Origin: Dimorphilus gyrociliatus
Taxonomy: Eukaryota; Animalia; Annelida
Assembly: GCA_904063045.1 (NCBI GenBank)
Contig: CAJFCJ010000004.1
Span: 2,349,713-2,413,712 of the forward strand
Length of the DNA: 64,000 nucleotides
Reading direction: 5' to 3'
Notes under the pieces: model-generated
What the model was told of the DNA's origin: nothing
Seen by the model: the letters and a program-made list of their open reading frames with translations, nothing else
Databases searched by the model: none
Position numbers and translations under genes: made by a program
Part shown: piece after piece, positions 1-64,000 of the stretch
Numbering within the stretch: the first letter of the stretch is position 1
Layout of the letters: every line of letters starts with the position of its first letter

Positions 1-93
1 TTTCAATTGATTAATTTCTGATAGCGCTGAAATAAATATAATGCCATCATATACATAAGTATATGTATAAATTAAAAGGGTTTTTTTTCTTAC

Positions 94-1406
94 ATTGTTC
101 AAGATTTTTTTTAATATCTTCTGAATTTGTTGGTTCTTTGCCTTCAACTTTTATTTTTGCTACTCCATTTATTATACCCTCTCTTTCTCTTTGAAAATTT
201 TCAAAAAAATAAGAAGAATTTTGCTTCATGACATTTACTTTTGCTTTTATTGATACTGCAAAGTTCTTTCCTTGATTACTTTTTAGACTGAAATCGAACA
301 ACTAACAGTTTTCTCAATCGTCAAAAACAAAAAATGTCTTACAATAAATTACGTGGACATTTTGGAGTATTAAAATAAAAATACTTTTTGAAATTTGTGA
401 ATGTTTTAGTAACCTGAAAATAAATTAATTAATAGATCACATTTCTAAAAATTGTAATAACAAACTTCATTCTTCAAAAAATTTTCCTTCTCTAAATTGC
501 ATGTTACGTCATAAACCATGTTCCAGCTAATGTCTTTTAAAAGGGTATCTAAAAATATTTTATACTTATACTGTTAATGAACTAGAACATATGTGCAACT
601 AGAGATAAAAATTTAATAAATATGTAAAAAATACCAGGGCTAAGATCATCACCACCTATTTGTAACAAGAGAATTTTAATTATTACGTATAATAGAGATT
701 ATTTTAATTTTATTACTGTTTTCATTAACTGCAAATACGTCAGTTTCACCTTGAAATTGAAAGAAATAAGATTTAGATTAGTTTAGGATAGATATAAGTA
801 AAATATAATTTATATATATTTATCGGTCTATTGTACATACCTAGAGCAAATATATTAGCACTTCTTTCTTCAATTGGCGTTTGAGGATGATAAAAGTTAG
901 GATATTTACAAGAAACTTTGTATTCTCCAATATGTAAATGAGAGATATCGACGTTTAAGGTTGATCTTAATTTTTACAAAAGAAGAAATTTTTAAAAGAA
1001 ACAAACTAATGGTAAAAAAGGCAAGGTATCTGTTTACCTTTTATTTAAGCTATTGAACTTAATATCATGGATATTATGTTTTGAATTTCTATTGACTTCT
1101 CCAATAAGTTCATCATTTAGAAACCATTTATAATTTGATATGTAATCATTGTCTACCCAATTAGAAAATTGACAGTGAAACGTTTGATGTTTAAGACTTT
1201 CAGGTGTTATTGAATAATATGTTTTAGGTCCCGATACTATTACGCATTCAAATTGACTATTTTCATCCTCTAATTAAAAAAATTAGTAATTACAATATAT
1301 ACAGCTTTGCTATAGCTGTTAACTTACCACACACATTCTTTGAGTAGCAAGATATTTCCGTTAGAAACACAGAAAGTAGAGAAATAAAAATTAAATATCC
1401 TTTCAT
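94..1406 (-). CDS. Secreted or membrane Ig-superfamily protein, 5' part (runs off the left edge)
   Basis: Exon 1406-1328 encodes a signal peptide (MKGYLIFISLLSVFLTEISC). Exons 1269-1038 and 965-841 join in frame through GT-AG introns to give TFHC...ISNYKWFLND...LNVDISHLHIGEYKVSC, an Ig-like C/W/Y-x-C pattern. An open exon at 287-94 ends in a gtaag donor. Exons between 750 and 330 are not fully resolved. Confidence 0.6.
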
Positions 1407-1883
1407 ATTAATCGTGACATAAGATAATGAATATTTCCTAAAAAGTGCTGTTCCTTTTATATTGTGCTTTTTATATTTTATAGATAAGTTATCTACTATC
1501 AAATTAAGACATGCGCAGAATGACTATTTCTAATATGAAATTGATTTATTAGAGAAAAGAAACAAAGCGTTTTTTAATAAAAAATGATTCGAAAAAGGAA
1601 ATAAAAATTTGGCAAAAGTTGATTCTTTGAGATAAAAGAGTAAAGATTTCTATTAATTATTATTATTATTATTATATATGAAATAGATATTAAATGCTAA
1701 GGTATTGTAATATATTTCATAGTTGTATCAGATTCATTGAACAATAAATTACTTCGGGAAACAAGAATTACTAATAGTAATATCTTTTAATTAATCGCCA
1801 AAATAGGATAAAGATAGCGTTAAAAGTAGGAAATGAAGAAATTAGAACTATCTATATGTATAAAAATAATCGTTTGAAAAATG

Positions 1884-2015
1884 TATAGTAAAATAGATAA
1901 AGAAAAGAAAACTACTCTTAAACTTTGCAGAAAGAAAAGAAAATCAATGTTTGATATTGCTTATCTTCAACTTAGTAGTTAAATTACTCCTATGTACTGA
2001 TAGCTGGCTGATAAG
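1884..2015 (+). repeat. Diverged direct repeat, copy 1 of 2 (~130 bp)
   Basis: Aligns by eye at ~70% with 3435-3562 (shared blocks aaatagataaaga, agaaaatcaat, ttatcttc, tactccta, ctgataa). Confidence 0.55.
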
Positions 2016-3434
2016 AAATATATATATATATATATACAGTATATATACTGTATATATGCTACATTTATTCAATGTGAAACCTACGAAGAACAGATTTATA
2101 CCAAGTTCGACTCTTTGAAGAATAAGTTAAAAGATAATCACAGTTTTTCCATAAAGTATTATACTAATATCTATACAAGTTTTAATTTGTAATCACCTTG
2201 AATTCTACTCATATCTCGAAATTATAACATGCTGATGTTGCGAATTATTTCACTCAAAAAGTAAAATGATACCTCTTTTATCATTTTAACTTGTGGGCAG
2301 AAAATTGTTAATTCTAAACATTTCGTTTGTGTTTTTTTCGAATGGACACCAAAAGTTTGTTAAAGAATATTAAATCTATATCTTGATACTTCAATAAGAT
2401 TTACTCAGTATAGACTTTCTTTTACTGACCTTCAATCTTTTGACAAAACCACCTAGCAAGTCATCTGTGAAAGAATTGTTTCCTTTCTTTTTCGTTTATA
2501 TAAATCACTCTATTGACTTTTGCATTTATAAACAAGAATTGTTAGATTTGTGGTATTTTTTATGATATCTTTATAACTTTGAAATAATAAAGAAATAATT
2601 AAACGTTTACACAGCTATAGGAATAAAGTAAACCTAAAAGTAAATAGTAACAAAATAGTTTTCTATAGGCTTAATTGAATAATGAAATAATTTATTGTTT
2701 TGATGAATAATTTTCTGATTTGACTGCTATGAAAATGTACAGATGTTAAATACCTGGAAAACAGTCATTTTTACATCTTATCACCTTGCATATGTTGTTC
2801 TTAGACACATCTGTCCAACTTTTATCATTGGTTTCATTAGCATATCTTTGATATCTCGAATTTACGCCATTCATTTACGATTATGAAGGAGCTTAGTTTG
2901 TAATATTTTACTTCCTTGTATGGTATGTATCGCAGTTAATATTTTAAATAATCTTACAAGAGTTTCAAAGTTTTATTTTCTTGAATATTTAAGAATGGCT
3001 AATGTTATCAGAGAGATAACTCTCTATGTATATATTATTTACTTTTAAACTACTATATTCAGCAGAAAATATTCACTGCAATATAGATATTCATACATTA
3101 GAGTAGTGGGATAATTATATTTTACTAGGACTAAAAGTGATGAGGGTTTAACTAGAAAAAAAAAGATTAGAAAAATGACAATATAAAGAAACTGACGTCA
3201 TTAAATATGAAATCCTTAAGAGGTTAAAAATAGATGCTTACTTTGATAATAGAAATTATGCTTATGTGTAGTTAATTCAAAAGTTTGTGATTGGGATTGA
3301 CTTCTGAACCACTTGACTGATAGCAGTAATGAAGAATCGATTTAAAACTTTTTACTTCCGCTTTGATCAATTCAAATCTTTACAATGGTAGGCATAAGAT
3401 AGCAGTAAAATAAAAGAGATTTTCTTGGAGAGTA

Positions 3435-3562
3435 TATAGTAGAAATAGATAAAGAGAGGAAACTAATTTTTTATTTGAAAAAGGAGAAAATCAATTTTTG
3501 GTATTGTTTTGTTATCTTCGCTTTGGTAGTCTAACTACTCCTACCGATAAAAAACTGATAAT
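3435..3562 (+). repeat. Diverged direct repeat, copy 2 of 2
   Basis: Similar to 1884-2015; ends ~150 bp upstream of the CHSY ATG. Confidence 0.55.
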
Positions 3563-3713
3563 CATATATATTCATATTAAATCTTTTTTACTCAGCGCAA
3601 TTCTTATTTGATTAATTCAACGATACACTGACTCTCTGAGGAATCAATTTTTTACTTTTATGGTCAACCGATTAGTTAAATAAATGCTTCGTAACTAGAA
3701 TATAACAATAAAA

Positions 3714-5851
3714 ATGGACAGGAAAAAGAAAAGAAGGATAGAATATGAAAGGACTTTATTTTTTCTAGCTGGAATATTTATAGGATTTTACATACCCAGC
3801 TTTGTCATTCACAAAGGATTTTGTTATGAGGAAGGTCATTTAATAGAAGAAGAATCTCTTGGCGAGGATCTACAACCGCGAATTAATTTATATGTTGGAG
3901 TAATGACTTCCGAGAAATATATTACTTCTAGAGCAGTCTTTGTGAATAATACTTGGGGAAAACCCTTATATAATCATCTTGACTTTTACACTTCATCTGA
4001 ATTAGTTAATGTGAAAAAAGTCAAATTAGAAGGCGTCGATGATTCAGAATATCCACCTCAAAAAAAATCTTTTAGGATGTTAAAATATTGGTGTGAAAAC
4101 TACTTAGACAAATACGATTGGTTTCTCCGAGCAGACGACGATAGTTACATCAATATGGAAAAACTTAAATCATGGTTAGTAACCATTGATAGTAGAAGAG
4201 CTTTCATGATCGGTCATCCTGGTCAGGGCAAAGCGGAGAAGAAAGGTAAAATAGGAATATCGTCAACTGATTATTACTGCATGGGTGGTCCTGGTGTTTT
4301 ATTTAGTAGAGTGGCTTTAAAAAGAATATGTCCCTACATAAAGACTTGTGAGAGGTCAGTTGTGAGTCGACACGAAGATGTTGAAATTGGAAGGTGCGTT
4401 TTAGCACATGCAGGTATTGGATGCTCAAAAAGCTTTGAGGTAGTTTATTAATTTCAATTACATTTAGTTTAAATAAACTGTTATCTTATCACTTAACTAT
4501 ATTTCAGCTTTCAACTCTCTTCTTTTCCAACTATGCAAATAATAGTAACTATTTTAAAGCCAATCCTGAAGTTGGAAATCTTAAATCAACTTTAAAAGAT
4601 TCATTAACAATGCACGCTATAAAAGATGTAAGATATGCTTACAGAATTGACTTTATCATCCTAAAGAATAAGGTTGAAAAACTGAAAAAGAAAATTTCGA
4701 CAATCTACTCAGCCTTATCTGGAAAAGTTAAAGAACATCAATTTGATATCACTAAAAATAACAGTTGGAATACTATCGCTAATTTTAAGAAATTTTATCA
4801 AAATTACAAAGAAAAACCAATTGTTTATATGCAGACAACTGGAAAAATTGAAATTCTCTTCTTCTTCCAAGAAGTCTTGTATTATCTTCATAATTTAATA
4901 AAAAGATCGTACATCATTAAAAATATACCAACGGTATATCGGCATTTTTCACCCAGTAATGGTTTAACCTATGCGACTGACATTCGTTTAGAAGTTGACA
5001 AAAAGAAGAGTATTCTTCAACTGAAAGGAACAAGAAAATTCTCTTCAATTCAATCGAGAATACTAGACGTCGACGATAGTTCACCAATTACAATTGTCAT
5101 ACCATTATTCAATAAGAAAGAAGCATTCGATAGATTTTTAAAAATGTGGATATCACAAGCTATGGATAGAAACGTTCATTTGCTATTTACCATTTCAAAG
5201 GCAGATAAACATCTAAATATAATAACCAATACTATAAATAGATTCTCTGCAAGTTTACCATACGGTATGTCAATTAGCTATATAGTTAAAGATGGTGACT
5301 TTTCAAGAGGTCCAATTTTAAATTACGGATCACAAGCTGTACCTGATCATCATATTATGTGTTTTTTGGATGTAGATTTAAAATTAACAAAAAGTACTCT
5401 TAGAAGAATTAGAGCTTCGACAATTAAAGGAAAACAAGTATATTTTCCGATTATGTTTTCACAATTCGATTCAGATTTTAATAAGATTTACGACGGCCAT
5501 AATAAGAATAACGGTTATTGGAGAGAGAGTAGTTTTGGTCAAGTGTGTTTGTATAAAACAGATTTTACAAATTCTCTAAAATTAACTGAAAGTATATACG
5601 AATGGGGAAAGGAAGACTTAGAATTTGCAGAGCAAATAATTAAAAAGAAAATTTTAACTATATTTCGCAGTCCAGATGTTGGAATCACTCATATTTTTCA
5701 CTCAATACATTGCGATCGTATTATAAATGAGGAACAGAAGAAAATGTGCATTGCTGTTAAATATAGAACGTATGCTTCTCAGAACCAACTAGCTAACAAG
5801 TTTTACTCATCGATAAATTTATTAAATATAAATAACGATAACGATCAATAA
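3714..5851 (+). CDS. CHSY1: Chondroitin sulfate synthase 1-like (type II membrane; Fringe-like GalT domain plus CHGN domain), 2 exons, ~689 aa
   Basis: Exons 3714-4439 and 4508-5851 joined by a 68-nt phase-0 GT-AG intron (SFE|LSTLFFSNY). Motifs: LYVGVMT, YPPQKKSFRML, WFLRADDDSY, CMGGPGVLFS, HEDVEIGRC, FLDVD, VYFPIMFSQF, GYWR, WGKED. Confidence 0.93.
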
Positions 5852-6033
5852 TTATTATCTGAGATTATTTAATCAGATGCGTACAACAAAAACAATTTAA
5901 TTGGTGTCTCCTATTTATTTTTTTTTCGTTATATTTGTTTTTTTTATTGTTCTAATTTGTTTATTATATTTTTAATGATAAACCATTCTCGACACAAATC
6001 ATTGTTATAAAAGAAAAAAGAAGAAGAAGAAGT

Positions 6034-6079
<46 letters not shown>

Positions 6080-6341
6080 AAGAATTAAAACTTGTATTAA
6101 AAGTGATAATATTGTAATCAAAATCGTGTTTTTAAATAGTTCTATCTCAAGAAATTATATTGTATATTTCTATTTGTTTATTGCAATTATTTTGTTATTT
6201 CCTCCCTTGGAAAAAAGATAATAAATGTCAAAATCCCAACTTAATTAAAGCAATGGCTTCTTATTCTTCAAAACATATCTACAGTAATATTTATAAAGTT
6301 TGATAATATCATATCGTCGAATGTCATTTTTTTGTTGTATC

Positions 6342-9300
6342 CTAAAAATACTCCAACTGTAACGGTTTATCACTTGGCGGTGATGTTGCCGTATTTGAAT
6401 TTAACGCTGATCTATGATATGTAGCCGAGTCTTCGTCCCAAGCCTGAAAAGACTAATCAAAAAAGAATTAGACAAGGTTAGAATAGTCTTATAGAAACAA
6501 CAAGAAAAAAAGCTGGTCTGATGACATACTTTATTCCTCTTTATTCGAAGTGGACTGTACTGATAATACTGTATAAACGTTAAAAAATGAGACAGTTTTC
6601 AAAATACTTATCTAAGAATATTGATAAGAAACCTCTTTTCGTAAATTCTCCTTATCAGCTTCTGATAAAGGCTCACCACCTACAGCACCCCTTGCTTCCT
6701 GATCAAGACTCTCATATCCCTAATAAAAGATTAACATGGTATTTAACATAGGCATTTTTGTAAGAAATTTACATGATTAGAAGTTGCTGATTTATTATTA
6801 TCTTCGTCCGCCCACTCTTCTTTAGTTGCATTTTGAAATGTTGTATAATCACGGGGTTGAGACGTTGTATGTATAGAATCCCAAGACGGTGTAATGTTCG
6901 CTACACCACTGATACAGTTGTCTGTGCTATTAGGTGCAGTAGGAATGCTGGCAAAAGGATTTCTCCTAAAGATATAGAAACGATCAAGTTAATAAAGTTC
7001 ATAATCAGCTTCTCTCTATTTAGATTTCCTTACGAAGCTAAATTGATATCATTTTGTTTTTTAATCTCCCGCCGAGTTCTTAAAACAATTAGTAGAGTAA
7101 CAACTGTAATTAATAGAAGAACTATTATACCACCACCCACACCACCCAAAATTCCAAAAAACCATCCGTACTCTCTACATTTGTTAAATATATTCAGATA
7201 GTTGGGTTTGCATCTAAAAGATTTACATATTTGTTTTATTAGTTTGCTTTTATAGTAGACGCAAATTATTTGTTAAAACTTACGAGCATGAAACTACAGC
7301 GTCGTTATTTTTGAATAAAATTGCACAAGTTTGTCCAATTTCATTACAATACATGTTACATTTATAAATGCATTGTTCAATATAGGTATTATTATGAAAT
7401 CTACAAGATTCCACCATTATGCAAATAGGGAGGCGAGCGTCACACGCATTACCAGGAATTTTCTGTAGAGCTATTATTAACGGATAATATTATGCATAAA
7501 TATTTTAGACTTATTAGACGTAGAGCCAGGGACAAAGCTATAGCAATATTAAAAAGTATCATTCTGTAAGGAATTCTTAGTTTACTTCGCCAATTGTCGA
7601 GCTTGAATTGAACAGCTCGTGTACAACCCTTTCGTACGTATACAAATATTATACATAGCTTTGTCACTGACTATATACATTTGTATATGTATATTTTCTC
7701 TTTTATGCTAACTTGTTTCCAACGAGTTTTTCAACTCTGACACATTAATTACAGCTTCATTTGACAAACGTATTTGTGATATTGAATTAGCAATAGTATA
7801 TCTATTGTTTTTAACTTGGTCAGTAACATAGCTATCTTTTAATAGACCGGCAGTAGCATACCAAATAACGAAGAATGTTGATGTAATAAAACTATTTGAT
7901 GACTTGAAGCTAGTTAAAAATAGAATAAAGTATTGAGAATTATATAAATATTTATTTACAAATCAGTATTATTACAGATCATAAGGAAAACGTTGATTAT
8001 ATTATCTACCTGTTTTCAGTGCAAGCAACTGATACTTTTTTATCTTTGAATAGGGTATATCCTTTAAGTATTGTAGAAATCTAATATGTTGAAAAAAGGA
8101 AGGATTGTTGAAAACGAAAGTAGAATATTATACTATACCTCTTTTTCTAGATTATCCTTTTGTTCGCTATTACAAATTACCTTATAACTCATATTGAAAG
8201 AGATTTCATAAAATTTGTTACCTAAATTTATAGATTTTAAGGAAATACAAATAGTTTTTTTACAATTATAATATATTTTGTATTTACTTAGATCTGCTAT
8301 TCTTGGTGGTATATCAGTAGAATCCGGTGAATGTGGTGGTAAAGTAATAGCCATTGTAGGACTAACAGACTCCGACACCGTTGATTCTAAATCTTAAATG
8401 TTGATAGGAAATATGTCATTTGTTCATACTCTATGTACTATTTTTGTTATTTAGGTTAATACCGTGGGTTACTTTCATAGTTGTTCCACTAGGCTGAAGG
8501 GTTGTATTGGGTATTTTAGAATGTATGGTAGAGTAGGAGGTAGTCCAGTTAAATTGGCTTACAGAATTGGTTGTAACTTTAGTTGTACCACTTCCATTAA
8601 CTGTATGATTACCTTCAATAAATGTAAAGATATTTTGCTACTAATCAACATTTAAAAAGATATATGAACGTAATTATGAACGAAATTAAGAGAAAAGTGA
8701 TAAACAAACCTTCATCGTTCATAAAATCTAATAATAGATCGGAATCTAATTAAAGTGAAAAATCTATATGCTTGTTTGAAAATAAATAGTATCCAACCTG
8801 AGTATATATGAAGGAATAATCTAGCGTCTGTCTCTTCTGTTATCCTGCTATTTTCTCGCTTTGCACAAATTACTTTAGCGTGATAAACAATCTCAGGAGT
8901 CGTTTCATTGAGTAATAGATGAAAAAGGAGTGTCGATCTTCAAGTGATAGAAAATTAGTCACAAATTGCAATTAGGTATATATATATTTAAATGTTGAAT
9001 TATGCCAATTATACTAATAGCTTTAAACATAATCACACCTTTTGTTTCGTTTATCATACGTTATTTGAACGAAATCTTTGCGCTTTTTCTCTTCATTAAC
9101 TCTTCCTACATCTTGATTGTAGTTATCAATGTACCACCTGTAATTTGATATACTTGACTCCTGAAGAGAACTTTTAAATTGGCAAGTAAAGATGTAGTTC
9201 TTCTGCAATTCTTGTCGCTTTTCTTTAATAAGTATAATGGAATCCGGTCCTCTTTCAATACCACATTCGTTAGATTTTCCTGAAAATTATCTCTAATTTA

Positions 9301-9412
9301 TGCAATGGAACAGCATAGTATTAATTTCGTATTAAATACCACAATGGTTGTTAATATCTGATTTGCATAGAGACGTTAAAGTGATCCATATAATTGAATA
9401 AAAAAAGTTCAT
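6342..9412 (-). CDS. Multi-exon single-pass type I membrane protein: signal peptide, Cys-containing N-terminal region (weakly ZP-like), S/T/P-rich stalk, SEA-like region, EGF-like domains, TM, Tyr-containing tail
   Basis: Signal peptide MNFFYSIIWITLTSLCKS from ATG 9412; stalk ESTVSESVSPTMAITLPPHSPDST; EGF-like NACDARLPIC...CNMYCNEIGQTC...VSCSCKPNYLNIFNKC; TM FFGILGGVGGGIIVLLLITVVTLLIVL then RTRR; tail ends KPLQLEYF* at 6342. Several internal junctions are ambiguous. Confidence 0.65.
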
Positions 9413-10218
9413 ATTATAAAATAGCGTGAGCGAAAATAAGCGTAAAGTGTGAATAAAGTATAGAAAAAAAAAATTAGTAATATTATATTTTCAGGTGTGG
9501 TTTTAGATAACTTTAACATGTTATCTTGGGTGTATGCGGTAGTCTTAAGAGAAAAAGATAAGATAATCGATAAGAATTATTAACGTATAGCAAATTTACG
9601 ATATCCTGTACTGTATATGCAATACGAAAAATGGCTTAAACTATTGATTTATCAAAATTTTTGTAAACTTCTTTTAGAAAATTTTCACCATTGATACGTT
9701 TTAATTCTTATCTTAGATAATCAATTGAATTCCCTTGTAAATTATTGATACGTATAACAGCTAGGATGATAAAATTTTAATACACTTTATATCAGTACCG
9801 ACAGATGGCGATCCGATAGAAGTTACTTGGAAATTTTCCCTAAAAATATATCAAAGGCTACAATCATATTAAAAATTGTGCAATAGCCTTACCAAGATAT
9901 ACAACAATCATTCTTTTATTCAATAGTTTACAGACATATTAGTATATTTGCTATTGGAATTCGGAAAGTTGTTACTTGCCTATCACATTCGTGCGCCTAT
10001 AGAAGAAAAGAAGAAGCTATGATACTTAGAGAATATCGTTGAAAATTTACTTTAGAGAGAATATATTATAACTCTATAAACTTGCCGCGAAAACATAGAT
10101 TGCCGATAAAAAAAATATCATATAATATTTATATATATTTAATTTTTGAAGCTAGAAGAGTTCTATAAATTGAAGAAAAGACAGAGAGAGAGAGAGAGAG
10201 AAAGAAAGAGAAGAAATA

Positions 10219-10253
10219 TGCAAAGGAAATAACTAAATTAAGATGGCTGAATA
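10219..10253 (+). repeat. 35-bp element following a GA microsatellite, copy 1
   Basis: tgcaaaggaaataactaaattaagatggctgaata is 34/35 identical to 14329-14363 and contains a YY1-like AAGATGGC core. Confidence 0.7.
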
Positions 10254-11284
10254 TTAATAATAATTAGTAATAAGGTTTAAGCAGATAAGAAAGAACGATG
10301 TTCATGCAAATTTACACAGCAGAATGGCTAGGACTTTACTAGGCTAGGTCTTTTACTTTTAAATATAAGCTAGATGAATCCTTTCTTTGTTTTAAACTAT
10401 ACAAAAGAAAAAACTCTATGCAAAATCAAGAATTTTTCGTCGGTACTGTATTGTGATTGATTTTTTTGCTTTACACAGTTAGGGTATTAAGCAACTTTTA
10501 CCTTTATATTATTTGCATATCGTAGGTTAGATATAAATCAATTGCTACAGTGGTAAAACCTTTTAAAAAGTATTTGGTCTAGAATGTTGATCTGCCTTTC
10601 AGTCATTTTTAACACTGTCGCTTTGGTCTCACATTTAAGATTTATGGCTAAGTAGAACACATTCAATAGCAAGAACAATGGAATTATAGAATACAAAATT
10701 GTGCTGGCTTAATTCAAAGTAGACAGCACAAAAAATCAAGAAAATTTGGTAAAACTGCTTTGTACTTATATAGATAAAACAGTCTAGTGTAAAAGAAAGT
10801 TTTATGCAAATACAAGTTGAATGAAGAGAAGAGGAAGAATAGCCCTGCTTAAAAAACCAGTTCTAAATAGGAAACAATTTAAGGGAATATTATGAAAAAT
10901 ACAATTCATGATACAAAACTTTGTATTATTGAGTCATAATAAGTTTACATATATTGATCATCTGCTCTTTTCTTTCCGTAGATGATAATAGCTGAAATAA
11001 AATAATCTCGAATAGATAGATATATGATATATGGCATTCGGCTATCATGATTTCAATTGAAAATTGAACACCTCCTAACTATGTCATGGTAAGAAAAGAA
11101 TTCTCTTTTGTAGAAAGAGAAAAGGGGCTTCTTTTAGGTATTCTACACTGTTTAGCTTGGCAGGAGTTCAAAACAGTTTTTGCAGCCTGGGCAGGGAAGG
11201 GTTACGCCTATCACTGTCGACACTTTAATACTCACTGTCACTAATGTCATATTATTGGATAATCTTGTGAAAATAGAAACAATA

Positions 11285-12421
11285 ATGTAAGTTGCTACTA
11301 TAGGTATGAAAAATAGAATAAGAATACTTTGCTAGCATACCTTTCTTTCTCGCAGGAAAATAAAAATATATAGAGGTTTAACTATATCCTCTATTTTATC
11401 TATTTTCTTCCTTCTCCATTTCACACGAAAAAGGCATGTGTTTCCGTCAAATAAATTTACCTTAACTGGGTTAAGTAATGAGTTTGCTAGTGGAAAGAGT
11501 TTAGACCGAAAAGTGTTACTATGTATACCAGACGGCGGTTTGGCTAATTCATTAAGAGCATTGGTTTCTTGTAAAGTATTATCAACTATACTTAATAGAA
11601 GTTTAGCAACTATTGATAATTGGCCAACGAAAAAATGCCCATTAAACACATTTATTCAGTTGAATTCCGTTGAATATTTTCCCGAATCCTATATAAATCA
11701 AATCAACTCTACTACAATAACCGTTAATTATAGGATGACACCTTATCATGTATCAAATATAATGAAAATTCAAAATGATATGTTGATTATTAAAAGCTTC
11801 TTTTTATTCATAAATCAAAGGAGTCTTAAAAAACTTAAAGGAACTGTTGGATATATCAAATATTTGAAGAATTTACGAACAGCCTCACTATTTAGACATG
11901 TTTCTAGAGAATTGTTTCAGCCGACGTTGAAATTACAAACTCTTATTAATTACCATAGAGCAATCCTTAAGTCTTATCGCTGGATTACTTGCTTACAAAT
12001 AAGAACAGGATGGGGTGAAGCGGATCATCCTAGAAAATTCTCAGAAAGCTGTATAAAAGAAGGTCTACTACCAGATATGGAGAGGGAGTCTAGAAATAGG
12101 AGTTCTGTATTATTTATCACAATGGACGACGATGAATTGGCGAGTTATATAAAGAAAACGTTTAAAGATAATTTTTATGTTCTATCAGGAAAAAATTATC
12201 ATTTTCGTGATGAAAATGCAAAATGTACCGATCTTGAAAAGGTTTTTATTGAATTTTTTCTTATGGAATACTGCAATAAGGCCTATATAACTTTACACTC
12301 AACTTTTGGATTATATAGTTTATTAAGAAGTATCGAAGATAAGGAAATTATATATTTGTCCTGCTCAATCTCATTGTTAAACTATAGACGATCATCTTTA
12401 CACAAAGTATATCTTATTTAA
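11285..12421 (+). CDS. Fucosyltransferase-like GT-B enzyme (GT11/GT23/GT37-type motifs), type II membrane protein
   Basis: Acceptor at 11355; exon 11356-12421 opens with KIKIYRGLTISSILSIFFLLHF (signal anchor). Motifs: DGGLANSLR, CLQIRTG, LFITMDD, EFFLMEYCNKAYITLHSTFG. The start codon comes from a tiny upstream exon (AT 11285-86, or ATGTCATG 11081-88). Confidence 0.75.
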
Positions 12422-13486
12422 CTTTTAGGTATAGTAACTTTGCAACGACTTAAATATTTGTTACCTGTTTGTCCATTGTCTTTATATTGTTCTACTTTTT
12501 TCTGAAATGTAACCTTAGCCTTCTATTGATTACTATTTATCTTCACAGTTATATTGGTTATACAATGTATATATATATATATATATATATATAGTATATA
12601 CTGTAGATAATCTGTACTTGTACTATACATATGTATATAAACGTTGTACGTACGTATTGTAAATCGCTTGCGTAGTATTGTAAAACAATACTAATTTGTT
12701 AATTTAATAACGTTATAGTTATAAATTTAGACAGAATCAGATATTTTTCTAAGGTGCATCTTTAGACAATTCTAGACAATTTTAGTGTACTTAGTAATAG
12801 GATTATTAAAGAAACAGACACAGACACACAGACACACACACACACACACACACATACACACATACATACATATTTATATAAAGTATATATACAGTATATA
12901 TACCCATAAAAAGGTATAGCTTGTTATAAATTGATTTTAGAACTTCAAAAGTAGAATTTCTCTCTTTCTGTCTCCCTCCCTCTCTCTCTCTCTTATTTAC
13001 TTAATATATATATAAAGTAAAATGCACTGAGTTTTTTAATTAAAATAAGTATAAAAAATGTACTATATATATTATACGAAAGAGAGCACACATATATATA
13101 ATATATACAGTATATATAAATTTATATATCTATATACATATCTATGCTTTTTTGTCCATAGTATACACTGTTGATATGTAATTTTTAACACTATTTATAG
13201 AGATATGTTTTATTTGATAAATAGGACTATATTAAAATTTTCACAGATGAAATTCAAAAAATATAATGATAAACAACAATTAAAAATTTTCATTCGATCA
13301 ATAAAAACAGAAATATAATTTCTCTGAGATAGAAACGAATAATGAAATTTTAAATTCAATTTTTACATTCGCATTGAAGAAATAGCATCAAATATAAATT
13401 TTTGCATTGTTGTAAAGACTAAAGACATACCGATTAATTTTATTTTATGTCAGTTAATGTTCACATTTAAATTTAAATTTGTACAT

Positions 13487-13488
<2 letters not shown>

Positions 13489-13525
<37 letters not shown>
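13489..13525 (+). repeat. (AG)n microsatellite
   Basis: Perfect dinucleotide run. Similar GA/CA tracts lie near 6034-6076, 12826-12868, 14168-14240, 45806-45830, 57706-57732 and 61687-61705. Confidence 0.95.
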
Positions 13526-13528
<3 letters not shown>

Positions 13529-14328
13529 AATGATAGATAGAGGGGGAGATAAGTATACTGTATATAATTTATATATCTATATTTTTATATATAGAAAGTC
13601 TGCAGATAGAAGATATTTAAATTAACAATAGTATCATAATTGTTGGAAAATCACTAAAAAAATGCTAAAAAGGATTAGTTAAACCATTAATTAGAATATG
13701 CAAATGAGAGTTTACAAGAATTTCTAAATTGTAACTAAATATCTTATACTAATCAATTCTTAATTTTACTATCCGCATAGAAGTGTAGATATTCCGCCTT
13801 AACCTTAAAAGTTATTAAAATAATTGATAATATATTTTGAAAACGTAGTCTGTTCGCTTTCTGCCGCATGTGCTGCCAGCGAGAGCTATTCTACATTAGA
13901 TATATTCAGTTAGCTTCGAATCGTTGTATCAACTGTTTTAATTTTGATACATTTATACTACATAAATATATATACATATAATATATATATACATATATAT
14001 ATATATAAATACATGAATATATACAGTATACTTCTGTATTTTTATGTATACACATATATCTATATATCTATATATATATAAAGTTTATAGTTTCTTTAGT
14101 GGATTTAATTATATTTAATTTTTGAAGCTATAGGAGCTATATACATTTAAGGAGAGACAGATAGATAAATAGAGAGAGAGAGAGAGAGAGAGTGAGGGAG
14201 AGAGTGAGGGAGAGGGAGAGAGAGGAGGAGAGAGGGGGAGAAACAGAGAGGTGGGGAGTGAGATAGATAAACTGACAGAGAAACAGACATACGGAGAGAG
14301 AGAGAAAGAGAAAGAAAAAAAACAAATG

Positions 14329-14363
14329 TGCAAAGGAAATAGCTAAATTAAGATGGCTGAATA
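14329..14363 (+). repeat. 35-bp element following a GA microsatellite, copy 2
   Basis: Near-identical to 10219-10253. Confidence 0.7.
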
Positions 14364-14922
14364 GATTAGTTAGGGAACTTATCACTTTTATCTAAACGGA
14401 GCTTTTTAAGGAGACTGAGAATATTAATCTGCCTAGATTTTCTATTTAAAAAAATAACGAAGAAAACAGTGTTAATTTCCTATTCGGTTAGTGAATTATT
14501 ATAATATACTTGATATATAATCATCCATGATAAGTTTAAATGTTGGATTACGTTAATTTATACGTTAAATAAGATGTTAGACAATATGGCGACATGCTAA
14601 TGTCTGAGAGATATGGTCGGCGACTATATATGTATATGTATTTATATCTTATATATAAATTTATATATATAGATTCTTTAAAATCTCCTTATATTTTCTT
14701 GTTTTTTGAAATTTTATATAGGATTGATTTAATGATCTAAACAATCGTAGGTATTATATTATAATGCTCAGCAGATACCTTTATTGTTAACATAATGCTT
14801 GCCAGCGAATGCAGTCGCGTGCAATACTTATCTATGTTTACTATTTGTAGTGCTAGTATATATATATATATATATATAGTACAGTATATAGTGATGTATA
14901 AAATGCTTTTTGCAGCTTGAAA

Positions 14923-17340
14923 ATGAGATTAAGGTCGTTTAGGAGTGGTAGTTTTATCCTTAAATTTGGTACATTCTTATTATTCATCGAGCTATTCTAT
15001 GTCATTCATTTAATAATCTCAAATATTGTTTGGACCGATATGGACGGTAATATTCTCTTCTTGATGTTAAATAAAGAACACAGAATCGATCGATTTTTAA
15101 AGTCGTATGAAGGAGATTGCGAAATTTCGCTTAGGAAACAGAATTTGCGAAAAAATACTACGCTATGCGATTGTCTACCATCTGTGACAGGTAATGTTTT
15201 ACAATATCTATACATCTGGTTCAAAATTTAACATAGCTCTAAAAATTATAGAACATAAAATCACCATAAATACAGCTCGCACCCCAACATGGAATGAAAT
15301 TGCTAATAAATATAATAAGACTTTATCTTCTAAGGGGGAATATAAACCAAACGATTGTGAACCTCTCCAATCAGTCGCTATCATAATTCCCTATATGAAA
15401 CGTGATAGTCATTTAAAAATACTAATAAATCATCTTCATTTCATACTACCCCGGCAAAAAATTCATTATAGGATTTTTGTTATTGAACAAAATAGCCCTT
15501 CCATTTTTAACAAAGCTGCAATTATGAATATTGGATTTGTTGAAGCAGGAAAGCTATTCAATTTTACTTGTTCCATATTCCACGATGTTGATATGCTAGC
15601 TGAAGATGGTAGGAATATGTATAATTGCCTTTATTCGCCAAGGCATATCGGTAGCCATGTAAACAAGTATGGCTATAGACTTTTCTATAATGAACTTATT
15701 GGAGGTGCATTAGCAATAACGCCCAAACATTTTCGACGTGTTAACGGATATTCCACATCATTTTACGGCTGGGGAGGAGAAGATGATGATATGAAAAATA
15801 GGTATCACTCTTTTTCCTAATCTAAGAAATTAGACTATTAATTAATATTTTAAGTAATTTAAAATGTTTGTTATTAAAGATTAGACGCTTTCGTAGAATT
15901 TTTGTGTTTAACTGATTTTGTTTTCGTTCTATTATAATTAAAGATTGTCTGCTCAAAGTCTTAAGATAACAAGATTTCCCAAGGAAATATCCAGATTTAC
16001 AATGCTTAAGCACGAACAAGACAAGCACAATCCGACAAACAAGTTCCGGTAAAAATTTATAATTATGATTATAACGCATGAATTATTAATTTAGTATTAA
16101 TTAATATTTTATTTAATAACGTAATCCAGACGTAGCGCAGTCGACACTAGGAAATTAGTGTACGAAAAGGATGGACTGAATTCATTAAACTATTCAATAG
16201 TTGAAACACGAGAGAGATCTTTATTTACTCTAATAAAGGCTAATTTGTGTAAGTTATACTATTATCAACAGTTTAGAATAATTTCTTTACTAATACTATA
16301 GTAGGCTTATATTATATATGAATGTATAAGAAAAAATAATTTAATAACCCTATATTGCTTGTAAATAATTAAAACACATCTATAGATGGCTTTATTATTT
16401 CTAATTGTAACTAATATAACAATTTATTATCTATTTTTAGACATATCTCAACACAATCAATTTAATAAGATTAAGGGTAGTTGTAAAGAAACAAGATATT
16501 TTCTTACCAAATCCATATCTACGGACTCAATTGAAGATTGCTCAATACTATGCTATAACGATCAAAGATGTTTATCGTTTGATTTTTATGCTAATTATTG
16601 TCGAAAGCATTTCAAACCATGCGTAATTGAGGACTCAAACAAAGAGAATCGTTATGTGTATGATAAGAAAGAAAAAAGTAAATATTTAAAGTATTTCATC
16701 TATGAACAAATAGACACGTTTACGTGTGTACAAAATAGAATGGAAACATTCGGTCTATAAAATAGACTTTACTCTTTTCAGTATCTTCTATTCAAGTTGC
16801 CTTCAATATGAAATTAGGGATTTGTAAATCAAAGACTATGGGTTTTACCGAATACTCTTTACACGAATGTGCTCGCCTCTGCCAAAATGATTTAAAATGC
16901 CATGCATTTTCTTATAATTTCAATCCTGATAGCGATCAACCCCTCTGCCAAAGGAAGAGTAAACAATGCTCCGATTTACAATCTTCTTCAGACTTTTATA
17001 CATTCTCTCGAAAATCGTTTGTCAAGTATTATTTAGATAGTGATAAAATCTATTACATCACTCAGGGTGATTGTTATGGCAATGATCTCATTCCAGCGTT
17101 TATCTCGTATTCTGTTGACTACTGCGCAAGTAATTTTTCTATTCCATATGATACTATTTCTATTTTTGACATTTTTTATCTTTCCTCCTACAAGTTAAAT
17201 GTTGGAAGAATCGTGGCTGTCTAGGATTTGTCTTCTCTAATCAGAACTGTTACCTAAAAAGAAAAGTTTGTGATTCTCAAACACGAGATATTGAATCACA
17301 CTTTTTTATTAAGTTAACAAAAGGATTAACAGAAGAGTGA
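14923..17340 (+). CDS. GT7 beta-1,4-Gal/GalNAc-transferase fused to three C-terminal PAN/Apple domains (paralog A)
   Basis: Exons 14923-15190, 15237-15801, 15944-16048, ~16126-16248, 16441-16677, 16782-17129, 17195-17340, all phase-compatible GT-AG. N-terminal TM; VAIIIPY, FNKAAIMNIG, FHDVD, GWGGEDDDM, MLKH, DGLNSLNY; then three 6-Cys C..C-x3-C-x5-C-x2-F modules. Confidence 0.88.
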
Positions 17341-19452
17341 ATAGGAATAGACAAAGACAATGATGAAAGAGTGAATAAAGAGGATAGAAAATAGAAGAGA
17401 ATTAAACGTTAGTTGAGGACATTCTTCTAGGAAATTGAAATATTTAAAAAAAATATTGTTATTAAAAAAAATCATAAAGATGTTTATGTTCAATGTAATA
17501 TACTTATTGGTGCATGCAGCAATTATTCAATATCTCTCAATATATCTTTTTTCCGCTTAAAATATGACGCATTACTTAATAAGATATAATAGCACGGTTT
17601 GTATTTTAATATTGAAAGTAATTCAATATTAATAATCTATTGTTAACCTTCATTTCAAAATAGATTGTCACAGTATAAACGTAACTATAAGTTAAATGAA
17701 GAATGTTGGATCGTGTGAAAAAGATAGACAGATAGACAGAGAGAGAGAGAGAGAACGAAAGAAAAAACAACAGAGAAAGCATTAGAAAGGGGAAATAGTT
17801 TATAAAATAATTTTTCAAACTGTCTAAACTATCTTTGTCACTTTTTGCTAGTCGATTTTTGTTCTTGTTTATAAAAACTAAGAGAACATTAAGAGAAGAG
17901 AAGAGAAGAGAGAGACTGATTTAGAAAAAGAGATAAAAAATTAGTTTTTTTGTTGTTTCTTTTTTTAACAGTGAACGCTTTATATCTAGAAAACTCTGCT
18001 TTAAATCTGAATGATATATGGCAGTTTGTCTACTAAGTAATCTTAGAAAAAAAAGCGAGAAAGAGAGAGAGATATATATGCTCGGATGTGAGATAAACGG
18101 TAAACAATGCAAAAGTAACTACGTAGTAAAAAACAGGCTCATGCCTGAACTCAACTATAACGTCTTACAAATTTATAATGTCTGACATGTTTACGATAAT
18201 ACATCTGCTATATAGAATTGTACTTATGCCGGGTATTTAATTGTTAACTGTACATCGAAGCATTAGTTGTCAAATTGAACCATGGATATGGAATATAATT
18301 AAAGCAATGACCATAATTTAAAAAGTGAAACGCTGAAAATTTTTTACTAAAAACACGCACATATGTTGAAAAAAATTCAATATCCGTATGGTGTTTGGTG
18401 CATACTTACTATATATACATACAAGTATACTTTGTACACCTTGTCTTCACTTTCAATAAATAATCAATGAATATTGAAACAAGAAAATTAGGATACTGAC
18501 ACGAGTACTAGAAAAATAATCTGCCTTATTACGTAATAGAAACAGGCTTTAAAAAGCCTTTAGAAGGAGATCAATAAAACAGACTTAGTTAGACAGTTTA
18601 TGATAAATTTGCTAGTAAAATATTTCAATGTACTTGAACTTTGCTATCGTAGTTTTTTGCTATATTTAACAAAGAGTTAATGAAAGTTATTTGACTATAT
18701 CCAATTCAGTTAATTTTCATTTCAAATGATTAACATCTAAAGAGGAACATCTGTCGCCCTCTTACGTTCAAAATATAAATAACTATATATAAGCCGAAAA
18801 TTAGATAATTTGTCACTAAGAAAGATACAAATATTAAAACTAGATATTTGAAGAAAGATAACGCGAAAGATATTAATACGACCTAAGATAGTATTTTGTT
18901 TGTTTAATTGAAATCACACGGAGATAGTCAAAATTACAATTCTGCGAAGATTTACCTTTTATTGAAATTATTCTATTTTAAGAAATTCAAGTATTATTAT
19001 TAATGTCACAAATTTTATTGTTCTCTTTATCAATAAAACGATATAATAGCAACATTATATAAATAATAAAATATACGTAATATAGCATTTTTATAAAATT
19101 CTAATTCGCTAATGCCTGATGCTATACTGTACACCTGGACGTAAGTAGAGAGAAAATGAGAACGATGTAGAAATAAGAATGTTAACAAAATGCTTCATAA
19201 GGAATAAGATGAACGAAATTTCTCATCGTAGAAATTTATAAGTTGTAAGATATTCAAATTGGATTGATATTTCTTTACTTCCTGTTAGATAACATATGAT
19301 AATCTTTGGAATTTTCAACATTAAAGTCCACTTATCTTTAAAAAGATTTTATTATTTGGTAGGCATCAATAGTTTTTTTTATAGATAAACGCCTTTAATC
19401 TATATTCTTTCAGTGTTGTTCTTTGCTTTCAGTTGTCATATACTGTATATGT

Positions 19453-22400
19453 TTAATTTGTTTTTTTAATTGTTTTTATTTTGCGGCGGCGAATGATGTT
19501 TCTCCAATGTTTATGTACGCCTTTCCTATTAAATGTTACGTGTTCTGACTTTTTCACAATACTTCGATCTGGACAAATAAATCTTTTTCGTCGGCACGGG
19601 GATGTTGAATTATTAACAAATGTAAAAGCTTGACATCTTTTATCATTATAGCATTGTTTAGCACAATCAAATAAAGTATATTTAGCACTATTTGGAAAAG
19701 TACGTATCTTACATGAGCCATATTTAATGTCGAAATGCTTTTCTATTGAAAATTCTATCAAATTTTTAAAATAGAAGATGTAAATATAAAAGAAACGGAA
19801 ATATAGTTTAATAACGTACCAGACTCCTTTCTTATGTAAATATTGGTGTTAGAAGTTGGATTAATGGAGCAAGTTTTATAATATAATTTACAATTCATTG
19901 ATATAAGCGTGAACGTTACGCAATAAGCATTATTAAAACATGCTATTGCGCAATCTTCTATTGAGTTGGCATCTTCTATTAAATCTTTAACTGTATTGTT
20001 TGAACAAATTCCCTTTTTCTTATTAAAAAAAAAAGTTTGGGCTATATCTAAATAAATGAAAAATTTGATTAATTAAGAAGGTAAATTAATTAATAACAGT
20101 TTAATTTACTTAATTTGAGTTGTAATAATGTATAAGTTGGTTTTAAAGTAAAACTGTCAATTGAATAGTTTACGGTATTTAATCCATATTTCTTTATATC
20201 GTTTAATGACTTATGTAAAAGTAGGAAGGATTCTCTAAAACGAAAAGTAAAGGACTATAGTAGTTATAAAAGTAAACTGTTAGCAATTTACCTAAATCTA
20301 TTTGGTGGATTCCATTTATCTCTTTCATGAGTTATCATTGTATATTTAGCGAGAGGTTGAGGATATCTTGTAATGTTTAATTTATTTGCTCGTAGCCTTT
20401 TAAGGAATTAAATATTTTAATTCTCAATGAGAATTAGTATAATTATTTAAATTACCTTCCTAACATATCTTTATCTTCATCTCCCCAACCGTAAAATAAA
20501 ATATGAAAACCATTTATTGCTTTAAATTGTTCTTTTTTTATGGATAAAACACCACCAACGTGACATTGGCAGGGAAAAGTATAATTATACTTTTGAACTA
20601 ACGCTCCTAAATGTCGTGGAGCGTCGACACAATTGTACATGTGCCTTCCATCTTCGACAAACATATCAACGTCGTGAAATATTAAACAATCAAATTTGAA
20701 GATTTTATCAATTTCAATGAATGCTGCATTCATAATTGATCCTTTATTAAAGGTTTTAGGCGAAATTTGTTCAACAACAAATATTCTATAGTGAATTTTT
20801 TGACCTTTTAATACCCTATGCAGATGATTTAAAGATAGTTTCAAGTGTTCTTCCCTATCTCTATATGGAATAATAATGGCAACGGTTTCTAACGATTGAC
20901 AATTACTAGGTAAAAATTCACCGCCAGAAATTAAATTGCTAAAATAATTATTAATACTTTTCCAAGTGAGAGAATTCGTATTAATGTAAGGAGCAATTTC
21001 TTTCACTAAAAGTAATTAAAAGTATTATTTACAAGGAGTTTTTTTTAGTATGGAATTGATAATCTTTACTTGTGGAATCTGGTAAACATTCGCAAAACTT
21101 CTCCCTATCTCTTCTTAATTGCTTATTACAATTATATTTATATTCATTCAAAAATGTTTCAGTTTTATAGTTGCTCTCTAAAAGGACTGGACCTATATAA
21201 AATAAACAAATATTTCAATTGTTTATATTAATTAATTGAAAAATTAATTGAATTTTCGTTTGAATTCTATCTAATTTGCATTATTCTTGTTATCTCTAAA
21301 TACTAATTGTACCCTAAAATATATATATATATATACATTTATATACATATAATGTCATAATACTATAATATACAGTTATATGACTGTAAACAGTAAAGCA
21401 TTCCTCAAAAAGTATTTATATTAATGCATACACTTGATATTTTTATTAAACTGTACTTATTGAAGGATTTTCTTTTCCTCTCTTATTTATTTTTAACTTT
21501 AATAATTTACAGTCTTTCAAAACAAATACGGCTTTATCATAAATACCTTTTATCGCTATTAAATACGCTGAAAAAGATCTTTGAAGTTTGAGCTCGTAAA
21601 TCTAAATATAGAAAAGAGATGATTGACTAGTATTAATATTCGAATACTATATAAACATTAATTTTATCTCTACAGTATATGTAATAATATATACAGTACC
21701 GTTGTTCTTATTTTGACTGTTATTTACAGGATATTATATTTTTTAATGCCTTAATATTTTGTGTGCATACCCTTAGCTTTCTACAACTGCCCTAAGCCTT
21801 CTTTCCACTGTCTCATATAAGAATTAAATTTCCAATTCTGAAATTTTAAAAAATTCCTCTCTGAACATCTCCCGCAGCTCATCCTTGTTTCTTGGCTTAT
21901 GTGCCATTAAACATTTTTTGCATATGCCCCATATTTGCTCAATAATGTTCAGGTCTGGGCTGTTTGCTGGCCATGGATTCAGTGTTTCTACTCCCTTTCT
22001 CTCAAGGTATGCTTTTGTTCTGGCTGCTGTATGACAGCTAGCCCCATCCTGCTGGAAAATTTCCCCTGTCCTATAATTTGGGACAACATGACTGCTCAAA
22101 ATTTTGACATAATCTGAAGCTGTCATGCGATTAGGCACTAAAGCTAGGCCCCTATCTCCGTTAAACTTAATATAGCCAAACACCATGATATTCCCTCCCT
22201 CAAATTTTACTGTTTTTGTGGTATATTTGGGGTCGTTCCGTTTACCTGGTGGCCTCCTAACAAACTCCCTCCTCCTGGGATGCAGCTCAACCTTTGATTC
22301 ATCAGAAAAAATTACCTGCTTCACTGTTGTTAGAGAAAGAGATATAGGTATACCAGAATTATATAATACCTGATGGGCTGTCCACTTTGGGTTTGATTTA

Positions 22401-23057
22401 GATGCCCTGGTAATTTGCCTTTCCATCTTTGGTGTCACTTTTTTTGGTCTACCACTTCTTTGTTTATCTTTGACAGTTTTTAGCTCTTTAAATTTATTTT
22501 TTATGTTTTGTACAGTAGTTGGACTACATTTAAAAAGCTTTACCACTTTTCGAATAGACATTTCAGGTCTCTGAAGACAATTTAAGATAGAAATTCTTCT
22601 GGCTTCAGATAGCTTCACCATTTTTATTTTAAATTTGTCAACTGTTAGATTACACATGCGCACACACATAAATGACCTTAAAATCTGGTTAAAAGTGACA
22701 CTACTCAATGTTCAGGGTAAATTTTTTGAACATAACTGATGCTTGTGCTTTTCCATAAATAAGCCTATCAGATTAAAGTGATCATATTTCTGAGATTTTA
22801 AATGAAAAGTATATATTTTCTTTCTATAATGATAAGAAGAATATTATTAATTGTAATAATATCCTTCATTTTCATTCTTTAAGTACGAAAAGAGAAAAAA
22901 TCAAGAAAATATTATTTTTTTGAGGTGTAACAGTGACTTACCGCCGGTACTGTATATAATTCATTAATTATATTATACGAACCATTGTAATTAGGCCAAT
23001 TGCTGGCAGGATACAAAATAAGATATGCAGCTGTCGTTTTCTTGGCAGTTTTATCAT
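19453..23057 (-). CDS. GT7 glycosyltransferase fused to two PAN/Apple domains (paralog B)
   Basis: Exon 1 23057-22983 (MIKLPRKRQLHILFCILPAIGLITM, inferred from phase and similarity to paralog C), exon 2 21601-21547, exon 3 ~21192-21070, catalytic exon 21005-20456 (VAIIIPYRDR, FHDVD, GWGDEDKD), two more GT exons, then PAN exons ~20041-19820 and ~19754-19453. Confidence 0.85.
21694..22952 (-). mobile_element. Defective Tc1-like DD35E transposon in intron 1 of paralog B
   Basis: TA-flanked ends beginning CAGTACCG with an imperfect ~28-bp TIR. Transposase 22621-21751 has paired HTH, GRPKK, FSDES, FQQDGASCH and SPDLNIIE (35 residues between D and E). It has a ~50-aa in-frame deletion before FSDES, an in-frame TAA at 21824-26 and a +1 frameshift before AKGMHTKY*. 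Confidence 0.9.
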
Positions 23058-23682
23058 TGTTATATAATGAGAATTCAATAATACTAGTTGATGGATGTTG
23101 ACTAAATTTCTCCCTTTTCTTTAAAAATATAACCTGCAGAAATATTTACAGGTTTTTTATAAAAACTACTAGAATGTACTTGATAGAAAATATATTTTTT
23201 ATCTGATAATAAATTACTGTAACTTCTCACGGAAAAGATTCGTAAAACGAGTCTCCTTTTACATTGTTGTCTATTTCCAGTTTGCCATTTTTGTGTTTTT
23301 CCTTCTGTCTTTAAAAAAATCCGTTACTTTTCTTTCGTCTTTTTCGCTATTTAGTCTATGTTTAATGTAATTTATATACATAATGTATTTATGTAAACGC
23401 CTAAATCAACTCCATTTTCATATAAGATACAATGCACACGTTTTGACAGCAAATAGTCCAATGAAATTTAAAAAAACAATAAGCCAGAAGTGCAGAGCGA
23501 AGACTTGTGGCCATATTGTTGAAATTTTATATATAGAGATCAGCCTTGCAGCATACTTTCTTCTTGATAATATCTTGTTATTTTCGAAAATATAAAACTA
23601 TTAAATGATACTTGGATACTTTACACAATAAAGAATTATCACCACAAGGCACATACGATCTAATACTTCATAGAGAGGATTT

Positions 23683-23778
23683 GATAGGTATCCTCCTAGT
23701 GACTTGTTCATCAATAGAAAATGTCAGACAAATGCAATGGGTACCTATGTAGATAATTTTTCAGGAGGATACTTATAT
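23683..23778. repeat. Short inverted repeat (about 13-bp core, ~65-bp spacer)
   Basis: tgataggtatcctcct ... aggaggatacttatatca. Confidence 0.45.
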
Positions 23779-24622
23779 CATAATACTTTATGATACAACT
23801 TGTTAGAGAATACGTACAGCATTATTAATTGAGAAATAAGATATATATCGATAAAATGGTAAAAAAGACGCCAATTAGAAAGAAACCACTATTACTTTTT
23901 CGAATAGTTTTTTGAAACACGTTCTTTAAGTGTTCAATTAGCAATTTATTGTTCAATTACAACTTGCTTTATAATTAAATCTGCAAATAACTGTTATATA
24001 AGATTACTTGGAATAACATAAATATTTTAATATTTAAGTATTAAAATATAATTATTACAAAATACGATAATTACTTTATTACAAGTAAACCAAAGTAGAA
24101 ACATTCATTATTCTTTTCCTAGTCTATTTAACTTCTTTAAATTAACTGGTTTTGAATTAGCAGCTTTAATTGATTAGATAAAAACTGGAACCATGTTGCT
24201 AAATGATTAACATACTTATAAATATTCATTCATTCATTAACATATATTTATTATTACTATTGTAAAGTAAATTCAGTCAGTAAAATGTATTATCAATATT
24301 TTGAAAATATAAGAGTTTTATAATTACTATTAAATGAAATATTTATGAAATATGCAAGTTTTAACAAGGAGATAACAATTATCAATGTAACAGCTATTAA
24401 ATATCCCATTAAACGTCATGTCTTTTTTTATAAATAGACATTTATTGCTGACTGTTCTTGATGAAAAGCCTAAAAAATTTTCACAAAATCTATTAAACAA
24501 TACAAAGTTAAATACTGCTTAGTATTTACTCAGAAATAAAAGAACTTTATACATTTCAATATATTATATACTATACTATATTAATATTACATAAGATTAT
24601 TATATTATATTGTCTATTAGAC

Positions 24623-26755
24623 TTAATTCTTGACTTTCACTTCAGATTTTGGCAACGGTGTTGATTTATTTACTTTTGGATTTGAAGTAAAACATTTTTC
24701 TTTAAATTTTTCATCAACTACGCAATTTAATTTCTTCTTTATATAGACTTTACAATTTTTATTTTTCCTTCTTTTGGAGCATGGTGTAAGTTTTCCTAAA
24801 CAAGGTCTCTGAGATTTAGGATTATACGAAAATGATTTGCAAACTTTGGTTCTCAAGCATAATTTTGCGCAATCGTATAGTGTGTAGGCGGAGTTTTTGA
24901 ATACATTTCTTGAGAGACATTCCCCTTCTTCCTCTGTGAAGTATTGATGGAGAGGGTAGGCTAAATAGATGAAATATAGAAGAGTAAAGTAATCACATTC
25001 TATGTAATTAAACATAAAAAGTTAATAAACCTACCGGCCTCTTTACGATAATAAAAAACTTCTGGACTAATGCTATCCTCTGTGCATGTTTCATGATAAG
25101 TATTGCATACTGACTCGAGATAAGTGAATGATGTACATAAAGCGTCATGATAGCATTGCAATGAACAATCCTCTAACGAAGTAAGATTGGATAAAGTTAA
25201 AATGGGAGTAGCCTCATTGCAATATCCGTTGAACTGAGTAAACAGCTGATGGGCGGCAATTTCTATTTTTAACAAATGCATTTATTACTGAGCAAATCTT
25301 TCAATTTTTCTTGATTTACCTAAATTAACTTGAAAAAGGGTATAACTAATTTCAAACAGAATATTCTGGAGCGAATAATGTGTTGTCGTAAGACCTATTT
25401 TCTTTGAATAACCTCGACTAGGAGTATAAAAGTCAAGAATTGATTTCCTATTTAAGAATCAAATCGTCAATATCATAAATATCAAGGAAGTAAAATTTGA
25501 TTAGTTAATTAATTCATACCTGAAGGGATTAACCGGATTTGTTTTATCAGACTTATGCTTTAGCATTGTAAAAGCTGAGAGTGGATGCTTAAATCGAGTA
25601 ATTCTCATTCTAGAAGCTACGATCCTAAAAAAAAGGTACAGATTTATATAAATTAGTATATACTGTATGTAAGACAGAATTAAATAAGATTAAATCTATT
25701 AGAGGGTATTAATACCTCTTTTGCATATCGTCGTCTTCGTCTCCCCATCCATAAAATAACGTATTATAGCCATTTAGATGTTCAAAGTGACTTTTAGATA
25801 TAGCAAATACACCGCCAACATGAGCTAACCACCTATTTATATAATGAAATTTGTTCACGTATGGTCCAATATGTCTAGGTGTCTTTATGCAATTATACAT
25901 ATGACGACCGTCTTCCATAAGCATATCAACATCGTGGAATATGACGCAGTCAAATTGGAATAATTTCTGCATTTCCAAGTATCCAGCGTTCATTAGAGCA
26001 CCCTTGTTAAAGTCTCGAGGAGATATTTGTTCAGCAATAAATATTCTATAATGAATTTGTTGACCAGTAAGAATTTTATGTAAATGATGAACGAGAATCT
26101 TCAAATGCGAATCTCTCGCTCTATATGGTATAATAATGGCGACTCTTTGAAAAGAGACACAATTATTCGGTATCCACTCTCCTCCATATAAAATCCCTAA
26201 TTTTTTTTCATGTATATTGTGTATTGCACTCCAATTTTGAAATTGAACATTGTAATCCAAATAAGCTCTTTTTACTATAGAATAGAAAGGAGCTAAGATT
26301 AGAAACACTACTAATATATATCTAAAAGAGACTATCAATAAACTTCTTTAACCAGTTTACTTACAAGCTGTTTTTGGGACACATGCACAGTATTTTCCAG
26401 TTGATAATTTGCTTTTTTTTAACTCATTTCTACATATTTCATTATACTTTTGTACCATTAATGAAATAGCAGATTCCTTTTTTTGCGGCCAATGCTCGTC
26501 TATACAAAGGTAAAAAAAATGTCATGAACTTCATAAATAGATTCCGATCGTATTGTTCTTACCAAGGAGGATTTCATGTCTTTCTTCAACTGTGGAAACA
26601 GTTATAATTGTCTTGTTTACTGACTGAAAAATTATTTATAATAGAAATAGTAGCTGTTTATAAAAAGTAGTAGTCTTAAAACAAACTGATATGAAGAACA
26701 GGGTAGAGAAGATAAATGAGATGATGAAGAGTAATTTAACTTTAGTCTTTATCAT
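24623..26755 (-). CDS. GT7 glycosyltransferase fused to two PAN/Apple domains (paralog C)
   Basis: Exon 1 from ATG 26755 (MIKTKVKLLFIISFIFSTLFFIS), two stem exons, catalytic exon to 25716 (VAIIIPYRAR, FNKGALMNAG, FHDVD, GWGDEDDDM), two short GT exons, then PAN exons ~25261-25035 and ~24960-24623. Intron phases match paralogs A and B. Confidence 0.88.
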
Positions 26756-28111
26756 ATTTAATCTCTAAGCAATTGTAAGCAATGATGTATTCGTTGTCTT
26801 CGTAAAGGTTTTGTACAGACGATCGTTTCCATTCATTTATCTTTATTCTAAATTGATTTCCATTGAATTTTTTTACCATAAAACTAATTAAATGAGAAAA
26901 AAAAATAAAAAAGCATGTTTAAATAAACAATGTATGTTCTTCTTCTAACGTTTCCTTTAAACTACTGTATAGATAAACATTATACCGTTTCTACCTCTAC
27001 ATTGTACCATATCACTTGGCAAATCTTAACACAAGTGTTACAATAATCAAAGTTTCTATTGTAATACAATAAAAGTAACAATACTATTCTTTGCCAAAAA
27101 AAAAATTAAACATTATTTAGTCGGAATTCAAACTTTTATCCAGCAAATATTAGTTTAATTTTTATAATAAATGAATATTATATTTGTAATAATGAAAAAA
27201 CAATTAGAACAGTCTTTGGTAAAGACAGAACAAATTTACCTGTTAGAAATGCTTGTTTAAATCTGAAAAATGCCAGTGTTTTGAAGCTACAAGTTTGTCA
27301 TATTAATATTTACCTTCTTAGATCTAGTCAATACCTAATTATGATATCTTTAATGATAACTAATCGATGTGAGAAAAAAAACTGTAGCCAACTTTTCAAT
27401 GCTTCGCTTGCGCTACTCCTTTGTGACTAAAGGGCGCAGTCTTAAATAGTATTGAACCGCTTCGTATAGGGCATAGTTATAATATGGAAAACTTAAAAGC
27501 GGATAAAGTCTATTAAAAAGCTCAATTGTAAAAAGATAATGGGAATACTTTAGAATACAGTATGAAAAGGAGAAGTTAGTCATAATGCTAACGAAAATCA
27601 AACATATTTATATAGAAGGATAGTAATGCTTCGAAAGAATACTTTTAAAGAGTCACTTATAAATGTATATATAACTAACGAAAGCTTTCGTTCCAAGTTC
27701 AACATATATATTTTTTTAAAGCTTATACGTCTCCCTTTAACATGATAGAAGAAGAGCAATAGCATATACGTTATATATCACATTATATATATTTATACTG
27801 CATATATTATTCATATACATTTACTCAATCATCCCTATTTTAAATAACTATTGAAATTGGGTATATTAAAGTATACAAACATTTAATCAAGGCAATGCTC
27901 TTTTTGTAATGATTATATATTATACATATTATGTAGTAAGACGAGAATAATAGAGTATTTAAATTAGTCCAAGCATATAAACACAGATTGACAAATTTTA
28001 AAAAACAAAATATCATTGTTTTGCCTGATTAAATGTTATCACTTTCACAGTCTAATTAATATTTTATGTTCACGCATGCGTATATTAAAATATGCAGTAA
28101 AAAGTGCTAAA

Positions 28112-31100
28112 TTAATTAAATTGATGATACATTTCAAACTCTTCCATAAATTTTTTCTTAGCGATTTCATAGCACAGTCTATATTGATTCTGCAAGAGGA
28201 AACGGCGAGTTATTTAAAAGATATTTTTTCATAATTACAGTAAAGTATAAAGTTAATAATTTGTACCAGAATTTAGTTGTATATATACTGTATATATATA
28301 TAACATACCTGATTTCTAATAAATTCTCTCCTGTAATTTCTTAGATATTTTACTGTCGAGAATAGAGCAACTTCTGACAGTAACTTCATTCTTTCTATTA
28401 AACAATAAGCAGTACAAAATACTCCAGTGCGATCAACTCCATTTTTACAATGAACTATTATGGTGTTGCCACTCTCTCTCTCGGACGATCTATTCCAATT
28501 TTCAACTAGACTTACAAGCTTTTTTGATAAAAATTAATATAAAGTAATTAAATAAAGAGAAAATATTAAATATAACTTACTGTCAATAAACTGGTAGCTT
28601 TCTCTTGAATATCCAATGACCAAGTTTTTAACTGATATTGTTTAATCGTCCTAGTTTCGTTACCCTTGAAGTGTAATTTCGTTTAAAGCAATATATTATT
28701 AAGCATAGGCCTTGTATTATCTATAATCACCTTTCGTATGGATATTTCTCTTTGTACTATATTTTCAGCAATATTCTTTTTGGATGCTAGGATTATAACA
28801 AATTCATTTAATTTATGCTCCTCTTCCTCATTTTTAGGCCAATAAGGTTTCATCTTAATAAATGAAATTGGAATTAGAACAAGAACGATGCAAACATCTA
28901 ATAAAAAAAATTTACATCTGAAGTAATATCGTTAAGAGCAACAATTGTCGAGGATCTTTCCTTAAACACCATATTCCAAAAGTCATTTTCAGTATTTTGT
29001 AGTGGATGTTGTGTTGAAATAAATGCTATTTTAGTCTCAAAACTCTGAAAGGAATAATAGGAATACAATATTTAGAATTTAAGCCTTTTTCCTGGGAGAA
29101 CAAACGTTTATATAGACTGCATTGATGTAATTTTCTTCTGTATCTGTCAGGTATACTCTATACGCCGAAGCTGTTGAAAGACAATAATCATACAATGGTA
29201 GACTCAATACTATACTGTATATAAATAGAATACCTGGTAATAAGGCTTTATCTCTATTTTTCACAAGATTTTTTTCGTCTGTAGTAACGTCGTCATAAGA
29301 AGACTGAATTGTAAAATTTAAAGAATTTAAGAGTTTGAACTCTTTTCGAAGTGTCTCAGATTGAACTTTTAGGTGTTCGTATTTTGTGTGAAATTCTGCA
29401 TTGTCTATAAAGGTGCCACTTGTACAATATAATTCAACAACGGCCTTGTAAATAAACGTATACTGCTCCTGAGATGACAATAGAAAGTCAAATTAAAACT
29501 ATTTGTGATTTACTACGTTAGTTTACTTACAGCTGTTTGTACCATATTTACTCGTTCCCTTCTCATTTTTCGTACTACTTCAAACACATCTATTCGTTCT
29601 CCTTTCAACACTTTTTCTGCTAATTTACTAATCGCAATATATGTTCCAGTTCTGCCTACACCGGCGCTACAATGAACAACTACAGGAGCTGTCGAAGATG
29701 ATGTATTCAAGTCTACGATTTTCATAAAGAAAAGCAGGGAACTAGGGGAATTTAATGACGAATGATCCATCCACTCTTGATAATGATATTGTTTAATTTT
29801 TCGTGATTCTTCCTAAGAAAAAGGAATAAATGAATTAGTTAAAAAGAATAGAAACCATATTATTAAATATTTAAATAGAAACCAACTCCTTTTGTAACTG
29901 TGAAATGTCGAACTACAAAATCTGCGTACTGCTGCTCTTGTTCTAATTTTACCGAAATTTTAGCAAATACTAAAGTATCTGCATCCATACCAGGTAGTGC
30001 TTTAGGCCAATAGGCAGTTGTTTTTTTCTAAACAATTGATATTTTAAAAGGTTTAAAAGTTTAATGGATAAGATAAACAAACTTACGACTGCATTCTCTA
30101 CTAAATTTGTTAACATAACAATAGTTTCACAATTATTATCCCATATTAAACGCCAAAAGTGTTCAACGCTACTATCCGTCGGACCTTTTAGATTATAAAG
30201 TTAACTTATTGTTTAGAGTTAAGCGCAAAAATCTTTTTTTACCTTGTGCTGCTATGAATTTATTGTAACCAATATTATCCTGCATATTATATATGTAAAG
30301 TGTATACTCTATGTAAGAAATACCGTTTAACTTACCTTTAAGAATGAAGCATTATAAAAATCAGTTTCTTCATCTTTGGTAACAACTAGTTCAACTCTAT
30401 TATCGTCATCTTTGTTTTTTCAATTCACAAAGAAACAAGCCAACAAATAAAAGAATTACATTTCATTTAGGGAAAATGTCTATATATACAGTAGTCCGTA
30501 ATGGTTTTACTTACAAGGTAAAATGTTTATATACTTGAGATACTTTTTATTCTCTGGTGAACTTCCTACTATATGAGGTATATCTTCTTGCAAGTTTTTT
30601 GGCAATTTCTTAATAGTATTTGTACAAAAACAAATCGAAAAGAAAACAACCCTTTGTATATACAGCATATTCATATTAATATTTGTGTATAGTTACCCCA
30701 TGTTCTTCAATAAGCTCTTCCTTTCGCAACTTATCCTTCAACTCATTAATAAAACTTTCAATTACAAATGGTTCTATAACATTATAATAAATTTTTTCAC
30801 TAGATGGTTTAGGCGAATGCGTGTTCCCATCCGATTTGTTGCCTTTTTCTTTCAATTTCTTTTTTCTCTGATATCTATTATAAATAATTGTTTCAAATAT
30901 GTTTTTAACAGAGTCTTCTAAAGTAAAAAAATTGAGCAAATGCAAACATATGGAGTTAATTCGCCTACCTGATAAAAAGAAGAGCGAAAATAAAACAAAT
31001 AATAAAAAATCCACCAGCTCCGCAACCAGCATAAAGTTCAATTTTAGAAGGTTCTGCAACAAAAAAAACACAATCTATACAAACAACTCTTAATAGCAAT

Positions 31101-34100
31101 ACCCATATAAAAAAACAATCTACTATTGAAACACAAAGTTACTTGTATTCTATTATTGATAAGACTATAACAAAAAACAGGAAGGATTGATAACAAAATT
31201 TAAAAAAACATGAATTCTAATAAAATAAGTAAAACTAAAATCATCATTACCATTACCAATATTTTCATTTTCTGAAATTCATATCGACAAAATCAATATT
31301 TTTCAATCAATTGATTCAATTGAATAATTTACCTATACTGGATGTCTCTGGTCTTTCTAGATTTATATTAGGTGATTTCACTTGCTCACTAGAGTAATGT
31401 TCGTTCAGAGCTTCAACTGTGAAATAACCACTGACATTGATATTCAAAAACATTTCCGTAAAATTTTTTGTAATATCTTCAATTATCATTTCATTAACTT
31501 CACTTTTTCTATTCTCCACTTTAGAACTTACAACAACAAATGAGACTTGAACACCCAAATATTTATTACAATTATGTCCTCGGCTTCTTGGTTTCTGAAA
31601 ATCATACAATTAACCTTTAATGAATTCAAATACACAAAAAAAACTGGAATCATTTATATATGTCAAAATACATTCATACATTCCAAGTTATTGAATATAA
31701 CCATTTATTTCTTTCCGGACTGAATAGAACTTCTGTATACCTCAAACCAGTCAGCGAGTTTGGACCTATTCAATAAAAAAACAAATTTCATATTTACGTA
31801 CAAACAATTAATTACAAAGAAACCTACGTGAACACGGTGGTATTTCAACAGAAGATTCACTGCTCTTTCCAAGAGACACTGAACAATCTTCCAATTCATT
31901 TCTAACTCTAACTTCAACAGAAAGTATCTTAGTTTCATTTTTGTGTCTTATAAATTTGTCAACAGAAAGTGATGTATCATAAATTATAACATTTTCAAAT
32001 ATCAATGTGTCATTTCCCAAAGAGATTTCATAGCCCGCAAAAGCTTTAGTCTTTATTTTCGGATTTGAAAGGAAATTCCCCAAATTAATATGAACAGTGT
32101 TGTTTCCCTTATCAAATATTACATTATCTAACTTTCTTTCCAACAAACCTTAATTGCAATAAATTTAATTATTCATGTCATTCATCTATTATAAAAAATC
32201 GATATTACCAATAAAAACACATTTTCCATTTGATATTTCATAACCAATTTTGCATTGACAATATTCCAAATTCTCTGCTGAATAATTATAATTCTTATTA
32301 CAATGCAAAGGACACTGTGTGCATTTTGGAGGAATTCCGAATTCATTATCATTGCAATCTAAATTATTTCATTCAAATAAATTAATTCTCAATACAAAAC
32401 GATTTAAAAGTGAAACTACTTACAAATTCCTTTTCCTTTAACATAAACTTGACATAAATCTAAACTTCCATCATTACAACGAGTGTTTAAATAACATGTA
32501 TTATCCCTTTTCCTTATAACAATTCCTCTTGTGTTATTACGAGAAAACGGAACATTCACAGTAAACGCCGAACTATCCATCATTGAACCAGTAAAATTAT
32601 ATATTGTTTTAAGGCGTAAGAACTGGATATTATTTGCATCTTCAATTCGATAATCATATGGAACAAGAGAGATGTCAAAGTTTCGTAATCTTCCACCTTT
32701 TTGAATAAAATGTGATAGAAAAAGGAAGTTACATCAATGTGAAAAAAACCTGATTCTGGAATGCTGATTATTTGAATTGTGCTTATTTCATACACATTTT
32801 TCAAATCGAGATACCAAATTCCAAGATGTGTTCTATTACCTGTTGATGTATATGATTTTGAACAGTTAATAGTATCTTTAATTGCTTCATTTGCTATCTT
32901 GTCTGCTATTCCATTACGATAGGCTTTTCCGTTAATCGCAATATTGTCTTCTGTAAAGAAAACAGATGAAAATCAATGAAATGGCAGGTTGTTTCAATGT
33001 AAAGTGTTATTATTACCGCAATTTTTCCAACAAATACAAATGTTGTGGTTCATTGTGTTTGTATTGTAACATTTGTAATTATCAACACAATTACAAGATT
33101 CTGTGTAATAAGTTCTTTTTTTATTAATTCATTATTTTGTAATAGGTAAATGTAATTACTTTCAACTTTTTCGCCCTTAATCACTAAATTACAGAATTGA
33201 AATACTTGTGTTTTCGAATTCAAAGTGATGAATCTTCCAATTACATTATTTCTCTTTACTTTACAATCAAAATAATGTGAAAATATTCCGCCTTTCGGTA
33301 TTGTTTTAGAATTTCTAAAAGTATAATCATTTTGATACGCATTTGTTTGCCAGATGTTGGGCAGATTCGCAGAATCATCATGAATGAAAATATCAAAGGA
33401 ACCCAAACTATATTTGTTTCCATTAAAAATAGCTAAATGATGAATTTTGTAATAATTTTGAAGATCAACTCTCCATATTTCACCAAATTCTGTCAAAGAT
33501 TCACTGCATTGAAAAAGTGGATGGGTAACCGGAATTTTACTGATTGTGTCATCATTCGAAACAACCTGCGTTGGTTTATTGGCAGCAATACTATTATCTG
33601 TATTGAAGAAAGACGAGTTTACAGCTTGAATGCATAGTAAAGAAGATTTCATAAAAATATTAACATGGTCGAAATCCTTCAACTATTACTTCAGCAATTA
33701 TCAATTCTCCTCCGTCCTTTTGAGAAGGATCAGCTACTTTCTGATATCTTTCAATTGCTATATATTTTGATATTTTAGAAATTACATTATTTGTATATAT
33801 CTCAGCAAATGATTTATTTTTAATGACATAATCTATATCTCCAACTGGTATGTAGTTTGTGTGTTCTGTTAAATCGTCAGCAACTGATGTAGAATTTTGT
33901 ACAGTAAAAACTTTTAAATATGATAATCTTTTGCCTGAAAATGAAAGGAAAACGATTTCGATAATAATTTAGGTTAAATATGTGAAATTTGTATGAAAAA
34001 CAATGAAATATTTTATTACTTCTTTCTTTTTGCTGATTCAGTATTAATATTCTTGAGATTATAGCATTGTATGATAACTCAATTCTTATTCTTCCGTATT

Positions 34101-34519
34101 TATCAGTGGATTTTGTATGAGCATGTTGAGAGAAATTCCCATCTACAGCCCTGCCAGCAAATTGTGTTTTATGTGTTCCCTGATATTGTTTTGCATTTCC
34201 ATTTAATGCCATATTATCTATATGATTAGAATTAGGTAATGTTGAAGTAGATGATATGACGTTTAGAATGACTGAATATATAATGAATGTATTACCAATA
34301 TCACAACAGGGTCCAAGTTTTGCATTCAAACAAAATTCTTCATTATTTTGACCATTTTTTGCGTATTGTACTGGATATTGACCTAATCGAGAAGACATAT
34401 TTATTGTATATAAGAACGTTTGTGATGTTATTACCTTTTTGAGTGAGAATTGAAAGATTTAACATTTGCAATATATAGACAGTATAAAGGAATGTCGACT
34501 TAACCAAATAGTTTACCAT
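28112..34519 (-). CDS. Receptor-type protein tyrosine phosphatase: signal peptide, 3 F-type-lectin-like (FTP/discoidin) domains, EGF-like, 2 FN3-like, TM, tandem PTP D1-D2
   Basis: ATG 34519 ([20 protein letters not shown]). FTP-like [10 protein letters not shown]...AVDGN...HT...[10 protein letters not shown]; WRVDL; WYLDL...[10 protein letters not shown] exon 31053-30969 ([23 protein letters not shown]). D1: [37 protein letters not shown]2: [19 protein letters not shown]. Stop at 28112. Confidence 0.9.
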
Positions 34520-34520
34520 T
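31195..34520 (-). repeat. Left arm of a ~3.3-kb inverted duplication (~98% identity)
   Basis: Its reverse complement matches 36206-39530 across exons and introns; the paired ORFs in the track are near-identical. Confidence 0.97.
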
Positions 34521-36205
34521 GCCTTTTATTGATTGTGAAGATCTGTTTGGTAATATATGTAGTCTTGTTGAATAAATTCGTGATTTTTTTGTCAGGGAAT
34601 CTTAAGTGTCGATGAATTACACTGTACATGCTGTTAGTTTACTATTATTGTTCTTTGAACTTTTGATAGTGTTAGTATTTGTTGAATGATATTTATGATG
34701 TCAAAATGAATTGTTGTGATTTTGTTTTATAGAATATTTTGATAATTGCTTCACATATTTGTCTAGAGATGGTAGTATATTTTGTAATTAATTAGGTCTT
34801 GTACCTTTTTATAATTTGTAAACGAACTGATATGTTATATTAAAATTGCGACGAAGAAGGAAGTAAATTCAATCACAATGCAATTTTTAGTATTGATGCC
34901 AAGTAGTATGTCTAACTAAATAGCATACGTGTATTGAAAAGTGTGTTTAACAGGTAGTTTTAAGACTGTGGTTACGGCTGTAATCATTTTTTAATTATTT
35001 TTATGTATTTAACGATGAAAAGAATGAAGAAAATTGTGCTAAAAGGAAGGCTGTGAAAAAATTTATATTGTATTTTACCTACTAACCTTGCTAATCTGAT
35101 TTAACGTTTTGATTATTAAGATTTATCCGTATACATCACTAAAATGTAACGTTTTATTAATATTTCTTCAGTCTATCAAACTTTTGGCGTAGAAAGAAAC
35201 GATTGAAAGGAGTTTTATTTCAACTGTTCATTTTGGTTATAATAAAGTATATATTGGCCAGAAAAACTATTCATAAGCAAATAGCAAATAGTTTTCCTCA
35301 ACTAGAAATAGGAAGTTAATTTTCAATACGACTATTCTATTTATATTTTTATCACGAATTGAGAATATAAGGGAATTTTTTCATTGTGCTATACATTCTC
35401 ATCGTTACAGGTTGGTATTTTATATAGGAAATCTCGTATTTTTCATTCAACTAGATTATCCTTTTCTAACGATATACGTAATATAAAAAGCCTATATGTA
35501 TTTTAAATAACTGTTTAAAACGTTAATTCAGATAGTGTTTTAATATTTATTGTCATGGATGTACCTTTAAAATAGTCCTTATAAAAAAAAACAGTCGGCT
35601 AGACGGAACATTTGTTTCAGCACTGTATATATCAATTTAGATATTCATAAATACTGTATATATTTAGATATGCAATACAAACACCATTAACCCTCTTTTT
35701 CGCTTATACAGAAAGGGAAGCATAAAGACAGTAGTCAGAGTTGTTTACTATGGTCTACAATAAACTTTAGTTCATTATAATATAATTTCAAAATGCTAAA
35801 AATATGTATATAAAGATAAGTAACTGAAATTGTAGGTCAATAGAAAATTTACACAAATATAAATTTATATAGATAATAGCAAGGGAAGCAGTTCTTTAAT
35901 GTTGGCTACAAAAGAAAGGCTTAAACGAAAAATGTATAGGAGAGTTGTGATATATATCTATGTATTTCATATTAACACTTGGTCACAATGAAAGAAAAGC
36001 AAATAGTTAACAACTATTTTTAAAAGTTCTATTACTGCATACAGCAAGGAACTTATCACTTTTTCTTATGACATAAAAAATATGTTTATAAAATTAACAG
36101 AGAATACCAGAGATAATTTTAAGAAATCAAAGGATAAGAAAAAATAACTTGTGTATTTTTTAAACTATTGTTTCAATAGCAGATCCTTAAAGTCTAATAA
36201 TCAAA
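34521..36205. promoter_or_regulatory. Unique 1.7-kb spacer between the divergent start codons; presumed bidirectional promoter region
   Basis: Lies between ATG 34519 (-) and ATG 36207 (+), with no ORF. The promoter role is inferred from position only. Confidence 0.5.
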
Positions 36206-39200
36206 AATGGTAAACTATAAGGTTAAGTCAACATTCATTTACACTGTCTATATATTGCAAATGTTAAATCTTTCAATTCTCACTCAAAAAGGTAATAACA
36301 TCACTAACGTTCTTATATACAATATATATGTCTTCTCGATTAGGTCAATATCCAGTACAATACGCAATAAATCGTCAAAATAATGAAGAATTTTGTTTGA
36401 ATGCAAAACTTGGACCCTGTTGTGATATTGGTAATACATTCTTTATATATTCAGTCATTCTAAACGTCATATCATCTACTTCAACATTACCTAATTCTAA
36501 TCATATAGATAATATGGCATTAAATGGAAATGCAAAACAATATCAGGGAACACAAAAAACACAATTTGCTGGCAGGGCTGTAGATGGGAATTTCTCTCAA
36601 CATGCTCATACAACCTCCACTGGTAAATACGGAAGAATAAGAATTGAGTTACCATACAATGCTATAATCTCAAGAATATTAATACTGAATCAGCAAAAAG
36701 AAAGAAGTAATAAAATATTTCATTGTTTTTCATACAAATTTCACATATTTAACCTAAATTATTATCGAAATCGTTTTCCTTTCATTTTCAGGCAAAAGAT
36801 TATCATATTTAAAAGTTTTTACTGTACAAAATTCTACATCAGTTGCTGCAGATTTAACAAAACACACAAACTACATACCAGTTGGAGATATAGATTATGT
36901 CATTAACAATAAATCATTTGCTGAGATATATACAAATAATGTAATTTCTAAAATATCAAAATATATAGCAATTGAAAGATATCAGAAAGTAGCTGATCCT
37001 TCTCAAAAGGACGGAGGAGAATTGATAATTGCTGAAGTAATAGTTGAAGGATTTCGACCATGTTAATATTTTTATGAAATCTTCTTTACTATGCATTCAA
37101 TCTGTAAACTCGTCTTTCTTCAATACAGATAATAGTATTGCTGCCAATAAACCAACGCAGGTTGTTTCGAATGATGACACAATCAGTAAAATTCCGGTTA
37201 CCCATCCACTTTTTCAATGCAGTGAATCTTTGACAGAATTTGGTAAAATATGGAGAGTTGATCTTCAAAATTATTACAAAATTCATCATTTAGCTATTTT
37301 TAATGGAAACAAATATAGTTTGGGTTCCTTTGATATTTTCATTCATGATGATTCTGCGAATCTGCCCAACATCTGGCAAACAAATGCGTATCAAAATGAT
37401 TATACTTTTAGAAATTCTAAAACAATACCGAAAGGCGGAATATTTTCACATTATTTTGATTGTAAAGTAAAGAGAAATAATGTAATTGGAAGATTCATCA
37501 CTTTGAATTCGACATCACAAGTATTTCAATTCTGTAATTTAGTGATTAAGGGCGAAAAAGTTGAAAGTAATTACATTTACCTATTACAAAATAATGAATT
37601 AATAAAAAAAGAACTTATTACACAGATTCTTGTAATTGTGTTGATAATTACAAATGTTACAATACAAACACAATGAACCACAACATTTGTATTTGTTGGA
37701 AAAATTGCAGTAATAATAACACATTACATTGAAATAACCTGCCACTTAATTGATTATCATCTGTTTTCTTTACAGAAGACAATATTGCGATTAACGGAAA
37801 AGCCTATCGTGATGGAATAGCAGACAAGATAGCAAATGAAGCAATTAAAGATACTATTAACTGTTCAAAATCATATACATCAACAGGTAATAGAACACAT
37901 CTTGGAATTTGGTATCTCGATTTGAAAAATGTGTATGAAATAAGCACAATTCAAATAATCAGCATTCCAGAATCAGGTTTTCTTCACATTGATGTAACTT
38001 CCTTTTTCTATCACATTTTATTCAAAAAGGTGGAAGATTACGAAACTTTGACATCTCTCTTGTTCCATATGATTATCGAATTGAAGATGCAAATAATATC
38101 CAGTTCTTACGCCTTAAAACAATATATAATTTTACTGGTTCAATGATGGATAGTTCGGCGTTTACTGTGAATGTTCCGTTTTCTAGTAATAACACAAGAG
38201 GAATTGTTATAAGGAAAAGGGACAATAAATGTTATTTAAACATTCGTTGTAGTGATGGAAGTTTAGATTTATGTCAAGTTTATGTTAAAGGAAAAGGAAT
38301 TTGTAAGTAGTTTCACTTTTAAATCGTTTTGTATTGAGAATTAATTTATTTGAATGAAATAATTTAGATTGCAATGATAATGAATTCGGAATTCCTCCAA
38401 AATGCACACAGTGTCCTTTGCATTGTAATAAGAATTATAATTATTCAGCAGAGAATTTGGAATATTGTCAATGCAAAATTGGTTATGAAATATCAAATGG
38501 AAAATGTGTTTTTATTGGTAATATCGATTTTTTATAATAGATGAATGACATGAATAATTAAATTTATTGCAATTAAGGTTTGTTGGAAAGAAATTTGGAT
38601 AATGTAATATTTGATAAGGAAAACAACACTGTTCATATTAATTTGGCGAATTTCCTTTCAAATCCGAAAATAAAGACTAAAGCTTTTGCGGGCTATGAAA
38701 TCTCTTTGGGAAATGACACATTGATATTTGAAAATGTTATAATTTATGATACATCACTTTTCGTTGACAAATTTATAAGACACAAAAATGAAACTAAGAT
38801 ACTTTCTGTAGAAATTAGAGTTAGAAATGAATTGGAAGATTGTTCAGTGTCTCTTGGAAAGAGCAGTGAATCTTCTGTTGAAATACCACCGTGTTCACGT
38901 AGGTTTCTTTGTAATTAATTGTTTGTACGTAAATATGAAATTTGTTTTTTTATTGAATAGGTCCAAACTCGCTGACTGGTTTGAGGTATACAGAAGTTCT
39001 ATTCAGTCCGGAAAGAAATAAATGGTTATATTCAATAACTTGGAATGTATGAATGTATTTTGACGCATATAAATGATCCGAGTTTTTTTTGTGTATTTGA
39101 ATTCATTAAAGGTTAATTGTATGATTTTCAGAAACCAAGAAGCCGAGGACATAATTGTAATAAATATTTGGGTGTTCAAGTCTCATTTGTTGTTGTAAGT

Positions 39201-39530
39201 TCTAAAGTGGAGAATAGAAAAAGTGAAGTTAATCAAATGATAATTGAAGATATTACAAAAAATTTTACGGAAATGTTTTTGAATATCAATGTCAGTGGTT
39301 ATTTCACAGTTGAAGCTCTGAACGAACATTACTCTAGTGAGCAAGTGAAATCACCTAATATAAATCTAGAAAGACCAGAGACATCCAGTATAGGTAAATT
39401 ATTCAATTGAATCAATTGATTGAAACATATTGATTTTGTCGATATGAATTTCAGAAAATGAAAGTGATAATGATAATTATGATTTTAGTCTTACTTCTTT
39501 TATTAGAATTGATGTTTTATATAATTTTGT
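36206..39530 (+). repeat. Right arm of the ~3.3-kb inverted duplication
   Basis: See left arm; similarity ends in the intron before the TM exon. Confidence 0.97.
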
Positions 39531-39846
39531 TTAATGACAGATTCTTCAAAGTCTATTCCTTTTTGGCCTTTCATTGTTGGCGGTGTTGTTATTTTATTGG
39601 TTGTAGTGACTATTGCATTTATTTACTTCTGTTATAGGTTAGTATGATTAGATTATATTGGCAGTTATTGATAATTAAGTGTTTTAAAGAGTACATAAAA
39701 AAGTCGTTAATGAGCGAAAGGAAGAATTACCATCGCAAAACGAATATGTTAACAATGTAGAGGAAAATACTTATTGCGAAGTGAAAGAAAAGCCATTTTA
39801 TGTCAATTTAATTCATTTAAAATGTTTTAAAAAAAACAATGAGTAG
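36207..39846 (+). CDS. Non-catalytic single-pass receptor with the same ectodomain as the RPTP but a different TM and a 52-aa Tyr-motif tail
   Basis: ATG 36207; ectodomain exons parallel the PTP gene; 9-nt microexon 39455-39463; TM exon 39541-39637 (SIPFWPFIVGGVVILLVVVTIAFIYFCYR); last exon 39690-39846 (VHKKVVNERKEELPSQNEYVNNVEENTYCEVKEKPFYVNLIHLKCFKKNNE*). All junctions are phase-compatible GT-AG. Confidence 0.85.
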
Positions 39847-42800
39847 TAATATTAAATGAAAATAGAATTGGATATTAATGTCATTGCTTTTCATTTAGTC
39901 TTTTACTTGAAACAATTTTCATTGTGTTATTTTCTTTAAAGAGACTTTATTTCTTGAAGATAAGAGATTACTACTCAAAATGCAACTGTTATTTGTCAAA
40001 AATCATATCTTTTACTTTTTTTGTCTGTTCATAATTTAAATGTTATTTACTAATCAGCTTTTTTCCTCTTAATTATTGTTCTTGCAGTAACTGTTCTGTG
40101 ATATGCAAATATTTCTGCATTTAACTAATCTTTTGAAATGTAACTTATCCCTTCACAATAAACAATCTTACTATTCATATCAGGCATATTGCGAGCGAAA
40201 CTGTAAATAAAAAGTTTTATTACTCATTATTGACCTAATAGAAGTGGAATCTGAATAATGACATTCTCGTTTAATCTAAGGGATCTTTTCAGTGGACAAC
40301 TTTATCACCCTACTTTTATTGATATAATAAACCTCCCCCAACTCATTTTCTGGTATTTTCTATATCTGTACGTACTTCTAACAGCAGTTATGTCAATTCG
40401 ATTAATTGCGTGTAGAGGAGACTTAAGACCGTTTTCAGACGCTTTGCGATCTTTATAACCATTAGACTATAATCATCAGAAGGATTGTTAAGTGGAAAAT
40501 TTTGAATTGATGCGGTGTTTCCCTTCACTCTATCAAAGCGTTCTGTAGTCATCAAATCATACCACATCTCATTCAGAATATTCAGCCTCCTCACAAGCTT
40601 AGTACCAAATAAGGATTTTATGTTACTCCCCGGTGGCAGGCAGTACTCATTTGTGAAGCGGTCAAGTTAAATCCTTCTGCCTATCCAAATCCATGGTTTC
40701 TCGTTGCAGATTGAGAGTTGTAGAACATTCGTTTATGATGTCCAAACTTTTTTGACTGTATCTAACAGTTATGGATTATTTAGTTTAATATATGAGATTA
40801 TGAACTTTCTCCCAATATCATAATAAAGAATCAGAAAGGCTCAAAAATGTTTACTATTTTATTAGCTTCTCTCTGTTTCTTTTGGCCGTAAACGAATATA
40901 TATCGTTAGGTGTTGGATAGCATAAAGACCCACATATAATCCCTATCCAAGTGACTCGTCACTATAAACTCTGTAATAATACACTAAAGGGCTACTCTGC
41001 TAATACGAAATATAATACAAATATAGACGTTTCTATGTTTTTAATAAACAGTAAAAGTATAAGAAAAGGTAATATTTTTGTAATCTATACAATAAATATA
41101 CAGTAAAGGTAACATAAAGAAAGGGAAAAATAAGAAACGTTTATGCTTTTATCTATAATAAATTGTTACGAAAATAGTCGCTCCCTTAATGACTTTTTTT
41201 TTTATCTTCTTCCCTAAATTAGTTATTGATCATCTTTACGTTGGAAATATTCGATTTAATCGATTTTTTCATCTTTCAACTAATCAATAAAAAACCTATA
41301 GGCCTAAAAAATAAACAAGAACATAAGACACTTACTCCAATTTTTCAATTTTAATCCTAATGATATTGTTTTAATTGGCAATAAAATATAATATTATCTG
41401 AGAGATGGCGCCACCAATTTGGGAAATAACAGACGTTTAACCAAGTAAGATCAAAGAAGTTTCCATAGGCGGTGTGAGAAATATTTTGATAATCTTTTTA
41501 GAATCTTTTCAGCATAGTATTAAAGAGACTTTAATAAGATAATCCAGATTTCTTCAGAATAAAGAGAAGGAAGCTGGATAGAAAGATATATAACTGTATA
41601 TTGAGGAAGGAGAAGATTGAAAGAAGGAAAAAAAAGAGACAAGTCTGAAAAATCAACGTAGGCGTATAAAGCTGCCGGGAGACCGACAATTTTGACACTA
41701 AATGATAGATCATTTAAGAGAGAAAAACTAAAGATATCGAATTGATATATCAACGTCGAATACAAGTTGCTTAACAATTTATACGTATATTACCTGAGAT
41801 ACTCGAAAAAAGGACCATTTTCTATAAGAATCCTTAAATCAATTATAGGACAAGTATATAGAGAATAAAGAGAAAGAAAAGGCTTATTTTACACGTTTTT
41901 TACGACTAAAAAAGATGTTGGTTAAAGCTAATAAAAATTTATTGAAGAAATGTTTAAAAAATGTTTCTTTATAGATTTCTATATAATTTCATCTATTTCT
42001 GCGTCTCTTTCCTCAATTTGGCTGCTTTTCCTGTCTTTTTTTTCACACTTGTAAAGTCGTTTATGATGGATTGGCGATAAAGAATAAAACAAGCCAACTT
42101 CTTTTAGTTGTAAAGAGAAAACTTATACGACAACCAATTTTCTATACAAAATCACGAGTCATGAAAAACCTTCAGAAATATCCTTTTAAAAAGATCTCAT
42201 TATAACTTTGATTGTACAGTTTTCATAGGCAAGAGTATATACATATATAAATGTATTATACATAGATTATATATACAGTATGTGTTTAGTCTATCTATAT
42301 GTATTTCTACAATATAAATACGTACTGTATATTGGGATGGACTGGTATTGATATTTTTACTTCTTAGGCTTCTTTCCTAACTTGGCAATATGTTCAAAAA
42401 ATAGGCCACTAGCTTCATTAGTTTCAACTCCTTAAAAAGACCGATTACTATGTTTATTGAACTGTACCCGAGAGCTTATTATTATTATTCTGGAAAGTCG
42501 AACGTTACAGTTTTCTTCTTCTCGTTTGTCAACGACCCATTTATCTAGTAGGAGACGGATTTAATGATTTTTTCTTCCCTCTTCAAAAATTCGTTAATTG
42601 CACTTGAAAAACGAAATGAAAAGGGAAAGATAGCAAAACATTTTCTTCTATAGCAAATAACTTTTCTCTATTTTAATGTTACGTAACAAAAATTGATAAA
42701 ACTGTTTAGTTATTTCTATTAAATTTGTTCTTTTTTTAATCCTTTTCATTCATTGATTCGTTCATTCATCCATCTATTCATTTATTCTTTCTTTCTTTCT

Positions 42801-45796
42801 TCTAAATTGTTGTTTTGTTTCTCTCCTTCTTTTCTACAATCTTCGTTTCTGATATTGTTGCGTAATCGAGCTTTTAGCTTCTTGGCAGATATATCTTTGT
42901 GCATAGTGAAATTCACTTGCCTTACTTTGTTGAGCTGGTCTGACAAAATCAGGGACATGCGGCTTTAGCCTTACCTCCAGATAAAAAGGTTCTATTTTTC
43001 TATTTTACCTTAGTAACTGTAGAAGGTAATGAACTACCTTTTAACTTATCGTTAAGATTAATTTGAATAGAGGTTAACTTCAAATGAGAAATGTACTATT
43101 CAATAATACGTTTCTTTCCTCTTCCTTTCCTTCGCTTTTTCTTTTAACGGGCCAATTAAAGTTAAGTAGGCTATTATCGTTCCAAAATATCGATTTAACG
43201 AACATTCGATACGTGAGATCAAACATTTGACAAAGAAATGAACCGAAATCTCCTTTCTCTTCCGCTTGCTATCTATCTCTCTCTCATTCCCTTTAATCCG
43301 TCAGAACGATTTTCTACCAACAAAGACTATCCTTGTATTTGACAAAGAGCGAAACTATAGCGGATAATCCTCAAATGATCAACAGTATTTGGTTATTGAT
43401 ACGAGCTACGAAAATGTATGGAATATGGAAAAAGTATTTAAAATTGACAAGGTTAACAGTACTCGATGCTGTACGATTCGTATATACATAAAGCCTCATT
43501 AAGTGAAATCTCAATTACCAAGAATTTTATGTCTAAAACATGCTTTCGTGACATGTTCTATCATTAATATGCTTTATAACTTTTTTTCTTCTTCATTCCC
43601 AATCTTTTATCGTGAAAAAAAATGATAAAAAGGAAGAGAGAAAAATGGAGATAATAAGGAAAGAAAATAACGAAGAAAAGAGATGGAATAGAAAGCCTAA
43701 CAAACAATTCGATAAATACATTCTATTACTTGTATAAATCTTTATAAATATTCTTTATTCTATATAAAAAAAGAGACCGGATAAAACGTTTTATTCAATT
43801 GTTAATTACCTTAATTAATCAAGGGATAGTCATATGCCTGGAATAAAAGGATTTCAGTAAGTTGGATATCTGACAAGAGAGAGGTTAAAGGAAAAGATGA
43901 AGGAAGGAAAAGAAGAGGAAGAGAGAGGAGATGCCAGGATGGGGAAGAGGAACAAGGTTGACGAGGAAAGCGAGGTGAAAATCCTTTAATGTAATCCTTC
44001 TAAAAACATATATTTTTTTAATTTAAAAGATAAAAGGCTTTATGGAAAAAAAAAGACACGAAATGTTCCTATCATACAATACCAGAGTAAGAGAGAGAGA
44101 GAGTGAGAAGGGAACCGGGAGTAGGTGGAGGGGGCGAGCGGAGGAGAACTAAGAGATAGAGAAAAAGAAATAAATTCTCATCAGAATAATTAAATTATCT
44201 TTTTTCTTTAATTACTTTTTGAAATAAGAAAAAACTGTGTTCTTTGGAGAACGTTTTTATATTTTGTCTTATATAGATAATATTTCAATATTTAACCTCA
44301 TCTCTCATTGGCTAAAATATTGCAATAGTTAAAAAGAGAAAAACACATTGATTTCGTAAAAGCTACTCTTGGAGTAAATGCGTATACAGTATAATGTATA
44401 TATATACTAATATACAGTATATATAGAAACTTTCCCAAGTCAATTTTATGCTATCTTTTCAAAGATTCTATAGATAATTAACCAGAAAAAGGGGAAATTC
44501 TAAATAAAAATGATTTTGTGCACTCCACCAAGTAGACTCGACGTAATAACTTTCGTAATTATTGCGAACAAAAATGGTACATCATTAATAACTAATCAAT
44601 AAAAATAAAAGGCATAGAAATAGTAACGAGAGAGTAACTTTGATTCAAAAGTCACGTCAGGATAGATAGAGGCCTTGTATTGTCATGATCCATCAGGACA
44701 AATAGACCATCCAATTGATTGTCCATTTTTTTCTGATTACGTATCATTTTTCTATCTTTTTACTCATTTTTTTTATTATTTCTCTTAGTAATAATGTTAA
44801 ATTGATACCACAATCTCATAAATAAATTTCAAGGTCACACGAAATATACTTTTCTTCATATTTTCCTTACAAAAGGATTATATTGAAGCGAAAAATTGGT
44901 TGACCTAATTTGTATTTCCTTCAAGGTAATTCAAATCGAAATTCGTTAAATATACAGTATATAAATATTTATATGTTTATAAATAGCCCTTAACTACCCT
45001 GATTCCCATCAAATTAATCGAAAAAAAGGCAACTATATAATATTCAAATTCTAAGGGTTTTCTTAAGCAAATATCCCATTTTTTCTTTCTTTTTCCTTCC
45101 TTATCATCCGTTTATTCCTTTTCTCCTTTTCTTTTCTCTCTTCCTCTTTCTCCCACCCCTCTAGTTGTCCTGCTTCAATATCTTTTGAATAAAGTCAACT
45201 ATATCCTTGACATTGTCCCCTGATGACAGTTGGTATTTCGAAAAGATCTACAATGAATAGAAACCATATTGTTATTATTTTTTTTACATTCGTAATTGTA
45301 CGTTGTGTTGCCTGCATCTTTTCCATTTGCAAACTATAGAAAAAGGCGTCCCGTCACGTATGTAAATCATCAGCATATTGTTAAATATAGACGTCTGACT
45401 ATATATTCTGCGTTAAATTTAGACCTAACACGATTCTAAACTTTAATAAAATTGAATTTATTTCTCTTTAATCGATACTATTAACTAGTACAAATTTAAA
45501 TAAAACAACATTTCTTTCGCATAATCTTTACCATCCTTTTCTATTCTTTTAGCCAACCTTTAATTTTAAAGCTTTTAAAAAAATAACACCAAAGTTGTCA
45601 TAAACCTTCTTGAGCCTATAGGTCTTTGTTTGTTAAATATAATGTTAATAAATTATGAGATTTTAAAAGGGCTTGTTCGATTTTTAGACTTTTTAGTAGG
45701 ATAAAACGTCGGTTTATCCTTCTTCTTCATATAGAAAAAGACCTAAATTTTGCAAAAATATTAAACAAATATTGTTTAACAAAGCTTTCCTTCACA

Positions 45797-45834
<38 letters not shown>

Positions 45835-47701
45835 TTATCTTCTTCAAGGACAGCTATAAGTTTACTCAGAGTGAAAAATTTTGAAGGAGAAGACATTTTA
45901 AATAAAGAAAGAATTTAATAAATGAATATACGGTATGATCTGAAAATCTGAGATAACGTTAAGAAGGAATAATAATCTTTATAATCGTTTTTGAGTATAA
46001 ATATTCATCATTCTCACATAGTTGACATTGAATAATTCTTTAGTAATTATAAAAAAAAGAAATAAGACCTTTATTCTCTATGTACAATTTGTTTGTTAAA
46101 GGCTACCATCAATTATTTACGCTGTGACCTTTCAAATGTCAATTTCTTTTCTTTTTCTCTCTTGTTTTTTAATCATAAAGATTCTTTCAAGGGAAACGAA
46201 AGATAAAGCAAAAAAGAAAATGAAAGATAATCATATCTATATTATTCAACATATTCTAAATAAGATAAGAGATAGCAAACAGAACTTTTCAATTCCAGAG
46301 TCTTTTGTATTTATAGAATAACTTTGTAAGAAAACAGTTGGAAAATTAATCTTTACCCGTTTTCCCAGAATGAAAAACGGTAGTTTACAACTCGATTAAA
46401 GCCTTTGAGAAAGCTGTAAATGTCAAGCTTTTACATTTATATCCAATATAAAGAAATAACTGATATGAGATATGTGACGATGTTTGCGCTTAATTAACTA
46501 TGCAATTCAGCATCCCTTGTGGTAAAACCGTGGGGTTTCTAATATAGAGAATGCAACTCTTTACAGAGTTTAAACACCTTCAAGCTCTAATTTTAGTGCT
46601 TATGTAATATAGAAAGAGCAGTATATAATTAGGTTATTTATATGGGTCAAAGGATAATAAAGAGAAAAGAGGTTAAAAAACAATTGATTCTATTTTACCT
46701 TTAAACTTATAACTCTGGAAAAAAGGGAGACAAGCGATTACGGATTAAAGATAAAGAGAAAGAAAGAAAGAGATATCTATAAATTTTACCGTCTTTTATT
46801 TCTTTAAGGTTTTTTTTCGCTCTTCTGTTTTATTTCTTAAATTTACACCTTACGACAAATGACAATATTAATTCCAGATTATTTGATATTTATTAATAAT
46901 TACCATCAGATTTTTACTCGATTACTAAAAGCATCAATATAACTTTATGTTTCATTTATTATGAATGTTGATATTTACTCACCATAGAATGAAGACATAT
47001 ATAAAGGTGGACAGACAGATAGATAGATTTAGAGCAAGGGTGGCTAAACATTTCAATAATGGAGACAATTAATATTTAATATTACATGTATCTATGCATT
47101 TATCTATTATATATATATATATATTGTATATATATATTCTATTTATATATTTTTAGTTTTTGATATCTAGATAAACGTTTACACTAATAACAAGTATGAT
47201 AAAGGGAAAGATAAAAATTGGATTGAAAGCTGCCAGAAGTATGATACGTTCTCCAATATTTTTAAGAGTTTCTTAAAGCAGTAACTGTTTATCTGATTTG
47301 AAAAAGAGGAATAAAAGAAATAAAAGGGAAAAGATGAGATTTTGATTGATATTCATTATGAAAGAAGAAAGAAAAAAACACGCAATACACATAATAGTAT
47401 ATTCTATTTAAACTGCAGAAGATTTTCAGACGTAGCTAATCTATTTAGTTAATATTCGTCTATTTCGTATGTACATCAGTAAATCATATCGTTTCTGTTT
47501 GAATATTAAATTTTTACATAGATAGAAGTTAAATCTTATTTTCTCTTTTTAGTTTGGCTTATATAGGGCTAATGAAAGTTGGAAAGGTTTAAATTTCTAT
47601 TCAGTTATGGACCAGTTTTAACAAACTTTTTTAAGGGCACTGATGTTCGTTCCCTGTATTCGAATGAGAATAATTATGTAAATTTGACGAGAAGAGGAGA
47701 A

Positions 47702-48881
47702 TTATTCCCTTGTCGATTTACTCTCCACACCCTCATCTTCTGGACTCATTTTTTCAACAGGAATTTCAACAATGCATTCGCATCCGGGAAACGGAGGTAG
47801 AACTAATTCGTATTTTTTGGCGAGATCCGGTGGTATGAACCTTCCACCCAAAAAGTGTTGTCGTCCATAAAATTTCTTGGCGCATAGTTTAGGTGCCGTT
47901 AACGATATCAAAACTTCGGATTTAAAACTTGGCCTCTCCTCGACTGGTCCTGTTTCCACATCCCAACCACTCGGTATATCTATACTGGCTACAGGTAGCT
48001 TACTGGTGATCAATTTCTTCATTATATCCGGAAAGTCACCCCTCATTTCTCCTTTGAAGCTGTAGTACATTGAAAAGTTAATTGTTGTAATAAATTGACT
48101 CGATACTATAAAACTACACTTAAAAAATGAGGGTAATTTTATAGCCTCTGAGGTTAACCGAGTAAGGACGATACATTTTATTGAAGGTATTTTTAATGAT
48201 TTAAAGTCTCTAGGCGTCCAATAATAACCTCATAAATGTGATGTCACGGCGCATTTTAACTAATTAATGAAAATATCGAATCCCATTGGAGAATGGTCAT
48301 TTGTCTACAACCCGTGAAAGACAATCTACCAATTTATATAGGGAATTGCCTAAATCCCCCAATTATTATCTCTTTGACTCTCTTAGGAATGTTAAAGCTA
48401 AGACGAGTCTTTATTTAAGGCAACGGTTCGTAAAAATTAACGTAAGAAAACAAACCTAAAACCAAAAATGGCATCAACAATAAGATTGTACGAATCGTGT
48501 ATAAGTTGTGGATCTGAGGGTAGATAAGATAGAAAGGGAATATCCATTTTCTCGCATTGAGTAACTAAATTCTCAAAAAGAGTTTTCTTCGGTCTCTTCG
48601 GATAGTAAATAGTTGGTTTATAACCAAATAATTTTAAGTGTCGGGCGCAAACGAGCCCATCTCCTCCGTTATTGCCAGGGCCGCATGCTATTAGAATGGC
48701 TCCTTTTTCTCTTGTTAATGATTCCTTGGGAAAAGCCTGAAAGAAGATGGCATTGGGACCTTGTTATAAGGTATTAGATTTAATAGAACACAAAGAAAGA
48801 CAACGGTTTGTATAATTGTAGATAAATTTCAATTAATTATTACGAACTCGTCCATCCCTCTTTGTTTTCTATATATATACG

Positions 48882-48925
<44 letters not shown>

Positions 48926-49077
48926 AGATATAATTTATATATACTATATAAATCAATTGTTTTTATACCCGAACAACGGCGTGAGCACAGCTTAAACCGG
49001 CTAACTCCATTAACTGGTCAACGGAAAAGGCGAACTCATTGAAGAGGTCTTCGTCAATTTGTTGGGCCTCTTCTTGG
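47702..49077 (-). CDS. NAXE: NAD(P)HX epimerase (YjeF_N, APOA1BP); first coding exon not resolved
   Basis: Exons 49077-48969 ([31 protein letters not shown]), 48736-48456 ([17 protein letters not shown]...IVDAIFGFS) and 48059-47702 ([11 protein letters not shown]...ISLTAPK...[10 protein letters not shown]). Confidence 0.93.
48883..48921 (+). repeat. (TA)n microsatellite in a NAXE intron
   Basis: Perfect TA run; another at ~60251-60288. Confidence 0.95.
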
Positions 49078-50388
49078 CTATTAAAGAAATTTTTAAGGAA
49101 TCATGAATTAGATTTTTCATTCGCTAATAGTCCTATATTAAGTTTAATTATTACTCCTATAAAACAATTGAACAGGGGGAAAGGGGGCTTATCTTCTATA
49201 TCTTTTTAATATATTTACTATATTAACCTCTTCCTAAATTATTTTTAGAGTCACTTCCCGAAATACAAAAAAGTAATAGCTTAGCCTCCAGTTATGTTAA
49301 AAAAGCACCTCACGCCTCTCTTTTTTTAAGTCCCAAGTCAATTGTGCCAGTTACCAGCCTGGCTAACTCAGACCATAAATGAGGTTTGTTTCAGAGAGAT
49401 TACGTAAGTCTGTTATAGATAGAAGCTAGAATGCCGTTTTAGAAAACCTCATTTATTCCGAGATTGTGGTTACGCATCTCTCTCTCTTTTGTTACATTTC
49501 ATATTCGCAATGACGAAATTGTTAATTATTAAGGGATTTGTAAACATAGGCTACTGAGAATTTCATAAATGATTCATTATAGTAAAACGCTTACTGCCAA
49601 AGGAGGTTATAGGAGAAAATATTACAAAGATTATAGTGTAAAATGAACAGGATTCAGGAACAAACAAACTGTAACGTTAACGTATACGCTTCGTAGTAAT
49701 CAAATTTCGACTTTGTTTGAAGAGGTTAGTAGATGACAAACAAACCACAGAAGCTGTAAAGGTCTTGGTATATAATATAACGCCTTATTCGTTAAATAGA
49801 TCATCGAAATGAGAACAAATCAAAAAATAATTTCATCCTTTACTTATACTGTATTTAGATGATGTTAGGAAAAAAAGGACAAAGTTTATAAAGAATACAG
49901 GTTTTATACATTTTGGTCAGCCAGCCGTCTCAAGCAAAGCGACAGGCAGAAAAGCTGACAAACTTCAAAAACTAGATGCCCAGAAAGTAATTTATTTAAA
50001 AAAGAAACTAGATAGAAAGCAGGAGAAAGAGTGAGTGAGAGTGAGAAATGGAAAGTGTGGGAGAGGAAAGAGACGGATAGAATTAACCAACTAGCATATT
50101 TAATTTATTCATTGTTATATATATTTCTAATTTATAAAAAAAAAAATTAGGCTACAAAGTTTTATGATAAGAAAAATAAAGTTTTAGTTTTACATATAAG
50201 ACGTAAGCATTAAATACAGCTTGGAGGTCTACTTGAAGGGTATCAAGTAACAATTACAGGGAGTCTGATTACGAGCAAGTGAGCAAAAGAAGATTACAAA
50301 TTTTCTAGGCTTCATAATTGGGTGACAAATTAAACTGTTGTATACATAAACACCTATATACGTATACAGTAAATTTATTTACAGTATA

Positions 50389-51799
50389 AAGTGGACTTCA
50401 TAAAAAAATGGACACTGTAAATTTTGATAGGCCAACTTTTAATTAACGGTTAAAATTGTTTTTTTTAAATAATTGTTAATTTCATTTATATTACTTTATT
50501 TTTATTGTACTAATTTAAATATGACGTGGAGTAAAGACATAAGGGAGCTTGTATTCAAGAAATACAATGAATTACAAAAACTACGAGCCACAGCAAGAGC
50601 TTTAGGAATGGCACCCTCTTCTGTTAGCAATATTTTAAGGTATCAATCACCAGAAGAGGAGAATAGAGGTCGTCCAAAGAAACTTACAGAGAGAGATATA
50701 GGCAGGATGAAGAGGGCTATACAAAAAATGAAAATAAATAAGGAGAGGGTGACAGCAAGAAAAATTTTGAAAGAGTTAGATGTAGATGTTAGCCTATTAA
50801 CCATACAGAGAGAGCTAAAAAAACAAAAATTTAGGTATAAGCGAGTTAGGCAAACACTTGATCTTACAACAAATAATTGTAAGAGGAGAAAAAGTTTCTG
50901 CCTCCAGATGATCAGTGATAATCTAGACTGGTCTAAAGTAATTTTCACTGATGAGGCTAGATTCTCACTGAGTGGGCCAGATGATTTTCGTACCTGGACC
51001 AAAGATGGTGAAAAAGATTTCAGGGTGACGAAAAACCTGGGCAGAGGTGGAGTAATGGTCTGGGGACTAATAACCTATGACGGAATATTTGAAATTTGGT
51101 GGATAAGGAAAAGGCTTAATGCTGAAAATTACAGCTGTTTTATTGTGGAAGATGTCCTCCCTGTTATCGAAGAGATTGAGGCAAAAATGGGGAGGAAATA
51201 CATCTTCCAGCAAAATAATGCTGGGTGCCACACAGCAAGAACGACTAAAAGAGCCTTTCAAATGAATGATATCCATCCTCTTGATTGGCCAGCAAAGAGC
51301 CCCGACCTCAGCCCAATCGAGAACATGTGGCACCTTACCAAAAACCTGGTATATGATGGTCCACAATTCGAATCAGAGGACGAATTGTGGAAAAAAATAA
51401 AAAAATGCTCTTATGAGCTTATAAAAGAGCAGCCAGGGTTGTTACCATGTCTATATGATGGAATGGGGCATAGAATCAGGCAATGCACCGAAAAAGAGGG
51501 TAGTCAGATACAAAAGTAGGAATAATAGGAACATTTTTGTTGGTGTTCCAATTATTATGAAGTGCAGCGAAATAAGAAAAAAAAATCAATAAAACAGTAC
51601 ATAATATAAACAAAAAAAATGATATAAAATCTTACCTAAATCGTATTTGAAAGAAAATTATATATAAATTTATAATAAGCTTCATCTAACATTTTATGCA
51701 GAAAAAATTAAAAAAATATCTCTTTTCTTAGTGAAAAACATTTTTAATACGTTGGCCTATTCAAAATTCGAGGTGTTCCAATTTTTATGAAGTTTACTT
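50389..51799 (+). mobile_element. Tc1/Tc3-like transposon with ~50-bp TIRs, TA flanks and a full-length transposase ORF (50521-51519) with a D-to-N catalytic change
   Basis: Left end AAGTGGACTTCATAAAAAAATGGACAC...ATAGGCCAAC matches the reverse complement of the right end. Motifs: RGRPKKL, VIFTDEARFSLSGPD, GVMVWG, FQQNNAGCH, WPAKSPDLSPIENMW (34 spacing). Confidence 0.93.
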
Positions 51800-54261
51800 T
51801 ATTCATAAAAACATCCTAATTTTGTGACTGAAGAATGTAATCAAAAGGGAAATTGACAATTGGGTAAAATTATCATCTAGTACGTTTTTTGAATTAGCAT
51901 TATAACTGTACAATTAATTTTAAAGGCTTTATTTACCTTACTAGTTATCATCTGAAAAGACTATATCTACAAAGTGGGAGGTTAAGAGAAGAAAACTGGA
52001 AAAATTTATCAGTCAAGTAAGTGGGTCAAACTATGAATTCGACTTTTAAATATGACTAGTCACGGTTTGTTTGCTGATTATTTTAGGTTCGCTTCAGATT
52101 GAATTTCTAGACGAGTCTAATATTTAAGATACCCTTATCGAGATCGAATAAAGATTAGCAAATTAAGAGAATTCTCTTGCCGTATTTCTAAATATAACGT
52201 ATACTCTTGTATAGTATATAGTACTTACATATTCCGTGCATTGTATATATAAAAGCCAAGTCTACTTTCTATATCGTATACCAAACTTCGTTACCGGCAT
52301 AGTATGTGTTACAATATCTTCGTAAGCAAAGAAGTAATCGAATGAAGTATAAAATAAGTATCGTTTTAAAAGTATCTACTTGTATCATCATCTTGACAAA
52401 TAAAGGCGAAGAAAAACTATAATAAGGAAGGAGAAAACAAAACAAGTGTATAGAGCACACCTTGAAAATTATACCATTCAAATAATTTCTCTTTTCTCAT
52501 TTGTTTATTATTTTCTAGGTATCATTACTGAGAAGAGAAAAGAAATTCAACAATACGCAAGTAACGATTCTATCAATCGTAATTACACTAATAGGAGTGA
52601 TACTTGTTCCACAGATCTATCATATTTGTCTAGAAATAAGTATGAAAAGTAAAAATGATTTATAAGTCCTTTATTTTCTTTCTCTCTTGTTTTTTATCCC
52701 TTCTACCTTCGTAAAAAGTGTATACTTAAACTAATATCTGATAAGATGGATAAAAAAAAGAAATGGAAATAAAATTAGAGAATATCATAGAAAGGAAGCA
52801 AACTGATCTATAAAACTTTTTACTATGATTACATGGAAAACAGTTGCAAACGGTTTTTTCAATTAATCAACAAAAGAAAATATCAAATCCAGTTGTTAGA
52901 ACAAATAATAGGATAGTCTTATAAGAAAATGAGACATTCCCCAGGTACCTCTCTCTTTATGGACACTAGAAAATAAATTGTAGAATAAATAATATATATA
53001 TATATATATAATAAAAGCTATTGTGATTACAGCGATATTTTTAACATAGTTTTCATGTATTTAAAGGCGTTTGTATGAAGAATTCTAATAGTACTACTTT
53101 TTAAAAATAACTAACTAGCCAAATAATTCAAGTTTATTTATAATCTAAACAAGTCTCTGACACTCAAATCAGGTGGGAGTCGGAAAAGAATTTGTTCGTC
53201 ATGAGAGTCAAATAAAGAGCATCTTTCCTTAGCTAATTAAACAGTAATTAATCAGCAACACAGTTACTATGCTCTTAATCAAGCAAAGAAACTGTTACAG
53301 TTTTGTAACCGTGGACAAGTGGGTCTAATAAAAAAATAAACAACATCTTGATGAGCGGTAATAATTCTCCTTTCAAATGAAAATACACGAAATTAAACTC
53401 ATTAGAGTGTCTTTCACGAGCAGAGATGGACACCTTTGCTTTCTCTCTGTTTTCTACTATAGCCCCCCCTCCCATTTCTTGCTGTTAGGAAATGAGAGTA
53501 AAACTAATGATTAAACTGACCAAGATAGAAAGCAGGATAAGATTGGTCATCGGATTGCCACATTTTAAAGAGATTTATAACATAGAAGACATTCTATTTT
53601 AATTAAATGTGTTTCCATCAATTTCCAAAGTTGTTGATTGCAATCTTAAAAAAGGCAACCATAGCAAAAGAAGGAAACCAAAAAACAGGAGGATAAAACA
53701 ATGACAATAAATATAACTATAATAGATCATTAGACGAAATGGGTTAAACGATAAAACGTTAGATTATATATCCAGGCTTTGATTTTTGTCAGAAATCGAG
53801 ACAAGGATTGAACCGTCCAAGAGATAAGCACCAACCAATATACAATTATATTTTGTTTAATAGAAAAGATAAAGTCCTAGCCAAGAGGAAAAGCAATTTT
53901 GTTAATAACCCACCATCAACGTTATTAGGCATGAATAAATTCATAGATTGTCTTTTTTCATTTACTATCAAATATAGCCTTAGAAAAATATTATGAAAAA
54001 GGATTTCCTTAATTTTAACTACGCAATTTATTATATGTCTATAGATATTATGTATTTAAACATATCTATATATACTGTACATATATATTAGGAGAGAAGT
54101 TCATAAATATATAGATTTGAACCAAATTTACCGTGAAATAAATATTCAATGAAAACCCTGTGGCAAATATCGATAGGCAAACATATACTTTCACGTAAAC
54201 TGCACTTTTCTATCTTGTTTACTGGAATTTTTTCCCTTTCTACCCTTTGAAGAGTTTAGAC

Positions 54262-54262
<1 letters not shown>

Positions 54263-54294
<32 letters not shown>
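54263..54294 (+). repeat. (TATC)n tetranucleotide microsatellite
   Basis: About 8 perfect units. Confidence 0.95.
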
Positions 54295-54295
<1 letters not shown>

Positions 54296-57200
54296 CTCGC
54301 TTTCTCTGCCTCTTTCTCCCGCTTATATCTGTAGGCTCTGTTTGACTGTTATGTCTTTACGTCTCTGTATCTTTATGCTATTGCTCTTTTTCCTACTTCC
54401 ACTCTCCTGCTCTGGGAACTATTTTTTTTACTTTAGATACCGCAAGTATTCACCATAAAAAAAACCGTTACAAAAGCGTCTAGTCTCTCTGCTTTTCAAC
54501 TGCAAAAAAATTGCGAGCAAATATTTTTTATGCGTGAAAGCTAACATTCTGCGTTTTTCATATCAAAAATATCATTATCTTTATTATCAACATTTACGCT
54601 TTCATTCATTTATAATGCATGACAATTTCATGAGCTAAATGGTGCGCGAATGTAGAATATTTGTATGTTATTGTATATATTCGAATTCTGTACAAATCAG
54701 ATGAAAGAAAACATGTTACAAATATTAAGCATGCGTAAAATCGTGAGATATACTTTAAATTATCCAACCTTAACGCCGTAAGGAAAACTATAAAGCGGAT
54801 CTAAAGGCACGCGTATCTAAAAACATCAATTTTTTTCTACTAGCTTATTGGTTTACCTTCAGCTAAAGAAAACTTTTTATGTTTTTACAAATCAGCCAAA
54901 AGAAAACATTACGTAATTTAAATATAATTGGATTTCATTGAGACAATTTGTTCAGTTTATTTTCCCTGGGAAAAGAAGTAAGATAGCATCTGCTACATCT
55001 TCACGCTAATCATTGACTTTAGTTCTTTTGCTTCTAGAATATATCATTATATTATTTAATAAATTAGACACGTAATTAAGAAAAGAACAAAAAGGAGAAG
55101 GAATGAGTGAAGGTAAAAAACTTTATGGGAAATTAACGTTAAAACAAGAAGTAAATTTATAAAGGTAGCATTGTTTAAAATTAGGGAAGAAATATAAAAA
55201 ATCTTTAAATCGGAAATTCTTGCCGCATTAAGGAAATTAGCTTTAGAAAATCGAAATTACTAAAAGGCGTAAGGTGGCATGTAAATTCCAGTTTATAAAA
55301 AGAAATCCTTTGTAATTATACTTATGCAAATGATTTGACTACAAATCTTGCATTCTACTATCGTCAACTTGAACTATATTTCTTTTCCTTGTACGCAAGA
55401 GCGCATCTATGCAAATGTAATATTTAAAGATTACTAATACAATAAGCCAGGAAAGGGAGTACATTTTCCCTTCAGTGCTAATGTAATAGATTCGTCGACC
55501 AGATAAAAATCCTAATACAAGATTAAAGAGAGAATAATCTTTGTTAAGATGAGAATTAAATTAAACAATTAAAGACGGGAAAGTATTTGTTTACATATCT
55601 AAAAATATGAATAGAAATTTTATAAAACTGTAGGAAAGAAAAGAAATTATATCTCATTAAAAACTAATGATAGTCTTGACGGACTAAAAGCTCAAAATAA
55701 ATGATTTATAGTTTGAAGTATATTCGAATATGACAATCGAGATTATTGATTGGCAGAATCGATAATGCTAGATAACCTGTCAAATTAGTTTTAAAAAATC
55801 TTACTTTTAACAATCAAACTGCAAATTTATTATATTGCAGCTATAAAAGGAAAGAAGGGGTATTACCAAAGTACTGCAAAATATTTATTGCACGTAATAA
55901 ATGTACCTGGATATTATCTTCCCGAAAAAATTTGATAATAAGCTAAAATTTTATTAGATGGGTTAATGTTGAGGCCATCCTATCCATCAAAAAATTCTAT
56001 CTATTCTTAGTAGCTACAGTCACGAAACTATAAAACGAAATATTAATTAAATAAAATATAATAATATAATCTTAAAAGGAGACAGAGAGATAGAGAGAGA
56101 GTGTGTGTGTGTGTGAGAGAGAGTGTGGAAACGAGAAGAGGGAGCAAGTGAAAGATGAAAGATTCAATTCACATAATTTGAAATATTTAGGGGCTAATCG
56201 ATTCGTTTCAATTTAATTTTTTGTCGAGTGGCATTTGCTAATTGGAAATATCTCCAATAATTTTTTTATTTTACATTAGTAGAATTGTGAGCCACAAAAG
56301 GAAAATTATACAGTTGATTAATTTTTATTGAAAATTATACAGTTATAAAAGAAAATATAGCGTAGAAGTTACTAATTTCTATTCTATATTTAGATATACC
56401 CATATAGAATATTGTAATGTTTTTCGTATAAGTCATATAATAGAACGAGTAGACAAAACAAACTGTGAGCATCAAACGATTTGTTGATTACTTGTGCGTC
56501 TACCCATTTTACTGTTAAATGAACCATTGTCTAACAGTGCGCGATGTATATACAGTTTTACCTTTGAGCAAAAATTATTAAACCGCTTTAAATATTATTA
56601 AATGCCAGAAGAACAATAACTAATTATGCCTTAGGGAGGAAATATTTTGCAGCATGTCTAAAATACTATTCAGGACAATAAAGCATGAAAAAATAGTCTA
56701 ATATTTATTTCAAAGTTACCGGAAAAGGCGCCTTAAGCTTTCAATCTATATAAATATGCTATTTTTTTGCAGTGTTTTTTTATATAACCTTATGATTAAG
56801 AGAAATAGTAATAATATTTGTAAAATTAAAATCATCTATAGTAATTAATGTTGACTTTGCATACAGCAAAGTTAATAAAATACTTTTAAGCACTCAATAA
56901 CAGTCAACAAACTCTAGCAATAATCACTGTAAATAGGAGTATAAACATTCACAATATTCACTATGAAGGTTGAAGGTAGGAAGGTAGGAGGTGATGAGTT
57001 ACTCTCTGCCGTATTTGTTTATATTACTGAGAGAGATATAGACAAATATAACATTCAAGACAGGAAATAAATAGAAGACAGAAAACGTTCCAAAAATACT
57101 TTCTTATTTTAAAACGTTAACTTGAAAAACTATCCAACCAAAAGGTAGTCAATAACCATTGGAGCGAAAACAAACGAAAGCCTTTTTTATTACAAAGCTT

Positions 57201-57705
57201 TGAGGTTCTACCAAAATCATTTATTACTGATAAATTATTCATCATTAGGAAAAAATAGTAATTGATCAAAGGAATCTGATATATCAACTCGAACTATTAA
57301 CGATGGTAATATATTTTGCGCCCCATCAAACTCCATCATACAAATGTCAAGTGCACGTGAAAGATTAATAGAAATAAACATGCACATGATCTATTTCCGA
57401 TACATTTTTTTAGTGTGACAAGAAGAAAGATTCTACTTGCATTCATAGTTATCATACAAATAATATATTATTTATAGTATATTACTCAGTCTCAATACGG
57501 TCTTTTCCTTTACTAAAATACAAATTATTTCTACGAAATTCCTAGTATAAATCGATATCCATAGAAGTAATATAAAGAAAAAAGCATTATATTGCATAGC
57601 AGATAATATTTAGAGTCAATTTTTAACGTTCTTATTATGGTATATACAGTATATACTAATATATTTGTATATATATACATAAATATACTGTATATATATA
57701 TAAAT

Positions 57706-57741
<36 letters not shown>

Positions 57742-60243
57742 CTCTCCCTATACTAAAGAGATACCAAAAAAATATCAGGTAATTTAAATACAGAATACAT
57801 AGATTGATATAGCTATTAATAGTAAAGGTATACTTTTGTTTCCTTATTGTTTTTTTTATGTTCTCTCTTTCCTTTATATTTAAGTCTCAGCTATATATTT
57901 ACTGTGAATTTATTCTGTTAAAGTAGTAATGTTTAACTTTAATATTAAGGAAGAATAGAAGAGGAACCTGAGTGTTTTCCTTAAGAAATACATCCCCTAT
58001 AAGTAGCTGGAAAAGTTTAATCAACCTAAAACATGAAATAGGTTTAGCTAATTTATACGAATACAGCGTCTTTGTCTGAGAAGGAATTTGGTTAAGGCAA
58101 ATACCTTTTCTATAATTTCTTCAAGGAGGAAAAAAAACTTCTTTACATGAAAAGAGTAGAAGCAAAAAAAAACAATTTAACTGACAGGGAATTTATCTTT
58201 TTCTTTATGCTTCGGCTATTCTGACGGAAAATTCTAATAAAATTTGTTTACTATACGGTTAGATTGAAAGAAAAGTCTATTTCATTTAAACATCATTAGC
58301 TTGAGAAAGCTAGTAAACATATTTCGCATAATACAAATATTATGTAAATGGATATAAGCTAAATAAACTGCAAGAAGTGTATACTGTTACTTCCTATATC
58401 TAGGTATTGTACAATTTCCAGAGAACGACAATTAGAGAAAGCAGAGGCAGCTGTAGGTAAAATTTAACTGAAAGTGGGAAATAAAATGAGACAGACAGTT
58501 TGGCAGGATTCTCTTGCTATTGCGGAGAGAAAATGAAGAGGAATAAACGTATTCTTAAGCAATATTAATAAATTAGCAATAGTGTTCTTTCAATAGAAAC
58601 ACACAAAAGTTCACAGCTGAATAGTTTAACAATCTCAAAGGAATTTAACATTTATATTAAATTTCTATATTTTGAAGACAAACACTAAATATTACAGTAA
58701 TGTCAGTCGCTATTTGTGTATACGCGTCTATGTATGTATATCATCTTAGTTATTGTCCAAGTAGCGCTTCCGTCTTATTATCAATATTCTTTATAAAACC
58801 TGTCAATTGTCTTATATTCCATTCAATAAAAGTATTGAAACAGAGAAAAAGAAAAACTAAAGAAAACGTAACAGATCTATTTAATTTGTTTAACAAGTTT
58901 AAATTATAGAGTTTTCTATTACATTTGCAGCCTACTTTTCCTTTATCCTCTTAAGTGAAATGCTTTAGTACACTAATACATACAGTATAAATACGGCCTG
59001 TAATAATAATAATATAAAACAAACAATTGTTACAAGTAAATTAGCATCATCAACATTTCATTAAAAATACTATCAAAGGATAGAATTGGATAATGTTAGT
59101 AGTCACGAAGCATAAATTACATGGAGAAACAAGTCTAAAATATACTTCTTTCTTTTTTATTCTTAAATCAATCTAAAGAATGCGAAAAGCGATTATTCGT
59201 TATCGATTAATCACTTGTTCGGTTACTACTTTAATCAATTTATGAAAGGGAAAAAGTGGACGTTCTGCAATTATAACATAGCAATTAGATTCTTACATAC
59301 ACTGTTAACATCCTATGTAGACTATATACTTAAGTAAAGTTTGTTTTTCTTCTATCATACATTTAAAAGATTTAACTAGTTACTTATTCAGCCATAAACA
59401 AACTTAAATTCAATTATTTTAAATAAAAAATGAACATGTTGTGAAAAATTCATATTCGTATAAGTTGTAAGCTTTCAAGTAAGAAATTGAAAACAATTAA
59501 AAACAATTTTCTCATTTATATAAAAAAAAGAATATTCAATAATTTATAATAAACAGAAGAGTTTATTAGAAAAGATATATAAATATGTATACTGTATATA
59601 CTAATATGTTAATATATTTAATATAAGTTCTCACTAAAAGATAATTATGTTTATAAATAATATAATACCGCTTTTATGCCAAAAAACAATTTATAGGTTG
59701 AATGTACACATCTTATAAATATTTAGATATTTAAATATACATATACTAATATACTATCATATATAATCATATAAAGTATTACCAAATACATATATGTATA
59801 ATCATCTAGAAGGATATAAAATAAATAATCAACAATTGATTAAATATACTTAAAATATCTTTTAATAATGTATACTCATCATCATCTACTGAGTACAATA
59901 TATTTTCGTACAAAGAAGTGTCAGTAGAAGAAGTTGTCAAAGCCTAATCGACTTTCTATGTTTTCCTTATGGGACAAAGAATTATCAAAGTAGAATTTAA
60001 CAGTTGCTTTATTAGATTAAAAACTTAGTAATTTCTTTTCATTTTCAATGATATAAAATAAATTTTTTAAGCGATTAAAGAATAGATAAAACGGAAACTA
60101 ACGGCAAGAATACAAAGAGGCAGAGTAGAAAAGAGAGAAGAACTATTTATTTTATTTTTTTTATTAAAAGATGAGAACTTTAAATATGTATCAGATAGGA
60201 TTAAATTTCTTTTACCATCTAATGTCTTTAAGATGTCACAAAA

Positions 60244-60289
<46 letters not shown>

Positions 60290-63200
60290 TAATATATTTA
60301 CTATTATTAGTAACAGACAAGCCTGATTTAAAAGATTATATATATATATATACATTAATCATAAGATTGGCTATTTACAACTTAATTTATTGTAACATAG
60401 GCATAGAATCTAGACATATCAAGGCGGAATTTAACAGCTGGCCTCCTCTAGAGCATAAAGAGCATCTAAAAGGTTTCTAATGAATTTGTTAGGTAACGTC
60501 ATTACACGGTTTGTGAATTTCACAAGCAGATTATCACGGTCCTTTATCTTAATGGAAATTTTAATGCTTAAATTTTATCCTATTTTGATCTTACTACGAA
60601 AATTAGCGATTCGTCAACTAAAAATATTATAATCTATAGAAATATTTAATGAATTAAAGCATAAACATTGTGAACTTTTCTCCTTTGCAAGAAACTAGAA
60701 GAGCATCGCTTACGTTATCTTTTTACAGGAAAAGCACGAGCAGATACTTGATTCATAGAGCATTAGGAAAAAAATTTACTATTCTCATAGGCAAATATAG
60801 AATGATAAAGTTTAAAGATCGGGGTAAGCTATTTCTCGTCTTTTGCATTTGTCACTTTTTGCTTTGAAAGAAACCTTGAAGAGGTTTTTCTTAAAAATTG
60901 ATTATCTCTTGTTAAAACAAACCTCAAATAGCTTGCTGTTGAAAAATCAAATCCTGATTCGACATCTTTTCTAGCTTCTTTTTTACCCTTTTTCCTGAAA
61001 GAAAATCTATTGACTTGTACTCTCTCCATCCTCGAATAGACTAATGCCAGGTTTTTAGAGGCAACGCCAACTGGCGGTTGAAATATTAAATAAATCTAAT
61101 TTTCAACGAACTTGGTGTCTCCAATTTTTCACACAGCACAGCACATGGCAAATTAATGTACAGTAATAAAGAAAGACTAATTGATAATTTTGATAACGGA
61201 TGTTGGGTGCATTATAGTCGATCAAACGAGCTTTTAGCATTTACTCGAAGATCGTAGGACGGTTTTGGCTATTGAAGCGAATGATTTTTCTGTTATCGTT
61301 TCTCAGTATAAAAAAGAATTAAAGAGGAAAGCAAGTTCTCGAAACAAGCCTCATAAAAGAGTACCTATTAGTTTTTGGATGGTAATCGCTCATTAGAAAA
61401 ATTGCAAGTCCTCTTTATTCTCTTACTTCATGTACTCTACTTAAACACTTTATAGTGTTAAAAGGAAAGAGCAAGAGGATTCTTGAAGTTTTAAATTTTC
61501 GTTGGAGGCGTCTAAAGATTATCCCAAAACAGTCTACTTCTCCTTTAGAAGTTATTGTACTGCTTTTAGAAGAAAGCTCAACATTACCATAATAGAAGTC
61601 ATGAATTAATACTACCGTATTTTTTAGGGGCTACAATCATAACCAATAAGGCTATAACAAGCTTCTATTATAAAGATGCTTTATTAGAGAGAGAGAGAGA
61701 GAGAGAAAGGAAGGGGAATAGGTAATAATAGGGTTAGCAGAAAAGTCATAGCGGACGTAGTAATAGTAAAACTGTCCCTTAACAAGATCAAAATACTTTT
61801 TGACTATATAAACATGACTTTTTTAAAAGAAGAATGGAGATGAAAGGATTACATTTTAACAGTAATATTATTAATATAACAAATTTGATTTTCATTTCTT
61901 TTATAACCATAAATAATTTAATAGAATCTTTATGAAACATTTCGTTTCACAAACAAGAAAATGTAAATCAATTACTATTTTTTATATAAAGTATTCTTTC
62001 TACTTACTTAAGAAATTTCATCTTATTTTGCAAGCCAGCCATATTTAATGACAAATGGAATTTTCTAGTTTGCCAATTACGTATTAAACGTTTGAGGATC
62101 ATTAAAAAATATCTGCAATTAAAAATGATATATCGATAAATTTTACCATTTGTCGCTCACTAAATTTCTATTATTTTCCCATTTACCATTCAGGCAACAC
62201 GTGCCTGATAGAAATTAATCGGATAATTGTTTAAAACTATACAATTTACATAAATATACAAATAGATAGGATAGTAGGTTTTCTATAAATGTTTTTACCC
62301 TATTCTTTATTTAGTGTTCAATTCTGTTCAAGCCTTTTTGTTTTTTTTTGCCCGGCTTCTTTTCATGTTTTACATCTAAACAACGATACGGAAAATTTTA
62401 ATTTAGTTTAATGTTAACACTCTAGATGGCGTTACTATGCTTCCTTTTTTATCTATTCCTCGGCTGAATAATGATTTTAGTTGGATTAAAAAAACTTTTG
62501 TATCCGCTTAAAAAGAAAAAAGGGAGTTTAGGGCTTTTTATTATATTAAAACGTTTAAGAAAATAATTACTATTTATAGGTAAAAAGAAAAAACAGTGAA
62601 CTTGTTGCTTACTTAACAAAGAGAGGGTCAGAAAATGGAGAACGTTAAAGGATAGTATTACTAAACAGTTTGCCCTAGAATTTACCTTATTCTCAAATGT
62701 TTGCCTGATGTTTAGCATCTTATGTTACTTTCACATTAACACAGACATCGTTACTAATTTTATTACTCTATTATACAAATTATTAGGCTGTTGGTTCGTA
62801 TTTAGGTTTACTTGTTAAAAGTCGGTCGATTCAACTAAATTAGAAATTATATTGTAGTCAATAAGTAATTAGAAATAAACGAAATGAACAAATGAAAGAA
62901 TGAATGAACGAATGAATGAATAAAAAAGTATAGAAAGAGTAATTGAAAAGAGTAAAAGTTGAAAAATAGAGAAAAACCCTTCAATATTTAATCTTTATTA
63001 AGTCGACATCCAGATGAGATTTTTTATGTTATATTTTATTCATCAATTTATAAATGTATGAGAAGAAACTATATATTAGATTATTATGGAATAAAAGAGA
63101 GCATTACGTAATATATATATCTATATATATATATGAATTTTACGATTGGCAGGCTACTTACCTATCAATAAACTTTCGGTACGTAAAAATAAATATATGC

Positions 63201-63663
63201 AAGTGTTAAATCGCTCTCACTTATGTTCCCTTTTATTAGTTTTCATTATATAATTAGGAAAACATTAAAGCTAAAAGCATCATAAATAATACCGTCACCT
63301 TACTCCTTTGATAATAAGTATATTTCCTTTTTTCCCTTTGTCTTTTATAATTTTTAGTTGTTTTAAGCTTAGTTATCTTCGGAATACTGTATCTCTCTCT
63401 CTCCCTAGCTCGCCCTATGTCTTTTGACACTTCACGATACCCCCCGCTTACATCCCCTCTGTCTTTCTCTCCTCTCGCTCCCACTCGTCCACACACACAC
63501 ACACACTTGACACCAACATACACTTTCTCTCTTTTTGTTACTCTCTTGCCATTCTTCAAACTGACTATAGAGACAATCGAGAAAATTACTCTTGAACGAA
63601 AAAGCACGAATTTGACTCTAGATTAAAATAATACCCAAATTACCGGTTGCTTAATTGGAATTG

Positions 63664-63671
63664 TGACGTCA
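63664..63671. promoter_or_regulatory. Full CRE palindrome TGACGTCA in a promoter-like stretch
   Basis: Exact motif with nearby CCAAT-like and slightly GC-richer sequence; another copy at 3193-3200 upstream of CHSY. No associated gene was identified here. Confidence 0.3.
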
Positions 63672-64000
63672 TCAATATAGAGCCTAATTGACAAGCAGAT
63701 GCGTGATTTGCGTCGCTCATTTGCGCCTCTCAGTGCTCTTCTTTTGATGCATAATTTACAAAGAACGAATGCCAATTTTCATAGGATTCGATTTAGTGCT
63801 CGCTTGCATTATTTTGTCAGAACAGATGCAAAACTCCTAGTACATTCTTCGACGTCTAAACATTTCCGGTTAATTAGTATTTGGCATTTATGAAAAGGAA
63901 GGCGTCTTTCATTCAAGTGCACACTTGCATAATTCTTTATTGTCGTATCGTTAGATGTTACCTTTAAAAGGAAAAGATAAAAAGAATATTGCCTGACAGT

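Follow-up and report, generated by a model that had tools for sequence, protein, structure and literature searches.

A head-to-head receptor gene pair in the annelid Dimorphilus gyrociliatus with nearly identical FTP-like ectodomains, one joined to tandem phosphatase domains and the other to a short tyrosine-bearing tail

The locus described here spans about 12 kb of the window (the whole stretch of 64,000 nucleotides of DNA from Dimorphilus gyrociliatus, a tiny marine worm, that was analyzed). It contains two genes in divergent orientation, separated by 1.7 kb, whose 5' parts form an inverted repeat. The arms of the repeat (31243-34520 on the minus strand and 36206-39483 on the plus strand; 3278 nt, ungapped) are 98% complementary, are separated by a 1685-nt spacer, and each extend from the ATG as far as the intron preceding the transmembrane (TM) exon. 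Gapped blastn alignment yielded a longer repeat (34589-31192 versus 36139-39531; 97.3% identity). Introns included, the duplicated module measures 3.3 to 3.4 kb and is 97 to 98% identical between the genes; both proteins therefore display almost the same 818-amino-acid (aa) FTP-like ectodomain. Beyond the module, the two genes differ: their TM exons are separate, and the cytoplasmic part consists of tandem protein tyrosine phosphatase (PTP) domains in the minus-strand gene (long member) and a short tyrosine-bearing tail in the plus-strand gene (short member). An initial annotation made from the sequence had described two intact, head-to-head genes with ectodomain DNA about 98% identical and separate 3' ends, and our analysis agrees on each of these points, as both reading frames are open and both genes are transcribed. 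We consider this structural account (head-to-head genes, a copied ectodomain module, and two transcribed and correctly spliced members) to be at least very likely.

The short member (36207-39846, plus strand) has an intact open reading frame and encodes a 902-aa type I receptor in 14 coding exons, with introns that are all GT..AG. RNA evidence was taken from Logan contigs of three whole-animal runs (X2, X3, and X4) from two studies; such contigs report presence and splicing, not allele-specific or quantitative expression. All 13 introns were seen as joints in these runs, with the joint 38517|38578 appearing in X3 and X4 only. The initial annotation had made its proposal depend on transcription of this gene and splicing to 39541 and 39690, and the corresponding joints (39393|39541 and 39637|39690) were present in all three runs. 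Additionally, a single X3 contig of 1490 nt extended, with 0 mismatches, from the last ectodomain exons through the TM and tail exons to 40171 in the 3' untranslated region (UTR). The TM exon (39541-39637, plus strand; 97 nt, phase 1 to 2) opens with D-S-S-K-S-I-P-F-W, and the tail exon (39690-39846, plus strand) ends in a TAG stop codon (39844-39846). The 52-aa tail consists of a basic stop-transfer stretch followed by the three tyrosines originally noted, in EYVNN, TYCEV, and FYVNL. An AATAAA signal lies at 40157 in the 3'UTR (39847-40196, plus strand), and RNA contigs end at 40155-40196. No PTP remnants were found downstream of the gene.

The long member (28112-34519, minus strand) was delineated from RNA joints, depth arithmetic, and PF00102 matches as a receptor-type tyrosine phosphatase of about 1462 aa. 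It encodes, in order, a signal peptide-like N terminus, three FTP-like domains, Cys-rich/EGF-like exons, two beta-rich modules, a TM segment, a juxtamembrane region, and the phosphatase domains D1 and D2. Its length is 1455 aa, or 1462 aa when a 21-nt micro-exon (31251-31271, minus strand), which adds E-N-E-N-I-G-N before the TM exon, is counted. This micro-exon is probably part of the transcript. The two contigs that carry the PTP exons (from X2 and X4) enter the last shared exon, extending 50 nt (21 + 29) past the TM exon, depth arithmetic gives a size of 21 nt in both (13.3/126.4 x 200 in X2 and 4.62/44 x 200 in X4), and the segment is in frame with AG and GTAATG signals. It is unused in the plus copy, and differences between the arms are clustered at 39464-39478, the counterpart of the micro-exon donor of the minus copy.

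In the exon model, the TM exon of the long member (30969-31053, minus strand; 85 nt, phase 1 to 2) is followed by a juxtamembrane exon (30697-30874, minus strand), which holds IYYNV and whose length is matched by X4 depth bins. The D1 exons occupy 29531-30608, and the exons for the D1 C terminus, the linker, and D2 occupy 28112-29468 (both minus strand), with the stop codon ending at 28112. PF00102 was detected on the D1 exons (E value of 6.3e-27) and again on the D2 exons, in agreement with the tandem PTP domains initially assigned to this gene. D1 possesses the C(X)5R P-loop, the general-acid Asp loop, the Q loop, and the phosphotyrosine-recognition Tyr of classical receptor-type PTPs; its motifs include WMD (Met in place of Pro, with the Asp retained), QTAEQY, and KY ahead of INILPYD. 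A single hydrophobic segment near residue 830 precedes the tandem domains, and the second domain bears KNRD. D1 was nearest to PTPepsilon, PTPalpha, LAR, and CD45, with catalytic motifs kept, and its best matches among solved structures were PTPRE (5.9e-34), PTPRA, PTPRS, LAR, and CD45. Like PTPepsilon/PTPalpha, LAR/PTPsigma, and CD45, the long member has a single TM segment, a D1 that carries C(X)5R, a Q loop, and a WPD-type loop with its Asp, and a D2 whose motifs are degenerate; unlike the classical tandem PTPs, its D1 has WMD for WPD and KYLKY for KNRY. The sequence searches run returned no other phosphatase with three FTP-like domains in its ectodomain.

Between the two genes, a central segment (35087-35410), spanned exactly by an X2 contig, holds both 5'UTR first exons. 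Their donors face outward within 324 bp, at 35087 for the minus gene and at 35410 for the plus gene. The X2 joints are 35087->34542, which reads CT..AC and therefore belongs to the minus strand, and 35408->36178 (GT..AG, cut +2). The 324-bp segment is a candidate shared bidirectional promoter.

An inverted copy of this kind might be a haplotype put in the wrong place or a palindrome created by a chimeric long read. The 2% divergence between the arms could be allelic, the assembly was built with PacBio RS II/PBcR and HaploMerger2 (PMC7854359), and the DNA run used here (X1) may come from the very sample behind that assembly. However, the k-mer depth of X1 was approximately 420 to 860 in the arms versus 160 to 290 in the flanks and spacer (i.e., about twofold), and X1 contigs bridged 4 of 4 arm borders; a haplotype artifact therefore does not account for the repeat. 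Each arm connects to the unique 1.7-kb spacer, and the same arm end runs on into two different sequences, in DNA and in RNA. RNA of X2, which stems from a study other than that of X1, contains splices that lead from the spacer to the one arm and to the other, with 5'UTR sequence specific to each copy. An assembly artifact, which the initial annotation had named as an outcome fatal to its proposal, is already contradicted by these data and is highly improbable.

The shared ectodomain comprises 818 codons with 27 aa differences (791/818 identical) and intact frames in both arms. All of the cysteines (26/26) and 14 of the 15 N-glycosylation sequons are retained in both copies. The original reading of this region as a signal peptide, three FTP domains, an EGF domain, and two FN3 domains held in part. 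The three FTP-like domains were recovered: PF22633 matched two stretches (35.3 bits versus a cutoff of 27.8), each of the three could be aligned with canonical FTP repeats, and phmmer matches include multi-FTP proteins, one of them annotated as a fucolectin in Xenopus. The EGF-like exon fits C-x-C-x2-G-Y-x6-C as judged by eye, with no Pfam match. The FN3 assignment was not confirmed: the stretch linking the EGF-like exon to the TM segment gave no FN3 hit in Pfam, even at an E value of 10, its AlphaFold2 single-sequence model had a pLDDT of 33, and Atlas searches returned weak leads only (fn3-bearing clusters at 0.76 to 0.78).

F-type lectins bind fucose through the motif H-x26-R-x-D-x4-R/K. 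In the alignment, the canonical His/Arg/Arg triad was incomplete or missing in all three FTP-like domains. FTP1 retains the His along with the second basic residue, with NQQK at the NRxD position, and the triad positions are occupied by CSES and NGNK in FTP2 and by CSKS and SIPE in FTP3. The worm domains resemble F-type lectin/FTP proteins (fucolectins and pentraxin-fusion proteins) in scoring above the PF22633 cutoff and in the alignment of the core motif, and differ from them in the lack of a full sugar-binding triad, in membrane anchoring, and in being coupled to phosphotyrosine signaling.

Divergence between the two copies is of the same order in exons (1.5%) and introns (2.9%). Differences between the arms are mildly clustered (CV of 1.30 versus 0.96; p = 0.015), and the repeat borders are sharp. 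The TM exon of the short member, initially called unrelated, is indeed not significantly similar to that of its partner (p = 0.16), but it has a homologue in the TM exon of a short-tailed relative. The contig of this relative (L005), only 27 to 34% identical, encodes a short-tailed family member with the same exon phases and the same split Arg codon, and comparison of the TM exons gave a score of 47 versus 24.8 +/- 4.9 for shuffled sequences (p = 0.0005). A PTP exon was not found in the following 1.1 kb of L005, and tail-to-tail sequence homology with the short member was not significant. The resemblance of the TM exons to such a distant relative argues that the 3' ends are old. From these old 3' ends (a classical tandem PTP on one side, and a TM exon and YxN tail like those of the relative on the other), we infer that the ectodomain was copied recently between two preexisting neighbors. 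The route of copying would have been either gene conversion, with the inverted paralogues as partners, or inverted segmental replacement; a single recent replacement and maintenance by gene conversion fit the data equally well. The presence of a short-tailed architecture in a relative with approximately 30% identity also suggests that the short form has been maintained over long times.

Between the copies, 27 nonsynonymous and 5 synonymous codons differ, and the resulting dN/dS of about 1 (omega of <=0.3 rejected; p = 3e-4) is neutral-like, not demonstrably adaptive, and also fits relaxed constraint. This ratio, the similar divergence of introns and exons, and the small and lineage-restricted family (17 hits among 1.8 billion representatives) would suit a young neutral chimera, in which conversion or duplication overwrote the 5' half of one gene and one ectodomain, or the whole short gene, is now drifting with no joint function. 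Both frames nevertheless remain open across the 818 shared codons with every cysteine in place, both genes are spliced in three RNA runs, and the relative has the short-tailed form with a similar TM exon and a YxN tail. We regard neutral drift as an unlikely explanation, albeit one that retains some weight.

The tyrosines of the short-member tail belong to the YxN type, which is a Grb2-SH2-like motif, and the long member also has a YxN in its juxtamembrane region (IYYNV). YxN was enriched over three related cytoplasmic segments (5 observed; p = 0.005); for the short-member tail alone, the p value was 0.054. An ITIM, (I/V/L/S)xYxx(I/V/L), was not present in the short tail, where the three tyrosines have N, N, and P at position -2, and neither was a canonical ITAM, the spacing from YCEV to YVNL being 5 residues and not 6 to 8. 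No charged residue was found in either TM segment. Activation of Src-family kinases is a frequent effect of tandem-domain receptor PTPs, CD45 and RPTPalpha among them. RPTPalpha has a pYxN site, pY789, that binds GRB2 (PMC7021549); it is C-terminal in that protein, unlike the juxtamembrane YxN of the worm.

Homology between the two members is confined to the extracellular part, as in paired receptors, and the TM and cytoplasmic parts are unlike. Both mRNAs occur in three whole-animal RNA runs, and X2 RNA at 38594-38647 holds both copy-specific variants (74/174 depth). We tentatively propose that both genes would be coexpressed from the shared bidirectional promoter and that both ectodomains would bind the same ligand. 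The short member would be phosphorylated on its YxN tyrosines and recruit a Grb2/Drk-type SH2 adaptor, and the long member would bring its phosphatase to the same ligand patch, where it would erase the signal or prime Src-family kinases, the outcome being a paired-receptor-like two-output sensor. This mechanism has, in our estimation, a little under an even chance of being correct. Which member would dampen and which would activate is an assumption, and opposite signaling and an immune role we only infer. That the locus represents an independent invertebrate paired-receptor system, in which one bidirectional promoter drives a phosphatase and a pYxN docking receptor, recurrent gene conversion keeps the ligand-binding ectodomains matched as they diversify, and the pair serves microbe, glycan, or self recognition, seems doubtful.

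The short member may instead have no signaling of its own and serve to capture ligand, as a decoy or sink, or it may form heterodimers with the phosphatase member through the shared ectodomain and so tune the dimerization and activity of that member. Dimerization can regulate the activity of receptor PTPs, the ectodomains are nearly identical, and the genes have a common 324-bp start region and occur in the same RNA samples. However, an open tail with YxN motifs, found likewise in the relative, is needless for a pure decoy, and the differing TM exons speak against TM-driven pairing; we judge such a role to be rather improbable. Phosphatase-less receptor PTP isoforms, such as the secreted or short forms of PTPRZ, come from one gene through alternative splicing or processing. 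The worm pair likewise presents one ectodomain with and without a phosphatase, but from two genes on opposite strands with their own TM exons and 3' ends.

Paired receptors, in which one ectodomain is matched by gene conversion and linked to opposite tails, count as a hallmark of immune gene clusters in vertebrates. They are defined by homologous ectodomains, overlapping expression, and opposite signaling (PMC5701461). The genomic parallel initially drawn with primate SIGLEC11/SIGLEC16 was sustained: these genes are also head to head (about 9 kb apart), have an N-terminal ectodomain region of about 3 kb kept similar by gene conversion, and differ in their cytoplasmic parts (PMC5701461). Both pairs have ectodomains from lectin-type families. 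In the worm, however, the spacer is 1.7 kb, the first exons share 324 bp, and the ectodomain is FTP-like and not Ig; the long member has its own tandem PTP domains in place of SHP-recruiting ITIMs, and the short member has its own YxN tyrosines in place of a charged TM residue and an ITAM adaptor. By its motifs, the worm pair is an analogue of ITIM/ITAM-type paired receptors and does not belong to that type. In a literature search, we found no report of a pair with an intrinsic tandem phosphatase in one member, and none from an annelid. If both members act on the same ligand, paired-receptor logic would have arisen convergently outside vertebrates and could be built without ITIM/SHP recruitment.

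The locus also offers a case for how conversion between inverted neighbors creates or maintains chimeric receptors, and its compactness (12 kb in all, the genes lying 1.7 kb apart) in a laboratory animal with a small genome makes it suited to the study of receptors made in this way. Whatever their function, the public gene models here are wrong and can be corrected from RNA evidence: DgyrCDS3154 and DgyrCDS3153 together correspond to the short member and skip 58 aa, and the long member is merged with an adjacent GT7 gene into a 1919-aa product.

An exact protein match assigned the window to the annelid Dimorphilus gyrociliatus (assembly GCA_904063045.1, contig CAJFCJ010000004.1). A single large inverted repeat was found in the window, the DNA of which is AT rich and eukaryotic (GC of ~0.28). 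Its arms (31243-34520 and 36206-39483) carry the ectodomain exons of the two receptor genes, are 98% complementary over 3278 nt without gaps, and are separated by a spacer of 1685 nt. A gapped alignment of the arms (34589-31192 versus 36139-39531) was slightly longer, at 97.3%; similarity between the copies fades within ~50 nt at the 3' border and ~30 to 70 nt at the 5' border. In X1, a DNA run that is possibly from the sample used for the assembly, k-mer depth was ~420 to 860 in the arms, against ~160 to 290 in the spacer and in the sequence flanking the repeat on either side. All four arm borders were bridged by X1 contigs (34454-35269, 35249-36272, 39434 onward, and 27900-31292). In X2, an RNA run from a separate study, 5'UTR exons in the spacer were spliced into each arm, with joints at 35408->36178 for the + gene and at 35087->34542 on the - strand for the - gene. 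These joints are copy specific, since the sequences immediately 5' of the two ATGs differ, and both copy-specific variants were present in X2 RNA at 38594-38647. This pattern of depth, bridged borders, and copy-specific splicing cannot arise from a hairpin chimera or a haplotype placed wrongly. The inversion proposed in the initial annotation is therefore genuine and not a mis-assembled haplotype. Loose contig ends matched to the window on both strands gave no sign of spacer inversion isomers (0 matches). Within the spacer, X2 and X3 RNA contigs depart from the window at 35033 and 35664, neither of which has a canonical splice site, and run on into sequence absent from both strands of the window. 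Such ends could come from a chimeric contig, a polymorphic insertion, or another copy of a repeat.

The 5' donors at 35087 (-) and 35410 (+) point away from each other and bound a 324-bp segment covered by one X2 contig. The first exons thus either overlap on opposite strands or have starts separated by less than 324 bp. Under either arrangement, 35087-35410 is a candidate compact divergent promoter.

The + gene, or short member, was modeled with 14 coding exons (36207-39846) encoding 902 aa, and every one of its introns corresponded to a GT..AG joint in transcript contigs. These Logan contigs came from X2 (2017, filed under an earlier species name) and from two runs of the genome's own study, X3 and X4, which were tool-labeled "DNA?" yet whose contigs skip all introns; the contigs merge variants and so do not separate alleles in X3 and X4. 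The joints set beforehand as decisive for transcription and splicing of the + gene, 39393|39541 and 39637|39690, were both present. In one X3 contig of 1490 nt, which has 0 mismatches to the + copy, the final ectodomain exons are connected to the transmembrane (TM) exon, the tail, and 3'UTR sequence up to 40171. An AATAAA signal lies at 40157.

The - gene, or long member, has the same 12 arm exons in mirror image, followed by its own TM exon (31053-30969), a juxtamembrane exon, and tandem phosphatase (PTP) domains, and ends at 28112. Exon models were set by RNA joints and depth arithmetic. The depth bin 31100-31299 held exactly 21 nt of PTP contig in both X2 and X4, and the PTP contigs of these runs reached 50 nt (21 + 29) past the TM exon. 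From this match and extension we infer a 21-nt in-frame micro-exon with good splice signals at 31271-31251, which would give a protein of 1462 aa. The micro-exon appears to be used in the - gene only. In its counterpart in the + copy (39455-39478), differences are at their densest and remove the micro-exon donor, so that the identity tract effectively ends within the micro-exon element. The last intron of the - gene contains a TA-rich simple repeat (28278-28302) that drove X1 depth up to 890 at this spot and led to false DNA joints over long distances, from 28302 to 30288, 30331, and 32205.

The ectodomain contains three F-type lectin (FTP)-like domains in alignments, and the full short protein scored above the Pfam cutoff for PF22633. 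The nearest distant relatives were lectins with several FTP domains, among them a Xenopus protein that carries the annotation fucolectin, and no PTP domain was present in any of these distant matches. FTP domains bind fucose through a canonical His/Arg/Arg triad, which was kept in none of the three domains by alignment. The description of the ectodomain as "lectin-like" thus stands for the fold and not for a demonstrated sugar specificity. An EGF-like exon was recognized by eye from its C-x-C-x2-G-Y-x6-C pattern, and Pfam searches at E=1 and E=10 gave no FN3 match for the two membrane-proximal modules. A single-sequence AlphaFold2 model of the membrane-proximal 278 aa was unusable (pLDDT of 33). 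Both proteins have a single TM segment of strong hydrophobicity and an N terminus of moderate hydrophobicity. In the long member, the P-loop, Asp loop (WMD), and Q loop of the first PTP domain (D1) are all intact, and the closest matches to D1 were PTPepsilon, PTPalpha, LAR, and CD45. The second domain (D2) shows the usual degenerate motifs.

The copies differ at 36 of 2455 exon sites (1.5%) and at 24 of 823 intron sites (2.9%), 9 of the latter at the 3' border. The differing codons comprise 27 amino acid changes and 5 silent ones (NG86 dN of 0.0150 and dS of 0.0142); omega values of ≤0.3 (p=3e-4) and ≤0.5 (p=0.02) were rejected, and clustering of the differences was mild (p=0.015). All 26 cysteines and 14 of 15 N-glycosylation sequons are common to both copies. 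Since copying, divergence of the two ectodomains, both of which are still intact, has proceeded at a neutral-like or diversifying rate.

The 3' halves appear to have a different history. Neither tail nor TM homology between the + gene and the juxtamembrane and TM segments of the - gene was significant (p=0.06 to 0.36), and tblastn of the cytoplasmic part of the - gene against the window found no PTP remnants 3' of the + gene. The FTP2 exon had only 17 matches among 1.8 billion representative proteins. The closest family relatives, at 27 to 34% identity and with at least three paralogues, were Logan contigs (L002 to L010) of an AT-rich eukaryote (GC of 0.23 to 0.28) from runs SRR23372215/16/28/29/31 and SRR31984831/34. 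One of them, L005, is a 5-kb genomic contig with a whole family member, whose ectodomain lacks the third FTP domain and whose TM exon has the phases and split Arg codon of the Dimorphilus members. The L005 tail, 67 aa long up to its stop, includes YQNL, YYYN, and YDDL, and no phosphatase exon follows in the next 1.1 kb. The L005 TM exon resembled that of the + gene (score of 47 versus 24.8 ± 4.9 for shuffles; p=0.0005) and not that of the - gene. A profile search with the last ectodomain exon recovered only the open reading frame of L005 itself. A PTP-bearing family member in the relative was sought and rejected, as the best D1-exon match (44% identity) came from an unrelated run without family exons. 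By sequence comparison, the short-tailed architecture appears to be old, given the similar TM exon and YxN tail of L005, and the phosphatase obviously so. With both 3' halves old, the shared ectodomain would have been recently imposed on them, by either gene conversion between old inverted paralogues or a one-off inverted replacement. That the copying simply made a neutral young chimera is a less likely reading; the neutral-like divergence speaks for it and the short-tailed L005 member against it.

YxN motifs were enriched when the tails of the + gene and L005 were pooled with the juxtamembrane segment of the - gene (5 observed; p=0.005), with p=0.054 for the + tail alone. We propose that the two receptors, cotranscribed and matched in their ectodomains, would respond to one ligand and translate it into different phosphotyrosine chemistry. 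The first output would be the YxN tail, of the type bound by Grb2-type SH2 domains; the other would be the intrinsic tandem phosphatase, which would either dampen or prime the signal. The RPTPalpha pY789-GRB2 interaction is a precedent (PMC7021549). The near-identical ectodomains favor, and the YxN motifs of the tail disfavor, a role for the short member as a decoy or dimerization partner, which seems a little less probable still than the chimera. The closest genomic analogue is SIGLEC11/16, a head-to-head pair ~9 kb apart with ~3 kb homogenized by conversion (PMC5701461). In contrast to canonical paired receptors, the Dimorphilus pair is without ITIM, ITAM, and charged-TM features; it resembles paired receptors in gene architecture yet, judged from its motifs, falls outside that motif class. 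Against solved structures, the sole resemblance of the short protein was that of its TM segment (39541-39637; S-I-P-F-W ... T-I-A-F-I) to the CD28 TM peptide 7vu5, which was not significant (E=0.74) and is probably compositional.

A literature search found no paper on the Dimorphilus pair or on any phosphatase-containing paired receptor, invertebrates included. Public annotation at the locus consists of uncharacterized, mis-modeled entries. The + gene is represented twice, by DgyrCDS3153 (786 aa) and by DgyrCDS3154 (844 aa). Each model passes over exon 6 and the latter half of exon 7 and so lacks 58 aa, among them the FTP3 core, and DgyrCDS3153 also runs into an intron in place of the TM exon. 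The public model of the - gene is fused with a neighboring GT7 glycosyltransferase into a 1919-aa product. Two beta-1,4-galactosyltransferase-like (GT7) exons lie at 20452-21006 and 25709-26338 (-). A 294-aa open frame at 21824-22708 (-), between two GT7 genes, looks by eye like a Tc1/mariner-type transposase, and Cys-rich PAN/Apple-like open reading frames follow the GT7 exons at 24623-25281.
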